A stretch of DNA of 64,000 nt from an uncultured SAR86 cluster bacterium (GCA_902517505.1 CABYCL010000001.1:3038-67037), one strand, 5' to 3'. Numbered from the stretch's first letter, positions 1 through 64,000 are shown. The notes: generated by a model not told the origin, from the letters alone. A program made the numbers and translations.

Positions 1-1
1 A

Positions 2-298
2 AATGTATCTGGAAAGACAAGATACCCTGTTGGCATTTCACCAATTATTGATCCTGTAACAGGTGAAGTACCAATAGATAGTAAAGGTAGAAGATCATAC
101 ACAACGGGTATGTCTTATTGCCCATCTCTTAAGAAATTTGTAGTTATGGGCTATCTACCTAAAGACATTGCTGTTCAAGGAAAGTCACTTCTAATCGAAT
201 ACTTTAATGAAGATGGTGATGGTTTGTATCCTATGACTGTTCAAATAGTTGGCAAAGGATCTCTTTATGATCCTACCAATGAAAGAGTTCGTGCTTAA
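2..298 (+). CDS. 3' end (partial) of GcvT-family aminomethyltransferase / dimethylglycine or sarcosine dehydrogenase-like protein
   Basis: Frame is open from the window edge (NVSGKTRYPVG...GRRSYTTGMSYCPSL...SLYDPTNERVRA). The C-terminal YDP..ERVR and the 'G Y.P' pattern are typical of the GcvT C-terminal barrel. Confidence 0.75.
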   Translation, partial: NVSGKTRYPVGISPIIDPVTGEVPIDSKGRRSYTTGMSYCPSLKKFVVMGYLPKDIAVQGKSLLIEYFNEDGDGLYPMTVQIVGKGSLYDPTNERVRA

Positions 299-311
299 CT
301 AATTAGACTTA

Positions 312-340
312 ATGACAACAGTTGTAAACTTGCCTATAAT
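312..340 (+). promoter_or_regulatory. sigma70 promoter of tRNA-Phe
   Basis: ATGACA (312-317), 17-bp spacer, TATAAT (335-340), 16 nt upstream of the tRNA. Confidence 0.7.
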
Positions 341-356
341 CCAAAGTTCAATTTAA

Positions 357-432
357 GCCCAGATAGCTCAGTTGGTAGAGCAAAGGACTGAAAATCCTTG
401 TGTCGGTGGTTCGATCCCACCTCTGGGCACCA
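357..432 (+). tRNA. tRNA-Phe (GAA)
   Basis: 76 nt: GCCCAGA/TCTGGGC acceptor stem, D arm AGCTCAGTTGGTAGAGC, anticodon loop CTGAAAA, T arm GGTTCGATCC, encoded CCA. Confidence 0.98.
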
Positions 433-434
433 TT
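387..434 (+). repeat. att core, copy 1 (3' half of tRNA-Phe), 48-bp direct repeat
   Basis: ACTGAAAATCCTTGTGTCGGTGGTTCGATCCCACCTCTGGGCACCATT is identical to 1528-1575. Confidence 0.95.
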
Positions 435-462
435 CTTACAGGGTTTTTCAAGATTTAAGTTT

Positions 463-529
463 TAACACACATTAACACACTGCTTTCTTTGAGATTTAGT
501 GTGTTAGATTTAACACACTTTTTAACACA
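463..529. repeat. Array of TAACACA(C) motifs (4 direct, 1 inverted), candidate recombinase arm-type sites
   Basis: TAACACAC at 463, 473 and 511; TAACACA at 523; inverted GTGTGTTA at 499. AGTGTGTTA-gatt-TAACACACT (498-519) is a perfect inverted repeat. Confidence 0.75.
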
Positions 530-559
530 TCATAATTTTGGCATACTTATAAATCATAT

Positions 560-1516
560 ATGAAAATCCAATACATCCTATCATCAGTCCTTTTAGTTTT
601 GCCTTTATACATAACGGGCAATGTTGAGCAAGACTATAAAAAAGATGCTCTTTGTGTCGAGGTATTTACAGAAGGAATTGGTTGGACTCATACTTTTGGT
701 GAAGGTAGATGCCCTGCTGGTTCAAATAAAGATGAGTATTCTCAAAAATTAAAAAAAATTGATTCAATCGTAGAAGTTGGCAATAGTGCTCAACAAGCAG
801 TTGTTGCTATAGGAGAAGTTCTTCGACAAAAAAGAATTATCGATAGTCTAAATAAAAATCAAATTATAAATAAATTTAGATTTTCCACTATAAATGAAAA
901 CAATAAGAACAAAATGGGTGAAGATTTTTTTAAGTTGCTTACGAAAAGAAATACCAAACTATCAGTTGGTATTGGTGAAGTAATAGTTTTTATTACAGAA
1001 GGAAGTATCCAAGATTGTTACATACCAAAATTTGAAACAAACTATCCATACAAAAGTGGTAAATGGTTTATTTTAAGCAATCAACCTGTATGTAATATAC
1101 CTGGAGAAAATTTAAAATATTTTTATCCGTTTTATTCTAATGAAGAACAACCATCATATAACTCCATTCATCCAGTTACATTTGACTACAAAAAAAAGAA
1201 AGACCTGTACAAAATTTGTGTAAAGGTTTCACAAAAAATAGCATGTAAAGATAAGGCAAAATTAGATATAGATTTTGAAGATTCTCAAGGTTTTGTCTAC
1301 AACATACAATCTCCAAAAAGAATGGTGATTGTCTCAAAAATTGAAAATGACTTAATTGAAGTTGTTGAATCCTATTATGATGAAGATTTAAAAGATTACA
1401 TAGATGCTCCCAGAAAGATCAATATTAATGATGAGAAAATCTTTACATCTTTTGATCAAAAGATTGAATTTATAGAAATACAAAATAATCAATTAATATA
1501 CAAAATTATTGATTAG
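560..1516 (+). CDS. Hypothetical exported protein (island cargo)
   Basis: 318-aa ORF with N-terminal signal-peptide-like segment and six Cys. No catalytic motif recognised. Confidence 0.8.
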   Translation: MKIQYILSSVLLVLPLYITGNVEQDYKKDALCVEVFTEGIGWTHTFGEGRCPAGSNKDEYSQKLKKIDSIVEVGNSAQQAVVAIGEVLRQKRIIDSLNKNQIINKFRFSTINENNKNKMGEDFFKLLTKRNTKLSVGIGEVIVFITEGSIQDCYIPKFETNYPYKSGKWFILSNQPVCNIPGENLKYFYPFYSNEEQPSYNSIHPVTFDYKKKKDLYKICVKVSQKIACKDKAKLDIDFEDSQGFVYNIQSPKRMVIVSKIENDLIEVVESYYDEDLKDYIDAPRKININDEKIFTSFDQKIEFIEIQNNQLIYKIID

Positions 1517-1527
1517 TCGATAATGCC

Positions 1528-1575
1528 ACTGAAAATCCTTGTGTCGGTGGTTCGATCCCACCTCTGGGCACCATT
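1528..1575 (+). repeat. att core, copy 2 (partial tRNA-Phe 3' end)
   Basis: Identical to 387-434; lacks the tRNA 5' half. Confidence 0.95.
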
Positions 1576-1659
1576 AATAATCATTTAATCTAAAACTAAT
1601 TATCAATAGAGTACTATAATCATTTATTAGATTTTTAAAATATTGTATATTAGATAATT

Positions 1660-2139
1660 ATGAAATTAATATACCTATTAAACTTTCTCATTTCAGCAAA
1701 TATATATGCTGGTGTATTATTAAATGAAATATTAGTGGATGAATTTACTGATGAAGAATCTGTTGCATTAACCTTTACTGCAGATGAGGATTTTGAAGTT
1801 TTCCGAAAATGGGGTCAAATAGTTTGTAATGAAGGTTCTTTATTGCTGGGAATTGAAGATACAGATTCTTGGCATTTCGAAGATTACATTAAAGTGAAGT
1901 TTAGGTTTGATAAAAATCAGCCATTTGAATATCAATTAAATTTTGATACAGATTCCTCATTTGCTTATACATATTCTGAGGAAATAATATTCACAGTTCT
2001 TGATGAATTAAAAGGCTCTCGAAGCTTTTTAATCCAGTTAGAAGATGCTGATGTTCCAATGAGATTTACTGATATTTATGATTCTGAAGGAAAAGTGAAT
2101 AAATTTTTAGAAACTCTCCTTACAAAGTCTGATTGCTAA
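1660..2139 (+). CDS. Hypothetical exported acidic protein
   Basis: 159 aa with signal peptide ending ...ANIYA; D/E-rich mature part. Confidence 0.75.
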   Translation: MKLIYLLNFLISANIYAGVLLNEILVDEFTDEESVALTFTADEDFEVFRKWGQIVCNEGSLLLGIEDTDSWHFEDYIKVKFRFDKNQPFEYQLNFDTDSSFAYTYSEEIIFTVLDELKGSRSFLIQLEDADVPMRFTDIYDSEGKVNKFLETLLTKSDC

Positions 2140-2170
2140 GAAGCTACTTAAAAAAAGTTACAATATATTC

Positions 2171-3148
2171 ATGATTTCAAATTTTCAAAAACCAATTGAT
2201 TCTGGATTTCATGCTAAATCAAACTCAAACGATATAGTTCAAAACATTGATCTAGTTGGAAAAAAAGCAATTATAACTGGAGGTTATTCTGGAATTGGTT
2301 TGGAGACAACGAAAAGTTTGGTTGATGTAGGAGCTGAGGTTTTTATTCCAGCAAAAAGAACAGATGAAGCATCTTCAAATCTTGAGGGAATTGTTCCAAA
2401 AGATCATATTATTAAAATGGATTTAAGTGATCTTAATTCAGTTAAGTCTTTTGCAGATTCTTTTAAAGAATCAAATAATAAACTTGATTTACTCATTAAT
2501 AACGCAGGTATTATGGCTTGTCCTGAGACAAGAATTGGGAAAAACTGGGAGAGTCAATTTGCGGTAAATCATGTTGGTCATTTTTTATTAACTAAAGAAT
2601 TAATGCATTTGATGTCGAATGTTGAGGGAGCAAGATTTATTAGCTTATCATCTTCTGCACACTCTCTAACGCCAATTCTTTGGGATGATATTCATTTTGA
2701 AAATAATGCTTATGATAAATGGATGGCGTATGGACAATCAAAAACAGCTTCTTCCCTTATTGCTATAGAATTTAACAATAGAATGAAAGATAAAGGAGTA
2801 AAAGGATTTTCAGTTCATCCCGGTGGGATTATGACACCTCTTCAACGTCATCTTGAAAATCAAGAAATGGTTGCATTGGGATGGTTAAAAGAGGATGGAA
2901 GTCCTTCAGATCTTGCAAAGAATTTTTTTAAAACTACAAGCCAAGGTGCTGCAACAACTCTATGGTGTGCAACCAGTCCAAAATTAAATGATATTGGTGG
3001 AGTATTTTGTGAAGACTGTGATATAGCTAAAAGAAAGAATGATGTTGACGAATCTCTTCAAAGATATTTTGGCGTAGCAGATTGGGCAGTTGACTCAGAT
3101 GAGGCCTCAAAATTATGGGAAGTCACTGAAACAATGCTTTCATCGTGA
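2171..3148 (+). CDS. Short-chain dehydrogenase/reductase (retinol dehydrogenase/WWOX-like)
   Basis: TGGYSGIG, NNAGIMA, YGQSK catalytic YxxxK, VHPG. Confidence 0.92.
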   Translation: MISNFQKPIDSGFHAKSNSNDIVQNIDLVGKKAIITGGYSGIGLETTKSLVDVGAEVFIPAKRTDEASSNLEGIVPKDHIIKMDLSDLNSVKSFADSFKESNNKLDLLINNAGIMACPETRIGKNWESQFAVNHVGHFLLTKELMHLMSNVEGARFISLSSSAHSLTPILWDDIHFENNAYDKWMAYGQSKTASSLIAIEFNNRMKDKGVKGFSVHPGGIMTPLQRHLENQEMVALGWLKEDGSPSDLAKNFFKTTSQGAATTLWCATSPKLNDIGGVFCEDCDIAKRKNDVDESLQRYFGVADWAVDSDEASKLWEVTETMLSS

Positions 3149-4107
3149 AAAATTTTTTTATTTTATATGAAAATATTGAGCCCTACTCCTCAGGTTATTT
3201 AGAAATAGATAAGCATAAAATTTATTACGAGGAATGCGGTAATCCAAATGGCAAACCAGCAGTATTTCTTCATGGTGGTCCCGGTGGTGGTGGTAGTACT
3301 AGAGTAAGAGGCTTTTTCAATCCTGAGCTATATAGAATTATTATATTTGATCAACGTGGTTGTGGCAGAAGTAAGCCTCATGCATGTATAGAAAATAATA
3401 CAACTTGGGATTTAGTAGATGATATTGAGAGGCTTAAAGAAAAACTAGGAATCAAAAAATGGCTTGTTTTTGGTGGATCTTGGGGAAGTACACTTTCACT
3501 GGCTTACGCTCAAACATATCCTAACTCGGTTTCAGAACTAGTTCTTAGGGGTATCTTTATGTTGAGAGATAAAGAACTAAAGTGGTTTTACCAAGATGGA
3601 GCTAGCAGAATATTTCCAGAAGCTTGGGAGGGATTTTTAAAACCTATTAAAGAAGAAGATAGAAATAATTTAATGGATGCATACTATAAAATTTTTACGG
3701 GAGATGATGATAAAAAGAAAATGGAAGCTGCAGTAGCTTGGTCTAAATGGGAAGGCTCTGTAAGTACACTAAGTCATAAGCCTGATATGGTTTCATCTTA
3801 CTCTGAATCTAAATTTGCTCTAGCTTTTGCACTTATTGAAAATCATTACTTTGTTAATAAAGGTTTTCTTGATAATGAAGACCAGCTCATTTCATCATCT
3901 TCTATTGATAAAATTCGTCATATACCAGCTAAAATAATACAAGGTAGATATGATATTGTTTGCCCTATGGAAACTGCATGGGAATTATCAAAAAATTTGC
4001 CAGAAGCACAATTAATAATTGCGCCCTCTTCAGGACATAGTGCTTTTGAAAAAGAAATTACCCATGAACTTATCAAGGCTACAGAGGAGTTTGCTAAAAA
4101 TGAATAA
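3145..4107 (+). CDS. pip: Proline iminopeptidase
   Basis: LHGGPGGG, FDQRGCG, GGSWG nucleophile, GRYD, SGH triad. Confidence 0.95.
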   Translation: MKNFFILYENIEPYSSGYLEIDKHKIYYEECGNPNGKPAVFLHGGPGGGGSTRVRGFFNPELYRIIIFDQRGCGRSKPHACIENNTTWDLVDDIERLKEKLGIKKWLVFGGSWGSTLSLAYAQTYPNSVSELVLRGIFMLRDKELKWFYQDGASRIFPEAWEGFLKPIKEEDRNNLMDAYYKIFTGDDDKKKMEAAVAWSKWEGSVSTLSHKPDMVSSYSESKFALAFALIENHYFVNKGFLDNEDQLISSSSIDKIRHIPAKIIQGRYDIVCPMETAWELSKNLPEAQLIIAPSSGHSAFEKEITHELIKATEEFAKNE

Positions 4108-4597
4108 TATTAGTTTTATTGGCATGGCCGGATGTGGTAAATCAACACTAGGCAATGCTATTTCAAAAGAAATGAATTTAAGTTTTCAAGATACAGATCA
4201 TCTCATTGAAGAAAAATTTAATATGTCACTAGAGGATATTAAAAACAAATTTGGATACGAATTTGTAAGGTCAGCTGAAGAAGAAGTAATTCTTAGCCTA
4301 AATGAATCAACTAAAATAATATCAACAGGTGGAAGTGCCATATATTCAGAAATTGCAATGAATCATCTTAAGTCTTTTTCAAAAATAATTTATATTGATA
4401 CTCCTCTTGAAACAATAATTGAAAGAATTGATGTTGGACAAGAAAGAGGTCTTGCTGTGCCTGATGGTATATCAGTTTCAGATGTATACCTTGAAAGGAA
4501 GCCGCTTTATGAAAAATTCTTTCAATTCACATTAGACGGATCAAAATCAATTCAACAGCTTGTGATTGAAGTTGCAAAAATATATTTTGATAAGTAA
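4100..4597 (+). CDS. Shikimate-kinase-like P-loop kinase (atypical AroK family)
   Basis: Start re-assigned to the ATG at 4100, overlapping the pip 3' end. Motifs GMAGCGKST, DTD, ISTGGS, ER.PLY. Confidence 0.8.
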   Translation: MNNISFIGMAGCGKSTLGNAISKEMNLSFQDTDHLIEEKFNMSLEDIKNKFGYEFVRSAEEEVILSLNESTKIISTGGSAIYSEIAMNHLKSFSKIIYIDTPLETIIERIDVGQERGLAVPDGISVSDVYLERKPLYEKFFQFTLDGSKSIQQLVIEVAKIYFDK

Positions 4598-4600
4598 AAG

Positions 4601-5254
4601 ATGTATTTATTAGCTGGATCAACTGGATTTTTAGGCAATGAGATTCTCAAAATCCTTGGCAAAAAAGATATATCTACTATTGCCCTTGCAAGAAGAACTA
4701 TACCTAATTTGCCTCATAATGCTAAAGAGCTAATTATTGACTTTAATGATATAAGAAGTATCAATCTTCCAAGCATAGATGATGTATATCTCTCACTTGG
4801 CTATCCTTTGTACTACCAAAATGTAATGGGTTTTATGAGTTCCGCTCTTAAAAAAAAATTTTTTGAAGTAGATTTTATATATCAGATGGAAATAGCAAAG
4901 AAAGCTAAAGAGATAGGTGCCAAAAGCATCTCACTTATTTCAGCAGTAGGCGCTGATTCAAATTCTTGGAACTATTATCTAAAAACTAAAGGAATACTTG
5001 AAGAAGAAATAATTAATCTAGAATTTGATAGCACAAATATATTTCGGCCTGGGCATCTTATGGGAAACAAAAATAGGCTCGACATAGTTTTAGCTGATAT
5101 GGTATCTATAACTATAGACCCTTTTTTGCATAGATCTTTTGAAAAATTTAGAAGTATTTCTGTAAAAAAACTTTCTAAATCAGTTGTAAATAAATCAATG
5201 GATTCCAAACCAGGAATACATACATATGAATACAAAGATTTTAAAAATTCCTAG
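4601..5254 (+). CDS. NAD(P)-binding atypical SDR (YraR/TIP30-like)
   Basis: AGSTGFLG, VDF, SAVGA, YLKTKG, FRPG. Confidence 0.85.
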   Translation: MYLLAGSTGFLGNEILKILGKKDISTIALARRTIPNLPHNAKELIIDFNDIRSINLPSIDDVYLSLGYPLYYQNVMGFMSSALKKKFFEVDFIYQMEIAKKAKEIGAKSISLISAVGADSNSWNYYLKTKGILEEEIINLEFDSTNIFRPGHLMGNKNRLDIVLADMVSITIDPFLHRSFEKFRSISVKKLSKSVVNKSMDSKPGIHTYEYKDFKNS

Positions 5255-5513
5255 CTTCCTTTTTTTTAGCTTTTATTATTTTTTTTATTCCATTACCAGC
5301 ATTAAGAAGCCAAAACGCATTTGCAAAAACAAAATAGTATAAGCCTAAATATAGTTGGACAATTATTGCAAAAGAACTGCCGGCAATAACTGCAGACAGC
5401 CCAATCATTCTTTTTTTTGCTTTCTTTGAAACAACAAGAGGCGCGGCTATCAGAGTACCGAAAATAACACTTAATAATTGAATTAAATCTAGCATACCCA
5501 TACTAATAAACAC
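5241..5513 (-). CDS. Small hypothetical membrane protein (start uncertain)
   Basis: About 3 hydrophobic segments and a basic C-terminus; fills the gap between flanking genes. Confidence 0.65.
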   Translation of the reverse strand: MFISMGMLDLIQLLSVIFGTLIAAPLVVSKKAKKRMIGLSAVIAGSSFAIIVQLYLGLYYFVFANAFWLLNAGNGIKKIIKAKKKEARNF

Positions 5514-5585
5514 TCAGAATATGCTCATTAGTATGAATATTGGCGCGTATTATGAATACTTAAAATTAAAAGTAAAGATATTTTT

Positions 5586-5614
5586 GGAACTTTTATAAAA
5601 AAAATGTAACCTAA
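5586..5614 (+). promoter_or_regulatory. Possible RpoE/ECF-type promoter
   Basis: GGAACTT-N16-ACCTAA versus the sigmaE consensus GGAACTT-N16-GTCwAA. Confidence 0.35.
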
Positions 5615-5643
5615 TATATATCAACAAATATAACGAGATAATT

Positions 5644-6012
5644 ATGAAAAATTTTACAATGATATTAAGTTTTTTTCTTTGCTTTACCCTTGTCGCAGAC
5701 GATCATATAGACAAGAAAAAAACTATGAAGGATGAGTTCATGAACAATCCAAACTATCTTATGGATTTTAAAACATGCAAAGAAATTAAAGATGGAATCT
5801 TTGGAATGCTCTCTTTAGGCGACTCAGTTTGGAAAGAAATTGAACTGAATCCTGAGAATGAAGAAAAATGGCTTGAGGTTAGTGTTTTAGCAGATATGGC
5901 TGCAAACTATTCGACAGTTTATAACGTTTGGTGTAAAGATATGATAAATCATAGAATGAAAATGAGAAGAATGTCTGAAAAAAAGAATGGTAAAACAAAA
6001 AAAGATAATTAA
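5644..6012 (+). CDS. Hypothetical exported helical protein
   Basis: Signal peptide ending ...TLVA-DDH; two Cys in the mature part. Confidence 0.75.
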   Translation: MKNFTMILSFFLCFTLVADDHIDKKKTMKDEFMNNPNYLMDFKTCKEIKDGIFGMLSLGDSVWKEIELNPENEEKWLEVSVLADMAANYSTVYNVWCKDMINHRMKMRRMSEKKNGKTKKDN

Positions 6013-6233
6013 AATTTGCCTCTTTGGAACCTCATTCTAATTGCATAGACCCTTATTAAAGCCACTACAGTAATAATAAGCTGAATGAAAACTGATATTT
6101 TAAGTGGGTCAGACCACTGCCAATTATTAATTGTTAACCATAAAAGATAAGTTTGTAATGGAAAGTTAATTACAGCCCCCATTAAAACCACAATTACTGC
6201 TTCTCTTAAAGCAACTTTTTCTGTTTTATTCAT
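6009..6233 (-). CDS. Small two-TM hypothetical membrane protein
   Basis: 74 aa with two hydrophobic helices, directly downstream of the YbjQ-family gene. Confidence 0.7.
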   Translation of the reverse strand: MNKTEKVALREAVIVVLMGAVINFPLQTYLLWLTINNWQWSDPLKISVFIQLIITVVALIRVYAIRMRFQRGKF

Positions 6234-6241
6234 ATTATTTC

Positions 6242-6568
6242 CTATTTAATTTTTACAGCAGTTCCATATGCCAAAATCTCTGCTGCTCCTTGAGCAACGG
6301 TTGAGGTTTGAAATCGAAATCCTAAGATTGCGTTTGCCCCTTTTGATTGAGCATCTTCTAGCATCCTAACATATGCTTGATCTCTTGAAGTTTTTAAGAG
6401 CTTAGAATATCCAACCAATTCTCCACCTATAATATTTTTAAGAAAGGCAAACATATCGGATCCAACATTTCTTGACCTTACAGTACTGCCCTGCACAAGA
6501 CCTATATGTTCTAGTATCTCAACATTTGCTATATCGTATGTCGTAACAACTTTAATATCTTCATTCAT
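6242..6568 (-). CDS. YbjQ/UPF0145 family protein
   Basis: GLVQGSTVRSRNVGSD...GGEL.GY...AYGTAV signature. Confidence 0.93.
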   Translation of the reverse strand: MNEDIKVVTTYDIANVEILEHIGLVQGSTVRSRNVGSDMFAFLKNIIGGELVGYSKLLKTSRDQAYVRMLEDAQSKGANAILGFRFQTSTVAQGAAEILAYGTAVKIK

Positions 6569-6604
6569 GACATTTTCCTAATAATGGTTTAAGTTATAAA
6601 TATA

Positions 6605-6937
6605 ATGCAAGAATTAGTAGAAGCAAAGTTCTCAATTGGAAATATTGTAAAACACAAATTTCTAGATTTTCGCGGTGTTGTATTTGATTTAGATCCATCG
6701 TTTAACAATACCGAAGAATGGTATAACGCAATCCCAGAAGATTTTAGACCACGAAAGGATCAACCTTTCTATCATGTCTTTGCTGAAAATAAAGAAATTT
6801 TTTATATAGCTTACGTTTCTGAACAAAATCTACTTGATGACTTGGAAGGTGGTCCAGCAAATCATCCAGATATTAAAAAGATTTTTTCTCACTTTGATGG
6901 AAAGTGCTATATTCCCCATAATGTCGCAACAAATTAG
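6605..6937 (+). CDS. hspQ: Heat shock protein HspQ (YccV-like)
   Basis: AKFSIG.IVKH...RGV.FD.DP, QPFYH, AYVSEQNL. Confidence 0.92.
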   Translation: MQELVEAKFSIGNIVKHKFLDFRGVVFDLDPSFNNTEEWYNAIPEDFRPRKDQPFYHVFAENKEIFYIAYVSEQNLLDDLEGGPANHPDIKKIFSHFDGKCYIPHNVATN

Positions 6938-8145
6938 ATTTCTATTCCAAAATGGGCCATCTCAACAGAAGTTGTAAATACATTCATAGCATCAGCTAAC
7001 TCATCTTTTGTTACATATGTCGGAGCAATTCTAATAACGCTATCATTAGGATCATAATTTTTAGGAAATGTTGATCCAGCAGGTGTTATTAAAACCCCCA
7101 TTTCTTTACACAACTCAACAACTTTTGTGGCTATAGGCTTTGAGGTTGAATAAGTAATAAAGTATCCACCAGTAGGTCTTGAAAAAGTTCCACACTCCTC
7201 AGGTAATTTTTCTAAATATTCATATGCTAATTCAAATTTAGGTCTAATTAATTTAGCATGTTTTTGCATATGTGATTTAACTGTTGCGGCATCTTTAAAA
7301 AACTCTACATGTCTTTTTTGATTTAATTTATCAGGACATATAATCATTGTTGTTCTTACTTTTTTAATTAAATCCATTGAATGTCCTGATGTCGCCATAA
7401 ATGAAATACTACCTCCACCAAATGTTACTTTTGAAAAAGAAGTTGTTACTACAGTTTGATCTTGCACATTAGACTCCTCAACAACTTGCCATAAGGGTTT
7501 TTGTTCAGGAGTAGGCAAAAAATCATGAATTAGATAGGCATGATCAAAAAGGAATAAGAATTTATTAGAATAATTAGACCCTATTTCGAACATTCTTTGA
7601 AGATTGTCATCAGAATATATTTCTCCCGATGGATTAGAGTGTTTTGGAACACATAAAATTCCAACAAAGTCTTCGTCATCTTTTAGGGCTTCTTCAAAGG
7701 CGAGTAAATCTATTCCATCTTCTTTAAGAGGAATTGGTACTGCTTCTATGCCAAAGTCATCAAGCATCATAAAATGCCTATCGAACCCAGGAACTGGACA
7801 AACAAATTTAGGATTTTTTATATCTTTCCAGGGTATTGGGTCTGCAAAAAGATAATTTGAAAGAACTGTTTGATAGGCAAGCAATAAACTGGACTGCTCT
7901 CCTGCTAAGATATTTTCAATAGGAGCATTAAGTAATTCGGACCCTAATCTTCTTGCCTCTATAATTCCAAAAGGTTCTCCATAATTCCTTAAATCTATTC
8001 CATCTTCAGATGATATTGGTATTGAAAGATCTATTAAGTCATTTGATAGGTCTAATTGTTCTTTATCTGGTTTACCTCTTGTAATATCTATTGATAATTG
8101 CTTCTCTTTAAGAGAATCAAACCTTGCTATAATTTCTTGGTGCAT
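6934..8145 (-). CDS. PLP-dependent aminotransferase, class Ic aspartate aminotransferase-like (Rv3722c/AspT family)
   Basis: IDITRGKP, RNYG, PVPGFDRHF, VPKHSNPSG, DHAY, SFSK, IRIAPT. Confidence 0.85.
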   Translation of the reverse strand: MHQEIIARFDSLKEKQLSIDITRGKPDKEQLDLSNDLIDLSIPISSEDGIDLRNYGEPFGIIEARRLGSELLNAPIENILAGEQSSLLLAYQTVLSNYLFADPIPWKDIKNPKFVCPVPGFDRHFMMLDDFGIEAVPIPLKEDGIDLLAFEEALKDDEDFVGILCVPKHSNPSGEIYSDDNLQRMFEIGSNYSNKFLFLFDHAYLIHDFLPTPEQKPLWQVVEESNVQDQTVVTTSFSKVTFGGGSISFMATSGHSMDLIKKVRTTMIICPDKLNQKRHVEFFKDAATVKSHMQKHAKLIRPKFELAYEYLEKLPEECGTFSRPTGGYFITYSTSKPIATKVVELCKEMGVLITPAGSTFPKNYDPNDSVIRIAPTYVTKDELADAMNVFTTSVEMAHFGIEI

Positions 8146-8173
8146 AATATAAATGTCATTTTATACTAACATC

Positions 8174-9061
8174 ATGATTAATTATCTAATATTTATATCT
8201 TTAATCCTTATTATTGGAATTCTAGTTTATATGTTATTTAGCATAAAAAATAAAGAAGCCACAGATCAAGGTGGAGCCCAAAACCTTCAAAATAAACTTA
8301 ATGAGGTTTCTAATGATATTAATAAGATTGAGATTGATTTAGCCTCAGTAACTACTCCAATTAATGAATTAAATAGGTTTCTTGGAGGAAATGTTACAAC
8401 TGGAAGACTTGGAGAATGGAGCTTGGAGTCAATTGTTCAAGATATTATGCCAAATGAAAGTTATGATTTTCAAGCACAAATTAATCCTGAATCATCTGAT
8501 AGGGTTGATTGTTCAATTACTACTGCTGAAGGTTTTAGTGTGCCAATAGATTCAAAGTTCTATGCGGGTCAATATCAGAGTTACCAATCTGCTGATAATG
8601 ATTCTGATAGAAAAAAAGTATTAAGAGATTTGAGGACTGCTGTATTAAGAGATGCGGATGATATTTCTAAAAAATATATCTATCAAAATATTACATCAAA
8701 TTATGTAATTCTATACATAGCTTCTGAAAAACTTATTGACCTAGTAGATAAAATAGATAACTTAAGGCAAGAGTGTTTAACAGAAAAGAGAACTTTAATA
8801 CTTGGTCCGAATACCCTTGCAGCTTTTTTAGATACTATAAGAGTTGGACATCATTACCTTAAATTAAATGAGACAGCTGCAACAGTTGCAAAAGTTGTAA
8901 GAGAAATCCAGATAGAGTTTTCAAATTTTGATTCAAGTACAGATTCTGTTATTAAAAGACTCGACGGAGCATTAAAGGATGTTCAAAAACTTCAAACTAG
9001 AGTTAATGTTCTTGGAAGTAAACTTGAGAAAGGTGCAGATAGTCTAGAAGAAGAAAAATAA
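8174..9061 (+). CDS. rmuC: DNA recombination protein RmuC (short form)
   Basis: N-terminal TM, GRLGEWSL, PIDSKF nuclease-like motif, GPNTL. The ATG at 8174 is preferred over 8153. Confidence 0.85.
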   Translation: MINYLIFISLILIIGILVYMLFSIKNKEATDQGGAQNLQNKLNEVSNDINKIEIDLASVTTPINELNRFLGGNVTTGRLGEWSLESIVQDIMPNESYDFQAQINPESSDRVDCSITTAEGFSVPIDSKFYAGQYQSYQSADNDSDRKKVLRDLRTAVLRDADDISKKYIYQNITSNYVILYIASEKLIDLVDKIDNLRQECLTEKRTLILGPNTLAAFLDTIRVGHHYLKLNETAATVAKVVREIQIEFSNFDSSTDSVIKRLDGALKDVQKLQTRVNVLGSKLEKGADSLEEEK

Positions 9062-10614
9062 TGCAAAACTTAAAAATATGGAAATATCTTTCATTGCCCT
9101 GGTTAGTGTTTGCGATCACCTTCTTTGTGATTTTCTTTTTTTTAGCATTTTTTAATGAAGTTGATATTAACTTTTTATCTAATGATTATTTGGCTAGCCT
9201 TTTTTTAAATACTATACTCATGTCATTTAGTTCGGCAATAATTTCTGCCCTTATTGCAGTTCCCTTAGCAATTTTAGTTACCTTCTATAAATTTCCTGGT
9301 AGTAATTTTTTTAGTTGGGCTCTTAGCCTTTCTATTGCATTTCCTGCATATGTATATGCTTTTATTTTTGTAGGTATATTTGAATACTCCAGTCCTATTT
9401 CAGAATATCTAAGAATATATGGTATCTCTTTGCCCTCAATTAAAAATATATATGGTGCCTCCATCATTATGTCTATGGCTCTATTCCCATATATATTTCT
9501 TATTACTAAAGCTCAACTTTCTTCAGTTGGAGTAAAGGTTTTTAAAGCAGCAAAGTCTTTAGGTGATAATGATCTAGACGCTATCAGGAAGATAATTCTT
9601 CCGTCATTGCGACCTGCAATTATAGGTGGTATGGCTCTTGTTATGTTTGAAACAATTGCAGATTTTGGTGGCGTTTCAACTTTAAGAGTGAATACCTTTA
9701 CTGTTGGAATATATGATGCATGGTTCGGTTATCAAAGTTACAATTCTGGCGCTCGATTGGCAGGTTATTTATTAATATTTGTGTTCATTATTATCTTAAT
9801 TTCTAAATATTTTGGTGGAGATTATCGGCAAATAGCATCTAAAACGGCAGAGAAATATAACAAAATCGAGTTAAGTAAAATTAAACAGGCTATATTCTTA
9901 TTAATTTGCTCATCCATATTTGCTCTTGTATTTTGTTTACCTCTTATACAACTAATAATCTGGCAAATATCTGATGCAAGCGTGAGTCTTTTAAATAATA
10001 TTCATTTATTTGCTAATTCCCTAGTAATAGGCATATTGGCTGCAATTATTACAATATTCTTTGCTACTGCATTATCTTTAAGCTACAGATCATCAAAGAA
10101 ATTGAGATTGTTTATTTCTATTTCAACTTCAGGCTATGCAATACCAGGTTCAGTAATAGCAGCAGGATTATTAATTGGTTTTGACGTAATTTTTAATAAA
10201 TCAATTACTGTTTTTGGAATTTATGGTCTTATATTATGTCTTGCTTTAAGATTTATGACGCCGGCATTTAATTATATTTCATCATCTCTTGCTAATATTT
10301 CTAAGTCGTCTGAGAATGCATTGTCTTTGAAACCAACAAATTCTATAAAAGCATTTAATTTATTTTATCTACCCCAAATTAAACCAGCATTGCTTCTGAG
10401 CGCTATGATTGTCTTTATTGAGTGCATAAAAGAACAGCCTGCAACATTGTTATTGCGTCCTGTTGGCTTTGATACGCTCTCAACGAAAATTTATAACTTC
10501 ACAAGCGAAGGACAATGGGAAATGGCAGCAAGTCCAAGTTTATTGTTGGTGATGTTAAGTCTTATCTTTGTGTATTTAATAAATAAGAATATAGACTTAA
10601 ACAAAAATATATAA
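9061..10614 (+). CDS. Fe3+ ABC transporter permease (FbpB/FutB-like)
   Basis: Two BPD permease domains: FPAYVYAF, RPAIIGG...ETIADFG, GYAIPGSV, KEQPATLLLRP. Confidence 0.9.
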   Translation: MQNLKIWKYLSLPWLVFAITFFVIFFFLAFFNEVDINFLSNDYLASLFLNTILMSFSSAIISALIAVPLAILVTFYKFPGSNFFSWALSLSIAFPAYVYAFIFVGIFEYSSPISEYLRIYGISLPSIKNIYGASIIMSMALFPYIFLITKAQLSSVGVKVFKAAKSLGDNDLDAIRKIILPSLRPAIIGGMALVMFETIADFGGVSTLRVNTFTVGIYDAWFGYQSYNSGARLAGYLLIFVFIIILISKYFGGDYRQIASKTAEKYNKIELSKIKQAIFLLICSSIFALVFCLPLIQLIIWQISDASVSLLNNIHLFANSLVIGILAAIITIFFATALSLSYRSSKKLRLFISISTSGYAIPGSVIAAGLLIGFDVIFNKSITVFGIYGLILCLALRFMTPAFNYISSSLANISKSSENALSLKPTNSIKAFNLFYLPQIKPALLLSAMIVFIECIKEQPATLLLRPVGFDTLSTKIYNFTSEGQWEMAASPSLLLVMLSLIFVYLINKNIDLNKNI

Positions 10615-10618
10615 ATTT

Positions 10619-11101
10619 ATGAAGGATACAGGTTACAGATCAAATGTCGGGCTTATTGTTGCAAACAAAGAAGGCAAGTTACTATTATGCAAAAGAAGAG
10701 GTATGAACAGCTGGCAATTTCCTCAAGGAGGTATTGATTACACAGAAAACTCATTAAAAGCAGCTAAAAGAGAGCTCCATGAAGAAGTTGGAATAAAATC
10801 AAACTCAATAAAGTTAATTCAGTCTTTAGATGAGTGGTTGAAATATGACATTCCAAAAAAAAGTCGAAGAAGTAAACTTATTAACAATAATTTCAAAGGT
10901 CAAAAACAAAAGTGGTTTCTTTTTATACTAAAAGAGGATGTAAACATTACTTTTGATAATGATCCAGACAATGAGTTTGATGATTTTAAATGGGTCTCTT
11001 ACTGGTATCCTTTAAATGTGATTATTTCATTTAAAGAAAAGGTCTATAGAGAAGCATTAAATAAATTAAAATATTCTTTCTGTAGAGAATTTAATGTTTG
11101 A
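10619..11101 (+). CDS. rppH: RNA pyrophosphohydrolase
   Basis: GYRSNVG, WQFPQGG, Nudix RELHEEVG, GQKQKWF, EFD..KWVSYW. Confidence 0.95.
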   Translation: MKDTGYRSNVGLIVANKEGKLLLCKRRGMNSWQFPQGGIDYTENSLKAAKRELHEEVGIKSNSIKLIQSLDEWLKYDIPKKSRRSKLINNNFKGQKQKWFLFILKEDVNITFDNDPDNEFDDFKWVSYWYPLNVIISFKEKVYREALNKLKYSFCREFNV

Positions 11102-11882
11102 TGAAATCTTAATCTTTGGAGCCCTCGGAATCCTTGCAGGTTTATTAGCAGGTATGTTTGGTATTGGTGGTGGATTAATTATGGTACCGGTCCTTATTGG
11201 TACTTTTTTAAGTTTAGATTTTAATAATGAGATAATAGTCCAGCTTGCTATTGGAACATCAATAGGATGTATTATTTTCACAAGCCTTTCTTCGGCTAAT
11301 GCTCATAGAATTAAAGGGTCAGTTAACATAAATCATTTTAAACCTGTTGCAGCTGGAATAATTTTTGGGGCTTTTGCTGGAGCATTATTTGCTGTTCAAA
11401 TTGATGGCCTAATACTTAAACTAACTATAGCTTCTTTCATATTGATTGTAGGCTTAGATATTTTATTAGATAAAAATATTATTCAGAAAATATTTCAATT
11501 CAAGCCAAAATCTATTTTTGTAGGATCTGGAATAGGTTTTTTGTCTTCTATTTTAGGTATAGGAGGTGGCACATTTTCTGTTCCCTATTTTAAGGGCTCT
11601 GGTTTGAGCCTTACCTCATCAATAGGCACTTCTGCTGCGTGTGGTGTACCTATAGCAATTTTTGGAACACTTGGTTATATTGTTGCAGGTCTGAATGTCG
11701 ATCTGCTTCCTAATATGAGTCTTGGTTATATTTATATGCCTGCATTAATTGGAGTTTCAATTACTAGTATATTTTCTGCTAAGTATGGAGCAGATCTTGC
11801 TCATTATTTATCAAAGGATACTCTAAGAAGGCTTATGGCATCTTGGTTCTTTATAATTTCAATATATATGTTCATAGTATGA
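11094..11882 (+). CDS. TSUP (TauE/SafE) family transporter
   Basis: GMFGIGGG and GIGGG repeats, AIGTS, multiple TM segments. Confidence 0.9.
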   Translation: MFDEILIFGALGILAGLLAGMFGIGGGLIMVPVLIGTFLSLDFNNEIIVQLAIGTSIGCIIFTSLSSANAHRIKGSVNINHFKPVAAGIIFGAFAGALFAVQIDGLILKLTIASFILIVGLDILLDKNIIQKIFQFKPKSIFVGSGIGFLSSILGIGGGTFSVPYFKGSGLSLTSSIGTSAACGVPIAIFGTLGYIVAGLNVDLLPNMSLGYIYMPALIGVSITSIFSAKYGADLAHYLSKDTLRRLMASWFFIISIYMFIV

Positions 11883-12676
11883 TTATCGAATTATCAGATT
11901 TTTTTAATAATCCTAGTCTAATTGAATTAGGACCTCTAAAAATACAATACTATGCTGTCACGTGGTTACTGTCTGCATTACTTATATATATCTTCTTAAA
12001 AAAGAATAAAGTGATTCTAGAGGTTGGTCTGTCTAAAGATGAAGTAAATGATATGGTTTTTTTATATGGGCTATTTTTTGGAGCAATGTGTGGAGGCCGA
12101 ATTGGTTACATGCTCTTCTATGGAATAGATCAATTAATGAATGATCCTTTATCATTATTCTATATTTGGCAAGGTGGATTAAGCTTTCATGGAGGTCTTA
12201 TAGGCGTGATTATTAGCTTAATTATTTTTTGTAGAAAAAAAGGGATTGAATTTTTAAGATTAATGGATGGTGTTGCCCTGGCTATGCCTATAGGACTTGG
12301 ACTAGTAAGAATTGGAAATTTTTTAAATGGGGAGTTATATGGCAAAGAAACTAATGGTGATTGGGGTTTTATATTTCCAACAGATCCATTTGGAGCCTTA
12401 CGTCATCCTTCTCAAATCTATGAGAGTTTTGGTGAAGGGTTAGTTTTATTTTTGTTATTATTTTACATAAGTAAAAAAACTAATAATAAAGGTATAGTTT
12501 GTTCATCATTTCTTATTTTTTATGGGTCAATAAGATTTATAATTGAGTTCTTTAGGCAACCCGATGCTCATCTAGGTTATATTGCTTTTGATTTTATTAG
12601 TATGGGTCAAGTGTTATGTATACCAATGATAATTATGGGATTTTTTATTTTGATGTATTCTAGGAAAAATATATGA
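11879..12676 (+). CDS. lgt: Prolipoprotein diacylglyceryl transferase
   Basis: GGRIGY, GGLSFHGG, RIGNFLNGELYG, RHPSQIYE. Start at 11879 from the ATGA overlap. Confidence 0.96.
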   Translation: MIIELSDFFNNPSLIELGPLKIQYYAVTWLLSALLIYIFLKKNKVILEVGLSKDEVNDMVFLYGLFFGAMCGGRIGYMLFYGIDQLMNDPLSLFYIWQGGLSFHGGLIGVIISLIIFCRKKGIEFLRLMDGVALAMPIGLGLVRIGNFLNGELYGKETNGDWGFIFPTDPFGALRHPSQIYESFGEGLVLFLLLFYISKKTNNKGIVCSSFLIFYGSIRFIIEFFRQPDAHLGYIAFDFISMGQVLCIPMIIMGFFILMYSRKNI

Positions 12677-13536
12677 AAGCATATTTAGATCTTCTTAAAT
12701 ATATCATCGATAATGGTGAAGAAAAAAACGATAGAACTAACACAGGAACAATATCATCTTTTGGACATCAACTTGAATTTGATTTAGAAGATGGATTTCC
12801 TGCTGTGACTACTAAATCATTAGCATGGAAAGGTGTTGTTTCTGAACTTCTATGGTTTCTTGAGGGTTCTGATGACGAAAGAAGATTGGCAGAAATAAGA
12901 TTTAATAAAGATAGATCTGAGTTAACGGACTTGGAAAAATATTCAACAATTTGGACCGATAATGCTGAAAATCAAGGAAAAGAATTAGGATATGAAAATT
13001 CCGATACAAAGAAACTTCTAGGTCCAGTATATGGTGTTCAGTGGAGAAATTGGAGTGGTATAGATCAAATACGAGATTTATTAGAAGGCCTCAAAAATAA
13101 TCCTGATGGGAGGAGACATATTCTTTCTGCATGGAATGTCGGCCAAATAGATAAAATGGCTCTACCGCCATGCCATGTTATGTCTCAATTCTATGTGCAT
13201 AGAGAAACAATAAGCTGTCATATGTATCAAAGAAGTGCTGATATGTTTCTAGGTGTCCCTTTTAATATTGCTAGTTATGCCTTGCTGCTATCAATCTTGG
13301 CAGAAATATTGAGTCTTAAACCAAAAAGATTTATTCATTCATTTGGAGATGCGCATATTTATATAAACTCAATCGATCAAGTAAAGGAACAATTATCTAG
13401 GGATCCAAAACCACTTCCTAAACTTATTATTCCAAGTATTGATAATTTAGAAGATATTAACAAACTTACTGTTAATGATTTTATTCTAGAAAATTATGAT
13501 CCTCATCCCCCTATTAAAGCAAAAATGGCAATATAA
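12673..13536 (+). CDS. thyA: Thymidylate synthase (T4-phage-like type)
   Basis: DRT, GPVYG.QWR, MALPPCH, YQRSAD, FNIASY. Confidence 0.97.
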   Translation: MKAYLDLLKYIIDNGEEKNDRTNTGTISSFGHQLEFDLEDGFPAVTTKSLAWKGVVSELLWFLEGSDDERRLAEIRFNKDRSELTDLEKYSTIWTDNAENQGKELGYENSDTKKLLGPVYGVQWRNWSGIDQIRDLLEGLKNNPDGRRHILSAWNVGQIDKMALPPCHVMSQFYVHRETISCHMYQRSADMFLGVPFNIASYALLLSILAEILSLKPKRFIHSFGDAHIYINSIDQVKEQLSRDPKPLPKLIIPSIDNLEDINKLTVNDFILENYDPHPPIKAKMAI

Positions 13537-14043
13537 ATGATTACGATTTCTCATGTTGTAGCTCTATCTAATAATAATGTTATTGGTGTAGATAATAATC
13601 TTCCTTGGAACTTGAAAACTGACCTTGCTCATTTTAAAGATTACACAACAAACAAAATTATTGTTATGGGGAGAAAGACATTTGAATCAATTGGTAGGCC
13701 ACTTCCAAATAGAAAAAACCTTATTGTCTCAAATACATTAAATGAGATTAATGGTGCATATATTTATAAAAGTACTGAGGAAGCAATAAAAAATGCAAAA
13801 GAGATGTGTATTAATAATGAAATATATAATGAAATTGTAATTATTGGTGGGGGCTATCTTTTTAGAGATACGCTTAAAATAACAAATAAATTAGTATTAA
13901 GTGAAGTTGACTGCGAAATAGATGGCGATGTGTTTTATCCAAAAATTCATTTAGAAGAGTGGAATGAAGTAAGCTCAAAAAAATTTATTAAGGATTCAGA
14001 TAATGATTTTAATTTCGTTGTTAAGGTTTATGAAAGACTCTAG
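13537..14043 (+). CDS. folA: Dihydrofolate reductase
   Basis: VIG..N.LPW...DL.HFK, MGRKTFESI, LPNR, IGGG, GDVFYP. Confidence 0.96.
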   Translation: MITISHVVALSNNNVIGVDNNLPWNLKTDLAHFKDYTTNKIIVMGRKTFESIGRPLPNRKNLIVSNTLNEINGAYIYKSTEEAIKNAKEMCINNEIYNEIVIIGGGYLFRDTLKITNKLVLSEVDCEIDGDVFYPKIHLEEWNEVSSKKFIKDSDNDFNFVVKVYERL

Positions 14044-15479
14044 GATGAAGAAGAATTCATTTGAATGTAGTCTCTTCTTAAAGCAAGATTCTTAACTCTA
14101 ATTTCTTCATTTTCAGTGTATTTAATCCAGTTATTTGCCTGAGTCTTTATCTTTTTCTTTTTATCTCTTGCAGCTATTCTAAAATTCTTTTTAGCTTCAT
14201 CAAATTCTTCAAGTTCAAAATGTGCTTGGCCTAGTGTTAAATAAACTTGAGAAAGATCTTTAATTTTTCCTTTTTCTAAGCCTTTCTTAATTGCGCCTAC
14301 AGCATCTTGTACTTTATCTTCTGACAAGTATAAGTTACCAAGTAGTACATAAGATTTGCCATCTTTTGACATCTTTGCAGCTCTCTCAAGTATTGGTATC
14401 GCCTTATCAATCTCCTGAGCCATTCTCCATGCATCTGCTAATGTTTTTAAATTTTTCTCCGTATCTCTTACTACTGGGCCTGTTTTCTCAATTTTAGTTT
14501 CTTCTTTAGTTACCTCATCTACGACTGTTTCTACAGTTGTAACTATTTTTTGTTGTCCAGAAACAAGAACTTCAGCCGCCCAATAAGGATTCTTATTTAA
14601 TAAAAGAAGTTGGGCTAAAGCTAGATATTCTGACTCTTTATCTAAAAAGTCTTTCTGATAGGCTGCTTTTAAAGTAATCATGTAATCTCTTTCTCTGCCA
14701 AGCTGTCCGTATACTCCACCTAATTGAATAAAATATAATTTTTTTGGGTAAAGATTTACTAAAATTTCGAATATATCGCGCTGTCTTAATAAAGATTCTT
14801 TTTCTCCAATTTCCTCTTTAAGCTCACTGATACAACCTGCTAAAAGTTGATACCAGCTTTCTCTTGGTTTATAACCCTCTTCTTCCGCTAAAGAAATTGC
14901 TGTTTCAAGAGAAGACATAGATTTTCTGAAATTGTTAATAGCAAAATATGCTTGGCCAAGAAGTGACCATGACTGAGCAGTCACTGTTTCAACTTCATCC
15001 ATCCATTGAAGAATTAATTGAATACCCTTTTGATAATTTTCTTGAGCTAAATTTAATTGAGCTAAAGCAAGTATTGCTCCATTTCTAAGGCCAATTGTTA
15101 CCTCTGGTTCATTCATTAGTTTTGTGTAAGCATCCATAGCTTGAGGATATTTCCCATCAGTCATATATACATAAGCCCAAGCATTCCACATCACAGAACG
15201 ATCATAACTTTTTAATTCATCTTTATTATTTCGAAGTTCTGTAAGAACGCTTAAAACAGTTTCCATATCTGGTTTGGGTTCACCAGCATCATCAACTTCT
15301 TCCAAAGCTTCATAAACTTTTGCCATCTTCTTAGCAGTAGATGTTTGAAGTGCTCTAGCTTTTTTATACTTGATAGGTTTTTTTGTATCAGATTGTGATT
15401 GTGCTTCAAGATTGATTGAGGAAAATGCAAACAATAATGCCAAAGTTGAAAATAAATATATTGTAAATTTTTTCTTCAT
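14040..15479 (-). CDS. Periplasmic TPR protein of TonB system (TtpD-like)
   Basis: Signal peptide and helical TPR repeats; last gene of the exbB-exbD-tonB cluster. Confidence 0.85.
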   Translation of the reverse strand: MKKKFTIYLFSTLALLFAFSSINLEAQSQSDTKKPIKYKKARALQTSTAKKMAKVYEALEEVDDAGEPKPDMETVLSVLTELRNNKDELKSYDRSVMWNAWAYVYMTDGKYPQAMDAYTKLMNEPEVTIGLRNGAILALAQLNLAQENYQKGIQLILQWMDEVETVTAQSWSLLGQAYFAINNFRKSMSSLETAISLAEEEGYKPRESWYQLLAGCISELKEEIGEKESLLRQRDIFEILVNLYPKKLYFIQLGGVYGQLGRERDYMITLKAAYQKDFLDKESEYLALAQLLLLNKNPYWAAEVLVSGQQKIVTTVETVVDEVTKEETKIEKTGPVVRDTEKNLKTLADAWRMAQEIDKAIPILERAAKMSKDGKSYVLLGNLYLSEDKVQDAVGAIKKGLEKGKIKDLSQVYLTLGQAHFELEEFDEAKKNFRIAARDKKKKIKTQANNWIKYTENEEIRVKNLALRRDYIQMNSSSS

Positions 15480-15489
15480 AACTTAAATT

Positions 15490-16191
15490 CTATTCTTCAT
15501 CTAGTATATATGTAAACCTATGTAATACACCGCTAACTGGCACTGCTCTTCCATCAACAATTTTAGGTTTATATTTTAATTTTAGAGCGGCTCTTGCAGA
15601 AGCACTATTAAACATTGTGCAAGGTCTAAATTCTGTTGCAGGATCGCTAGGATTAGAATTTGAACAATATCCTTCAAGGGCACTTGCATCTTCAACGCTT
15701 CCTGTTTCGGTTATTGTAAACTCAACTAATGCATAACCCATCGTACCTCTTTCTTGAGCTCTTCTTGGATAAATTGGAACAACTTTAAATAAAGGTATGT
15801 ATTCACCATCTCTAAAAAATGATCCTCCAGCTTTAAAGTTTGCTTTAGGTTTTGCAACTGTTACATCCATTCCAGTTAATGGTTGAAGATCAAGTTCTGG
15901 CTGAGCAATATCTTCTGGTTGCTCTTCCGGCTTGTCAGGTTTATCAACTTCAGTCATAAAAGTATCGATTTGTCTTTCTGGCATCACTACGTCAGCAAGC
16001 TTTACAGATGTGTCTTCTTTTAAGCCGCTATCTCCTAAAGATATTAGGATCACCATTACAAAAAATAAAGCTAAAGTAATAGCTGAAGAAAAACCAATTC
16101 CTGCAGCATATTTATTCGCATTAAAAGCTTTAACATAAAGATCATGCATTGGTTTTGTAACAGTATTTATAGCTGCAAGAACTTGATTCAT
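15490..16191 (-). CDS. tonB: Energy transducer TonB
   Basis: N-terminal TM, Pro/Glu-rich linker, C-terminal PIYPRRA...G...VEFTI...G.V...KYKP. Confidence 0.93.
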   Translation of the reverse strand: MNQVLAAINTVTKPMHDLYVKAFNANKYAAGIGFSSAITLALFFVMVILISLGDSGLKEDTSVKLADVVMPERQIDTFMTEVDKPDKPEEQPEDIAQPELDLQPLTGMDVTVAKPKANFKAGGSFFRDGEYIPLFKVVPIYPRRAQERGTMGYALVEFTITETGSVEDASALEGYCSNSNPSDPATEFRPCTMFNSASARAALKLKYKPKIVDGRAVPVSGVLHRFTYILDEE

Positions 16192-16194
16192 AAT

Positions 16195-16605
16195 TTATTT
16201 TGGTTCTGATGCAAGTGAAATAGCATTAACACCTGCTTCTCTCGCCCCATCCATGACTTTTATTATGGTATCAGCTACAGCTTTTTCATCTGCTTGTATT
16301 ACAACAGATCCTTTAGGATTATCTGCTAGCAACTTTACAACATTCGCTTTTACTTGCCTAACATCAATTCTTCTTCCATCCATCCATACTTCGCCTGTAG
16401 GACCAACAGCAATCAAAATTGCTGCATTCTCTTGTGTTTCTGCTGTATCAGAGTCAGGTCTATTTATCTCAAGACCAGGCTCTTTTATAAAGTTAGCAGT
16501 TACAATAAAAAAGATAAGCATGATGAAAACAACATCAAGCATTGGAGTTAAATTTATTTCACTTTCATCATCCTTTACAGCACTGCTTATTGCATTTCTT
16601 CTCAT
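16195..16605 (-). CDS. exbD: Biopolymer transport protein ExbD
   Basis: INLTPMLDVVFIMLIFFIVT, IQAD. Confidence 0.96.
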   Translation of the reverse strand: MRRNAISSAVKDDESEINLTPMLDVVFIMLIFFIVTANFIKEPGLEINRPDSDTAETQENAAILIAVGPTGEVWMDGRRIDVRQVKANVVKLLADNPKGSVVIQADEKAVADTIIKVMDGAREAGVNAISLASEPK

Positions 16606-16615
16606 TTACTTTCTC

Positions 16616-17146
16616 CTATAAATCTCTTTTTATTAATTCTCTTAAATCATTAGTATGTCTGTCAGATGCGCTAGTTAAATATATGGTCGCAAAAACACCT
16701 GAAAGAGCAACCACCATTCCTGCCATTGTTGGAAGAGTTGCTTTTGAAACTCCACCAGCCATAGATCTCGCATCCCCACCGCCGTTAAAAGCCATAACTT
16801 GGAAAACTTCTATCATCCCAGTTACTGTTCCTAATAGACCGAATAATGGAGCCAAAACTACACAAGTTTGGATTATTGTTAAATTTCTATTAATCTCTAC
16901 CCTCGCCTGAGAAAGCATCTTTTCACGAATCTGCAATGCATGCCATGATGTCTTATCATTTCTATTATTCCATTTGCTTGCTAGGTCTTGGACATAAAAC
17001 TCATGACCATGAGAAAAATACCAAATTCTTTCAAAAATCATTGCCCACATAAAGAAAACTAAGATAGCAATTAACCATAGAACACTACCTCCTGCTTCCA
17101 TAAAATCTCTTATGGAAGAAAAAGCTTCAGTGATAGCAAAAAACAT
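16616..17146 (-). CDS. exbB: MotA/TolQ/ExbB proton channel protein
   Basis: APLFGLLGTVTGMI, MAGGVSKATLPTMAG. Confidence 0.93.
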   Translation of the reverse strand: MFFAITEAFSSIRDFMEAGGSVLWLIAILVFFMWAMIFERIWYFSHGHEFYVQDLASKWNNRNDKTSWHALQIREKMLSQARVEINRNLTIIQTCVVLAPLFGLLGTVTGMIEVFQVMAFNGGGDARSMAGGVSKATLPTMAGMVVALSGVFATIYLTSASDRHTNDLRELIKRDL

Positions 17147-17155
17147 AATTAGTTA

Positions 17156-18544
17156 TTAACTTCCTTCTGCTCTTTCAGCAAGTATGCCGGTGCTTTGCTC
17201 TTCAAGAACGCTAATGATTCCTTTAGCAGAAGATGCTGTAAAAGAATGTAAAAGCGTTGTTGGTATTGCAACTAATAGACCTAATACAGTTGTCACAAGT
17301 GCTTGTGAAATACCTCCAGCCATTAGTTTAGGGTCGCCTGTTCCATATAAAGTAATCATTTGGAAAGTAACGATCATACCTGTAACAGTACCAAGCAAAC
17401 CAGCTAGAGGAGCAACAACAGATATTATTCTTACCGCTCCAATTCCTCTTTCAATAGATGGTCTTTCAGACATAATTGCTTCAGCAAGTTTTAACTCTAA
17501 GGTATCTATATCTTTCTTAAAGTTATCTTCACCAACTTTAAGAACTCTTCCAAGAGGATTTCTTACATCAAGAGTTTTTGATCCTGATTGTGCCCTGACA
17601 GCTTTACCAAGGACATATAAAGTCCATAACTTCCAGAAAGCTATACCAATACCAATTAAACCAACAAATATGATTGCATACCCAACTTCTCTACCTTGTG
17701 CAGCTCTCTCAGCAAGAGATGGTGTTTGTATTAAGTTAGCTAATAAACTTCCGCCAGTAGGGCCTGTTGGATCAATTCCAAACCTTACTTGTTCGCCTAC
17801 ATCAGCATTTCCTACTTTTTTAGCAGTCTTTGTAAATCTTCCAGATGGTTGTCTTGGTAAGAAAGCATATTGGCCTGTTGCAGCAACATATTTTAAATAC
17901 TTGCCATCACATACTGCATTGAATAAGCCAACTCTTGTAACATTACAAGATTCAGACTCGCCATCTAAATTAGTTACATTAGTATCGAAAGATACAACCT
18001 GACCACTAGCAACCATTTCTCTTTGAAGTTCATACCATAGACCTTCAATTTCCCTAATAGTAGGTAGTTCAGTTGTTTCTGACATTTTTGATGTTAAATC
18101 ATTTAAGAAATCTACCCTTTCTCCACCATACTGAGCGCTTGTAAGCGATCCAGAAAATTGAACAGCTGCTTCTCCAGCAGAACTTTGAAGATGTCCAAAT
18201 AACTCAACCAATGAGCCAAGCTCTTTTTGATAAGCCTCTTCTTTTACTCTGAGAATTTCTTCGTTCTTTTTGTACTCTGCCTCAAGTTGATCAGCAATTC
18301 TTTCTTGTCTAGCTAATTCTCTTTTTTCAGCAGCTAAAATTTCAGCTTGTTTATTTTTATTAGCCATAAACTTAGCTTCACGATCTGCATTTTCAGATTG
18401 TTCTTTAGTTTTACCTTCTTTAACTAGCATTAGAAGAGCTTCTACCGATGAAACTTCTGTTTCCTCACTTTCAGATTCTTGAGCTAATACAAAAGTATTA
18501 ATCGTTAAGGATAATACAAATAATATTGATACATATTTCTTCAT
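17156..18544 (-). CDS. Long ExbB-family protein with periplasmic N-domain (TtpC-like)
   Basis: Signal peptide, coiled coil, VTRVG, DPT.G, C-terminal APLAGLLGTVTGMI...AGGISQAL. Confidence 0.9.
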   Translation of the reverse strand: MKKYVSILFVLSLTINTFVLAQESESEETEVSSVEALLMLVKEGKTKEQSENADREAKFMANKNKQAEILAAEKRELARQERIADQLEAEYKKNEEILRVKEEAYQKELGSLVELFGHLQSSAGEAAVQFSGSLTSAQYGGERVDFLNDLTSKMSETTELPTIREIEGLWYELQREMVASGQVVSFDTNVTNLDGESESCNVTRVGLFNAVCDGKYLKYVAATGQYAFLPRQPSGRFTKTAKKVGNADVGEQVRFGIDPTGPTGGSLLANLIQTPSLAERAAQGREVGYAIIFVGLIGIGIAFWKLWTLYVLGKAVRAQSGSKTLDVRNPLGRVLKVGEDNFKKDIDTLELKLAEAIMSERPSIERGIGAVRIISVVAPLAGLLGTVTGMIVTFQMITLYGTGDPKLMAGGISQALVTTVLGLLVAIPTTLLHSFTASSAKGIISVLEEQSTGILAERAEGS

Positions 18545-19311
18545 TATGCTTCTCCTTTAACTACTGGCATTAGCATCATATCTGTTGGAGCTAATTTTTT
18601 AGCAATTCTTATAGCATCTCTTATTGGTTTTCTATAACTTCCTGATAATTCTTCCCAGTTACCTGTTTCGTTATCCCATCTTCCGCTAGTTCTTTCATCT
18701 ATTGTTTGATAAAACATTCCGATTCTTCCAATCACAAGAATATTAACAACCGTTCCATCTGCTAACTTATCTTCATATGTATCAATTTTACGACCATATT
18801 CAGCTTCTATATTGTATGCTTCAAGCACTTGTCTGACTTGTTCTGATGCTGTTACTTTTGGCTTAGATAAAGAAGATCTAACCATATCAACTCTTGATCT
18901 TCTTTCTTCGCTTCTAAAGGGAGTGTCTAGTTTTATGAAAGTTTCTAAAGTATCAAGCATCTTTTGAGCTAAAGGTGGAATTTGTCTCTGCATGACAACC
19001 ACTTGAACTAGCTGCTCATCAAGTTTATCCATTAAATCAAGCTGAGCTTGAATCTGAATTCTTTTTTGAGCGTTATATAATTTAAGTCCTTCGACTTGTT
19101 TAGAAACAACTTTGTATTCATTTACAATTTTGTCAGTTTGTCTTTCTGTCTGATCAATTTTATCTTGCGAATTTGCAGAAAGAGTTTGGTTTTCTCTACC
19201 AACTTCTAAAATACTTTCCATATTTACTTCAACATTAACTTCATTAGCTGAAATTAATACACTAAAGCAAAAAAATATTGGTAAAGATGTATTCTTTATA
19301 TAGTTAAACAT
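18544..19311 (-). CDS. DUF3450 protein (TtpB-like)
   Basis: Signal peptide, coiled coil, D.PF..EER, R.VLEAY.IE.EYGR, IGRI. Confidence 0.9.
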   Translation of the reverse strand: MFNYIKNTSLPIFFCFSVLISANEVNVEVNMESILEVGRENQTLSANSQDKIDQTERQTDKIVNEYKVVSKQVEGLKLYNAQKRIQIQAQLDLMDKLDEQLVQVVVMQRQIPPLAQKMLDTLETFIKLDTPFRSEERRSRVDMVRSSLSKPKVTASEQVRQVLEAYNIEAEYGRKIDTYEDKLADGTVVNILVIGRIGMFYQTIDERTSGRWDNETGNWEELSGSYRKPIRDAIRIAKKLAPTDMMLMPVVKGEA

Positions 19312-19435
19312 TGTGTTACTCCCTAAGTCTGAACATGTTAACAGCCATAGACTAATAAATAAATTAGTTTATCTTTATTTTGTTTAAACGATTATTCTAT
19401 CAAAAACTTCCTCAGAAGGAGTAGTTTTATATAAT

Positions 19436-20281
19436 TTATAACTTTAGGAATAACATAGGCGTGTTTTTCTTATATGCCCTATATTCTTCTAAGTGACCCC
19501 ATTTTTTATTACCCATATCATCAAGCATCCTAACTCCGCTAATGTAAACAAGCAGAACGTATGTAAACACAGGAGATATCATGGTTAAGTATTGTGTACC
19601 CGAAAGAGAAGAAAATGACATTATTGCTACTGCTGACCATAAAAGAATTTCACCAAAATAATTAGGATGTTGAGATTTTGACCATAAGCCTGTCGTGATA
19701 AATTTATCTTTGTTCTCTTCAATAGATCTAAATATTGTCTTCTGACGATCAGCTATTATCTCAATTGAAAAGCCTATGATGAAAAGAGCAAAGCCAATAT
19801 AAAATAAATTATTTGGTATTATTCCGTCTATGCTTGATATTCCAGTAATTGCACACATTGAACATATTGAAACCCACATACCCTGAAGCGTCCATGTCAT
19901 GAAAAATTGAGACGCAGAAGTCTTTATTGTTCTAAACCTCTTGTCTTCGCCATCTTTGTGAATTCGAGCAAATAAAAAAGATCCCAATCTTACAGCCCAT
20001 AAAGATATAAGAACTGTTACTAGGAGGCTTTGGGTATTAAATTCATTTGTTTGACCTGAAGAAAAGTAAACAAACCAGATAACAGTTAAATAAGTTAAAG
20101 ATCCTGTTAAATCATAAAATTTTTCAGTTTGAAATAAATAAGCTGGTATATAGGCAACCCATTGTATTAAAAAAGCTAAAATAATAGCATTTAAAACAAT
20201 GTCGCTATTTGTAAGGTATGCAATCAGTACACATAAAGAAAAGGCTATCGTTGCAAATAAAATATTTAAAAAAGACTTCAT
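19436..20281 (-). CDS. DUF1295 steroid 5-alpha-reductase-like membrane protein
   Basis: FYDLTGS, W.VRLGSFL, DKRF, ADRQK, GLW..S.HPNYFGE. Start at the ATG at 20281. Confidence 0.9.
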   Translation of the reverse strand: MKSFLNILFATIAFSLCVLIAYLTNSDIVLNAIILAFLIQWVAYIPAYLFQTEKFYDLTGSLTYLTVIWFVYFSSGQTNEFNTQSLLVTVLISLWAVRLGSFLFARIHKDGEDKRFRTIKTSASQFFMTWTLQGMWVSICSMCAITGISSIDGIIPNNLFYIGFALFIIGFSIEIIADRQKTIFRSIEENKDKFITTGLWSKSQHPNYFGEILLWSAVAIMSFSSLSGTQYLTMISPVFTYVLLVYISGVRMLDDMGNKKWGHLEEYRAYKKNTPMLFLKL

Positions 20282-20283
20282 AT

Positions 20284-22095
20284 TTACTCCCATCCACAAA
20301 TTCTATTTTTATTTTGTTCATCAAGCCATTCTTTTAATGGCGCATAATAATTTAATATTGACTTACCGCTAAGTTGCCTTGAACCAGTTAAATTTTCAAA
20401 AGCTTCTTGCCATGGCAAGCTTTGGCCCATTGCCATTGTCGAAATAATTTTATCACCAGCTTGTTTATTTCCATAAATCGAACATTCATGCAGATATCCA
20501 TCATAATTAATAAGATTGCAAAGTGATTCATGAAACTGATATTGCATAATACTAGCCAAATAATATCTTGTGTAAGGAGTATTGCCTGGAATATGGTATT
20601 TTGCACCTGGATCAAAATAGTCCTCTGACCTCGGATAGCTAGTAGTTATTCCTTGATATTCTTCTCTTAAATTCCACCATGAAGAATTTAGATTTTTTTC
20701 ATCAATTTTGCCATTAAATACTCCAGACCTCCATTTGTCTAACATTAAAGCCCATGGAACAATCACAATTCCATCCAATGCTTGCTTCATTAATAAACCA
20801 ATTGGGTCTTGTTTTGCTTTTTCAGCTTCGTCTTTTGAGATAAAACCAATGTCAACTAGGTAATCAGGGGTTATAGATAGTGTAAGCAGGTCTCCAAATG
20901 CTTCATGGAAACCATCATTTGCCCCTGCTTGCAATACCGTTGGTATATGATTATAAGCTTGATAATAAAAAATATGTCCAAGTTCATGATGAATTGTAAT
21001 GAAGTCTTCTTCATTTTTTTCAATACACATTTTTATTCTTAAATCATTGTTTACAGGATCTAGATTCCATGCTGATGCATGACAAACAACAGATCTATCC
21101 CTTGGCTTGATAAATAACGATCTCTCCCAAAAAGTTTCTGGAAGAGGTTTGAACCCCATAGATATGAAAAAATTTTCAGCATATTCAACCATCTCGATTT
21201 CATCGATAGATTTCTCATTTATTATTTTAGTGACATCAATATAGTTAGACTCTGTTTGCTCTTCATAAATTAAATCGTAAACATTTGACCATGATTGCCC
21301 CCACATATTGCCCAGCATATGAACTGGCAATGGACCTGACTTAGGAACAATTTCATCACCATAATGTTCATTTAATTTCGCTCTAACATGACAATGCAGA
21401 GCATCATATAAAGGCTTAACTTCATCCCAAACTCTATCAGTATCATCTAAAAAATCTTCTGCGGGCATATCATATTTACTGAACCACAAGTCACTTAAAC
21501 CTTCATATCCAAGGTCAATCGAACCTTGGTTACCAATTTCTACCATGCGCATATACATTGGCTTCATTGGTTTGCCGATCTCATGCCAGCCTTGCCATGC
21601 CCTTAATAATTCTGAAGGATTTCTAGAACTATCAATGATAGATTCGAACCCCTCTAAGTCATAACAACTTCCATCTTCAAAACAATACTCTCCACTTCCA
21701 TACATTGCCTCAAGGTTTGTAGTAATTTGAGAAAGTTCTGACGCTAATGCATTGTCTAAAGGTGGTGGCATTACAAAAGAGCTTTTAAGAATATCTAGCA
21801 TCCTTCTGTTCTCTGGAGATGTTTTTATACCATCAAAACTAGCTGCCTGTCTGGATCTTTCTAAAGACTTTAATGTATATCTAGTTCCATAATCAGCAAT
21901 GACCTTTTGTGAATCATAAGTTATAAAGTTTGAACTTATCCATGACGCAGAATATATAACTGGGCCATCTTTTTTATTTTCTTCTTCCACAGATGATAAA
22001 AAATCTTCAAGATCTTGGATTTCATTTGTTTGTTCGCTAGTAGGTGCGCAAGAAGTTACAATAATGATTAATATTAAGCTTAAAAAATTTCTCAT
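20284..22095 (-). CDS. Peptidyl-dipeptidase A (ACE-like M2 metallopeptidase), lipoprotein
   Basis: HMLGNMWGQSW, CHASAW, HHELGH, GANDGFHEAFGD, DPGAKYHI, PYTRY. Lipobox VTSC; GAGG 8 nt before the ATG at 22095. Confidence 0.95.
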   Translation of the reverse strand: MRNFLSLILIIIVTSCAPTSEQTNEIQDLEDFLSSVEEENKKDGPVIYSASWISSNFITYDSQKVIADYGTRYTLKSLERSRQAASFDGIKTSPENRRMLDILKSSFVMPPPLDNALASELSQITTNLEAMYGSGEYCFEDGSCYDLEGFESIIDSSRNPSELLRAWQGWHEIGKPMKPMYMRMVEIGNQGSIDLGYEGLSDLWFSKYDMPAEDFLDDTDRVWDEVKPLYDALHCHVRAKLNEHYGDEIVPKSGPLPVHMLGNMWGQSWSNVYDLIYEEQTESNYIDVTKIINEKSIDEIEMVEYAENFFISMGFKPLPETFWERSLFIKPRDRSVVCHASAWNLDPVNNDLRIKMCIEKNEEDFITIHHELGHIFYYQAYNHIPTVLQAGANDGFHEAFGDLLTLSITPDYLVDIGFISKDEAEKAKQDPIGLLMKQALDGIVIVPWALMLDKWRSGVFNGKIDEKNLNSSWWNLREEYQGITTSYPRSEDYFDPGAKYHIPGNTPYTRYYLASIMQYQFHESLCNLINYDGYLHECSIYGNKQAGDKIISTMAMGQSLPWQEAFENLTGSRQLSGKSILNYYAPLKEWLDEQNKNRICGWE

Positions 22096-22138
22096 TTGAG
22101 GCACCTCGCTATTAAAATAACATAAAAATAAAATTAAT

Positions 22139-22705
22139 ATGAAGATTTCTACAAACCAGTTTAAAAACGGAACAAAATTAATTATAGATAATGCCCCTTG
22201 CTCAATTATAGAACATGAGTTTCACAAGCCTGGCAAAGGGCAAGCAGTAATGAGGATAAAATATAAAAATCTATTAACTGGCAATACAAATGATAAAACA
22301 TTTAAATCAGGAGAAAGTGTTGAATCTGCTGATGTGAGTCACAATGAAATGGAGTTTTTATACCAAGATAATGAATCTTGGCATTTTATGGATACTAATA
22401 CATATGATCAAATTGAGGTAAGTTCATCAAAAATGGGGGGTGCTTCAAAATGGCTGGTTGGGCAAGAGGTATGTGAAGTAGTCTTATGGAATGGTGAACC
22501 TATTTTGGTAAATCCACCAACAATTGTAGAACTTAAAATTATTAAAGCTGAGCCAGGAGTAAAAGGAGATACTATTTCAGGAGCTACAAAGAATGCAACA
22601 CTTGAAACAAATGTTGAAGTTCAGGTTCCATTATTTGTAAATGAAAATGAATCTATTAAGGTCGATACAAGAGATATGACTTATGTGGGGAGAGCAAAAT
22701 CTTGA
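22139..22705 (+). CDS. efp: Elongation factor P
   Basis: HKPGKGQA loop (Lys type), PGVKGDT, VPLFV, VDTR. Confidence 0.97.
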   Translation: MKISTNQFKNGTKLIIDNAPCSIIEHEFHKPGKGQAVMRIKYKNLLTGNTNDKTFKSGESVESADVSHNEMEFLYQDNESWHFMDTNTYDQIEVSSSKMGGASKWLVGQEVCEVVLWNGEPILVNPPTIVELKIIKAEPGVKGDTISGATKNATLETNVEVQVPLFVNENESIKVDTRDMTYVGRAKS

Positions 22706-24438
22706 TAGATATTATAAACAAAGAAATAGAAGAATTTTTATTATCGGTTAATAACGACAAGAAAAATATACAAACCATTCTTGAAAAGAGTACAACTTCT
22801 ATAACAGATGATTTAAACAAGGGGCATTTAACTACAAATGTATGTATGGTTGCTGCAAGTACTCTTAAATATAAACCAAATGAATTGGCTAACAATTTAA
22901 AAGAAAAATTAATAAAGCTGAGGTTTTTTGAAGACGTTCAATCTGCAGGACCTGGTTTTATAAATATCTTTCTTAAAAGAAATGACTTCGTATCAACCAT
23001 AAATATTATCAATAAAATGAAGGACTCATTCGGCAAATCAAAAGTTGGAGATGGAAAAAAAGTTCAAATTGAATTTGTGTCTGCTAATCCAACTGGACCA
23101 CTTCATGTTGGTCATGGAAGAGGTGCTGCTTTTGGAGATGCAATAGGCAGAATCCTTGAAGCAACAGGATCATTGGTTGAAAAAGAATATTACATTAATG
23201 ATGCAGGAAGGCAGATCGATATTCTTACTGCAAGCGTTTTATTGAGAATGATTAAGAAAGATATAAATAATTATTTTCCACAAAATGCATATAAAGGGAA
23301 ATATATTGAAGATATCGCCAATAAACTGAAAAAAGATATAAATTTAAATTGTGATTATGAATCATTGACTAAGGATATGCCTAAAGATCCTGAAGAGGAA
23401 ATTGATCAAATTATTGGAAATATAAAAGATCAGGATGAACCCTCATGGAATCAAGCGAAAGAATTTTCATTGGCTGAAATGGTTAAATCTATTAAAAATG
23501 ATCTTAAAACATTCAATGTTGATTTTGATCATTGGTTTAATGAATCATCATTAGGAGATGTTAGTGATTCCTCATCAGAAATATCAAATTCAATAAACAA
23601 ATTAAAAAGCGACGGTAGTGCTTATGAAAAAGACGGTGCGATATGGCTTAATACAGATATAAGCGGTGACGACAAACATCGAGTTCTAATAAGAGAAGAT
23701 GGAAGAGCAACTTATTTTGCATCAGATGTTGCTTATCATAAAAATAAAGTTGATAGAGGTTTTGATAAATTAATAAATATTTGGGGTGCAGATCATCATG
23801 GTTATATCAAAAGAATTGAGGCATCTATTGAAACATTAGGGTCAAGCAAAGAAAAACTTATTGTTAAACTTGTCCAATTTGCGAATCTTTTTAAGGAAGG
23901 CAAAAAGGTAAAGATGTCCACAAGATCAGGTGAATTTTTTACTCTAAAAGATCTGATTGATGATATAGGTACTGATGCGGCAAGATTTTACTACTTATCA
24001 AAACAAGCAGACCAACATTTAGATTTTGATATAGATTTAGCAAAATCAGACAGTAAAGAGAATATTTTTTATTATATTCAATATGCTCATGCCAGAATTG
24101 TTTCTTTAGAAGAAAAGGCTTTAAAAAAGAATTCTAAAATAAAAACAAATATTAATAACATAGAAAATAATAGCTATAAAGAATGCGATAAGCTGATTCA
24201 TGAAATATCAAAATATCCTGATGTTGTTAACAAGTCCGCAAATGCACTTCAACCTCATTTGGTAATCTACTATTTGAGAGACCTTGCTCAATTATTTCAT
24301 AGCTATTACAACGACAATCATGTTCTTTCAGAAACTGACCAAAATATTGAATCAATTCTTGTATGTTTATTGTCTGTGAAACAAGTCATTTCAAATGGTC
24401 TAGACCTTCTTGGAATATCTCCTATTGAAAAAATGTGA
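22702..24438 (+). CDS. argS: Arginine--tRNA ligase
   Basis: AGPGFIN, EFVSANPTGPLHVGH, WGADHHGY, MSTRSG, YIQYAHAR. Confidence 0.97.
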   Translation: MIDIINKEIEEFLLSVNNDKKNIQTILEKSTTSITDDLNKGHLTTNVCMVAASTLKYKPNELANNLKEKLIKLRFFEDVQSAGPGFINIFLKRNDFVSTINIINKMKDSFGKSKVGDGKKVQIEFVSANPTGPLHVGHGRGAAFGDAIGRILEATGSLVEKEYYINDAGRQIDILTASVLLRMIKKDINNYFPQNAYKGKYIEDIANKLKKDINLNCDYESLTKDMPKDPEEEIDQIIGNIKDQDEPSWNQAKEFSLAEMVKSIKNDLKTFNVDFDHWFNESSLGDVSDSSSEISNSINKLKSDGSAYEKDGAIWLNTDISGDDKHRVLIREDGRATYFASDVAYHKNKVDRGFDKLINIWGADHHGYIKRIEASIETLGSSKEKLIVKLVQFANLFKEGKKVKMSTRSGEFFTLKDLIDDIGTDAARFYYLSKQADQHLDFDIDLAKSDSKENIFYYIQYAHARIVSLEEKALKKNSKIKTNINNIENNSYKECDKLIHEISKYPDVVNKSANALQPHLVIYYLRDLAQLFHSYYNDNHVLSETDQNIESILVCLLSVKQVISNGLDLLGISPIEKM

Positions 24439-24441
24439 TTT

Positions 24442-24975
24442 ATGAAAGATTTTGCAAACATAAAACAGAAGAGAAGAAAACCAACAAAGAAAAAGACTGT
24501 TTTTAGTTCAAGAAAGTCCTCCACTAGAACTGTATCATCAAACACTTTAATGGTTTTACTTTTAATAAGTCTAGGCCTCGCTGCCACTTCTATTTTTTAT
24601 TTTAAAACTGATGTTTCTTCAATCAAGTCAAGTAATGTAACAAATTCTGTCACCATTGATTTCCCAACTTCACTGATGGAAAACTCTGTTTTAATTGAAT
24701 TTAATAAAGAAAATGTTTTGATGGAGTGTGAGTATTTTGTTCAAGTAGGTGCTTATGGAAATAAAAAATATGCAGTTGAGGCAGTAAATATATTAGATGG
24801 TAATATCAGTGACCTAACAATAAATGAAGTATACAGCACTAACCTTCCTGGCAAGCTTTTAAATAGTGTAATATCAGGCCCATATCTAAATAGGTCGGCA
24901 GCAAATAACGCAAAAGAAAAAATTACTAAAAGTGGATTTGATCCGCGCCTAAGAACTTTATGCAAAGAGAATTAA
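24442..24975 (+). CDS. SPOR-domain cell division protein (FtsN-like, short)
   Basis: MKDFA N-terminus, single TM, VQVGAY...GPY; conserved position after argS. Confidence 0.85.
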   Translation: MKDFANIKQKRRKPTKKKTVFSSRKSSTRTVSSNTLMVLLLISLGLAATSIFYFKTDVSSIKSSNVTNSVTIDFPTSLMENSVLIEFNKENVLMECEYFVQVGAYGNKKYAVEAVNILDGNISDLTINEVYSTNLPGKLLNSVISGPYLNRSAANNAKEKITKSGFDPRLRTLCKEN

Positions 24976-25646
24976 TTGAAAAAATTAAGCAGATTAATGA
25001 TGAAATATCTGAAGCATCATCCTTAATTAATAAATCAAGGAATGATATAACTTTAATTGCTGTTTCAAAGAAAAAGAGTCATGAATTAATAGAGATTGCT
25101 TTTCAAAATGGAGTTAATAATTTTGGAGAGAACTATGCTCAAGAGCTTGAAGAAAAATCATCTTTGATTAATTCAAGCGAAATCATTTGGCACTTCATTG
25201 GTCCAATTCAATCAAATAAAGTAAAAGTTATTGCCAGGTGTGCTGATTGGGTACATACCTTGGATAGAAAAAAGGTAATTGTGAAATTAAACAACGAGTG
25301 CAAAAAGGAAAACAAAGTAATTAATGCATGTATTCAGGTAAATATTTCTAATGAAAAATCAAAAAGTGGCTGTAATCCAGAAGATCTATTAAATCTAGCA
25401 AAATTAATAGAATCTATGGAAAATATTAATTTAAAAGGCATAATGGCTCTCCCCAAACTAACAAATGATAAAAATGAACGGGATCGTATGATGCAATCAG
25501 TTAAAAAGCTAAGCATAGAACTTCAGTCAGTCTATTCTGGAGCAACACATGTATCATTAGGCACTACTTCTGACTTTCATGATGCAATTATTAATGGAGC
25601 CAATATGGTAAGAATTGGTGAATCAATCTTTGGCAAAAGACTATGA
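24960..25646 (+). CDS. yggS: PLP homeostasis protein YggS
   Basis: AVSK, FGENYAQE, WHFIGPIQSNK, QVNIS, VRIG..IFG. Confidence 0.96.
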   Translation: MQRELIEKIKQINDEISEASSLINKSRNDITLIAVSKKKSHELIEIAFQNGVNNFGENYAQELEEKSSLINSSEIIWHFIGPIQSNKVKVIARCADWVHTLDRKKVIVKLNNECKKENKVINACIQVNISNEKSKSGCNPEDLLNLAKLIESMENINLKGIMALPKLTNDKNERDRMMQSVKKLSIELQSVYSGATHVSLGTTSDFHDAIINGANMVRIGESIFGKRL

Positions 25647-26434
25647 AGAATGTCGTTTTTTATGGTGGTGGAAATATTTCTCAAGCGATTATAGAGGGTC
25701 TTTTAGGCTCAGGATTTAATAAAGAAAATATCTTTTATGTGGATAGGAACACAACGAACATTAAGAAGTTAAAAAAGTTAAAAATTCGAAGCTTTAAAAA
25801 AAATAATAATGCTAAAGTTGATTTATTTATTCTTGCTGTAAAGCCAAAAGATGCAATCGATGCCTATAAAGAAATCCTAGATAAATATAAAAACCCAAAG
25901 GTGATAAGTTTAGTAGCTGGAATAAGATCAAAGAAATATATTAATTTTAATAAAAAAATTCAGTTTCTTAGGGCAATGCCTAATACATCTTCAAAACATG
26001 GCCTTGGAATTACTGCTGTATTCAATTCAAGTTTTACAAAAAATAATCTTAAAAAAGTACTTATTTTTTTGAATAAAGTAGGTATCGTCATAACAGTTGA
26101 TAAAGAATCAAATATAGATACTTTTACAGGAATAATTGGCAGTGGTCCTGCCTACTTCTTTCACCTTCTTAAATCATATGAAAGAAAACTTTTAACCATA
26201 TCTAATGGTGATAAAAAAATGGTAAATGAAGTCATGTCTAATTTAATGAAAGGGGTTGGAATGTCTATTGAAAAGAATACCAATCTAGATAATTTAATTA
26301 CAGCTGTTGCATCAAAAAAAGGAACAACTGAAGCGGGTTTAAAATACTTTAAATCAAATAAGCTAGGTAATATTTTTGAGAAAGGTCTAAATACTGCTAT
26401 TAAAAGATCAAAGGAAATTTCAAATGAGTTCTAA
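25643..26434 (+). CDS. proC: Pyrroline-5-carboxylate reductase
   Basis: GGGNI, LAVKP, SLVAG, RAMPN, GSGPAY, VASKKGTT. Confidence 0.95.
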   Translation: MKNVVFYGGGNISQAIIEGLLGSGFNKENIFYVDRNTTNIKKLKKLKIRSFKKNNNAKVDLFILAVKPKDAIDAYKEILDKYKNPKVISLVAGIRSKKYINFNKKIQFLRAMPNTSSKHGLGITAVFNSSFTKNNLKKVLIFLNKVGIVITVDKESNIDTFTGIIGSGPAYFFHLLKSYERKLLTISNGDKKMVNEVMSNLMKGVGMSIEKNTNLDNLITAVASKKGTTEAGLKYFKSNKLGNIFEKGLNTAIKRSKEISNEF

Positions 26435-26948
26435 TATAGAGATACTAGGCTTAATATTCAATATACTAAATTATGCATTTGTATTTTTGTTAATCTTTAA
26501 CCTTCTAAAGGTTAATTACTTCAATCCAATAGTATCTACATTTGTTAAAGTATATAAACCAATATCAAAGGTTTTTGGAATTTTTCCAATACAAGCTATC
26601 AATATTCTTGTTATTGCCATCGTTCTAAAGCTTTTATCATTAATCATATACTTCGGGAGTCAGTATGAGACTTTAAATCTTTTTGGTGTTGCCATAATAC
26701 AAACTTTGATGGTTACATTAAGAATTATTTTCTTTGCCGTTATTGGTGGTGTAATTTTAAGTTGGGTATCGCCTGAGAAATCTAACGCGTTTCTAGAGTT
26801 AGTAGAAGAAATTTCTCATAAATGTTTAGCGCCAATAAGAAAATATATACCCTCAGCTGGTGGATTAGATTTTTCTCCTTTATTTGTTTTAATATTATTA
26901 AATCTACTTGAATCCTTCTTATCAGATATTCTTAAATCAATAGTATGA
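26424..26948 (+). CDS. yggT: YggT family membrane protein
   Basis: FNP, ILSWV, P.RKYIPSAGGLDFSP. Confidence 0.92.
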   Translation: MSSNIEILGLIFNILNYAFVFLLIFNLLKVNYFNPIVSTFVKVYKPISKVFGIFPIQAINILVIAIVLKLLSLIIYFGSQYETLNLFGVAIIQTLMVTLRIIFFAVIGGVILSWVSPEKSNAFLELVEEISHKCLAPIRKYIPSAGGLDFSPLFVLILLNLLESFLSDILKSIV

Positions 26949-28030
26949 AGATAAAAACTGAACAAATACATTTTTCTGAAGGATTGTCTTTAGAATCTGG
27001 TGAAAAGTTAGATTCATTTGATTTAATAATTGAGTCCTATGGTGAACTTAATGAATCAAAATCAAATGCAATTCTCTTATGTCATGCGTTTTCAGGAAAT
27101 CATCATGCAGCTGGAGAAGATGAAGAATTAGGTATTGGATGGTGGGATCAAATAGTTGGTCCAAATAAAGCAATAGATACAGAAAAATATTATGTGGTTT
27201 GCTGCAATAATTTAGGTGGATGTGCTGGTTCCTCTGGCCCCACAACAATAAACGCAGCAACAAATAAAGTCTTTGGTAAAGATTTTCCTTTGGTTACTGT
27301 TGATGATTGGGTAAATTCTCAAAAAATGCTTATGGATAAATTAGATATACCTTACTGGCATTTAGTTGCTGGGGGCAGCTTGGGAGGAATGCAAGCCTTG
27401 CAATGGTCTATTGCTTATCCAGATAACATAAAAAAAGCTGGAATTTTTGCTGCAGCGGCAAAATCTAGCACACAAAATATTGCTATGAATGAAGTTGCTC
27501 GAGAATCAATAAGGAAAGATAAAAATTTTCATAATGGAGATTATTATGATCATAATGTTACACCAAAAAATGGGATAAAAACTGCTCGTATGCTTGGACA
27601 TATAACTTATTTATCAGAAGAACTAATGGATTCAAGGTTTGGAAGAAAATTTCAAGATGAAGCTTCAAAAGTTGATCAGGATGTTGATTTTGAAGTTGAG
27701 AATTACTTGCAATATAAAGGCGAGAAATTTTCAGAATTTTTTGATGCCAATTCCTATATCCTTATGACAAAAGCTATGGATGGATACGATGCTGGCAAAG
27801 ATAGAAATTTAGAAGAAGCGATGGAAAATATAAAAGCTGAATTGCTAATAGTTGGATTTTATTCTGATTGGCTTTATCCAGCAGAAAGAGGCAAAGAAAT
27901 ACAAATTGCAGGCATGAATAATAATATCAAATCATCCTTTGTTGTCTTTGATGGCGAGCATGGTCATGATAGTTTCTTGTTTCACTCCACAGAATATTCA
28001 AATGTAATTAAAAAATTTATTGAATCATAA
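26945..28030 (+). CDS. metX: Homoserine O-acyltransferase MetX
   Basis: CHAFSGNHH, NNLGGC, GGSLGGMQ, ARMLGHITY, FDANSY, SDWLY, HGHDSFL. Confidence 0.95.
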   Translation: MKIKTEQIHFSEGLSLESGEKLDSFDLIIESYGELNESKSNAILLCHAFSGNHHAAGEDEELGIGWWDQIVGPNKAIDTEKYYVVCCNNLGGCAGSSGPTTINAATNKVFGKDFPLVTVDDWVNSQKMLMDKLDIPYWHLVAGGSLGGMQALQWSIAYPDNIKKAGIFAAAAKSSTQNIAMNEVARESIRKDKNFHNGDYYDHNVTPKNGIKTARMLGHITYLSEELMDSRFGRKFQDEASKVDQDVDFEVENYLQYKGEKFSEFFDANSYILMTKAMDGYDAGKDRNLEEAMENIKAELLIVGFYSDWLYPAERGKEIQIAGMNNNIKSSFVVFDGEHGHDSFLFHSTEYSNVIKKFIES

Positions 28031-28620
28031 TGGCTACAAAACTTTCAAAAATTATTAATCATTGGGTACCTGAAAATAGCAAAGTTATTGACTTTGGTTG
28101 TGGGGATGGCTCTTTGCTAAAAGAATTAATCGAGACCAAAAATATTCTTGGGTATGGTATAGAAATAAATAATCTAAAGATCGAAAAATGCATTGAAAAA
28201 GGTGTGCCTGTTATAAAACAAGATATCGATGAAGGCATGAATGAATTTAAATCTTCAAATTTTGATTTATCTATTATGGCAAGGTCAATTCAATGTCTGA
28301 AAAATCCAAACTTAGCATTAAACAGAATGCTTGAACTTTCAAGAAGATGCGTTGTAACTCTTCCCAATCTTGGTTATTGGAGATGCAGAATTAATCTTGC
28401 ATCTGGAAAGATGCCTGTAACGCCTGAACTTCCATCAAGTTGGTATGAAACAGAGAATATTCATCTATGTACGATCAAAGATTTTGAAGATCTTTGTAAA
28501 AAAGAAAATATCGAAATTAAAGATAAAGTCTTCTTAAACAAAGATGGTAGTCGTGGAGGGCTTGCTTCAATTAAACCAAATTTATTGGCGGTTGAAGGAG
28601 TATATTTGCTTGAAAAGTAA
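28030..28620 (+). CDS. metW: Methionine biosynthesis protein MetW
   Basis: DFGCGDG, PNLGYW, G.MPV...LP..WYET.NIHLCTIKDFE. Confidence 0.95.
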   Translation: MATKLSKIINHWVPENSKVIDFGCGDGSLLKELIETKNILGYGIEINNLKIEKCIEKGVPVIKQDIDEGMNEFKSSNFDLSIMARSIQCLKNPNLALNRMLELSRRCVVTLPNLGYWRCRINLASGKMPVTPELPSSWYETENIHLCTIKDFEDLCKKENIEIKDKVFLNKDGSRGGLASIKPNLLAVEGVYLLEK

Positions 28621-29209
28621 TGATGAAATTCTTATTGCTACATCTAATAAGGGTAAAGTAAAAGAGTTTAAGAAATTATTTCAAAATCATAATATATTTT
28701 CATTAACTGATCTAAATATCACTGACGCTATAGAGGATGGCAGTTCTTTTCTTGAGAATGCGCTCATAAAAGCTAAGCATGGTGCTAAAGAATCAAAAAA
28801 ATATTCCATAGCAGATGATTCTGGACTTGTTGTTCCTGGTCTTGATTTTGAACCTGGTATCTTTTCAGCAAGATATGCCGGTGAGAATGCGACTGATAAA
28901 GAAAATAGAGATAAAGTAATAAAGAAACTAAATGAAAAAAATGTAAAAAACCTTGATGCTTACTATATTTGTGTTCTAGTTGGAGTGAGAGATGAGAATG
29001 ATTCTATTCCCATAATCGCTCAAGGTAAAATTCATGGGAAAATTTCTGTGGAAAGCTCGGGCGAAGGTGGGTTTGGATATGACAAGATCTTTTATCCGAA
29101 CGATTATTCATGTTCTATGGCATCAATAGAACAAGATGTAAAAAATAAAATAAGCCATAGAGCCATTGCTACTTCAAAGTTTATAGAGATATTTAATAAT
29201 CAACTATGA
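28610..29209 (+). CDS. rdgB: dITP/XTP pyrophosphatase
   Basis: ATSNKGK, ENA..KA, ADDSGL, PGIFSARYAG, GFGYD, KNKISHR. TTG start at 28610 after AAGGAG. Confidence 0.95.
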   Translation: MKSNDEILIATSNKGKVKEFKKLFQNHNIFSLTDLNITDAIEDGSSFLENALIKAKHGAKESKKYSIADDSGLVVPGLDFEPGIFSARYAGENATDKENRDKVIKKLNEKNVKNLDAYYICVLVGVRDENDSIPIIAQGKIHGKISVESSGEGGFGYDKIFYPNDYSCSMASIEQDVKNKISHRAIATSKFIEIFNNQL

Positions 29210-29851
29210 AGATCTCTCATAGTTAAATTTAAAAACTCTTCTTCCTTCAAACTCCCCTCTTTGTTCAAATTTTGTAAGGTTATTCTTTTCTAAATATATT
29301 TTTTCAGACTTGATAAATAAGCCCTCTGATTCTAATAAATTCTTAATACTTTCAGCATAATTTTCCCAATCGGTTGAAATGTATAAATTTCCACTCTCTT
29401 TAATGAAGCCATGAATCATATTTAAAAAATCTTTATTAATTAGTCTTCTTTTGTGATGTCTGTCTTTTGGCCAAGGATCTGGACAAATAATCTTTACTGA
29501 ATCAAATGTCTTTGTAGGATCTGCATCAAGAAGCAATCGAATATCATCTGAAAATATTCTTATATTTTTTATATCATTTTCCTTAATCTTTGAAACAAGC
29601 ATTCCTATGCCTGACTTATAAACCTCAGAACCTATAAATAAAATTTCAGGATTTTTTATGGCTTGTTGAACCAAGTGTCCAGCGTTTCCAAATCCTATTT
29701 CTAAGCAACATTCATTGAAATTTTTTAACTCGTATTGGACTTCATTGATTGTGTGTACTGAAAAGTCAGGTAAGTATTTTAAGCTTTGTTCTTGTTTCTT
29801 AGTGATTCTGCCTCTTCTTTTTACAAAAGATGGAAGAAATTTTAACCGCAT
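29204..29851 (-). CDS. trmB: tRNA (guanine-N7)-methyltransferase
   Basis: SFVKRRGR, LEIGFG, PDPWPK.RHHKRR, TDW..YA, TKFE. Confidence 0.96.
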   Translation of the reverse strand: MRLKFLPSFVKRRGRITKKQEQSLKYLPDFSVHTINEVQYELKNFNECCLEIGFGNAGHLVQQAIKNPEILFIGSEVYKSGIGMLVSKIKENDIKNIRIFSDDIRLLLDADPTKTFDSVKIICPDPWPKDRHHKRRLINKDFLNMIHGFIKESGNLYISTDWENYAESIKNLLESEGLFIKSEKIYLEKNNLTKFEQRGEFEGRRVFKFNYERSS

Positions 29852-29866
29852 TTTTTAACGATAGAT

Positions 29867-30727
29867 TTATGCAAAATCTACCATTAATGATTTTAATTTT
29901 TTAAGAGCACTATTTTCTATTTGTCTTATTCTCTCAGCAGAAACTTCATATTCGTCTGCTAGATCGTGAAGCGTTGCTTTCTTATCAGATAAATATCTTC
30001 TTTGCAGGATGTCTTTGCTTCTGTCATCAAGCATTTTTAATGCAGCAATAAGCTCCTGTTTATTTACTTGATCAGCTTGTTCGGAAGCAACAATAACTTC
30101 TGGGTCATATCTTTTATCTTCCAAGTACTGAGCTGGTGCCATAATTTCATCATCATCTCCAGTTGAAGTTGGAGCATCAAAAGAAGAATCATTTGAAGAC
30201 AGTCTGTTCTCCATATGAAGAACATCTTTAACTTCTACATTTAAATCTTTTGCAATTTTTTCAGCTTCTTCCTTTGTAAGCCAATCTAAAGATTTCTTTT
30301 TACTTCTCAAATTAAAAAAGAGTTTTCTTTGAGCTTTAGTGGTCGCTATCTTTACTTGTCTCCAATTTCTAAGAATATATTCATGAATCTCTGCTTTAAT
30401 CCAATGAACAGCAAATGAAACTAATTTTACGCCTCTATGAGGATCATATTTGTCTACAGCTTTCATGAGCCCAACATTTCCCTCTTGAACAATATCGCCT
30501 AGTGGTAATCCATAGCCTTGATAAGATCTTGCAATATGAACAACAAATCTCAGATGATGAATAACTAATTGTCTTGCAGCATCAAGGTCATCTTCTTCAT
30601 AAAGCTTTAATGCAAGCTCTTGCTCCTCTTCTTTTGTAAGAATAGGTATTGAATGAACAGATGAAAGATACGATTCTATATCCTTACCTGGACTATTAAG
30701 TTGTGAAGGTTGTAACTGTGTGCCCAT
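29867..30727 (-). CDS. rpoH: RNA polymerase sigma-32 factor
   Basis: HLRFVVHIAR, QEGNVGLMKAV, RpoH box QRKLFFNLR, VSAERIRQIE. Confidence 0.97.
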   Translation of the reverse strand: MGTQLQPSQLNSPGKDIESYLSSVHSIPILTKEEEQELALKLYEEDDLDAARQLVIHHLRFVVHIARSYQGYGLPLGDIVQEGNVGLMKAVDKYDPHRGVKLVSFAVHWIKAEIHEYILRNWRQVKIATTKAQRKLFFNLRSKKKSLDWLTKEEAEKIAKDLNVEVKDVLHMENRLSSNDSSFDAPTSTGDDDEIMAPAQYLEDKRYDPEVIVASEQADQVNKQELIAALKMLDDRSKDILQRRYLSDKKATLHDLADEYEVSAERIRQIENSALKKLKSLMVDFA

Positions 30728-30781
30728 AATATAAAATTTAATTATAATACATTATATCAATTTATTATGATTAATTAGAAA

Positions 30782-31594
30782 TTATACCAATTTTTTAAAA
30801 AAATCTCCTAAAAGTGGTAAAAAATCATCTTTTATTGAATTATTTCTAAATGCAATGAAGTATGGATTAAGTATGGATGTCTGTTTTGCATAATCTAATT
30901 CACTGTAATCCTCAATCTTAATAACACTTCCGCCATAACTTGATAGAACTGCTTGTGCTGCTGCTATATCCCATTCAGAAGTTGGGCCAAATCTTGGATA
31001 AATATCAGCCTCATTATCAGCCAGACTACATAATTTCAATGAACTACCCTTTTCAATAATCTCATAGTCAATATTATTACCACTTAGATATTCAAGAAAC
31101 GCTTTATCATTATCACTTTTATGACTTTTGCTCGTAACTATTCTGGGTTTTTCAACAGATTTAGAATCATATTCATTATTATCAAAAATAGAGCCATGCC
31201 AAATTTTTCCAGTCACTGGTTCACCGACAATTCCAAATACCGCTTTCTTGTCGTTAATCAATGCGATATTCACTGTAAATTCATCTGTTTTATTTATAAA
31301 TTCTTTTGTTCCATCTAAAGGATCAATTAGCCAGTATGTTTCGTCTAAACTTTTTATTTGATCTTCATTGAAGGTTTCCTCTGAGATAATTGAAATATCA
31401 TTTGATATTTTTTTTAATGAGTCCAAAATTATTTCATTAGATTTTTTATCCGCTTTTGTTAAGGGTGAACCATCTGATTTTTCTTCTTGACCAAAGCTAT
31501 CAGAATTATAAATCTGCATAATTTCGTTTGAAGCAGAATTGATACATTCTTCTAGAGTGTCTAAATGATTATCAAAAAAAGTTTTATTTATCAT
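30782..31594 (-). CDS. cysQ: 3'(2'),5'-bisphosphate nucleotidase CysQ
   Basis: KSDGSPLT.AD, ISEE, DPLDGTKEF, GSSLK, YPRFGPTSEWD.AA. Start at the ATG at 31594. Confidence 0.93.
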   Translation of the reverse strand: MINKTFFDNHLDTLEECINSASNEIMQIYNSDSFGQEEKSDGSPLTKADKKSNEIILDSLKKISNDISIISEETFNEDQIKSLDETYWLIDPLDGTKEFINKTDEFTVNIALINDKKAVFGIVGEPVTGKIWHGSIFDNNEYDSKSVEKPRIVTSKSHKSDNDKAFLEYLSGNNIDYEIIEKGSSLKLCSLADNEADIYPRFGPTSEWDIAAAQAVLSSYGGSVIKIEDYSELDYAKQTSILNPYFIAFRNNSIKDDFLPLLGDFFKKLV

Positions 31595-31598
31595 TTTT

Positions 31599-32726
31599 TC
31601 AAATATCACAAGTTTGGTTCTCAAGATTTATATAATCGATTGCTTCTAGCATTTTATAATGAATATCTGTGTTATCCATCAGCCCTTGAAATAATTCTGC
31701 TCCGGGCCCATAGGCTTGCACTCCTACAGGAATAGAAGTATGTCTACCTGTGCCCCATTGAATAATAACTTTATCACCGTCTTGCTTAAGAATTTGCAAG
31801 CCTCCAGTTTCGTGATCTGATGTTACTATCAATAATGTATTGCTATTTTTATTTACAAATTTAATCAAATCTTTAATTGTTAAATCAAAATCTCTAAACT
31901 CTTCTACCATTTTATTTGCGTCATTATCGTGTCCAGCCCAATCTATTTGACTTCCCTCAGTCATCAAAAAAAAGCCATTACACTGGTTGTTCAAATGCTG
32001 TAATGCAAAGCTTGTCATTTGTCTCTGAGTTGGTTTTTGATTTGATCGTTCAATACCATCATCATCAAAAAGGCCAATAAGCTTTTTAGAATAATCAAAA
32101 TTTAATTGCAAAGATTCTTTTGCTGTTAGCAAATGATGAGTATCATTAATTTTATTCAAATCAAATAATTCTTTACCTCCTCCCAGCGCAATATCGATTG
32201 GAGAATTAATAAGTTGATTGGCAATATTCTTATATTCATACCTGCTGTCAGTATGAGCATATAAAGCTGCCGGCGTTGCATGAGTTACTGAAGATGTGGC
32301 AACTATGCCTGAGGCATAACCCTTTTTATGAAGCATTTCTACAATGGTCTCTAATACTTCCTTATCTGGATCTAATGACAAATATCTATTTTTTGTTTTA
32401 TGTCCGGTTGACCAACTTGTTGCTGCAGCAGCTGAGTCTGTATATGCATTATTATGAGAATGGGTTAAAGAGGTGCCATGATATGGCATTTGATCAATGA
32501 AAAGTCTATGGTCTAAGCCACCAATAGCAATTCTAGATAAAGTTATTTGATTAGGTCCAACTCCATCTCCAATAGCAAGAATTATATTTTTAGCTTTTAA
32601 ATTATCAGAAAAATTCTTTATTTCAATAACTTCTGTTTCTTTTTTGCCAATTGAAATCGATTCAGTCTTCTTAGATGTATCACATGATGAGATTACTAAG
32701 ATTACTATAAGAAAAATATATTTCAT
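31599..32726 (-). CDS. phoA: Alkaline phosphatase (PhoA family, compact), lipoprotein
   Basis: IGDG, TDSAAAAT (catalytic Ser), THATPAA, EGSQIDWAGH, SDHETGG, HT; lipobox ISSC. Confidence 0.9.
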   Translation of the reverse strand: MKYIFLIVILVISSCDTSKKTESISIGKKETEVIEIKNFSDNLKAKNIILAIGDGVGPNQITLSRIAIGGLDHRLFIDQMPYHGTSLTHSHNNAYTDSAAAATSWSTGHKTKNRYLSLDPDKEVLETIVEMLHKKGYASGIVATSSVTHATPAALYAHTDSRYEYKNIANQLINSPIDIALGGGKELFDLNKINDTHHLLTAKESLQLNFDYSKKLIGLFDDDGIERSNQKPTQRQMTSFALQHLNNQCNGFFLMTEGSQIDWAGHDNDANKMVEEFRDFDLTIKDLIKFVNKNSNTLLIVTSDHETGGLQILKQDGDKVIIQWGTGRHTSIPVGVQAYGPGAELFQGLMDNTDIHYKMLEAIDYINLENQTCDI

Positions 32727-32732
32727 TAAATT

Positions 32733-33569
32733 TTAATCGAGTGCTTTTAATCTTTGATTTACTCTATCGCTCTGCTCAGGAAAACAACTCCAGCAATGCT
32801 CATATAAAGCTTCTTCCCACTCACCATACATAGGATTAATTAGCATATACCATTTTTCTCCCCACATGCTTGCATATATATCTATGAGTGCCTTTCTACT
32901 ATCTATACTTGTTGCAGTCTCCTCCATAGGTATAAAGTCATCTAGTTGGTCTCCAAAAATTTGAATAACTCGAAAATCTTTCTTTATTAAATCTCTGCGA
33001 CTTGTTTTATCAGAAGCCCAACCTTTTTCATTCTTCATAAGCAGTACATCTCTATCATTATCTAAAGGTAGTCCTAAAGCTTTAATATTATTCCTAGTAT
33101 ATTCTTCTAAATCATGAGTTCTGTTTGTAACATAGAAAATTTTGACGCCTTTAGAATCTGCATAACTAAGATATTCTTTTACGCCAGGAAGTGCGCCTGC
33201 AGATTCTTCATAAACCCATTCTTTCCAACCAACTGGATAATTTGTTCCATTTTTAATACTTCTTACTTGGTGCTCTGAATTATCAAGAACAGTTTCATCA
33301 ATATCTAAAATGACTGCAGGTGGTAAACTTTGATAACCATTCTTTTGATTTAATAGAGCAGTCCAAGATTTGTCTGCTAATGCCTTATCAATATTCCTTT
33401 GAGCAGATGCATAGGCTTGAAAAGTATTCGCCTTGTATTCAGCAGATGTTCTTTTAAATAAGACTGCAAGAAGTGATTGTTTTTGATAAGAGTTATCAAT
33501 TTCACTTGCAAAAGGTGCATGATTGAAAAAAATTATGCAGTATAAAAAAATGTGTCTTAGTGATTTCAT
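32733..33569 (-). CDS. Class C acid phosphatase / 5'-nucleotidase e(P4) family (HAD)
   Basis: DIDETVLDNS, YVTNR, K..RR, GDQLDDF, NPMYGEWE. Confidence 0.92.
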   Translation of the reverse strand: MKSLRHIFLYCIIFFNHAPFASEIDNSYQKQSLLAVLFKRTSAEYKANTFQAYASAQRNIDKALADKSWTALLNQKNGYQSLPPAVILDIDETVLDNSEHQVRSIKNGTNYPVGWKEWVYEESAGALPGVKEYLSYADSKGVKIFYVTNRTHDLEEYTRNNIKALGLPLDNDRDVLLMKNEKGWASDKTSRRDLIKKDFRVIQIFGDQLDDFIPMEETATSIDSRKALIDIYASMWGEKWYMLINPMYGEWEEALYEHCWSCFPEQSDRVNQRLKALD

Positions 33570-33577
33570 GGTTCAAG

Positions 33578-33591
33578 AGCATTATAATGCT
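33578..33591. promoter_or_regulatory. 14-bp perfect palindrome AGCATTATAATGCT containing back-to-back TATAAT -10 boxes
   Basis: Sits in the 51-bp gap between divergent genes. Confidence 0.55.
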
Positions 33592-33620
33592 TAATTAAAT
33601 TAAGTTACAAAAGCATATTT

Positions 33621-33779
33621 ATGGATAACAAAATTATAGAGAATTTAGAAAAATTAAAAAAAATGTTGGTTCTTCTGAGTGAAGATAGAAAAGTAGTATT
33701 ATCTCACCATAAAACGTTTGAACATGTTGAAAAAATGAGATCAATCGTCAATGAATCAATAGATATAGCGAGGGAATAA
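33621..33779 (+). CDS. Small hypothetical protein, 52 aa (not in ORF track)
   Basis: MDNKIIENLEKLKKMLVLLSEDRKVVLSHHKTFEHVEKMRSIVNESIDIARE*. Its TAA overlaps the next ATG (TAATG) and it fills an otherwise empty gap. Confidence 0.75.
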   Translation: MDNKIIENLEKLKKMLVLLSEDRKVVLSHHKTFEHVEKMRSIVNESIDIARE

Positions 33780-34645
33780 TGGCTGACAAAAAATATAAAT
33801 GTTTTGATATAAGTGTTTCAGATCATGTAGCAAATTTAGTTTTATCTCGACCAGATGAATTAAATACAATGTCTAGAGACTTTTGGGTTGAGCTCGGAGA
33901 TGTTTGTGAAGAAATAAATAGAAATTCAGAGATTAGAGTAGTTGTTATGTCTTCAACTGGTAAACATTTTTGTGCAGGAATGGATTTAAGCGCTTTCTCT
34001 AATGGTGTAGATAATATCCCAGATGATAAAAAGCCAGATAATTCAAGAATTGGTGAGGCTGTTTATAGAGTGGCAAAAGAACTTCAGGGATATATAAGTT
34101 CTTTAGAAAAAATTAGAGTGCCTGTCATTGCGGCAATTCAAGGTGGATGCGTTGGTGGAGCTGTGGATTTAGTTACTGCATGCGATATTAGAATGGCCTC
34201 TAATGATGCATTTTTCTGTATTCAAGAAATAAATATTGGTATGGCAGCTGATGTGGGAACTCTTCAAAGACTACCTAAACTTATTCCAGATTCTAAAATG
34301 CGTGAGATGGCATATACAGGCAGAAGGATGTATGCAGAAGAAGCTAAGGATGCTGGTTTAGTAAGTGATGTCTTTGAATCACAAGAAAAACTTCTTGAGG
34401 GAGCAAATAAAATAGCAAATGAAATTGCTTCAAAGTCTCCAGTTGCAATATATGGACTCAAAGCAGTTATGAACTATTCAAGAGATCATAATGTAAATGA
34501 TAGTTTGGAATATAACGCATTGTGGAGTGGAGCGATGCTAAGTCAAAAAGATATGACTGAAGCCATGACAGCTAATATGGAAAAAAGAGAAGCATCATTT
34601 GATAAATTAGTTGATGTAAAGAAATTTAACGAATCAGATTCTTAG
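33779..34645 (+). CDS. Crotonase family, delta3,5-delta2,4-dienoyl-CoA isomerase-like
   Basis: HFCAGMDL, GGCVGGAVDL, IQE..IGMAADVGTLQRL. Confidence 0.9.
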   Translation: MADKKYKCFDISVSDHVANLVLSRPDELNTMSRDFWVELGDVCEEINRNSEIRVVVMSSTGKHFCAGMDLSAFSNGVDNIPDDKKPDNSRIGEAVYRVAKELQGYISSLEKIRVPVIAAIQGGCVGGAVDLVTACDIRMASNDAFFCIQEINIGMAADVGTLQRLPKLIPDSKMREMAYTGRRMYAEEAKDAGLVSDVFESQEKLLEGANKIANEIASKSPVAIYGLKAVMNYSRDHNVNDSLEYNALWSGAMLSQKDMTEAMTANMEKREASFDKLVDVKKFNESDS

Positions 34646-35412
34646 GGTTTTCTTAAGAAGACAGGCACGGTCGCTGTGGATTCAGCTTTAGAATATTTAT
34701 AACCGTCTAAATTAAAACTAGATAGTGCTTCAAAATCAGTTACTTTGTTTTGAATAATCCATCTTGCCATTAAACCTCTTGCTTTTTTTGCATAGAAGCT
34801 AATGATTTTATATTTACCATTCTTATAATCTTTGAATGTTGGAGTAACTATATTTACTTCTTCAGGTAATTTTCCTAAAACTGTAAAGTATTCTTTAGAA
34901 GCTAAATTAATTAAAAGATCAGACTTTTGATTTGTTAATTCCTCTAATACATTTTTTTGTACTTTATTACCCCAAAATTCATACAGATTCTTTCCTTGTG
35001 AAGTTTCTAACTTAGTTCCCATTTCTAATCTATATGGCTTCATTACATCTAATGGTCTTAAAATTCCGTATAACCCAGATAAGATTCTTATATGTTTTTG
35101 AGCAAACTTCATTTCAGATTTACTTAAATCTTCTGCTTGAAGTCCTTGATAAACGTCACCTTTAAAAACTAACATTGATGGCTTTGAATCAGCAGAAACT
35201 TTTTTAGATGGTGACCATGATTGATATCTATCATAGTTAAGGGTTGCAAGTTTATCACTAAGCCCCATAAGTGATGCAATATCCTTGGGTTCTTTCTCTT
35301 TTAATTCACCAATTAGTTTTGATGACTGATTTAAAAATGCAGGCACAGAATATTCATTTGATGCATCAAATTCGTAATCAAGTGTTTTTGCTGGAGAAAG
35401 TACTATAATCAT
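34642..35412 (-). CDS. yaaA: Peroxide stress protein YaaA
   Basis: SPAKTLD, F.GDVY, LSGLYG.LRP, YRLEMG, NLASKEY, AKKARG.MA. Confidence 0.96.
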   Translation of the reverse strand: MIIVLSPAKTLDYEFDASNEYSVPAFLNQSSKLIGELKEKEPKDIASLMGLSDKLATLNYDRYQSWSPSKKVSADSKPSMLVFKGDVYQGLQAEDLSKSEMKFAQKHIRILSGLYGILRPLDVMKPYRLEMGTKLETSQGKNLYEFWGNKVQKNVLEELTNQKSDLLINLASKEYFTVLGKLPEEVNIVTPTFKDYKNGKYKIISFYAKKARGLMARWIIQNKVTDFEALSSFNLDGYKYSKAESTATVPVFLRKP

Positions 35413-35450
35413 TGCTGTATTCTAACGAATATCATGAGGCTTATTCAATA

Positions 35451-35921
35451 ATGTATATAGAAAAAATGATAAATTCTTTTGGAAAATTCATATCATTGAT
35501 GATTCCTATCATGACAATATTAATGATAGTGATAATAGTGGCTAGATATTTCTTTGGTATTGGTTTAACTGGCCTCCAAGAGTTGGTGCTTTATATGCAT
35601 GCTTTAATTTTTCTTGGTTGTGCCGGTTACGTTCATTACAGGGATGAGCACGTTAGGGTAGATATTTTTTATAGAGAATCCTCAGATTTATATAAAAGAA
35701 ATATTAATTATTTCTTAAGTCTAGTTTTTCTAATTCCAGTTTGTTTTGTTATCGGTTACTACTCGATAGAATTAATTGAGATGTCTTGGAAGATAAAAGA
35801 GGTTTCAACAGAGGCAGGTGGTTTAAATTATGTGTACCTTCAAAAAACACTAATTATTCTTTTTCCAATGACCCTACTTTTGACTTATTTGTATCAACTA
35901 ATGGGTGGCAAATGGAAATAA
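35451..35921 (+). CDS. TRAP transporter small permease (DctQ)
   Basis: RY.F, QEL..YMH, HVRVDIFY, S.E.GGL; four TM segments. Confidence 0.9.
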   Translation: MYIEKMINSFGKFISLMIPIMTILMIVIIVARYFFGIGLTGLQELVLYMHALIFLGCAGYVHYRDEHVRVDIFYRESSDLYKRNINYFLSLVFLIPVCFVIGYYSIELIEMSWKIKEVSTEAGGLNYVYLQKTLIILFPMTLLLTYLYQLMGGKWK

Positions 35922-37249
35922 TACCTCTTCTGCTTATTATATTAATCTGTACAGCATTGTTAGTAGGATATCCTGTAGCTTTTACTCTGGCCGGAGTATC
36001 AATTTTATTTGCATTAATTTGTGTTCCTTTTGGAATATTTGATCCTACTATTTTTAAAAGCATCCCTATTAGAATCTTTGGAATTATGAATAATGTGACA
36101 CTTCTAGCAGTCCCATTATTTATTTTTATGGGAACTATTCTTGAAAGATCTGGAATTGCAGCAAAGATGCTTGAAAATATGGCAGCAGCCTTCAGAAATA
36201 CTAAAGGCGGTCTTTCAATATCAATTATTATAGTTGGAGCCCTGCTTGCAGCAAGCACCGGAATTGTTGGAGCAACAGTTGTAACAATGGGTCTAATGTC
36301 TTTGCCAATTTTAATTAATCAAGGATATGAAAAAAGCTTTTCTACTGGATTGGTGGCTTCGACAGGAACCTTAGGGCAAATTATACCTCCATCGATTGCT
36401 CTGGTTTTGCTTGGAGATGTTATGTCCAATGCTTATCAAAGAGCTCAAAATGATATGGGTATATTTTCACAACAAACTGTAACTGTAGGAGATCTTTTTA
36501 TTGGTGCTATTGTTCCTGGAATAATGATATGCATTGGATATCTTATATATACAATTTATAAAAATAATAACAATAAAAACATAAAGGCTAATTCAAATGG
36601 ATTATCTATTGAGAAGATTGAATTATTTAAAACTCTTGTTCTTCCAATAATTTTAATTTTTCTCGTACTTGGATCAATATTTGCAGGTATTGCAACACCA
36701 ACAGAGGCAGCAGCTATTGGAGCTTTTGGTGCCTTAGTAATTGCATTAATAAATAGAAAAATAAATTTCAATTTTTTAAAGGAAACTTCAGAAAAAACTG
36801 CTGTTGTATCAACTATGATTTTTACTATTCTTATAGGAGCTTCAATTTTTTCGTTAATCTTTAGAGGAGTCGGTGGGGATGAGTTAATAAATCTTATTTT
36901 TAACTCGCTTCCTGGTGGTTCATATACTGCCCTTATCTTTGTCTTGCTAGTAATATTTTTTTTAGGGTTCATCTTAGACTTTATAGAGATTTGTTATGTA
37001 ATAGTTCCTTTAATTGCACCGCCTCTTTTGATGATGGGCTTTGATCCAGTTTGGTTGGCTATACTTTTTGCTATTAACTTACAAACCTCATTTTTAACAC
37101 CGCCATTTGGGTTCTCATTGTTTTATTTGAGAGGAGTTGCAGATGAAAGTATTCAAACTTCAGAAATCTATAGTGGCGTAATACCTTTTATCATAATTCA
37201 GCTATTAATACTTTTAATAGTAATAATTTTTCCTATTTTAGTTTTATAA
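35912..37249 (+). CDS. TRAP transporter large permease (DctM)
   Basis: GYPVAF, LLAVPLFIFMG, GTLGQIIPPS, ATPTEAA, QTSFLTPPFG. Start at the ATG at 35912. Confidence 0.95.
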   Translation: MEIIPLLLIILICTALLVGYPVAFTLAGVSILFALICVPFGIFDPTIFKSIPIRIFGIMNNVTLLAVPLFIFMGTILERSGIAAKMLENMAAAFRNTKGGLSISIIIVGALLAASTGIVGATVVTMGLMSLPILINQGYEKSFSTGLVASTGTLGQIIPPSIALVLLGDVMSNAYQRAQNDMGIFSQQTVTVGDLFIGAIVPGIMICIGYLIYTIYKNNNNKNIKANSNGLSIEKIELFKTLVLPIILIFLVLGSIFAGIATPTEAAAIGAFGALVIALINRKINFNFLKETSEKTAVVSTMIFTILIGASIFSLIFRGVGGDELINLIFNSLPGGSYTALIFVLLVIFFLGFILDFIEICYVIVPLIAPPLLMMGFDPVWLAILFAINLQTSFLTPPFGFSLFYLRGVADESIQTSEIYSGVIPFIIIQLLILLIVIIFPILVL

Positions 37250-37329
37250 ATTTAAGCAATTTTCCAAAATTCTAGCGTGGTTTTATTAATATTGCTTTCC
37301 AAACATAGTTCCACCTCAGATTGATAGAA

Positions 37330-38295
37330 TTATCCTAAACCAGCATTATTTTTTTCAAGTGCCCTCTCAGCTCTGTAGCTAGAACGAACCATGGGACCTG
37401 AAACAACTTCAAGAAATCCTTTTTGTAATCCAATCTTTCTGTATTTCTCAAATTCCTCCGGAGTTACCCATCTTTCTATTGGATGGTGATTCCTTGTTGG
37501 TCTTAAATATTGCCCAATAGTTAATATATCGACCTTGTTTTCTATAAGATCATCCATTGTCTGTTCTATTTCATCATCTGTCTCACCAAGACCAAGAATA
37601 ATACTTGTTTTGGTAAGTACTGATGGATTAATGCGTTTTGATTCTGAAAGAACATCTAGTGTTTGTTGATAACCTGCTCTGATATCTCTAACTTGGTGCG
37701 TAAGTCTCTTAACTGTTTCAATATTTTGGGCAAAAACTTCTAGTCCACAATTTACTAAAGTATCGATAGATGAAGATAAACCTTTAAAATCTGGAGTTAA
37801 GGCTTCTACTGCAGTATTTGGATTTAATTCTTTAATTAATTTTACAGTATCAGCAAAATGTTGAGCTCCACCATCAGGAAGATCATCTCTATTAACAGAA
37901 GTAAGCACAACATATTTTAATTTCATTATCTGAACTGCTTTTGCAGTATTCATTGGTTCATCTTTATCTAACCATCCATTTGGGTTGCCAGTATCAACAG
38001 AACAAAACTTACACGCTCTTGTACAAACAGATCCCATCAACATAAAAGTCGCTGTTCCTGCAGACCAACATTCACTTATATTTGGGCAATGTGCCTCCTC
38101 GCAAACTGTATAAAGCTGCTTGGTTTGAACCTGTTCTTTTACTTTATGAAAGTTTGGATTAAATTCAGCTTTTACTTTGAGCCAGCTAGGTTTCTTAGGT
38201 GTTGGAATATCAGCATACTTGTTAAATTTTTGACCGTTTTTGATAGCCTTGATGCCATCTCTATTGGTTATCTTTGTTGTAGTAATTATTTCCAT
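37330..38295 (-). CDS. lipA: Lipoyl synthase
   Basis: [20 protein letters not shown] radical-SAM motif, GQYLRP, VRSSY. Confidence 0.97.
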
Positions 38296-38297
38296 TA

Positions 38298-38900
38298 TTA
38301 AAAAATATTTCTTAGTAAATCTATTACTAATTTCTCTAATTGTAATTTAGATATATCTTTATTTAAATCTTTTATCTGTGTGACCTCAAGTCCTTCATAG
38401 CCACATGGATTTATTTGTTTGAATGGTGATAAGTCCATATCAAAATTTATACTAATGCCATGGTAGGTTTTTCCTTTTGAAATTCTTAAACCAATAGAGG
38501 CAATTTTCTTTTTATCTACATACACTCCTGGCGCACCCTCAACAAAATTACAATTAATTGAAACTTGTTTAAGCAAATCTTTTACAAAATTTTGAATGGT
38601 TAAAACCAATTTCTTTGGGCTAAAGTCTAATTTTTTTATATCAAGTAAGAAATATATAACTAGTTGACCAGGCCCATGATAGGTTACCTCTCCTCCTCTA
38701 TCTGATTGAACAACTGGAATCTCTTTTGCATTTAAGATGTGACTTCTGTCTGCTGCTGTTCCTAGGGTGAATATAGGCGGGTGTTCAAGCAACCAAATTT
38801 CATTAGTGAAATTCTCACTTTGTATATGAGATTTCATTAAATCTAATGTTTCATGGTAATTAACAACACCAAAAGATTTGAAAGTTAAGTCTTCAAGCAC
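38298..38900 (-). CDS. lipB: Lipoyl(octanoyl) transferase
   Basis: [34 protein letters not shown]; GTG start. Confidence 0.96.
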
Positions 38901-39985
38901 TATTTGTTTCTTGATTCAATGAATGCATCTTCAGAGATTTGATGATAGGCGGATACATTATTCTTAAATTTTAGATATGAATCATATACCTTCTCAATAG
39001 ATTCATCTTCTTTAGCTAAATCATCGAGAATCTTATTAGAAATCTTTCTAAATTCTTCTATTACATCATCTGGCAATCTTCTTAGTTCTACACCATGCAC
39101 TTCTACTAACTCAGTTAATGCTTGATTGTTTTTTGCTAAGTATTCATCAAGCATATCTTGATTGACTGCTTTGGAAGCAGTTTCAATAATAACTTGAAGG
39201 TGTTTTGGTAAAGAATTCCAAGCATCCATATTAATCAATAGTTCTAACATTGGGCCAGGCTCATGCCATCCTGGATAATAATAATATTTTGCAGCTTGAT
39301 GAAAGCCAAAGGTAAGGTCATTATAAGGCCCAACCCACTCCGTTGCGTCAATAACACCTGTTTGAAGTGCTGTGAAAAGTTCTCCACCAGGAAGTGTAAC
39401 CGGAATGCCTCCAGCTTCTTTTAGAACCTCTCCGCCTATTCCAGGTATTCTCATTTTGAGTCCTTTTATGTCTTCGAGAGAATTAATTTCTTTATTAAAC
39501 CAACCAAACATTTGGGTCCCTGTATTTCCTGCAGGAATTGGATAAATATTAAAGGGAGCATATATTTCTCTCCATAATTCTAGGCCTCCACCCCTATTGA
39601 CCCATGCATTAATTTCATCAGCTGTTAACCCAAATGGAACACTAGTAAAAAATTGAGCTGCGGGAACTTTGCCCTTCCAAAAATATCCTCCACTGTGTCC
39701 CATCTGATGAGATCCGCTAGATACAGCATCAAATACACCAAATGCGGGAACTTGCTCTTCTGCACCATAAACAGTGATCTTCATTTGTCCATCACTCATC
39801 TCTTCAACTAAATCTGCAATTCTTTCAGGAGCCATTCCTAGACCAGGATAGTTTTTAGGCCAAGATGTAACTAAGCGCCAATTGAATGTTTCTTCTATAT
39901 CAGTTGATGTCTCTATTGTGCTGTCCATATCATTTGAACAACCAGCTATTAAAATTATTAGAGGCAATAAAATAAATTTCTTCAT
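38900..39985 (-). CDS. TRAP substrate-binding protein DctP (TakP/alpha-keto acid-binding-like), lipoprotein
   Basis: WRLVTSWP, GNTGTQMFGWF, KMRIPG, EWVGPY.D, YPGWHEPG; lipobox IAGC. Start at 39985 overlaps the uvrD stop. Confidence 0.92.
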   Translation of the reverse strand: MKKFILLPLIILIAGCSNDMDSTIETSTDIEETFNWRLVTSWPKNYPGLGMAPERIADLVEEMSDGQMKITVYGAEEQVPAFGVFDAVSSGSHQMGHSGGYFWKGKVPAAQFFTSVPFGLTADEINAWVNRGGGLELWREIYAPFNIYPIPAGNTGTQMFGWFNKEINSLEDIKGLKMRIPGIGGEVLKEAGGIPVTLPGGELFTALQTGVIDATEWVGPYNDLTFGFHQAAKYYYYPGWHEPGPMLELLINMDAWNSLPKHLQVIIETASKAVNQDMLDEYLAKNNQALTELVEVHGVELRRLPDDVIEEFRKISNKILDDLAKEDESIEKVYDSYLKFKNNVSAYHQISEDAFIESRNK

Positions 39986-42159
39986 TATAATTTTTCCAGA
40001 TTTGCGTATGCCATCACCAACCATTTTGTTCCTGAATTATCAAAGTTTACTTGAACCCTTGCAGACTCCCCTGAACCTTCATAATTTAAAACAATGCCTT
40101 CTCCAAATTTTTTATGCTGGACTTTTTGGCCAAGTGCTATTCCAATCTCCTCCTCAAATTCGATTTTTGTATCTCTAAAGTCCTTTCTATTATAAGGAAT
40201 ATTGGTTTGTGCTCTAGGTCTTATTTCATTTATAAGGTCTTTAGGTATTTCCCTTAAAAATCTTGAGGGCGGGTTAAAAGTGTCTGTCCCATGGAGTCTT
40301 CTTGATTCTGCATGAGTTATGTATAGCTTTTCCATAGCTCTTGTTACTGCAACATAACAAAGCCTTCTTTCTTCTTCTAATTGTGAAGCGCTCTCCATTG
40401 ATCTCCCATGAGGAAATAAGCTTTCTTCAAGACCTGTGATAAGAACCAATTTAAATTCTAATCCCTTAGCTGAATGCATTGTCATTAGCTGTGCTGCATC
40501 ATCATGCTCTGAGGCCTGCCTATCTCCTGAGTCTAAGGAAATAATATCTAAGTAATTTTCAGCTATCTCAAAATTAGTTTTATCTTCTTTAATACTTTGT
40601 TCAAAGTTCTTAGTTGCGGTTATTAACTCTTCTAAGTTTTCTGTTCTAGTCTTACCCTTTTCACCTGGTTCTTTAGCATGATATGCATATAACCCTGATT
40701 CCTTAATAATTAATTCCATTAGTTCTGATAAAAGATTTTCTTCAATAAATGATTTGCATCCGGCAATAAATTCTAAATAGTCTCTTAGCCCAGCACCACC
40801 TCTTCCGGATATTGATCCCTCGTCTATTAATTTTGCTGATGCTTTAATATACGAAATATTATATTGCTTGGCTGTATATCTTATTTTTGCAAGGGTTTTT
40901 TCTCCTGCTCCTCTGGTAGGATTAGAGATTGACCTTTCAAAAGATGGATTATCATTATTATTAAAAATAACTCTCAAATAAGCTATAGCATTCTTAATTT
41001 CCAATCTTTCATAAAAGCGAAGGCCTCCATATATTCTATAAGGGATACTAACCCTCAATAATGCCTCTTCTATTGCTCTTGATTGTGCATTTGATCTGTA
41101 AAGAACTGCTGTTTCTTGGTATGCACCTCCGCCATTCATCCATTCATTTAGAACATCAGCAACAAATCTAGCTTCATCTTGTTCGTTATATGCCTGGTAT
41201 AAAACTATCTGCTCACCTTCTTTCTTTTCTGTCCAAAGATTTTTACCAAGCCTATCTTTGTTATTGTCTATGAGAGCATTTGCAGCATTAAGGATAATAT
41301 CTGTTGATCTGTAGTTTTGTTCCAGCCTTACTACTTCTGTAGCCTTAAAGTCTTCAGTAAATGAATTAACATGCTCAACTTTTGCTCCTCTCCATCCATA
41401 TATTGACTGATCATCATCTCCAACCGCAGTAATGTTAGTTTTATCAGAGGTTATTTCTTGAAGCCATTTATACTGAATAGTATTTGTATCTTGAAACTCG
41501 TCTATTAATATAGATTGAAACCTCGTTTGGAAAAAAGTTTTTACAGAAGGTGAAGTTTTAATTGTTTCATAAGATTTTAGAAGAAGTTCTCCAAAATCTA
41601 CTAAGTGATCTCTTTGGCATACCTCCTGATACTCTTTATATATTTTGCTAACCGTTTCAGTATAAAAATCGCCTTTATCATCAATATCTTTAAATCTTAA
41701 GCCATCATCTTTCCATGTATTTATTTGCCATTGTGTTTGTCTGGATGGCCATGTTGATTCATCTAAATTCAACTCTTTGGAAATCCTTTTGATTATTCTT
41801 AGTTGGTCATCCGAGTCTATGATGGTGAATCCACTAGATAAACCAGCCTCTTTATAAAATCTTTTTAGCAATTTATGAGACAGTCCATGAAAAGTTCCAA
41901 CCCATGAATCCAAAATAGGAGCTTTTAATAAAGATTCAATTCTAGAACGCATTTCGTTTGCAGCCTTATTAGTAAAAGTTACAGCCATAACTGAGGATGG
42001 GCTTCTTCCAAGAGCTTCCACTTCCCAAGCAATTTTATGAACTAGAACTCTTGTTTTTCCAGAACCTGCTCCAGCTAAAACTAGAAGATGCTGCTTTTCA
42101 GAAGTAACAGCCTTTCTTTGTTCTTCGTTTAAATTATCTAAAATATGAGATACATCCAT
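39985..42159 (-). CDS. uvrD: DNA helicase II
   Basis: LAGAGSGKT, TFTNKAA, DEFQD, GDDDQSIYGWR, LEQNYRS, HSAKGLEF, EERRL.YVA.TRA, C-terminal Tudor-like tail. Confidence 0.96.
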   Translation of the reverse strand: MDVSHILDNLNEEQRKAVTSEKQHLLVLAGAGSGKTRVLVHKIAWEVEALGRSPSSVMAVTFTNKAANEMRSRIESLLKAPILDSWVGTFHGLSHKLLKRFYKEAGLSSGFTIIDSDDQLRIIKRISKELNLDESTWPSRQTQWQINTWKDDGLRFKDIDDKGDFYTETVSKIYKEYQEVCQRDHLVDFGELLLKSYETIKTSPSVKTFFQTRFQSILIDEFQDTNTIQYKWLQEITSDKTNITAVGDDDQSIYGWRGAKVEHVNSFTEDFKATEVVRLEQNYRSTDIILNAANALIDNNKDRLGKNLWTEKKEGEQIVLYQAYNEQDEARFVADVLNEWMNGGGAYQETAVLYRSNAQSRAIEEALLRVSIPYRIYGGLRFYERLEIKNAIAYLRVIFNNNDNPSFERSISNPTRGAGEKTLAKIRYTAKQYNISYIKASAKLIDEGSISGRGGAGLRDYLEFIAGCKSFIEENLLSELMELIIKESGLYAYHAKEPGEKGKTRTENLEELITATKNFEQSIKEDKTNFEIAENYLDIISLDSGDRQASEHDDAAQLMTMHSAKGLEFKLVLITGLEESLFPHGRSMESASQLEEERRLCYVAVTRAMEKLYITHAESRRLHGTDTFNPPSRFLREIPKDLINEIRPRAQTNIPYNRKDFRDTKIEFEEEIGIALGQKVQHKKFGEGIVLNYEGSGESARVQVNFDNSGTKWLVMAYANLEKL

Positions 42160-42201
42160 TTAGGGATTCATTTTTTTGTTTAAGTTAGATATTCTAACCT
42201 T

Positions 42202-43047
42202 ATGTCGACAAAATTATTGAGACAAATTAAAAATTCACTTCCTGATTTAAGAAAATCTGAAAAAACTGTTGGGGAGTTCATCTTAAAAGATCCAAAGTCA
42301 GTTATTACAATGAAAACTGCTGAAGCATCTGAGGCTATGGGTATAAGTGAACCGACTTTGATAAGATTTTGTAAAGCAATTGGATTTTCAGGCTTTCAGG
42401 AACTAAAAATAAATCTTTCTCAACAGCTCGCTGCTGACGATTATTTCGTTATGTATGAAATAAATGAAGATGACTCAATTCACGAACTTTGTGAAAAAGT
42501 CTTTGATACAACTATTAGTGAAATTTTGAATGTTCGTTCTCAAATTGATCAAGCAGTCCTTGAAAATGCAATTGAATTATTGGTTAATGCAGAAAGAGTA
42601 GAATTTTATGCGTTTGGAGGTTCTGCTCCCGTTGCAATGGATGGGCAACACAAATTTTTTAGACTTAAAATTCCTTCATCTTATATATCTGATCCACATC
42701 TTCAATTTATGTCAGCTAACTCACTAGAGAAAAATGATGTAGTTGTTGCTATTTCACAGTCGGGAACTACTTCTGCATTAATAGATAGTGTAAAAATTGT
42801 TCGTAAAAATGGAGTTAAAGTTATTGGAATAATGCCAGGAGATACGCCGCTAGCAAATATCTGTGATTTTCCATTAACAATTAACGTAGGGATAAATAAC
42901 AGAATATCTAAGCCTTTAACTTCAAGAATTGCCTATACAGCAATCATTGATGTCCTAACAATGGGAGTTGCTCAGTTAAAACCAGAAGCACAAGATCATC
43001 TATACAATATCGCTGATAGTCAGAGATCGTTAAAAGTGGACAATTAA
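42202..43047 (+). CDS. RpiR-family transcriptional regulator (HexR/RccR-like)
   Basis: RpiR HTH (SEPT..RFC) plus SIS domain (D.QHKFFRL, DPH.Q.MSA, ISQSG). Confidence 0.9.
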   Translation: MSTKLLRQIKNSLPDLRKSEKTVGEFILKDPKSVITMKTAEASEAMGISEPTLIRFCKAIGFSGFQELKINLSQQLAADDYFVMYEINEDDSIHELCEKVFDTTISEILNVRSQIDQAVLENAIELLVNAERVEFYAFGGSAPVAMDGQHKFFRLKIPSSYISDPHLQFMSANSLEKNDVVVAISQSGTTSALIDSVKIVRKNGVKVIGIMPGDTPLANICDFPLTINVGINNRISKPLTSRIAYTAIIDVLTMGVAQLKPEAQDHLYNIADSQRSLKVDN

Positions 43048-43092
43048 AGGCGCTATGAATGATAAAATTTAAATATTAATTCCGGAGAAAAA

Positions 43093-43509
43093 ATGAGTGA
43101 AGAAATCAAGAAATTTTTTACAACCTATACCGACTTTGTAACTAAAGTAACTAGTGATCCAAGTATTAATTTAGAGGACCTTAAAAAAAGTTTTGAAGAA
43201 ATTGAAAAAAATTCAGATATAAAAACACCTCGGCTTCTTACTGCGGCACTGGGTCTTGGAAGTGAAACTGGTGAATTTGTAGAAATCGTAAAAAAAATGT
43301 TTTTACAAGGAAAGCCTCCCTCAGAAGACAATATATTTCATATGAAAAGAGAACTTGGAGATATCATGTGGTACTGGGTTACAGCATGTGCTGCTCTAAA
43401 CCTAGATCCATATGAAGTAATAAGTGAGAATCAAGAAAAGCTAGCTGCTAGGTATGGAGAAAAATTTGAAGTTGGAAGAAGTGAGGTTAGAAAAGAAGGA
43501 GATTTATAA
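43093..43509 (+). CDS. MazG-like nucleoside triphosphate pyrophosphohydrolase (single domain, phage type)
   Basis: E.GE..EI.KK, RELGD..WY, KL..RY, C-terminal EGDL; SD GGAG. Confidence 0.92.
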   Translation: MSEEIKKFFTTYTDFVTKVTSDPSINLEDLKKSFEEIEKNSDIKTPRLLTAALGLGSETGEFVEIVKKMFLQGKPPSEDNIFHMKRELGDIMWYWVTACAALNLDPYEVISENQEKLAARYGEKFEVGRSEVRKEGDL

Positions 43510-43519
43510 TTAAATAAAT

Positions 43520-43882
43520 ATGTTAATCCTGCTATCAACTTTATATTTCATTTATGGTTTTATTCTTTTTTATACTTACCTAAAAGGATACAGCCTATTA
43601 AGGTATCTTCTAAAGAGAAAAAATATCAATGTGCAATTGTCGATAGAACTTATCTTTATTATTCTTTGTTCGTTAATTGTTTTTACATCTCAACCACTAA
43701 ACTGGGCAGTTACTGTAATAATGATAATTCATATTTTTGGCGTTATTTGGATTATTACAAACCCAGACAATTACTATGCTATGGCTGAAGATTCTTCCAT
43801 CGATATAGACTCAATGGAAGTAGCTACGTCAATGATTGTCATTGGGATGGGAGTTTTCGTTTATTTCTCAAGAATAATTTAA
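43520..43882 (+). CDS. Hypothetical membrane protein
   Basis: 120 aa with about four TM segments. Confidence 0.7.
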   Translation: MLILLSTLYFIYGFILFYTYLKGYSLLRYLLKRKNINVQLSIELIFIILCSLIVFTSQPLNWAVTVIMIIHIFGVIWIITNPDNYYAMAEDSSIDIDSMEVATSMIVIGMGVFVYFSRII

Positions 43883-44751
43883 ATAATTTCTTTTAATCTC
43901 TTATATAGGCTTGATGTATCCCACCTTCCCCCTCCAGCTTCTTGAATATCTTTGTAGTATTCGTTAACAATTTTTGTTACATCTAAGTTAATGTTTGAGC
44001 CTTTGGCTTTATTAATAACTATATCTAAGTCTTTTCTCATTAAATCAACTGCAAAACCATGATTAAATTCATCGTTTATCATTGTTTCCCACCTGTTTTC
44101 CATCTGCCATGATTGGGCAGCACCCTTAGAAATGACTTCAATAACTTCATCCGTTTTTAATCCAACTTTATCTGAAAAATTCATTGCCTCAGCAAGGCCT
44201 TGTAATAAGCCTGCTATACATATTTGATTAACCATTTTAGTTAACTGTCCTGCCCCACTTGAGCCCATTAATTTTATAAACTTTGAATAGAGCTTAATAA
44301 TATCTTTTATTTCTTTAAATGCTTTTTCATTACCTCCTGCCATAATTGAGAGCTGTCCTGATTTTGCACCAGCCTCTCCACCTGATATAGGAGCGTCTAT
44401 AAAATCTACTTCTTTTACATTTAGTAATTTATTTAATTCTAATGGAAGCTCTGAAGAGGTTGTTGTATGGTCAATTACTATCATTCCAGGATTTATATGT
44501 TCAAGAATTCCATCTTTCCCACAAATAATATTTCTGACATCATTATCCTTTCCTACACAGAGAATTAAAACATCAGACCTATAAGTAATGTCTTTAAGTG
44601 AACTGCTTATATTGCCTTTATATTTCTTTACCCAGTCTTCAGACTTTTCAATTGAGCGATTAAATACTGAAACTTGATATTTCTTTGACAGATGTCCGGC
44701 CATAGGAAATCCCATTACGCCTAATCCAATAAAGCCAATGGCTTTGTTCAT
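43879..44751 (-). CDS. NAD(P)-dependent beta-hydroxyacid dehydrogenase (3-hydroxyisobutyrate DH family)
   Basis: GFIGLGVMG, DAPISGGE.GA, GQLTKMVNQ, KDL. Confidence 0.93.
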   Translation of the reverse strand: MNKAIGFIGLGVMGFPMAGHLSKKYQVSVFNRSIEKSEDWVKKYKGNISSSLKDITYRSDVLILCVGKDNDVRNIICGKDGILEHINPGMIVIDHTTTSSELPLELNKLLNVKEVDFIDAPISGGEAGAKSGQLSIMAGGNEKAFKEIKDIIKLYSKFIKLMGSSGAGQLTKMVNQICIAGLLQGLAEAMNFSDKVGLKTDEVIEVISKGAAQSWQMENRWETMINDEFNHGFAVDLMRKDLDIVINKAKGSNINLDVTKIVNEYYKDIQEAGGGRWDTSSLYKRLKEII

Positions 44752-44915
44752 ACGATAAAATCTTCTCTATCTTTCTTAGCTGTTCTTTTGACACCGTCTT
44801 TTGTTTGATACTCAGATGTAATTCCTTTTGTGCCTTCAACATTTTTTAACAACAACATATATATTGCAGACATTACAATCCACATTATTGGAACTAATAT
44901 TATGATCTCAAACAT
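44748..44915 (-). CDS. Small single-pass membrane protein, 55 aa (not in ORF track)
   Basis: MFEIIILVPIMWIVMSAIYMLLLKNVEGTKGITSEYQTKDGVKRTAKKDREDFIV*. Starts 11 nt after the upstream stop and has an ATGA overlap with the next gene. Confidence 0.75.
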   Translation of the reverse strand: MFEIIILVPIMWIVMSAIYMLLLKNVEGTKGITSEYQTKDGVKRTAKKDREDFIV

Positions 44916-44926
44916 TTTTGTTAAGT

Positions 44927-45901
44927 TTAATTATCAATTTTAGTTTTAAATTCGCTATAAGCTTCTTCGTATTCGGATTTAATTCTTCCGACAAGATCGG
45001 CTACTGAAGGAGAATCTTTTATTCCACCTATGCCCTGACCAGATCCCCATATATCTTTCCATGCTTTTGAGTCTGTATTACCGCCTGAGCCAAAATTCAT
45101 TGAAGATTTGTCAGCATCTGGAAGATCGTCTGGGTCTAAACCAGCATTTTTTATGGAGGGTTTTAGATAGTTTCCTAAAACACCAGTAAACAATGAAGAA
45201 TATACAATATCTTGAGCAGCACTTTCCTCTAACATTTTCTTATATTCAGGTTCAGCATTTGCTTCTTCAGTAGCAATAAATCTTGTTCCTAAATATGCAA
45301 AGTCAGCTCCTAATGCGATTGCAGATGCAACAGAGTGCCCATCACCAATTGATCCTGAAAGTATTACGGTTCCATCAAACCATTGTTTTACTTCTCTTAC
45401 TAATGCAAATGGTGACAAAGTTCCAGCATGTCCGCCAGCACCTGCACAAACCAATATTAGACCATCAACACCCTGCTCAGCTGCTTTTTGAGCGTGTCTT
45501 ACACTAATAACATCGTGAAAAACTAATCCTCCATAACTATGAGCGGCTTCAACAACTTCAGAAGGCGGTCTTAATGAAGTAATAATTATTGGGACTTCAT
45601 GCTTTACGCAGATTTCCATATCTTGCATTAATCTATCGTTTGAACCATGGCAGATTTGATTTACTGCAAATGGAGCCACCTTAGCTTCAGGATTTTGTTC
45701 TTGGAATTCTGCTAACTCTGTCTTAATTCTTATAATCCATTCCTCTAAGACATGTTGTGGTCTAGCATTTAAAGCTGGGAAAGAGCCTATAATTCCTGCC
45801 TTACACTGAGCAATTACAAGATCTGGCCCCGAAACCAGGAAAAGAGGTGCGCCAATTACGGGCATAGAAATGTTATCTTTAATATGTTTTGGTATTGCCA
45901 A
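44927..45901 (-). CDS. Nitronate monooxygenase-family flavoprotein (FabK/NMO-like)
   Basis: PVIGAPLF, GAGGHAG, AYLGTRFIAT.E, AWKDIWG.GQG. Confidence 0.92.
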   Translation of the reverse strand: MAIPKHIKDNISMPVIGAPLFLVSGPDLVIAQCKAGIIGSFPALNARPQHVLEEWIIRIKTELAEFQEQNPEAKVAPFAVNQICHGSNDRLMQDMEICVKHEVPIIITSLRPPSEVVEAAHSYGGLVFHDVISVRHAQKAAEQGVDGLILVCAGAGGHAGTLSPFALVREVKQWFDGTVILSGSIGDGHSVASAIALGADFAYLGTRFIATEEANAEPEYKKMLEESAAQDIVYSSLFTGVLGNYLKPSIKNAGLDPDDLPDADKSSMNFGSGGNTDSKAWKDIWGSGQGIGGIKDSPSVADLVGRIKSEYEEAYSEFKTKIDN

Positions 45902-45929
45902 TTTTATAACTCCTTTTAATTTTTATTAC

Positions 45930-47246
45930 TTATTTAAATTTGTCTGGATAATCATCAACCAGATGAACAAAAGCCCTCAAACCTTCGTCTAATGCAGAGT
46001 CATCAACATAAAAATATGGCGAATGATTTCCAGCAACATCTGTTCTTTCACCAAAATTGGTTGAATCAAGCCCTACGCCTGGCTTATTTACGCCCAGCCA
46101 AAAATAAAACCCTGGAATTTCTTTTGAAAAATATGAAAAGTCTTCAGCTCCAGTGACTGGGATATTAGATTCAACAAACCTTCCAGGAGATGCTTTCATT
46201 AGAGATTCTTTCATTGCTTCAACTAGTTTTGGATCATTATATGTTTCAGGATAGAAACCTCCAACGTCAAACTCAACACTTATCTTAGTTCCTGTTCCTA
46301 ATGCAACTCCTTTTGCAACTTGCTCAATTTCAGAATAAATTTCTTTTCTTAATTCTGGATCAAATGTTCTTATAGTCCCCATAATTTCAGCATCTTCCGG
46401 GATGATATTATTTCTTGTACCTGCTTTAACCATCCCAACTGAAATAACAGCAGGATTATTTATTATATTTATTCGTCTGCTTACAATTGTATTTAAAGAT
46501 TGGATTAGTTCTGCTGTTGCCATAACTGGGTCTATCCCAGCCCATGGTGTTGAACCGTGAGTTTGCGTTCCTTTAATCTTGATTCTATATGCCGAGGCTG
46601 CAGCAAGTGCAGGTCCAGACTTGACTACCAAAACCCCATTTGGAATATTTGTCACATGCAAACCAAAAATAACTTCAGGTTGATATCGATCAAAAATTCC
46701 CTCTTCTAGCATCATTATAGCTCCGCCACCCTCATCCTCAGGCGGACCTTCTTCGGCTGGTTGAAAGATAAACATAACTTTACCTTTAAGCTGTGATTTA
46801 TTTTTAGCTAAATACTCAGCAACTCCCATTAATATGGCCACATGCGCATCATGCCCACACGCATGCATTACCCCAACATCATTGCCGAGATATGTTGTTC
46901 TAACTTTTGAAGCAAATGGAAGTCCTGTCTTTTCTTCAACTGGAAGCGCATCCATATCTGCTCTTAAAGCAATGGTTGGTCCGGGCAAATCACCTTCAAG
47001 CATTCCCACCAAACCTGTATAAGCAATTTTTGTTTCAACTTGCATCCCAAGTGATCTGAGATGTTCTTCAATTTTCTTTGAGGTTCTAAATTCTCTATTT
47101 CCTAACTCAGGATGTTCGTGAATATCGTGTCTCCACTCAATTACTTTCTCCATTAAAGAATCTAAATTATTGTTAAGATTTGAAGTTAAGTCAGCTTTAA
47201 GGTTAACTGATGAAAGTAAAAAAACATAAAATAATATTCTTTTCAT
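45930..47246 (-). CDS. M20 amidohydrolase (exported)
   Basis: HEHPEL, RADMDALP, MHACGHD, FQPAEEG, AEDFS, NHSP; signal peptide. Confidence 0.93.
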   Translation of the reverse strand: MKRILFYVFLLSSVNLKADLTSNLNNNLDSLMEKVIEWRHDIHEHPELGNREFRTSKKIEEHLRSLGMQVETKIAYTGLVGMLEGDLPGPTIALRADMDALPVEEKTGLPFASKVRTTYLGNDVGVMHACGHDAHVAILMGVAEYLAKNKSQLKGKVMFIFQPAEEGPPEDEGGGAIMMLEEGIFDRYQPEVIFGLHVTNIPNGVLVVKSGPALAAASAYRIKIKGTQTHGSTPWAGIDPVMATAELIQSLNTIVSRRINIINNPAVISVGMVKAGTRNNIIPEDAEIMGTIRTFDPELRKEIYSEIEQVAKGVALGTGTKISVEFDVGGFYPETYNDPKLVEAMKESLMKASPGRFVESNIPVTGAEDFSYFSKEIPGFYFWLGVNKPGVGLDSTNFGERTDVAGNHSPYFYVDDSALDEGLRAFVHLVDDYPDKFK

Positions 47247-47295
47247 ATTGAGATTATAAATATAAATCTATTTTTATAAAGGGTAGTTTGTATTG

Positions 47296-48165
47296 TTATG
47301 AATTACCCATAGCATCTAATATTTCAAGAAGTAGATTAATGATATCTAGGTATAAAATAAAAGCCATTTCAACCGCTGTGTTCCAATCATTTATTGCATA
47401 AAAGTCTGCCTGTATTTTTATGTAGTTAAAATCGTATATTAAAAATAAAGAAAATAGTATTGAGCCAAAAATTGCAACTATTCTGGTTGTATTTCTACTG
47501 AATTCCATAAAAAACCTTACAAAGTTAAATATTAATAATCCAAACAGCGAAAACATAAGCATTGCTCCAAAGAGCGGATCTTCAGAGAAAGAGTAAAAGT
47601 CACTGTATCCAATAAATCCTGTCAAAATAGTTACTACCAAGACAATTTTTAGAGCAGTAAATCCATCATTTTCGTCCATTTCAAGCATTATTAGTCCAAG
47701 AAGAGGACCAAATAAAATGCTTGTTGCAGAAAATATACTTAAAAGAATCCATGTATTAATACCGCTATTAAGAGTGACAAATGCCGCTGTAAGAAATAAA
47801 GTGATACACCATGTTATGAATAATGCAAAAATCCTACCATCTTCTTCTGGTGAGTGCCTATATCCATCCTTCATGAATGCTATTACTTCGTCTTGATCTT
47901 TTGCAGCTACAAATTCTGTCGTATCTTTATCTATAACCTTTGCCATCTTCTTGGGAAAAGTGTCTTTTTGTTTTAGATATGGAATTAAATCTAATTTTCT
48001 TTTCATATTTACAGAGCCTTTAAAAGACAGTCCCATAAACGTTGAATTTTTTTCATATGCCTCTCTAGCCATTCTCAAAGAAAAAAAGCATCCAGCTAGC
48101 ACAATAGCCAATTGTGATGAGAGAACTATGATGGTTTTAAACAATAAAGACGTTTCAATAAACAT
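47296..48165 (-). CDS. Bax inhibitor-1/YccA (TMBIM) family membrane protein with large loop insertion
   Basis: Seven TM segments, C-terminal LIYDF and LYLDIINL (di-aspartyl pair). Confidence 0.85.
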   Translation of the reverse strand: MFIETSLLFKTIIVLSSQLAIVLAGCFFSLRMAREAYEKNSTFMGLSFKGSVNMKRKLDLIPYLKQKDTFPKKMAKVIDKDTTEFVAAKDQDEVIAFMKDGYRHSPEEDGRIFALFITWCITLFLTAAFVTLNSGINTWILLSIFSATSILFGPLLGLIMLEMDENDGFTALKIVLVVTILTGFIGYSDFYSFSEDPLFGAMLMFSLFGLLIFNFVRFFMEFSRNTTRIVAIFGSILFSLFLIYDFNYIKIQADFYAINDWNTAVEMAFILYLDIINLLLEILDAMGNS

Positions 48166-48217
48166 TGAATTAACCTTAGCATAGTGATTTAAATTATGTT
48201 CATTTTTTACATATAGA

Positions 48218-48730
48218 TTATGAATAATCTTTCATAAAATATGCAACCGAATGGTCAGCAAATGAATGTTCACCAACTTTATAAAACCCAAAATTCTCAT
48301 GAAAATAGATTGAAGCTTGATTTAAAGGAACAGTATTCACTTCACAGCATAAAGGAATTTTCTTATCTTCAGCTATAACACTTATTAGACTATATAAGTT
48401 TCTTCCAATTCCTTTTCTTCTAAACTCTTCTTTTACTGCAATTCGATCTATGTATAAAAATTTAGATTGATTTTTAGAAAAAAAATTATAATTTTTTGAG
48501 TTATATTCTGACCCCTCTCTAAAGCAAATCATAAATCCAATAATATTGCCGTCACAAGAAATATAAAAATTATTTGAGCTGAGTTTAATTAATTGCTTAA
48601 GGTACTCAACAGAAGAAAGGCTTCCAACCTCAGGAGTATGTTCTTGATTAAACTTATATATTTCATTAAAAAAACTATTGGGTATTTGGGATGGAAACTC
48701 TGAAACCTTAAATTTAGAATTTAAGCTCAT
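48218..48730 (-). CDS. GNAT family N-acetyltransferase
   Basis: YIDRIAV, RRKGIG, CEVN..P.N..S..FH..FGF. Confidence 0.9.
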   Translation of the reverse strand: MSLNSKFKVSEFPSQIPNSFFNEIYKFNQEHTPEVGSLSSVEYLKQLIKLSSNNFYISCDGNIIGFMICFREGSEYNSKNYNFFSKNQSKFLYIDRIAVKEEFRRKGIGRNLYSLISVIAEDKKIPLCCEVNTVPLNQASIYFHENFGFYKVGEHSFADHSVAYFMKDYS

Positions 48731-48742
48731 CTATTTCTGTTT

Positions 48743-49435
48743 CTATGAATTGGAATGCAAATCAACTATGGCTTGATTAATCTTCTTTAGAGGTTCGGCA
48801 ATAAATAATTCTTTTGTCATAGTATAACTAGGGTGTCCCATTGTGGCCAAGTCTTTGGCTTTTTCATTTACAGTTTTTGCTAGGTCATCAGGTGAAACAA
48901 TTTCATCAAGAAGCCCGGCCTCTAAGGCTTTATCAATACTATACATTTCAGCACCAAGAATAGCTCTATACTTATGAGATTGGGCCACTCTAAATTTAAT
49001 CAATTCTAATATAGGATCTGGAATTACCATATTGGTTCTCATCTCATTGGCTCCAATCATAAAATCACCCTTAACGCCTACCCTATAATCACAACAGCAC
49101 AATAAAAAAGTTCCCAAAGCAATTCCATGTCCTGAGCACGCAGCAATTACAGGCCTTGGAAATGAAAAAATTCTTGCTAGCAATTTAAAAGCAGCCGTGG
49201 ACATTTCTATGATTTTATCTGCATCACCGCTTTGAATAGTTTTTAAGTCCAATCCAGCTGAAAACATTCCTTCTTTGCCAGTAATTATTAAGCAGCCTTC
49301 CTCTGTCGCCACTTCATCTAAGCATTGATTAATATCTTGCGACATCTTTGAAGAAAAAACGTTTGCTTTTCCGTCATCAAGTGTAATTGTTGATATATTT
49401 CCGTCTTTATTAAGGGTTGCTAATTTTTCTGCCAT
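48743..49435 (-). CDS. Crotonase/enoyl-CoA hydratase family protein
   Basis: LDDGKAN, FSAGLDL, ACSGH.IALG, G.NE. Confidence 0.9.
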   Translation of the reverse strand: MAEKLATLNKDGNISTITLDDGKANVFSSKMSQDINQCLDEVATEEGCLIITGKEGMFSAGLDLKTIQSGDADKIIEMSTAAFKLLARIFSFPRPVIAACSGHGIALGTFLLCCCDYRVGVKGDFMIGANEMRTNMVIPDPILELIKFRVAQSHKYRAILGAEMYSIDKALEAGLLDEIVSPDDLAKTVNEKAKDLATMGHPSYTMTKELFIAEPLKKINQAIVDLHSNS

Positions 49436-49467
49436 AATATATTAATAATTTAAAAAGAAATTCTAAC

Positions 49468-51294
49468 ATGATTAAAAAAATTCTTAAGCACACTCAAAGA
49501 TTAGTATTAATTGCTTTAGGCATAGCATCTTTATATTTAATAAATTTATTTTTTATGAAGCCTTTCTCAATTGATCATTATTTAGGCAAAGAGCTGGTAT
49601 TCGATTTAACCGGGTCTCCAGAAGAGCTTACATATTTTGGGGTTTTAGACAGCTTTAATTGGTTAACTAGGCACAATTCTAAGTTGTCCATTCCACAAGA
49701 TGATGATATTGAGAATGAGATTAAACATATAGAAAAAGTTATCAAAACTCTATATAAATTCGATGATTCAAGACTATCAGATATACAAAAAAATACTAAA
49801 AAAATAGCAATATTTGATTATGAAAACCAATTAAAGGAACTCCAATATTTCCCTTATTTGGATTATCCCCTGAATCAAATTGGTGGCATTCATCTAAATT
49901 TGATTGAATTTATGAATAGCGTTCATCCAATAAGATCAAAGTCTGAAGCTAATGACTTTATAAAACGAACAGATTTAGTAAAAGAGGTTTATCAAGGAAC
50001 CTTAAATCATTTAGAAGATCAAGCTGAAAATGGAATCTACCCACCAGAATTTGTTTATGGTCACGTAATAAGTCAACTGGATGAATTTATAAACGTTTCA
50101 ATTAGTGAGCATCCTTTATACAAACAATTTATGTTAAAAATTGAGGAATTAAACTTAAGCAATGATGAGTTTGATTATCTAGAAGCAGAAATAAAAAGAT
50201 CAATAAATGATAGTGTCACTCCAGGATTTAAGCTTCTTAGAAATTTTATGGCAAGCACTCAAAAAAATGCTAATAAGAATCATGGGATATGGTCTCAACC
50301 AGGTGGAGAAGAATACTATAAATTAAAAATTAGAACCTTTACTACTTCAGATTACTCACCAGAAGAAATACATCAAATGGGTTTAAATGAAGTAGAAAGA
50401 ATTTCTTCAAGAATGAGAGAGATTCTTACTTCACTTGGTTATGACGAAAATAAAAGTGTTGGTGAATTAATGAATGAATTAAATGAGAATTCAGATTTTC
50501 TTTATGCAGATACTCCAAATAGAAAAGAAATTGTGGTTAATGATTATATGGAGATGGTTAATGAAGCTATAAGAGTTATGGCTAACTATTTTCATACGAT
50601 GCCAAAATCTGAAGTCATAGTTAAGGCTGTACCAGAATATTCGGAACAAAATGCAGCTGGAGGATATTATCAATCTCCTGCTCTTGATGGAAGTAGGCCT
50701 GGAGTATTTTATGCAAATTTATATGATATAAAACAAACTCCAACTTATAGCATGAGAACATTGGCATATCATGAGGCTACACCAGGCCATCATCATCAAA
50801 TAGCTCATTCATTAGAAAACGAAGAATTAACCTTATACAGAAGATTTGGTTATTTCACATCGGCCTTTGCAGAAGGATGGGCCTTATATTCTGAAATACT
50901 TGCTCTCGAAGTTGGCTTAGCAGAAAATCCATATGATGAGCTTGGAATTTTACAGAGCGAATTATTTCGTGCTAACAGATTGGTTGTTGACACGGGTATG
51001 CACTATAAAAGATGGACTAGAGAAGAAGCAATGGACTATATGAAGTCTGTTACTGGCATGTCTGATACTGAAGTAAGGGTTGAAATTGAAAGATATATTG
51101 TTTGGCCTGGACAAGCTCTTAGTTACAAGGTTGGAATGATAAAAATTCTTGCGCTTAGAGAAAGAGCAATGAAGGAACTAGGGGATAAATTTAATATTAA
51201 AGACTTCCATTCTGCAGTATTAGATCATGGAAATCCTCCTCTATTTATCGTTGAAGAAATGGTAGATAAAATGATAAAGGAAAATCTTAATTAA
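49468..51294 (+). CDS. DUF885 family putative metallopeptidase
   Basis: HEATPGHHHQ, AFAEGWALYSE, VVDTG.H, EIERY...PGQA.SYK.G. Confidence 0.93.
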   Translation: MIKKILKHTQRLVLIALGIASLYLINLFFMKPFSIDHYLGKELVFDLTGSPEELTYFGVLDSFNWLTRHNSKLSIPQDDDIENEIKHIEKVIKTLYKFDDSRLSDIQKNTKKIAIFDYENQLKELQYFPYLDYPLNQIGGIHLNLIEFMNSVHPIRSKSEANDFIKRTDLVKEVYQGTLNHLEDQAENGIYPPEFVYGHVISQLDEFINVSISEHPLYKQFMLKIEELNLSNDEFDYLEAEIKRSINDSVTPGFKLLRNFMASTQKNANKNHGIWSQPGGEEYYKLKIRTFTTSDYSPEEIHQMGLNEVERISSRMREILTSLGYDENKSVGELMNELNENSDFLYADTPNRKEIVVNDYMEMVNEAIRVMANYFHTMPKSEVIVKAVPEYSEQNAAGGYYQSPALDGSRPGVFYANLYDIKQTPTYSMRTLAYHEATPGHHHQIAHSLENEELTLYRRFGYFTSAFAEGWALYSEILALEVGLAENPYDELGILQSELFRANRLVVDTGMHYKRWTREEAMDYMKSVTGMSDTEVRVEIERYIVWPGQALSYKVGMIKILALRERAMKELGDKFNIKDFHSAVLDHGNPPLFIVEEMVDKMIKENLN

Positions 51295-51893
51295 TATTTA
51301 TCAGGGTGTTTGGGAGTGAAAACACTATAGTAATCTTTTAGATACCTAATATCTTTCTCGTTATTGCCTGAAGGAGCAAAAGCCTTACCAAGGAGTATCT
51401 CTTTTTTAGCAAAATCTAAAGAAGCTAGAATAATTTTAGAATTTAATTCTTTCGAAATTCGTAAAAACCCTGTCTTCCATTCTTTAACCTTTGATCTAGT
51501 TCCTTCTGGTGACATCGCAATTAGGGATCCATCGATTTCTTTTATCTGATTTATAGCATCTTGAATAATGCCTCCTGGCTTTGATCTATCAACAGGAATG
51601 CCTCCCATGTAACGCAGAAAAGCACCTAGGCCATATTTAAAAACGGTGTGTTTTCCAATGAAAGTAATCTTTGCATCTAATCCAGCTACAGTAGCAACTC
51701 CAAGAATTCCATCCCAATTAGAAGTATGTGGTGCGACAATAACAACAAGTTTTTGTCCACTTAATTCCTCAGATATTTTCCCACACACTTTCCAGCCAAA
51801 AAATGAAAGCACAGTCCTACCAAGCCATTGAAGAGCTTTTGGTCTATGTGCTCGAAAACTTAGAGGAATCTGTTTGTTTGATACGCTCTTCAT
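51291..51893 (-). CDS. Lysophospholipid/1-acyl-G3P acyltransferase family protein
   Basis: APHTSNWD (HxxxxD), GGIPVDR, PEGTRS, WKTGF. Confidence 0.92.
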   Translation of the reverse strand: MKSVSNKQIPLSFRAHRPKALQWLGRTVLSFFGWKVCGKISEELSGQKLVVIVAPHTSNWDGILGVATVAGLDAKITFIGKHTVFKYGLGAFLRYMGGIPVDRSKPGGIIQDAINQIKEIDGSLIAMSPEGTRSKVKEWKTGFLRISKELNSKIILASLDFAKKEILLGKAFAPSGNNEKDIRYLKDYYSVFTPKHPDKY

Positions 51894-51895
51894 GA

Positions 51896-52591
51896 CTACA
51901 AATTATTTTTACTCAACTTATCCTTTATAAAGTAAGGCAAATATATTGAATAACAGACTATGACTGCAAGTATGTATATGTCTATCATATGGAAAGGTGC
52001 CTCTCTCATAAACCCTGTAACATTAAGTCCAGGTGGTTTTTCAATCACATACCAGTAGTTTGCTGGAGCGCCAAGCAAATAATTTACTGGATACATTAAA
52101 AATAATAATATTGATAAAACAAATAATACTCTATGAACATCCTTTAATTCAGGTCTTAGATTATCAATAATCATCGCATAAGTAACACCAAGCAATATCA
52201 TCGAATGCCCAATCATATGTCGAACATAATCAATATGTGGAAAATTATATAGGACATCTGGAGTTAATATCGCCATTCCTGCTCCTGAAATACCAGCAAA
52301 AAAGGCAAACAAAAAGAATTCTCTCCTTTGAGTTAATAGGTAAATAATAATTGAGGCAGAAGAGAAATCACAAAGATGCAATGGCAAACCTAATTTCCAC
52401 TCTTGCATATAGCCCTCTCTATATAAATCCATTCCCTGATTAACTAATATGAGAGATATAATTATAAATATAAGAATCTTTTTTGAAGAGCTTGTTTTGT
52501 CAACAAAGACCCTTGGTAAATAAATTATGATCGCAATACACAATATTGCAAAAAATATATGGGATGGACTTAAGATATTAAAATCAGTCAT
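51896..52591 (-). CDS. TMEM164/YwaF family integral membrane protein (putative acyltransferase)
   Basis: LPLHLCD, A.LTPD, conserved His, N...GAPANY; six TM segments. Confidence 0.85.
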   Translation of the reverse strand: MTDFNILSPSHIFFAILCIAIIIYLPRVFVDKTSSSKKILIFIIISLILVNQGMDLYREGYMQEWKLGLPLHLCDFSSASIIIYLLTQRREFFLFAFFAGISGAGMAILTPDVLYNFPHIDYVRHMIGHSMILLGVTYAMIIDNLRPELKDVHRVLFVLSILLFLMYPVNYLLGAPANYWYVIEKPPGLNVTGFMREAPFHMIDIYILAVIVCYSIYLPYFIKDKLSKNNL

Positions 52592-52601
52592 TTTTTACAA
52601 T

Positions 52602-53609
52602 CTATGAATAAACTTTTCCAAAGTCATTATCAAGAAAATTATCCCAAGATAAAGATTCTTGCTTTGTAAAACCTTTGCTATGTATTTTTCCATCTAAGTA
52701 CATTTTTAAAACACTGCAAACACCAGATGCCGTGGTTATTTGTATAGCACTAAATTTTTCATCTCCATAGATTTTTCTTAAATATGTTTTCTCTTGAAGA
52801 ACTCCATCAATAAATCCAATAACTTTTACAAAAAATATTATTACGTCATTCTTTGTCCTTGGAACTTCTTTATCAAATAATTTTTCAAGGACATCTTTAT
52901 TCTTTTTAAGGTGTAAATCATTAAATAAAAACTTCATGTGATTTAAATGCCCTGGGTATCTTATAGTCTTGTAAGAAAGATTCTGAACCTCATTTTCATA
53001 AGTCTCACACATTGTTGCGCATCCTCCACTGGTATTAAAAGCTTCAAAGCTTTCTCCTTCGATAACGATTTTCTCCGCTCCTTCTAATGGCATTAATTTA
53101 ATAGACTTTCCTTCATAAATTGCATCTGCCTCATTACAATATTCATTTATTAAACCATTTGTTGACCAACTTAAATAATAACTCATCTCATTTGTTGTGA
53201 ATCTTGGTAATGCCCCAACTCTCATTAATACCTCATTTACACTATCAAATTGTTCCATCATGCCTGCTGCACAAATATTGATAGCACCTGGTGCAAGTCC
53301 ACATTGTGGCATTAAAATATTTTCTGACTTGAGCGACCTTATGAACTCAGTTGTTTCAACATCTTCTGTTAAATCAAAATATCCTATGCCCTCTTCGGCG
53401 GACACGCTAGCAATGTTTTTATTTACCGCGAATGGGCCAGCTGATATTACTGCATCAGCCCCTTTAAGAAAATCATTAACTTGAGAAATGTCATTTGCAT
53501 CAAATCCGTCCTCTATATCACCTTGTCTAATATCATAATCATCTTTTAAAAGTTGTTTTAAAGCCCAGCCAATATTCCCGCTTCCAACGATTGCTATCTT
53601 AGCTTTCAT
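52602..53609 (-). CDS. Saccharopine dehydrogenase family, probable L-lysine 6-dehydrogenase
   Basis: GSGNIG, YFDLTED, PQCGLAPG, WSTNGLINEY, EAFNTSGG, YKTIRYPGH. Confidence 0.88.
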   Translation of the reverse strand: MKAKIAIVGSGNIGWALKQLLKDDYDIRQGDIEDGFDANDISQVNDFLKGADAVISAGPFAVNKNIASVSAEEGIGYFDLTEDVETTEFIRSLKSENILMPQCGLAPGAINICAAGMMEQFDSVNEVLMRVGALPRFTTNEMSYYLSWSTNGLINEYCNEADAIYEGKSIKLMPLEGAEKIVIEGESFEAFNTSGGCATMCETYENEVQNLSYKTIRYPGHLNHMKFLFNDLHLKKNKDVLEKLFDKEVPRTKNDVIIFFVKVIGFIDGVLQEKTYLRKIYGDEKFSAIQITTASGVCSVLKMYLDGKIHSKGFTKQESLSWDNFLDNDFGKVYS

Positions 53610-54972
53610 CAAATTCTACTCCTTGTGCCAGAGGCAGCTCTTCACCATAGTTAACTGTCGCTGTTACTCTTCTCATATAATTCTTCCAAGCATCTGAACC
53701 AGATTCTCTTCCGCCACCAGTATCCTTCTCTCCTCCAAAAGCACCACCAATTTCAGCCCCACTTGTACCAATATTTACATTTGCAATGCCGCAATCACTT
53801 CCAGACTCACTTAAGAATAATTCAGATTCTCTAATATCATTTGTAAATATAGAACTGCTTAATCCCTGTTTCACATTATTTTGCATATGAATGGCATCTT
53901 TTATATCTTCGTAACTCTTTACATATAAAATTGGTGCAAAAGTTTCAGAAAGCATTTCTTCTTCTATTTCTTTAACTAATACCAGTGCAGGTTTAACATA
54001 GTATTCATTTGGATCTTCAATTTCTATTCTATCGCCACCAATAACTGATACATTTTTATTTTTTAATGAATTGAGAGTTTTTTGCATTGTTTTAAAGCTA
54101 TCTTCTGAAATTAGGGGTCCTATCTGAGAAGAATCTTTTGAAGGACAACCTATATTTAATTCATCAAAACATTGCTTAAGTCTACTAACACAATCATCAT
54201 AAATATCTTTATGAACAAATAGCCTTCTTAATGATGTACACCTTTGGCCTGTTGTTCCACATGCAGAAAATGCAATTCCTTTAATCGTTAAATCAAGATC
54301 TGCGGAAGGGCATACAATAGCAGCATTATTACCGCCCAACTCTAGCAAAAGTTTGCCAAGTCTTGCTGAAACAATCGGAGCTAACTCCTTTCCCATTTGT
54401 GTGCTTCCAGTAGCAGAAATTAAGTTAATTCTTGCATCCTTGCATATAGAAACTGCTTCTTCATTTCCTCCCTCTAATATCTGAATTAAATCAGAAAATT
54501 CTCCACTCACTTTATCCCATGCTTCTTTAATGCCTTTTGCGCATTCATTTGAATGAGGGCTTGGTTTCCATATAATACTATTTCCACATACTGCAGCTAA
54601 GCAAAAATTCCAAGCAAATACTGCCATTGGGAAATTAAAAGCAGTAATACATCCAACCACACCCAAAGGATGCCATAGTTCCTGTAATCTATGATTTGGT
54701 CTTTCACTTGGCATTGTCAAACCATATAGCTGTCTGCTTAGGCCAACTGCAAAATCACACATATCAATAGCTTCTTGCACTTCACCAAGTGATTCTGTTT
54801 TTATTTTCCTAGCTTCTTTGGTGATAGTTTCTGCTAATTCTTTTTTCTTTTGTCTTAGTTCTTCTCCAAATAACCTAATATATTCACCTCTTTGAGGGGC
54901 TGGAACTTGTTTCCATTTATTTGAAATATCTTGTGAATCTTTGATTATCTCATCGAAGTTTTTCTTGGTCAT
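53599..54972 (-). CDS. Aldehyde dehydrogenase family 7 (alpha-aminoadipate semialdehyde / P6C dehydrogenase)
   Basis: VPAPQRGE, DFAVGLSRQL, ITAFNFP, LELGGNNA, GQRCT, GAEIGGAFGGEK, LPLAQG. Confidence 0.93.
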   Translation of the reverse strand: MTKKNFDEIIKDSQDISNKWKQVPAPQRGEYIRLFGEELRQKKKELAETITKEARKIKTESLGEVQEAIDMCDFAVGLSRQLYGLTMPSERPNHRLQELWHPLGVVGCITAFNFPMAVFAWNFCLAAVCGNSIIWKPSPHSNECAKGIKEAWDKVSGEFSDLIQILEGGNEEAVSICKDARINLISATGSTQMGKELAPIVSARLGKLLLELGGNNAAIVCPSADLDLTIKGIAFSACGTTGQRCTSLRRLFVHKDIYDDCVSRLKQCFDELNIGCPSKDSSQIGPLISEDSFKTMQKTLNSLKNKNVSVIGGDRIEIEDPNEYYVKPALVLVKEIEEEMLSETFAPILYVKSYEDIKDAIHMQNNVKQGLSSSIFTNDIRESELFLSESGSDCGIANVNIGTSGAEIGGAFGGEKDTGGGRESGSDAWKNYMRRVTATVNYGEELPLAQGVEFDES

Positions 54973-55006
54973 CGAAATTCATGGCAATTTTGATTTGCTT
55001 CCCCCC

Positions 55007-55024
55007 AGTAAAATATATTTTACT
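55007..55024. promoter_or_regulatory. 18-bp perfect palindrome AGTAAAATATATTTTACT (candidate operator / -10 region of ALDH-lysDH)
   Basis: Intergenic and perfectly symmetric; contains TAAAAT on both strands. Confidence 0.55.
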
Positions 55025-55028
55025 ATAG

Positions 55029-55811
55029 TTAAGCTTTTAGGTATTCCAATAAAGTATTTATTTTGTCTGTGCCGCCAAAATATATTGCCTCATCTTCATC
55101 AAATGATTTTATGCTTCTTATCAATCCTTTTTGAATTTCTGGATAGTTAAAAATTTTATTTAAAGGCTCGAATAAGACGTTTATTGTAAAAAGAGAGTAA
55201 TCTTCATGGAATCTGCATAAAGTTTCCTTTTCTGATCTTATAAACCAGGTTGAAGGATCTGACATTAAAAGCTTTTCTTCTTCTAAATGAAATCTTTTTG
55301 TATCGCCATGAATTAACCAGTTCTGTCTTGCAAAAGGTTTCATTAAGGGTGATTGTCTTATAAAAGTCGAAATCCTATCCCCTATTTTTTCTTCAAGAGT
55401 TGTAACTGGATCGTGGATTTCTTTTAAAGGCTTTCCAATCTTTGTTCTTACATCCCAGTAACTAGGCGAACAAATGCTTGCTGCTAAAAGCCTTTGTTCT
55501 CCATGTGATTCTATTAAACATAAGTCATCCTGAATATTTAGGCTCATTTCTGCAATTAAATCTGGATAATTTGTACCTTGTATCTCAAAGATCTTTGCTA
55601 AGCATTTTTGAGCCTCAGTTGAATCTGTTGTTGCAGCAACAACCTGATTATATTTTGATTTAAATAAGCCTAGTTTATGTTTTAATAAATCCTTACCTAT
55701 AGCTCTATCGAGCCATTTATCTATTTCAATAGGTTTTAGTCCTAGTCGATATTTTCTATCACCATTACCCCATGGTGGATTTTGCCAAAAGTAATTATTT
55801 ATAGCTCCCAT
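55029..55811 (-). CDS. DUF3445 heme-dependent oxidative N-demethylase alpha-subunit-like protein
   Basis: LGL.P, IQDDLC, AASICSPSYW (C.P..W), K.G..L..IH.PV, R.NW, RSE.ETL, LFTI. Confidence 0.85.
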   Translation of the reverse strand: MGAINNYFWQNPPWGNGDRKYRLGLKPIEIDKWLDRAIGKDLLKHKLGLFKSKYNQVVAATTDSTEAQKCLAKIFEIQGTNYPDLIAEMSLNIQDDLCLIESHGEQRLLAASICSPSYWDVRTKIGKPLKEIHDPVTTLEEKIGDRISTFIRQSPLMKPFARQNWLIHGDTKRFHLEEEKLLMSDPSTWFIRSEKETLCRFHEDYSLFTINVLFEPLNKIFNYPEIQKGLIRSIKSFDEDEAIYFGGTDKINTLLEYLKA

Positions 55812-55841
55812 TCAAGTATGAACAATTTGTATTTAAAAGAA

Positions 55842-56147
55842 TTAAAATATCTTATGCTTGCCTTGGAGAATCTCTAAGTACATTTTGTAATCACCTATAA
55901 AACTATAAAAAGGATATGTAAATGTAGCAGGTTTATTCTTCTCAATAAAAAAATGTCCTATCCAGGCAAATCCATATCCAGATAAAAGAGCATAAAGAAT
56001 AAATAAAATATTAAATGATAAGAAAAACTTAATTAAGAAAAATATGCTTATGCTGGTACCAATAAAATGCGTAAGCTTAGTATATTTATTGTCATGCTCT
56101 GATATGTAGTAAGGATAAAACTCATTAAAACTATTATATTTTTTCAT
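55842..56147 (-). CDS. DUF962 / Mpo1-like protein
   Basis: FYPYY..EH, HFIGT, GYGFAWIGHFFIEKNKPATF. Confidence 0.92.
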   Translation of the reverse strand: MKKYNSFNEFYPYYISEHDNKYTKLTHFIGTSISIFFLIKFFLSFNILFILYALLSGYGFAWIGHFFIEKNKPATFTYPFYSFIGDYKMYLEILQGKHKIF

Positions 56148-56149
56148 CT

Positions 56150-56761
56150 TTACTTTGGCGCCGACTCAGGTTGGTAATCGTAGTAACCTTCAAGTGGAAT
56201 CATTAAATGTACGAAAGGAGTTCCTTTCATCATTACGTAAGGAGCTCCAGTTGTAAAATCTGTCGATACTCCTTCAAGTGATGCAGGATCTTTTGGCATT
56301 AACATTAAATGAGAGCCTGAATATATCCAATCTTCTGGATCAGTGTTTTCTTTATCGCCTTCAGAATAAGGTCTGAAGTTATCAACGCCTGTATCACCGT
56401 GGATCATCCAAATCCATCCATCGTTTGGTATTTCTGGCTTTGATTGACTGATATATGCATCTGCCCAAGCAACTGCATTTGCATCTGCACATGCTGGAGC
56501 TGCCTCATTTGCAGTTTTAAATCCCATTTTGGGCATTGCTATAAATGGAAGACAGGTCCATCCGTTTGTACCCTCTCTTAGAATATCTCCGCTAGCACTT
56601 ACAACAGTTGCAAAGTCCCCAATAAAATCAGGTGCAGAAGAAGTATATGTTTCTATCTCCCATTCAGCAGAGTTACCGTGCATCTTTCCACCCTCATGAT
56701 GACCAGCAGAAATATTAATTACAAATAAAAAAGCTATAAAGCCTAATAGTTTAGAATTCAT
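56150..56761 (-). CDS. Conserved hypothetical exported protein
   Basis: Signal peptide followed by GHHE; LREGTNGWTC, HLMLM, PYVM..GTP..HLMIP; strong SD. Confidence 0.85.
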   Translation of the reverse strand: MNSKLLGFIAFLFVINISAGHHEGGKMHGNSAEWEIETYTSSAPDFIGDFATVVSASGDILREGTNGWTCLPFIAMPKMGFKTANEAAPACADANAVAWADAYISQSKPEIPNDGWIWMIHGDTGVDNFRPYSEGDKENTDPEDWIYSGSHLMLMPKDPASLEGVSTDFTTGAPYVMMKGTPFVHLMIPLEGYYDYQPESAPK

Positions 56762-56824
56762 TTTTTTTTCCTCTAAAAATCGTTTAACTAATTCTAAAAA
56801 AGAATTTGAATGAATACAAATATA

Positions 56825-58030
56825 TTAATTAAATGTATTTTGAATATGTTTAGTAATACTCCTAAACATTGCTATATGAGCAGCTTTTGAATATTCTTTT
56901 TCAGACCTAAATCTATGGTTAGAAGATGTTTTTGCAATTACAACATTTGATACTGGATCAACATAAATAAACTGATTAAATATTCCGTGAGCTGTGTAGT
57001 CAGTTAGTGGATCTCCTGGAATCCACCACTGATAGCCATACCCCCATTCACTTGAAGAGAGATCTCCAGCATTTGGCATCAAATGAGGTGCATCTGGTGT
57101 ATGAGATTTAAGAACCCATGATTTAGGAACAATTTGTTCGCCATCCCAGCTGCCTTCATTTAAATATAATTGTCCGAATTTAGAAAAGTCCCTTAATGTA
57201 GCGTTTAGGCCTCCAAGTGCCATATCTGTACCAGTTTTATCAGCTATATAATAAGCATCACTTTCTGTTCCGATCTTGCTCCAAATTCTTTTATATAAAT
57301 ATTCTCTTAAGGGCATATCGGTAACTGATTCAAGAATCATTCCCAATACTTGAGTATCAAGACTTACATAATGATTATAGGTTCCTTGTTTTTTTCCATT
57401 TTTAAGGGTTTTTGCAAAATCTCTAAATGAGGATCCTTTTGCTGTAGCTCTAGCAAATCTATTTATATCTGAATTTGGATCTGCATAATCCTCATTGAAT
57501 TCTATACCAGATGACATTTGAAGAAGATTTTTAATCTTAACATCCTCATATCCAGTTCCTTCAAAGTCATCCAGATATATAGAGACACTATCATCAATGC
57601 TTTTTATTAATCCTTCCTCGATAGCTATTCCAAATAGTGCTGACAAATATGATTTTGAAACAGAAAAAGCAATGTGTTTGCTATCTTTTGTATTGCCGTT
57701 CCAATATTTCTCGAATAACATTTTTCCATCATGCAAAATTATGAGCCCATCAGTATGAAAATGGTCAAGTCCCTCTATCAAATTTAATTGTTCTCCTTCA
57801 AACTCATAAGAATTTGGTAATTCAAAATCTTCTTTTTCAAATACAAAAGTTTTTTCAGATGCTGATATTGGATTAGAGGTGTCAAAAACTTTATTAATAC
57901 TTATAAAATTTTTTGCAATTGATTTTTCGTTATATAGAGTTGCTAGCTTATAAAGTTTATAAATATTAGGACTATACATAACAATTGCCAAAACAAGTAT
58001 TGCTAAAATAACAATTAAAAATTTACTCAT
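56825..58030 (-). CDS. Serine hydrolase, beta-lactamase class C / NylB-like
   Basis: FSVSKS (SxxK), LQMSSG, Y.S.DT, GYGYQWW. Start at the ATG at 58030. Confidence 0.92.
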   Translation of the reverse strand: MSKFLIVILAILVLAIVMYSPNIYKLYKLATLYNEKSIAKNFISINKVFDTSNPISASEKTFVFEKEDFELPNSYEFEGEQLNLIEGLDHFHTDGLIILHDGKMLFEKYWNGNTKDSKHIAFSVSKSYLSALFGIAIEEGLIKSIDDSVSIYLDDFEGTGYEDVKIKNLLQMSSGIEFNEDYADPNSDINRFARATAKGSSFRDFAKTLKNGKKQGTYNHYVSLDTQVLGMILESVTDMPLREYLYKRIWSKIGTESDAYYIADKTGTDMALGGLNATLRDFSKFGQLYLNEGSWDGEQIVPKSWVLKSHTPDAPHLMPNAGDLSSSEWGYGYQWWIPGDPLTDYTAHGIFNQFIYVDPVSNVVIAKTSSNHRFRSEKEYSKAAHIAMFRSITKHIQNTFN

Positions 58031-58047
58031 TAAAAATGTTTCCCCCA

Positions 58048-58407
58048 CTAAATCCATTGATCATTTGGCGCTGTTAATTCATCAACTTTATCGCCAGTAT
58101 TTAGAACCCCCCTAGGCTCAACCAACATTATACTTGCTTCTTCTTCAGAATATGGTCTATGCCTTACTCCTTTAGGAACTACTATCATTTCACCTTCATT
58201 TAACTCGATTAATTCGGTTTCAAATTCAATAAACATCTTGCCCTTTATTACAATAAATACTTCATCTGTATCATTGTGCTGATGCCATATAAAATCATTT
58301 TGAATCTTTACAAGTTTAAATTGATAGTCATTTAGCTCTGCAATAACTTTTGGGGACCATTGATCTGAAAATTTTTTAAATTTATTTTTGAAATTAATTT
58401 TTTTCAT
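58048..58407 (-). CDS. Cupin domain protein
   Basis: WSPKVIA.LN, WH.H..TDE.F, VVPKGVRHRP. Confidence 0.92.
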   Translation of the reverse strand: MKKINFKNKFKKFSDQWSPKVIAELNDYQFKLVKIQNDFIWHQHNDTDEVFIVIKGKMFIEFETELIELNEGEMIVVPKGVRHRPYSEEEASIMLVEPRGVLNTGDKVDELTAPNDQWI

Positions 58408-58903
58408 ATAGTTGAATTACCTCCTCAAGTTCAGCTGACTTTGTGCCATCATCATTAAAGCTGACCATTAGAGGCTTCCATTCTTCATGACCGCAAAGTC
58501 TCATCAAACACCCTTCTACCTTTAAGTTTCCATTTTCTAACAGATATAAACTAGATTTAAAAGATCTTCCTCGACCTGGATCATATATTTTTCCACCAGA
58601 TAATTCTTTTGCTCCACTGGTATAGGAAAAATTATCTATCAAATTAATTCCTATTAAACTTCTTTCTCTCATTGATTTATCTTTATTATTTTTATCAAGG
58701 ATTGATTCTGGATCTATTCCGTTTTCAACAAATATATGTTCGATTACCGCGCATAATGACTTTTCACATTCCTTAACATGAACTATGGATTGAGAGGTTA
58801 GCCAATATCCAGTCATTGGAAAGTCTTTATTGCTAGCGTTAATAGAGACACATAAACCAGCAACTGCTAATAAGTAAAATATCTTGATAGTGGTCTTATT
58901 CAT
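58394..58903 (-). CDS. DUF2147 family exported protein
   Basis: G.W, C....C, D..N.D...R.R...G, GKIYDP..G, L.V.GC. Confidence 0.88.
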   Translation of the reverse strand: MNKTTIKIFYLLAVAGLCVSINASNKDFPMTGYWLTSQSIVHVKECEKSLCAVIEHIFVENGIDPESILDKNNKDKSMRERSLIGINLIDNFSYTSGAKELSGGKIYDPGRGRSFKSSLYLLENGNLKVEGCLMRLCGHEEWKPLMVSFNDDGTKSAELEEVIQLYEKN

Positions 58904-59453
58904 TTTTTATATTATTAAATATATTAACGATTTTACTCTCTAGTTTATTTTTTGATAAACATATTCTATAAGGATTGTCGTCATATACTGGGTTTCCAAC
59001 AAGCAATTCTTTAGGGCTATTTGTTCTAAATCTCCAACGTGTACCTGTTTCCTTTGATGTAAAGATGTATTCAATGGGCTTGTTTGTAATTAAATAATTA
59101 CCTTCATTAAATATATTTTCAAACTGGATGGTTATATCTAATTTAGACCCAAATATTCTATCAATGTATTCAACATAGACCTCATTGTTCATATAGCCGC
59201 AATCTATAAGACTTGAGATAGTCTTATCTTCAAGGTTAATAACTATTTCTTTATTTAGATCAACTTCAATATTTAAAATGTTTGAAAGTTTTTTTATGAT
59301 CCTGTCTAGCTCTTGCTTTGAAAAACTATTGGAATTAAATTGATTGTTAAAATCCGCAGGAACGTTAGGTCCTTTATAAATATTGTTTGATTCTTGAACT
59401 TCACATGAAGAAATTATGAAAATAATTGCTACTATTGCAAATATCTTGGGCAT
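58896..59453 (-). CDS. Hypothetical lipoprotein
   Basis: Lipobox ISSC; DCG and C.S...LE motifs. Confidence 0.75.
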   Translation of the reverse strand: MPKIFAIVAIIFIISSCEVQESNNIYKGPNVPADFNNQFNSNSFSKQELDRIIKKLSNILNIEVDLNKEIVINLEDKTISSLIDCGYMNNEVYVEYIDRIFGSKLDITIQFENIFNEGNYLITNKPIEYIFTSKETGTRWRFRTNSPKELLVGNPVYDDNPYRICLSKNKLESKIVNIFNNIKNE

Positions 59454-59466
59454 GAACGGATTTATA

Positions 59467-60504
59467 TTAGTCTTCCATTAAAAGAATCCAATCTCTTACC
59501 ATTTCAACTGCTTCTGTATGAGTAAGAGCTCGTCCGGATTCTGGCATCATCACACCAGGATCCATTGAAATCATGCGATGCAATAAAATCGATTCTTCTG
59601 GTTCTCCAGGAACAATAGAATATTTTAAGCCTCCACTTCCTCTTCCGGTTGCAACCGGTTTTTTAAATACTCCTAAATTTATGTTTCTCGTTTCATTCAA
59701 ATGAAGATATAGTCCTGTCGAATTTGCATTGCCGGTCGGGGAGTGACAGTGTCCACAGTTTATATCTAGGTATGATCTTACTCTGTCATTAATATCTTTA
59801 CTTTCATCTGTCCAATCTACTGGTGAAACTAGGTCTAACGGATATTCATCAATAATTTGTCTGTTCATCCAATATGTAAGTTGATTAAAGGTGTCTTCTT
59901 TGAAAGCAAAGTCTTTGTTTATATTTCTTGCTTTTGGTCCTATGGGGCTAATTTTATCGTCTGCATCATGGCATTCCTTACATTGATTGACATTAGGTAC
60001 TCTATATCTAACATCTCTTTCTTCACCCATAAAGTCCGTCCAGGAAACGTTAATAGTTTTTCCAGCAATTTTTTTAAATGCCTCATTCTGTTCTTTGTTC
60101 CATGCATAAGAAACCGCTTCCCACCCTTGATCCTTTTTTAAGAGAAGTCTTGTTTCTAAAAGATTTTTTCCTAACTCTGGATTTCTTTCATCAATTGGAT
60201 AGTAAAAAGTTTTTATTAAAGCAGAGCCTGTTGGAAAATTAAAAACCCAGTCTTCTTGATACTTTGCTTTTTTTTCATTTGGAACATATACCCATCTTTG
60301 TTTATACGAATAATCTGAGAATAAAGTGGAAATTAATTCATAAGGTATAACTTTGTCGTGAGGGACTTGTGCAGAGGCATCCTTAAAAAATCTAAAATCT
60401 GAAAGCTTATCTGGAAATTCTTGAGATAAAATTAATTCTTCATCTACACTATAAATATAAGTGCATATGAAAAGCACAAAAAAGTGTTTAAGTATTTTTT
60501 TCAT
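59467..60504 (-). CDS. SO2930-family diheme c-type cytochrome
   Basis: Signal peptide, LFSDY..K.R, KTFYY, LETRLL; two heme motifs CKECH and CGHCH; MMPE.GR. Confidence 0.9.
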   Translation of the reverse strand: MKKILKHFFVLFICTYIYSVDEELILSQEFPDKLSDFRFFKDASAQVPHDKVIPYELISTLFSDYSYKQRWVYVPNEKKAKYQEDWVFNFPTGSALIKTFYYPIDERNPELGKNLLETRLLLKKDQGWEAVSYAWNKEQNEAFKKIAGKTINVSWTDFMGEERDVRYRVPNVNQCKECHDADDKISPIGPKARNINKDFAFKEDTFNQLTYWMNRQIIDEYPLDLVSPVDWTDESKDINDRVRSYLDINCGHCHSPTGNANSTGLYLHLNETRNINLGVFKKPVATGRGSGGLKYSIVPGEPEESILLHRMISMDPGVMMPESGRALTHTEAVEMVRDWILLMED

Positions 60505-60506
60505 TA

Positions 60507-61760
60507 CTACTTAATGCCATCAATAGTTATTGACTCTAGAGGATTGATAATGCCTTGAAAATCTTCTTTTTCTATCTTAATTGGATTAGAAAATCCAAGC
60601 ATATACTTAATAGGGCTAATTGTAAGAAAGTTTACTTGGCTATCTTCTGAAATAATTAACTTTTCGTTATCTGGTTGGCCAAATAACATTTGAGATAACG
60701 GAACAACCCCATCCCAAAATATATCAGGCATTTTTCCGCTGCTTATTTCAAAAAGAGCTTTGGCCAACTCTCCAGTTTCAATGTCTGGATCAAAACCACT
60801 TGGGCCATAAGTATTATTATGAACCTGAATTCTTTTTGGATGTGGGTAGTAGTTAGGATCATCAGTTTCGTCTGAGTAAGAAACTATTGAAAGATTTACA
60901 GTTCCATTGCCACTCATTAAGTTATTGAAAACTTCTACATCTGAGTTGGCCATAATAATAATGCCTGTTCCTCTTGGAACCTCCCCAACAATGTTTCCTT
61001 CTGGAGCAAAATTATCTGTGTCATTGTTAATAGATTTATTATCAAAAACCCTTATGTGATGTCCTCCTTGTTGCGGAAGGTCTGGTAAGTCAAAAATAAG
61101 TATGCCTCCAGTATTATGTGAAGCCAAATTATTATAGACATCTGCATAGTAAGAGTTCTCAATTTCAATGCCAGCTACGTTATATTGAGCAATGCTATTT
61201 CTTACAATAATATTCTTAGACTGTCCTACGTATATTCCGGCATCAGATGCTCCAATAGCCACACAACCATCAATCAAAACATCCTCAGATTCGACTGGAT
61301 AAAAACCATAAGCCCCATTGCTGCTCTTAGGCCCGCCTGTCCATTCTGTTCTTAAATTAATCATGTTGATGCCTTTCGTACCGATGACTTTTAAAGCATC
61401 TCCTTTAGCATCTAAAATTGCAAAATCTTTTAAAGTTACTTTATCTGAAGTTACTAATAGTCCTTGTGCGCCTGACTTTTGATCTTTAAAGTCTAAAATA
61501 GTTTTATCCATTCCTTCGCCAGTAATGATTACATTATCAACATCTAATGAAAGGCCATCTTCAAATGAATAATAACCTGATTTAATAACAAGAGTATCTC
61601 CTTCAGACATTAGTATCATTGCCTCTTGAAGTCTTTCTTGTGAGTCATCTCCTGGGCTAATCACAATTTCTTTGGAATAAGAAAATGTTGAAAAAGCAAG
61701 ACATGCTATGAACAAGCTTGATCCTAGCAGAGATAAATTTGTATTAATCTTAAAAAAAAT
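60507..61760 (-). CDS. Exported parallel beta-helix protein (partner of SO2930 cytochrome); start probably ATT at 61760 (track TTG at 61715)
   Basis: NGAYGFYPV, GASDAGIYVGQS, NVAGIEIENS, NTGGILIFDLP, NFAPEGNIV. Confidence 0.88.
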   Translation of the reverse strand: MFFKINTNLSLLGSSLFIACLAFSTFSYSKEIVISPGDDSQERLQEAMILMSEGDTLVIKSGYYSFEDGLSLDVDNVIITGEGMDKTILDFKDQKSGAQGLLVTSDKVTLKDFAILDAKGDALKVIGTKGINMINLRTEWTGGPKSSNGAYGFYPVESEDVLIDGCVAIGASDAGIYVGQSKNIIVRNSIAQYNVAGIEIENSYYADVYNNLASHNTGGILIFDLPDLPQQGGHHIRVFDNKSINNDTDNFAPEGNIVGEVPRGTGIIIMANSDVEVFNNLMSGNGTVNLSIVSYSDETDDPNYYPHPKRIQVHNNTYGPSGFDPDIETGELAKALFEISSGKMPDIFWDGVVPLSQMLFGQPDNEKLIISEDSQVNFLTISPIKYMLGFSNPIKIEKEDFQGIINPLESITIDGIK

Positions 61761-61780
61761 TTTTTTCTCCTGGGTTAAAT

Positions 61781-61809
61781 AACATAATTATTGTATTAGA
61801 AATGTGCAA
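61781..61809 (-). promoter_or_regulatory. Candidate sigma70 promoter for beta-helix/cytochrome operon
   Basis: TTGCAC-N17-TATGTT on the minus strand, followed by an AGGAG SD. Confidence 0.5.
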
Positions 61810-61830
61810 TAAGAAAAAGCTATGCTTGCT

Positions 61831-62286
61831 TTAAGGCAAAATCTCTATATTTATTTTATCTGAAACAATTGGATTTTGTCCTAAAGGCATTATTGGCATG
61901 TGTTCATAATCTCCAATTACAAGCTGAAGAGTATATTTGCCGGAAGGTAGTGAGAGAACTGCCTCTGTCTGCCCTCCACCAAAATGCAAAACGTTTCTTT
62001 CAAATGGAATTGGTATATTTTTATTATCATCAACATCATATGAATCATTAATTACTAAATGATGGTGTCCGCTAATATGACAATCTTTGATATTTTCTAC
62101 CTCTATTCCTGCGGGACTGATAATAATATTTTTAGTTCCAAACTCAACTTTGAACTCTTTATCACTCGATTGAAAACCATCCATTGGACTTAGAAAAAAC
62201 AACTCAATATCATCACAGCTTTTATCGACACTCTCAAGGGACATCACTAAGGGAGATAAAAATAATATAAATAAAACTTTCTTCAT
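61831..62286 (-). CDS. DUF4399 family exported protein
   Basis: F..P.DG, PAG, GHHHL, HFGGGQTE, G.YTLQL..GD..H. Confidence 0.9.
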   Translation of the reverse strand: MKKVLFILFLSPLVMSLESVDKSCDDIELFFLSPMDGFQSSDKEFKVEFGTKNIIISPAGIEVENIKDCHISGHHHLVINDSYDVDDNKNIPIPFERNVLHFGGGQTEAVLSLPSGKYTLQLVIGDYEHMPIMPLGQNPIVSDKINIEILP

Positions 62287-62288
62287 GA

Positions 62289-63122
62289 TTAATTCTTTGT
62301 TTTTGGTGGTCCAAACAGGAAATATAATACTTCATTTACATTAGAAGCATTTCTAATATTTCTATATATATCCTGCCATCCCATAAAAGTTATTTTTGTT
62401 GGGTTATAGGTGTTTACATTATTGACCAAGCCATATTTCACCGGTTCTATTTCTGGTTCAAAAGTTCCAAACATTCTGTCCCATATGATTAGTAAGTTTC
62501 CATAATTTTTATCTATATACTGGCTGTTTGATCCATGATGAACTCTGTGATGAGATGGAGTGTTAAAAATCCATTCTAAAGGGCCAAGTTTCCCAACAAT
62601 TTGAGTATGTCCAACTATGCCCCATAAAGTGCTTATTACTCCTGCGACTGCTATTATTGTTGGGTCAAAACCTATAAGAGGCATCATCATAAAAAAAGGA
62701 ATTTTAGAAACAGGCCCGAACCAGGCTTGTCTAAATGACACAGCAAAATTCATTTCCTCACTTGAGTGGTGACTCATGTGAATAGCCCATAAAAAATTAA
62801 CTCTATGAGAAATACGATGATATATATAAAAAACAAAATCTATCATTACAAAAGTTAATATCCATAATGCCCAAATTGGCATTAGTTCAGATAAATTAAT
62901 CAACTTAAATTGAAAAAGATAAAAATGCAGCGCTAGGGTTGCTCCCTTTAAAGCAAAGACCATTAAAACATTTCCTGTTAACAGTCCTACTGTGCAGAGA
63001 GTATCATCTTTTTTATAAAGATTTTTATTATAAGCACTAGAGAATAAAGCCTCAAAGAGAATCATCGCCAATACTATTGGGGCGCCTATTGCGTATATTT
63101 CTGTGATTGATAAGTCTGTCAT
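62289..63122 (-). CDS. Fatty acid hydroxylase/sterol desaturase family di-iron membrane enzyme (alkylglycerol monooxygenase-like)
   Basis: His boxes HRISH, HMSHH, HT, HRVHH; DKNYG..LIIWDRMFGTF. Confidence 0.92.
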   Translation of the reverse strand: MTDLSITEIYAIGAPIVLAMILFEALFSSAYNKNLYKKDDTLCTVGLLTGNVLMVFALKGATLALHFYLFQFKLINLSELMPIWALWILTFVMIDFVFYIYHRISHRVNFLWAIHMSHHSSEEMNFAVSFRQAWFGPVSKIPFFMMMPLIGFDPTIIAVAGVISTLWGIVGHTQIVGKLGPLEWIFNTPSHHRVHHGSNSQYIDKNYGNLLIIWDRMFGTFEPEIEPVKYGLVNNVNTYNPTKITFMGWQDIYRNIRNASNVNEVLYFLFGPPKTKN

Positions 63123-63137
63123 AGTTTAAGTTATATT

Positions 63138-63503
63138 CTAATTAAAATTCTTCTCAGCTTCTATTAAAATCTTTTTTGGTAAACTAAATGCCTCTCTTGT
63201 TATATTCCATTTATTTAAAACAGCATCGATATTAAATTTGTCATATAGATGAGGGAATTTTCCTGCCCTGTCATTTGAATTAGATCTCTCATATATTATT
63301 TTATCTTTTATTTTTTCTTCGTCGACTTGTAATAGAATTAATTTTTTAGAATCCTTAAAGTATAGTTCAAGCGTTAAAGGAAGTTGCTTAGATGTTGAAA
63401 AATGAATAAATCCATCTTCTTTATCTAGAGCTGTTTCGATATAACCAATCGTAAAGGCTTGGTTCCATTCATCTTCCGTCAAAATTTTATAAATGTCATT
63501 CAT
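63138..63503 (-). CDS. DUF952 family protein
   Basis: IYKIL...EW, D..DGFIHFST..Q, FPHLY. Start at the ATG at 63503. Confidence 0.9.
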   Translation of the reverse strand: MNDIYKILTEDEWNQAFTIGYIETALDKEDGFIHFSTSKQLPLTLELYFKDSKKLILLQVDEEKIKDKIIYERSNSNDRAGKFPHLYDKFNIDAVLNKWNITREAFSLPKKILIEAEKNFN

Positions 63504-63571
63504 CACATATCTTTGAAAGAATGTATTATGTCTATAATTAGGCATACTAATCAAATTTTGGGGGATCAAAT

Positions 63572-63997
63572 ATGTTTGATGTTTATAATTCATCGCTGCT
63601 GGGTATATGGTTGATATTAGCTACGATTATTATTCAAGCTATGGTTGCGGTTAGGGTTCATCGAAGGCAAAGTGGTGGATATAGTCCTGGGGTGATTAAA
63701 TCAGAACTTGGACAATCATCGATAGTTTTTAGGGCTCATAGAACTTACCAAAATTCTTTAGAAAACATTATTCCTTTACTTGGTATGGCAATTATTGCAA
63801 TGCTATCAGGCTATGGTGCTTTTAAGCTTTCAATCATCATATGGACATATGCTATAAGTAGGATTATTCATATGATTTTGTATTACAAAATTGCTACTAA
63901 CAAGAATCCAAGTCCAAGAAGTATTTTTTGGGCAATTGGTTTTTTGGCTAGTTTTTATTTACTGATTGATTTGGGAATATTCTTATTAATTAACTAA
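63572..63997 (+). CDS. MAPEG family membrane protein
   Basis: R.HRT.QNSLEN, RI.HM.LYY; four TM segments. Confidence 0.88.
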   Translation: MFDVYNSSLLGIWLILATIIIQAMVAVRVHRRQSGGYSPGVIKSELGQSSIVFRAHRTYQNSLENIIPLLGMAIIAMLSGYGAFKLSIIIWTYAISRIIHMILYYKIATNKNPSPRSIFWAIGFLASFYLLIDLGIFLLIN

Positions 63998-64000
63998 AAA

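Follow-up and report, generated by a model that had tools for sequence, protein, structure and literature searches.

The window, by which we mean the whole 64-kb stretch of DNA that was analysed, has a G+C content of about 30% and belongs to a draft assembly of 1.06 Mb in 28 contigs, 83% complete. ARAGORN predicted a single tRNA in the window, an intact tRNA-Phe(GAA), and an Rfam search of positions 1-2400 returned nothing above threshold except this tRNA. The gene is preceded by the 3' end of a gene for a GCV_T-domain protein and followed, after the insert described here, by a short-chain dehydrogenase (SDR) gene. Between the tRNA and the SDR gene lie a conserved leader, one long ORF, a second copy of the 3' half of the tRNA, and a further ORF for a secreted-type protein (Table 1). 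The promoter-like site upstream of the tRNA is simply a match to the consensus, and such sites are no more numerous in this part of the window than in shuffled sequence.

Table 1. Features of the tRNA-Phe locus, with positions counted from the first nucleotide of the window.
Feature	Position	Strand	Remarks
Left chromosomal flank, 3' end of GCV_T-domain gene	2..298	+	867-881 aa in relatives
Promoter-like site	312..340	+	ATGACA-17-TATAAT, 11 of 12 consensus; upstream of tRNA-Phe
tRNA-Phe(GAA), intact	357..432	+	ARAGORN; Rfam 72.9 bits as tRNA
att core, proximal copy	387..434	+	Repeat search, 25-mer count
Cassette leader, 125 nt	435..559	+	Begins right after CCA plus TT; about 100-110 nt conserved
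Cargo ORF, 318 aa	560..1516	+	Sole long ORF between core copies; signal-peptide-like N-terminus
Spacer, 11 nt	1517..1527	+	Stop codon to distal core; without arm-type motif
att core, distal copy (attR core)	1528..1575	+	Repeat search, 25-mer count
ORF159, secreted-type protein	1660..2139	+	Between distal core and SDR gene; variable among relatives
Right chromosomal flank, short-chain dehydrogenase (SDR)	2171..3148	+	Directly after tRNA in empty-site relatives

The two copies of the core form a direct repeat of 48 nt that is 100% identical and spaced by 1141 nt; one of its 25-mers has two occurrences in the window and was absent from 100 shuffles. The repeat begins at tRNA position 31, the final base of the 5' strand of the anticodon stem (AAGGA at 383-387, loop CTGAAAA at 388-394, TCCTT at 395-399), and runs through the anticodon loop, the T arm, the 3' strand of the acceptor stem and the CCA end plus two T residues. 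As in elements that target tRNA genes, the insert has an intact tRNA on one side and, on the other, a direct repeat of that tRNA's 3' part, and the block of identity starts at the anticodon stem-loop with a symmetric core and a 7-nt overlap. Among the 27 tRNAs that ARAGORN predicts in the whole assembly, tRNA-Phe alone has its 3' 25-mer duplicated. The cleavage points would fall within the anticodon-loop core, the part of the tRNA from position 387 onwards would be element-derived after integration (attL), and the distal core appears to be the displaced original 3' half of tRNA-Phe. A terminator scan at the distal core found none. The first-pass annotation of this DNA had described a 48-bp copy of the tRNA half enclosing a single gene whose stop codon lies 11 bp before the repeat, and it was right in every detail.

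The leader contains five TTAACACA-type 8-9-mers, namely four copies of TTAACACA (462-469, 472-479, 510-517 and 522-529) and an inverted copy, GTGTGTTA, at 499-506. It also has an AGGGTTT box at 440-446 and a -10-like sequence, TGGCATACT, at 539-547, 12 nt before the ATG. All four exact copies of TTAACACA in the window lie in the leader; this total is not above chance (shuffle mean 3.2), and what stands out is their clustering within 68 nt. No copy of the motif was found in the last 120-130 nt before the distal core. Arm-like repeats are thus present on the leader side only, rather than on both arms as in an attP site, and they may be bound by an integrase.

The cargo ORF belongs to an orphan family with conserved Cys residues and had no match in Pfam or PHROG. 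In a set of 5.8 billion proteins the family amounted to six clusters, its own and five others that are 30-63% identical to it and are all found on short contigs. AlphaFold2 models from six sequences reached a mean pLDDT of only 42. The label of surface protein given to such cargo comes from signal-like N-termini, which were read by eye. Beyond the distal core, the neighbouring ORF159 can be aligned from end to end, at 28-30% identity, with the cargo of two cassettes with TAACACA leaders (L110 and L127). Judged by this likeness, it probably represents an older cassette whose leader motifs and core have been lost.

The cassette is also spanned, with both ends lying within a core copy, by unitigs assembled from public runs of three further studies. 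The unitig from X1 spans 412-1556 with 1 difference, that from X2 spans 501-1556 with 0 differences, and two from X4 (410-1175 and 1169-1556) together show 2 differences. No circular or excised form appeared among these unitigs, which end at the core copies. In contrast to the 0-2 differences in the cassette, the contigs listed for the left flank in the same runs have many differing letters (in X2, for example, 11/128 and 19/197), which is in favour of a mobile cassette. The stretch 1601-2400 is almost without cover in X1, X2 and X4, a gap that was given no weight.

We examined the same tRNA in related genomes. A first draw of 61 relatives contained the 46-nt core at ≤3 mismatches in 57, several with two or three copies, and in the whole family the core was matched in 99 of 139 genomes, 32 of which carry 2-3 copies, spaced 698-9533 nt apart. 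Twelve multi-copy loci were fetched, and in all 12 the full tRNA comes first and the extra copies follow. These extra copies begin at ACTGAAAA, in one case at TCTGAAAA, which is the same base as in the window, and identity to the tRNA extends a further 0-8 nt leftward. Within the genus loci, 11 of 11 distal copies match the tRNA at every position (46/46), and 12 of the 14 comparable distal copies on metagenome contigs equal their own tRNA.

The cargo gene itself was found in only 1 of the 266 genomes of the order, that of the window; a match in G141 (E 4e-4, 67 residues) was too weak to be counted. Empty sites, which the first-pass annotation had proposed to look for, do occur. Five of 17 loci from the genus (G007, G031, G023, G022 and G025) have the SDR gene 32-74 nt after the tRNA, and G005 has the order tRNA-ORF159-SDR, which is the arrangement of the window minus the cassette. 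The other genus loci have a hydrolase directly after the tRNA (one), other genes (five) or nothing recognised (three); the 17 also include one locus that ends after 68 nt and one, G015, that is in fact multi-copy. A contig from run X6 that joins position 433 to position 1617 was counted with the evidence for empty sites.

Alternative cargo and tandem arrays at tRNA-Phe, likewise foreseen in that annotation, were found both in relatives and on metagenome contigs, and the cargo is far from being the one gene that all relatives carry. As annotated by Pfam, the cargo of relatives includes a type I restriction-modification system (G019), a type III-like pair (G029), a methylase-specificity fusion with a helicase-nuclease (G050), a helicase with two methylases (G001) and C5 methylases (G006 and G041), as well as small hypothetical proteins. 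A cassette encoding a 154-aa protein is the outermost unit in G006, G015 and G024. Two metagenome loci, L107 and L125, are identical in a 655-nt cassette, in 1500 nt downstream of it and in the stretch upstream of the core that is present on both contigs, about 66 nt; in L125 the tRNA and the 655-nt cassette are separated by an additional 2415-nt GTGAACAG-armed element, which encodes a HIT protein, an HNH protein and a 221-aa ORF and has no integrase. The pair represents gain or loss of an integrase-less element, on the side of the tRNA, in one background. The polymorphism involves a larger, two-armed element and not a mini-cassette.

The build seen in the window (att core, motif-bearing leader, one ORF for a secreted protein, and att core again) recurs elsewhere. 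The tandem motif occurs once each in 20 of the 266 genomes of the order: beside tRNA-Phe in seven (G000, G012, G148, G152, G076, G083 and G047), beside tRNA-Ile(GAT) in two, and upstream of mraZ in eleven genomes of genus g14. Six of the tRNA-Phe sites are small cassettes with 652-1201 nt between the cores. They share the core, a leader with 4-5 TAACACA motifs and one or two ORFs on the + strand that have signal-like N-termini (by eye); the stop codon lies 2-11 nt before the distal core, and the right side is without motif copies. The cargo differs in each of the six except for the related pair in G076 and G083, which is about 79% identical.

A scan of metagenomes for the junction of core and leader yielded 32 contigs. 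Twelve show this build in full, their ORFs being 151-426 aa long and the gaps from stop codon to core 1-38 nt; four have the leader and a distal core with no ORF of at least 45 aa between them; five have a different leader and lipoprotein-like ORFs on the minus strand; and 11 end before any distal core. The leader follows a full tRNA in 12 of the contigs and a partial copy in seven, which therefore hold a cassette that sits inside an array, and 13 contigs are too short to tell. One contig, L113, carries two TAACACA cassettes in tandem. When 18 leaders that precede unrelated ORFs were compared, about 100 nt proved to be conserved and the likeness stopped at the ORF; all share a GGCATAAT box 7-9 nt before the ATG.

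Other types of element use the same core with repeats of their own (GTGAACAG, GTGCACA, GTACACA, TTGTCCCCA and ACGAACCTAGA), which have a period of 10-12 nt. The larger types have repeated motifs at both ends, and several have a conserved right end in common, the last letters of which, next to the core, are TCGAGTCAAGA. The unit in the window belongs to a large family of recombinase-less cassettes that are stacked at the tRNA-Phe of SAR11-type bacteria. A GTGTG repeat with a period of 10 nt also lies upstream of mraZ in the window's genome, so that the motif in the leader might serve as an operator for a host protein and not as an arm site.

The first-pass annotation held that the unit is too small to encode its own recombinase, and this was borne out. 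The unit contains one 318-aa ORF, and a scan of ORFs together with Pfam and PHROG searches found no remnant of an integrase in the 1.1 kb. No PHROG match of any kind was obtained in the unit, whereas a prophage or a phage satellite would have phage genes for structure, replication or packaging. The unit does not look like the decayed prophage that had been named as an alternative, and its build recurs too regularly for random decay.

An integrase-bearing element with a homologous leader, of the sort that the earlier annotation had proposed to look for, was found at tRNA-Phe in G047, a relative from another family of the same order. This element is 4.2 kb long. Its first part consists of a TAACACA leader, a 382-aa ORF, an N4/N6 methylase and an MvaI/BcnI endonuclease, and the remainder of a 166-aa ORF and three more TAACACA copies before the core, so that motifs are present on both sides. 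The leader aligns with those of the mini-cassettes in G076 and G083, of the same genus. SAM-like N-terminal domains of phage integrases were recognised in the 382-aa ORF. PF00589, which has one match in G047, misses this protein, and a family profile was built instead. Relatives of the 382-aa protein form 104 clusters at E ≤1e-5, which are 36-99% identical to it and mostly about 386 aa long. In an alignment of 17 integrases of the family, R223, K257, R332, H333 and Y365 are invariant, and we read these residues as the putative catalytic set of a tyrosine recombinase.

Full-length integrases of the G047 type were present in 2 of the 266 genomes, G047 itself and G120 (35% identity); the relative in G120 is at the start of a contig with no tRNA within 3.2 kb. 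Only two PF00589 matches occur in the window's genome, both the size of Xer proteins (about 300 aa) and both away from the tRNA-Phe locus. The family profile found no catalytic domain in that genome; its match there, to the N-terminal domain only, falls in a GltD-like ORF. Third PF00589 matches in G006 (a 205-aa ORF) and G031 (a 191-aa open frame) were rejected, being small recombinases on other contigs with no tRNA nearby. The G047 integrase had no match among GenBank phages, and as a single protein it had no relative in IMG/VR; the alignment recovered one remote relative there, at 27% identity. When the alignment was searched against genome contigs it gave 40 loci, 23-41% identical and nearly all from Betaproteobacteria or other non-SAR11 taxa, and these offered no context for SAR11. 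That this type of integrase is rare in genomes and absent from GenBank phages speaks against the cassette reading.

Searches for the sites themselves in viral sequences gave a similar outcome. The exact 46-nt core had 0 matches in IMG/VR, and a 28-nt part of it matched 10 loci, which were phage tRNA arrays or att sites of hosts with higher G+C and none of which was SAR11-like. Arm-like motifs were located at 48 loci in IMG/VR, none with the tRNA-Phe core or a relative of the integrase. The core plus leader recovered only tRNA-Phe-like pieces from GenBank phages, in 26 records.

Taken as a whole, these results make it reasonably probable, in our view, that the 1.1-kb unit is a non-autonomous cassette, similar to a CIME or an integron cassette, that owes its place at the anticodon loop to an outside integrase. 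The tRNA-Phe gene would be an insertion hotspot of SAR11-type bacteria, the mobile unit would consist of att core, leader and one ORF, and the unit in the window very probably arose by site-specific recombination at the anticodon loop. We propose that a tyrosine integrase not encoded by the cassette would bind the TTAACACA motifs of the leader as arm-type sites and the AAGGA/TCCTT of the anticodon stem as core-type sites, and that strand exchange would take place across the 7-nt anticodon loop. Insertion would rebuild an intact tRNA-Phe from the cassette's own core, and the former 3' half would come to lie beyond the insert. Each later cassette would enter at the tRNA and displace older ones outward, giving rise to arrays, and the observed order fits such proximal insertion (L107/L125, and the outermost position of the 154-aa cassette). 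With its -10-like box before the ATG, each cassette may bring its own expression signal. Cassettes would be lost by recombination between core copies, or would decay in place, as ORF159 may have done. The integrase acting in trans, the use of the motifs as its binding sites and a circular intermediate are all presumed in this scheme.

Lambda-type integrases need sites on both arms, and the cassette may be unable to recombine alone because the mini-cassettes have motifs on the left side only. The first-pass annotation had suggested a non-autonomous module moved in trans. Of the three outcomes that it had named as refuting this, the analysis came upon none, and the build recurs with unrelated cargo, which is in its favour; the one-sided motifs are not.

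The main rival is that the unit is an immobile relic. A larger, integrase-bearing island like that of G047 would once have inserted at tRNA-Phe, and streamlining would have stripped away the integrase and the right arm together with other DNA, so that the promoter, one useful gene and the core remained; this remnant would now spread only vertically or by homologous recombination via the conserved flanks. The absence of right-arm motifs and the near absence of integrases from these genomes are in keeping with this history, as are the four metagenome cassettes in which leader and distal core enclose no sizeable ORF, and ORF159, which resembles a cassette decayed further. The 154-aa cassettes of G006 and G024 are 99.3% alike, only modestly above their flanks (94.0% and 96.6%), and a population study of SAR11 favours, in the text we could consult, homologous replacement at recurrent sites (10.64898/2026.10.07.757358). 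However, independent deletions would not give unrelated ORFs that all start about 120 nt after the CCA, nor would they be expected to leave ORFs that end 1-38 nt before a mostly intact core, as in six genome and 12 metagenome cassettes. Nearly every distal core equals the tRNA, which is unexpected for unused DNA in a streamlined genome. The tandem of two TAACACA cassettes in L113 and the arrays that mix arm types are also difficult to account for in this way. Because the build of the family is regular, a functional unit is favoured over random decay, and we regard the relic as rather unlikely.

It is also improbable that an integrase was never involved, that is, that the 3' half of the tRNA was merely duplicated and cassettes were swapped purely by RecA-type recombination between the 46-48-nt cores and the flanking genes. 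Perfect identity over 48 nt could support rare homologous exchange, and no integrase for this site was found in the window's genome. However, the distal copies of the 12 multi-copy loci all start at the base seen in the window, which is the boundary expected of tyrosine integrases that target tRNAs. Type-specific repeated motifs adjoin the core, and the sibling element in G047 has a tyrosine recombinase directly after the same kind of leader. Finally, an artefact of assembly in which the second half of the tRNA would stem from a mis-join or a collapsed repeat, which the first-pass annotation had allowed for, is scarcely credible: although the genome is a draft of 28 contigs and metagenome contigs frequently end at this core, the duplication is present in other assemblies, the same architecture occurs in 32 of the 139 family genomes, metagenome contigs hold both core copies in one piece, and unitigs from three other studies span the same cassette from core to core.

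If the unit is a non-autonomous cassette, it has counterparts among known systems. Integron cassettes are single-ORF units in one orientation, with a recombination site directly after the ORF and a recombinase that is not in the cassette, and in integron arrays the newest unit adjoins the insertion point. The cassettes at tRNA-Phe are similar in having a single ORF, one orientation, a 3' site after the ORF, an arrangement in arrays and no recombinase of their own. They differ in that the array starts at a tRNA and not at a resident platform of IntI integrase, attI and Pc promoter, that the site is a constant tRNA half and not a variable attC hairpin, and that each cassette has a promoter-like leader with a -10-like box, where integron cassettes have no promoter. 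The term integron-like is used here as an analogy and does not imply membership.

The cassette is bounded by att sites and contains no genes for integration or transfer, and its site is shared with related elements that do carry an integrase; none of the elements examined showed conjugation genes. In these features, and in its tandem arrangement with related elements at the 3' end of a tRNA, it is like a CIME, an element moved only with the recombinase of a related element (PMC5704250). As described in the sections of that source available to us, CIMEs derive from ICEs or IMEs of Firmicutes by decay, with the attL and attR sites retained in full (PMC5704250). In contrast, the SAR11-type units are 0.5-1.2 kb long, have one ORF and one-sided motifs, and show a regular build that is not decay-like. 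Tycheposons also come from a streamlined marine host, Prochlorococcus, where they lie at island tRNAs with partial-tRNA flanks; they occur in tandem, with new elements pushing older ones inward and partial-tRNA remnants scattered in the islands (10.1101/2020.12.28.424599). However, tycheposons as described in the accessible text carry their own recombinase and replication module (10.1101/2020.12.28.424599), and the cassette at tRNA-Phe has neither. Xer-dependent modules (IMEX or pdif modules) have dif-like XerC/XerD sites of 28 nt as their flanks; at tRNA-Phe it is the 3' half of the tRNA that is repeated, and the PF00589 matches in the window's genome are all of XerC/D size.

Genomic islands at tRNA genes have been reported in marine bacteria. 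In Alteromonas, tRNA-Phe is among the most used integration targets, with additive flexible islands of strain-specific content (PMC4898812). Partial tRNA repeats are already in print for the gMED islands of SAR11 (PMC11796062), and the locus is to that extent of a known kind, although the portion of that text available to us does not say which tRNAs are used. A minimal single-ORF unit, a motif-bearing leader, subfamilies defined by motifs and an integrase-bearing sibling are not described in the parts of these two papers that we could consult (PMC4898812, PMC11796062), and we did not find the minimal build, the motif-defined leader families or the integrase-bearing sibling in what was accessible of the related literature. 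A search on Pelagibacter and tRNA-Phe found no SAR11 paper, as judged by titles and the start of abstracts. The study 'Pelagibacter, resolved' places conserved Phe and His tRNAs at the origin-proximal edge of a universal hypervariable region and proposes, on indirect evidence (GC gradient and position), that phages insert at the tRNA and leave cargo behind (10.64898/2026.04.03.716430). The term 'tRNA-Phe' does not appear in the portion of that text available to us, which does not describe att repeats, arm motifs or junctions (10.64898/2026.04.03.716430). In comparison with this model, the tRNA-Phe cassette shows the junctions themselves, and phage genes play no part in it.

Mobile elements are said to be missing from SAR11 genomes despite a very large pangenome (10.64898/2026.04.03.716430, 10.64898/2026.10.07.757358, PMC11796062, each in the text accessible to us). 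At the tRNA-Phe locus the junctions at which single genes enter can be seen at base resolution. With a fixed crossover in the anticodon loop, a conserved leader and a candidate integrase family, the model that 'something inserts at tRNAs' gains defined substrates. The tRNA-Phe gene would be a place of turnover for restriction-modification systems and secreted proteins, which bears on the dynamics between phages and their hosts. More tentatively, we raise the possibility that SAR11 populations run a distributed, integron-like cassette system without a resident recombinase. Its units would be 0.5-1.2 kb in length, each with a single ORF, its own promoter and an att site made up of the tRNA-Phe 3' half plus a one-sided arm, and they would be inserted by rare tyrosine integrases carried by few cells or elements, giving arrays of secreted proteins and restriction-modification systems. 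If this is true, cassette arrays occur in the most abundant bacteria of the ocean.

The distal side of the cassette at tRNA-Phe carries a further open reading frame, ORF159, which by locus comparison is present in two relatives (G029 and G005) and absent from the others. The cargo of two cassettes with the TAACACA leader (L110 and L127), the conserved leader with repeated motifs that lies between core and cargo ORF, shares 28-30% identity with ORF159. Neither leader motifs nor a core of its own was found at ORF159. ORF159 looks like a fossil cassette.

Ahead of its 154-aa gene, the second cassette of the array in the relative G015 holds a diverged second copy (325 aa) of the flanking SDR gene, together with the N-terminal 92 aa of the hydrolase, a gene that at one locus of the genus comes directly after the tRNA. 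Both pieces look like flank DNA that was taken up from a different genome. Several elements (L034, L035, L038, L039, L040, L013 and L024) have in common, close to their right end, two small ORFs of 109 aa and approximately 130 aa, neither of which has a Pfam match. A membrane-like ORF of 126-132 aa is found in L040 and L041. All of these ORFs may belong to the backbone of the larger element type.

The tyrosine integrase of the 4.2-kb element in G047 represents a family whose N-terminal domain is resembled by parts of other ORFs. In the window's own genome (G000), the first ~80 residues of a GltD-like ORF match this domain (domain E 1e-10), and GTCATAC occurs twice just upstream of the ORF. Similar N-terminal matches are found in ORFs of ~550-579 aa in four genomes of the genus, in ORFs of ~1250 aa in genus g14, and in ORFs of ~270 aa in genus g4 (18 of 30 genomes). 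In two genomes of the genus, a third match to PF00589 lies at a site other than tRNA-Phe: in G006 (contig C3, L184) it is a 205-aa ORF with the catalytic domain only (Pfam E 4.5e-20), and in G031 (contig C16, L185) an open frame of 191 aa. No tRNA was found within 3.5 kb of either.

Coordinates of features at and beyond the tRNA-Phe locus
Feature	Sequence	Position	Context
ORF159	window	1660-2139	between distal core and SDR gene
Second cassette of G015 array	L034	4028-6415	
GltD-like ORF, 550 aa	G000 contig C6	42058-43710	outside the window; gltB-like gene divergent
GTGTG x4, 10-nt period	G000 contig C26 (L179)	1340-1395	upstream of mraZ

Leader-type repeats are also found away from tRNA-Phe. 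Three IMG/VR viral contigs of 11.8-12.3 kb (L188/L189, L194/L195 and L207/L208) carry the tandem motif TTAACACAC approximately 120 nt or less from both ends, on opposite strands at the two ends, in the manner of inverted terminal repeats; neither the tRNA-Phe core nor a relative of the integrase was found in these contigs. At two loci (L059 of G119 and L075 of G191), tRNA-Ile(GAT) is followed directly by a leader with TTAACACAC repeats, and the 3' end of this tRNA is not repeated within the 1.5 kb examined. These loci point to related elements whose core specificity differs.

Similar repeats also lie upstream of mraZ, as four GTGTG in the window's own genome and as TTAACACACTTTTACACAC in 11 genomes of genus g14 (L060-L066, L068 and L070-L072). 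Because these repeats have their core word and period in common with the cassette leader, the leader may imitate a host operator or use the same one.
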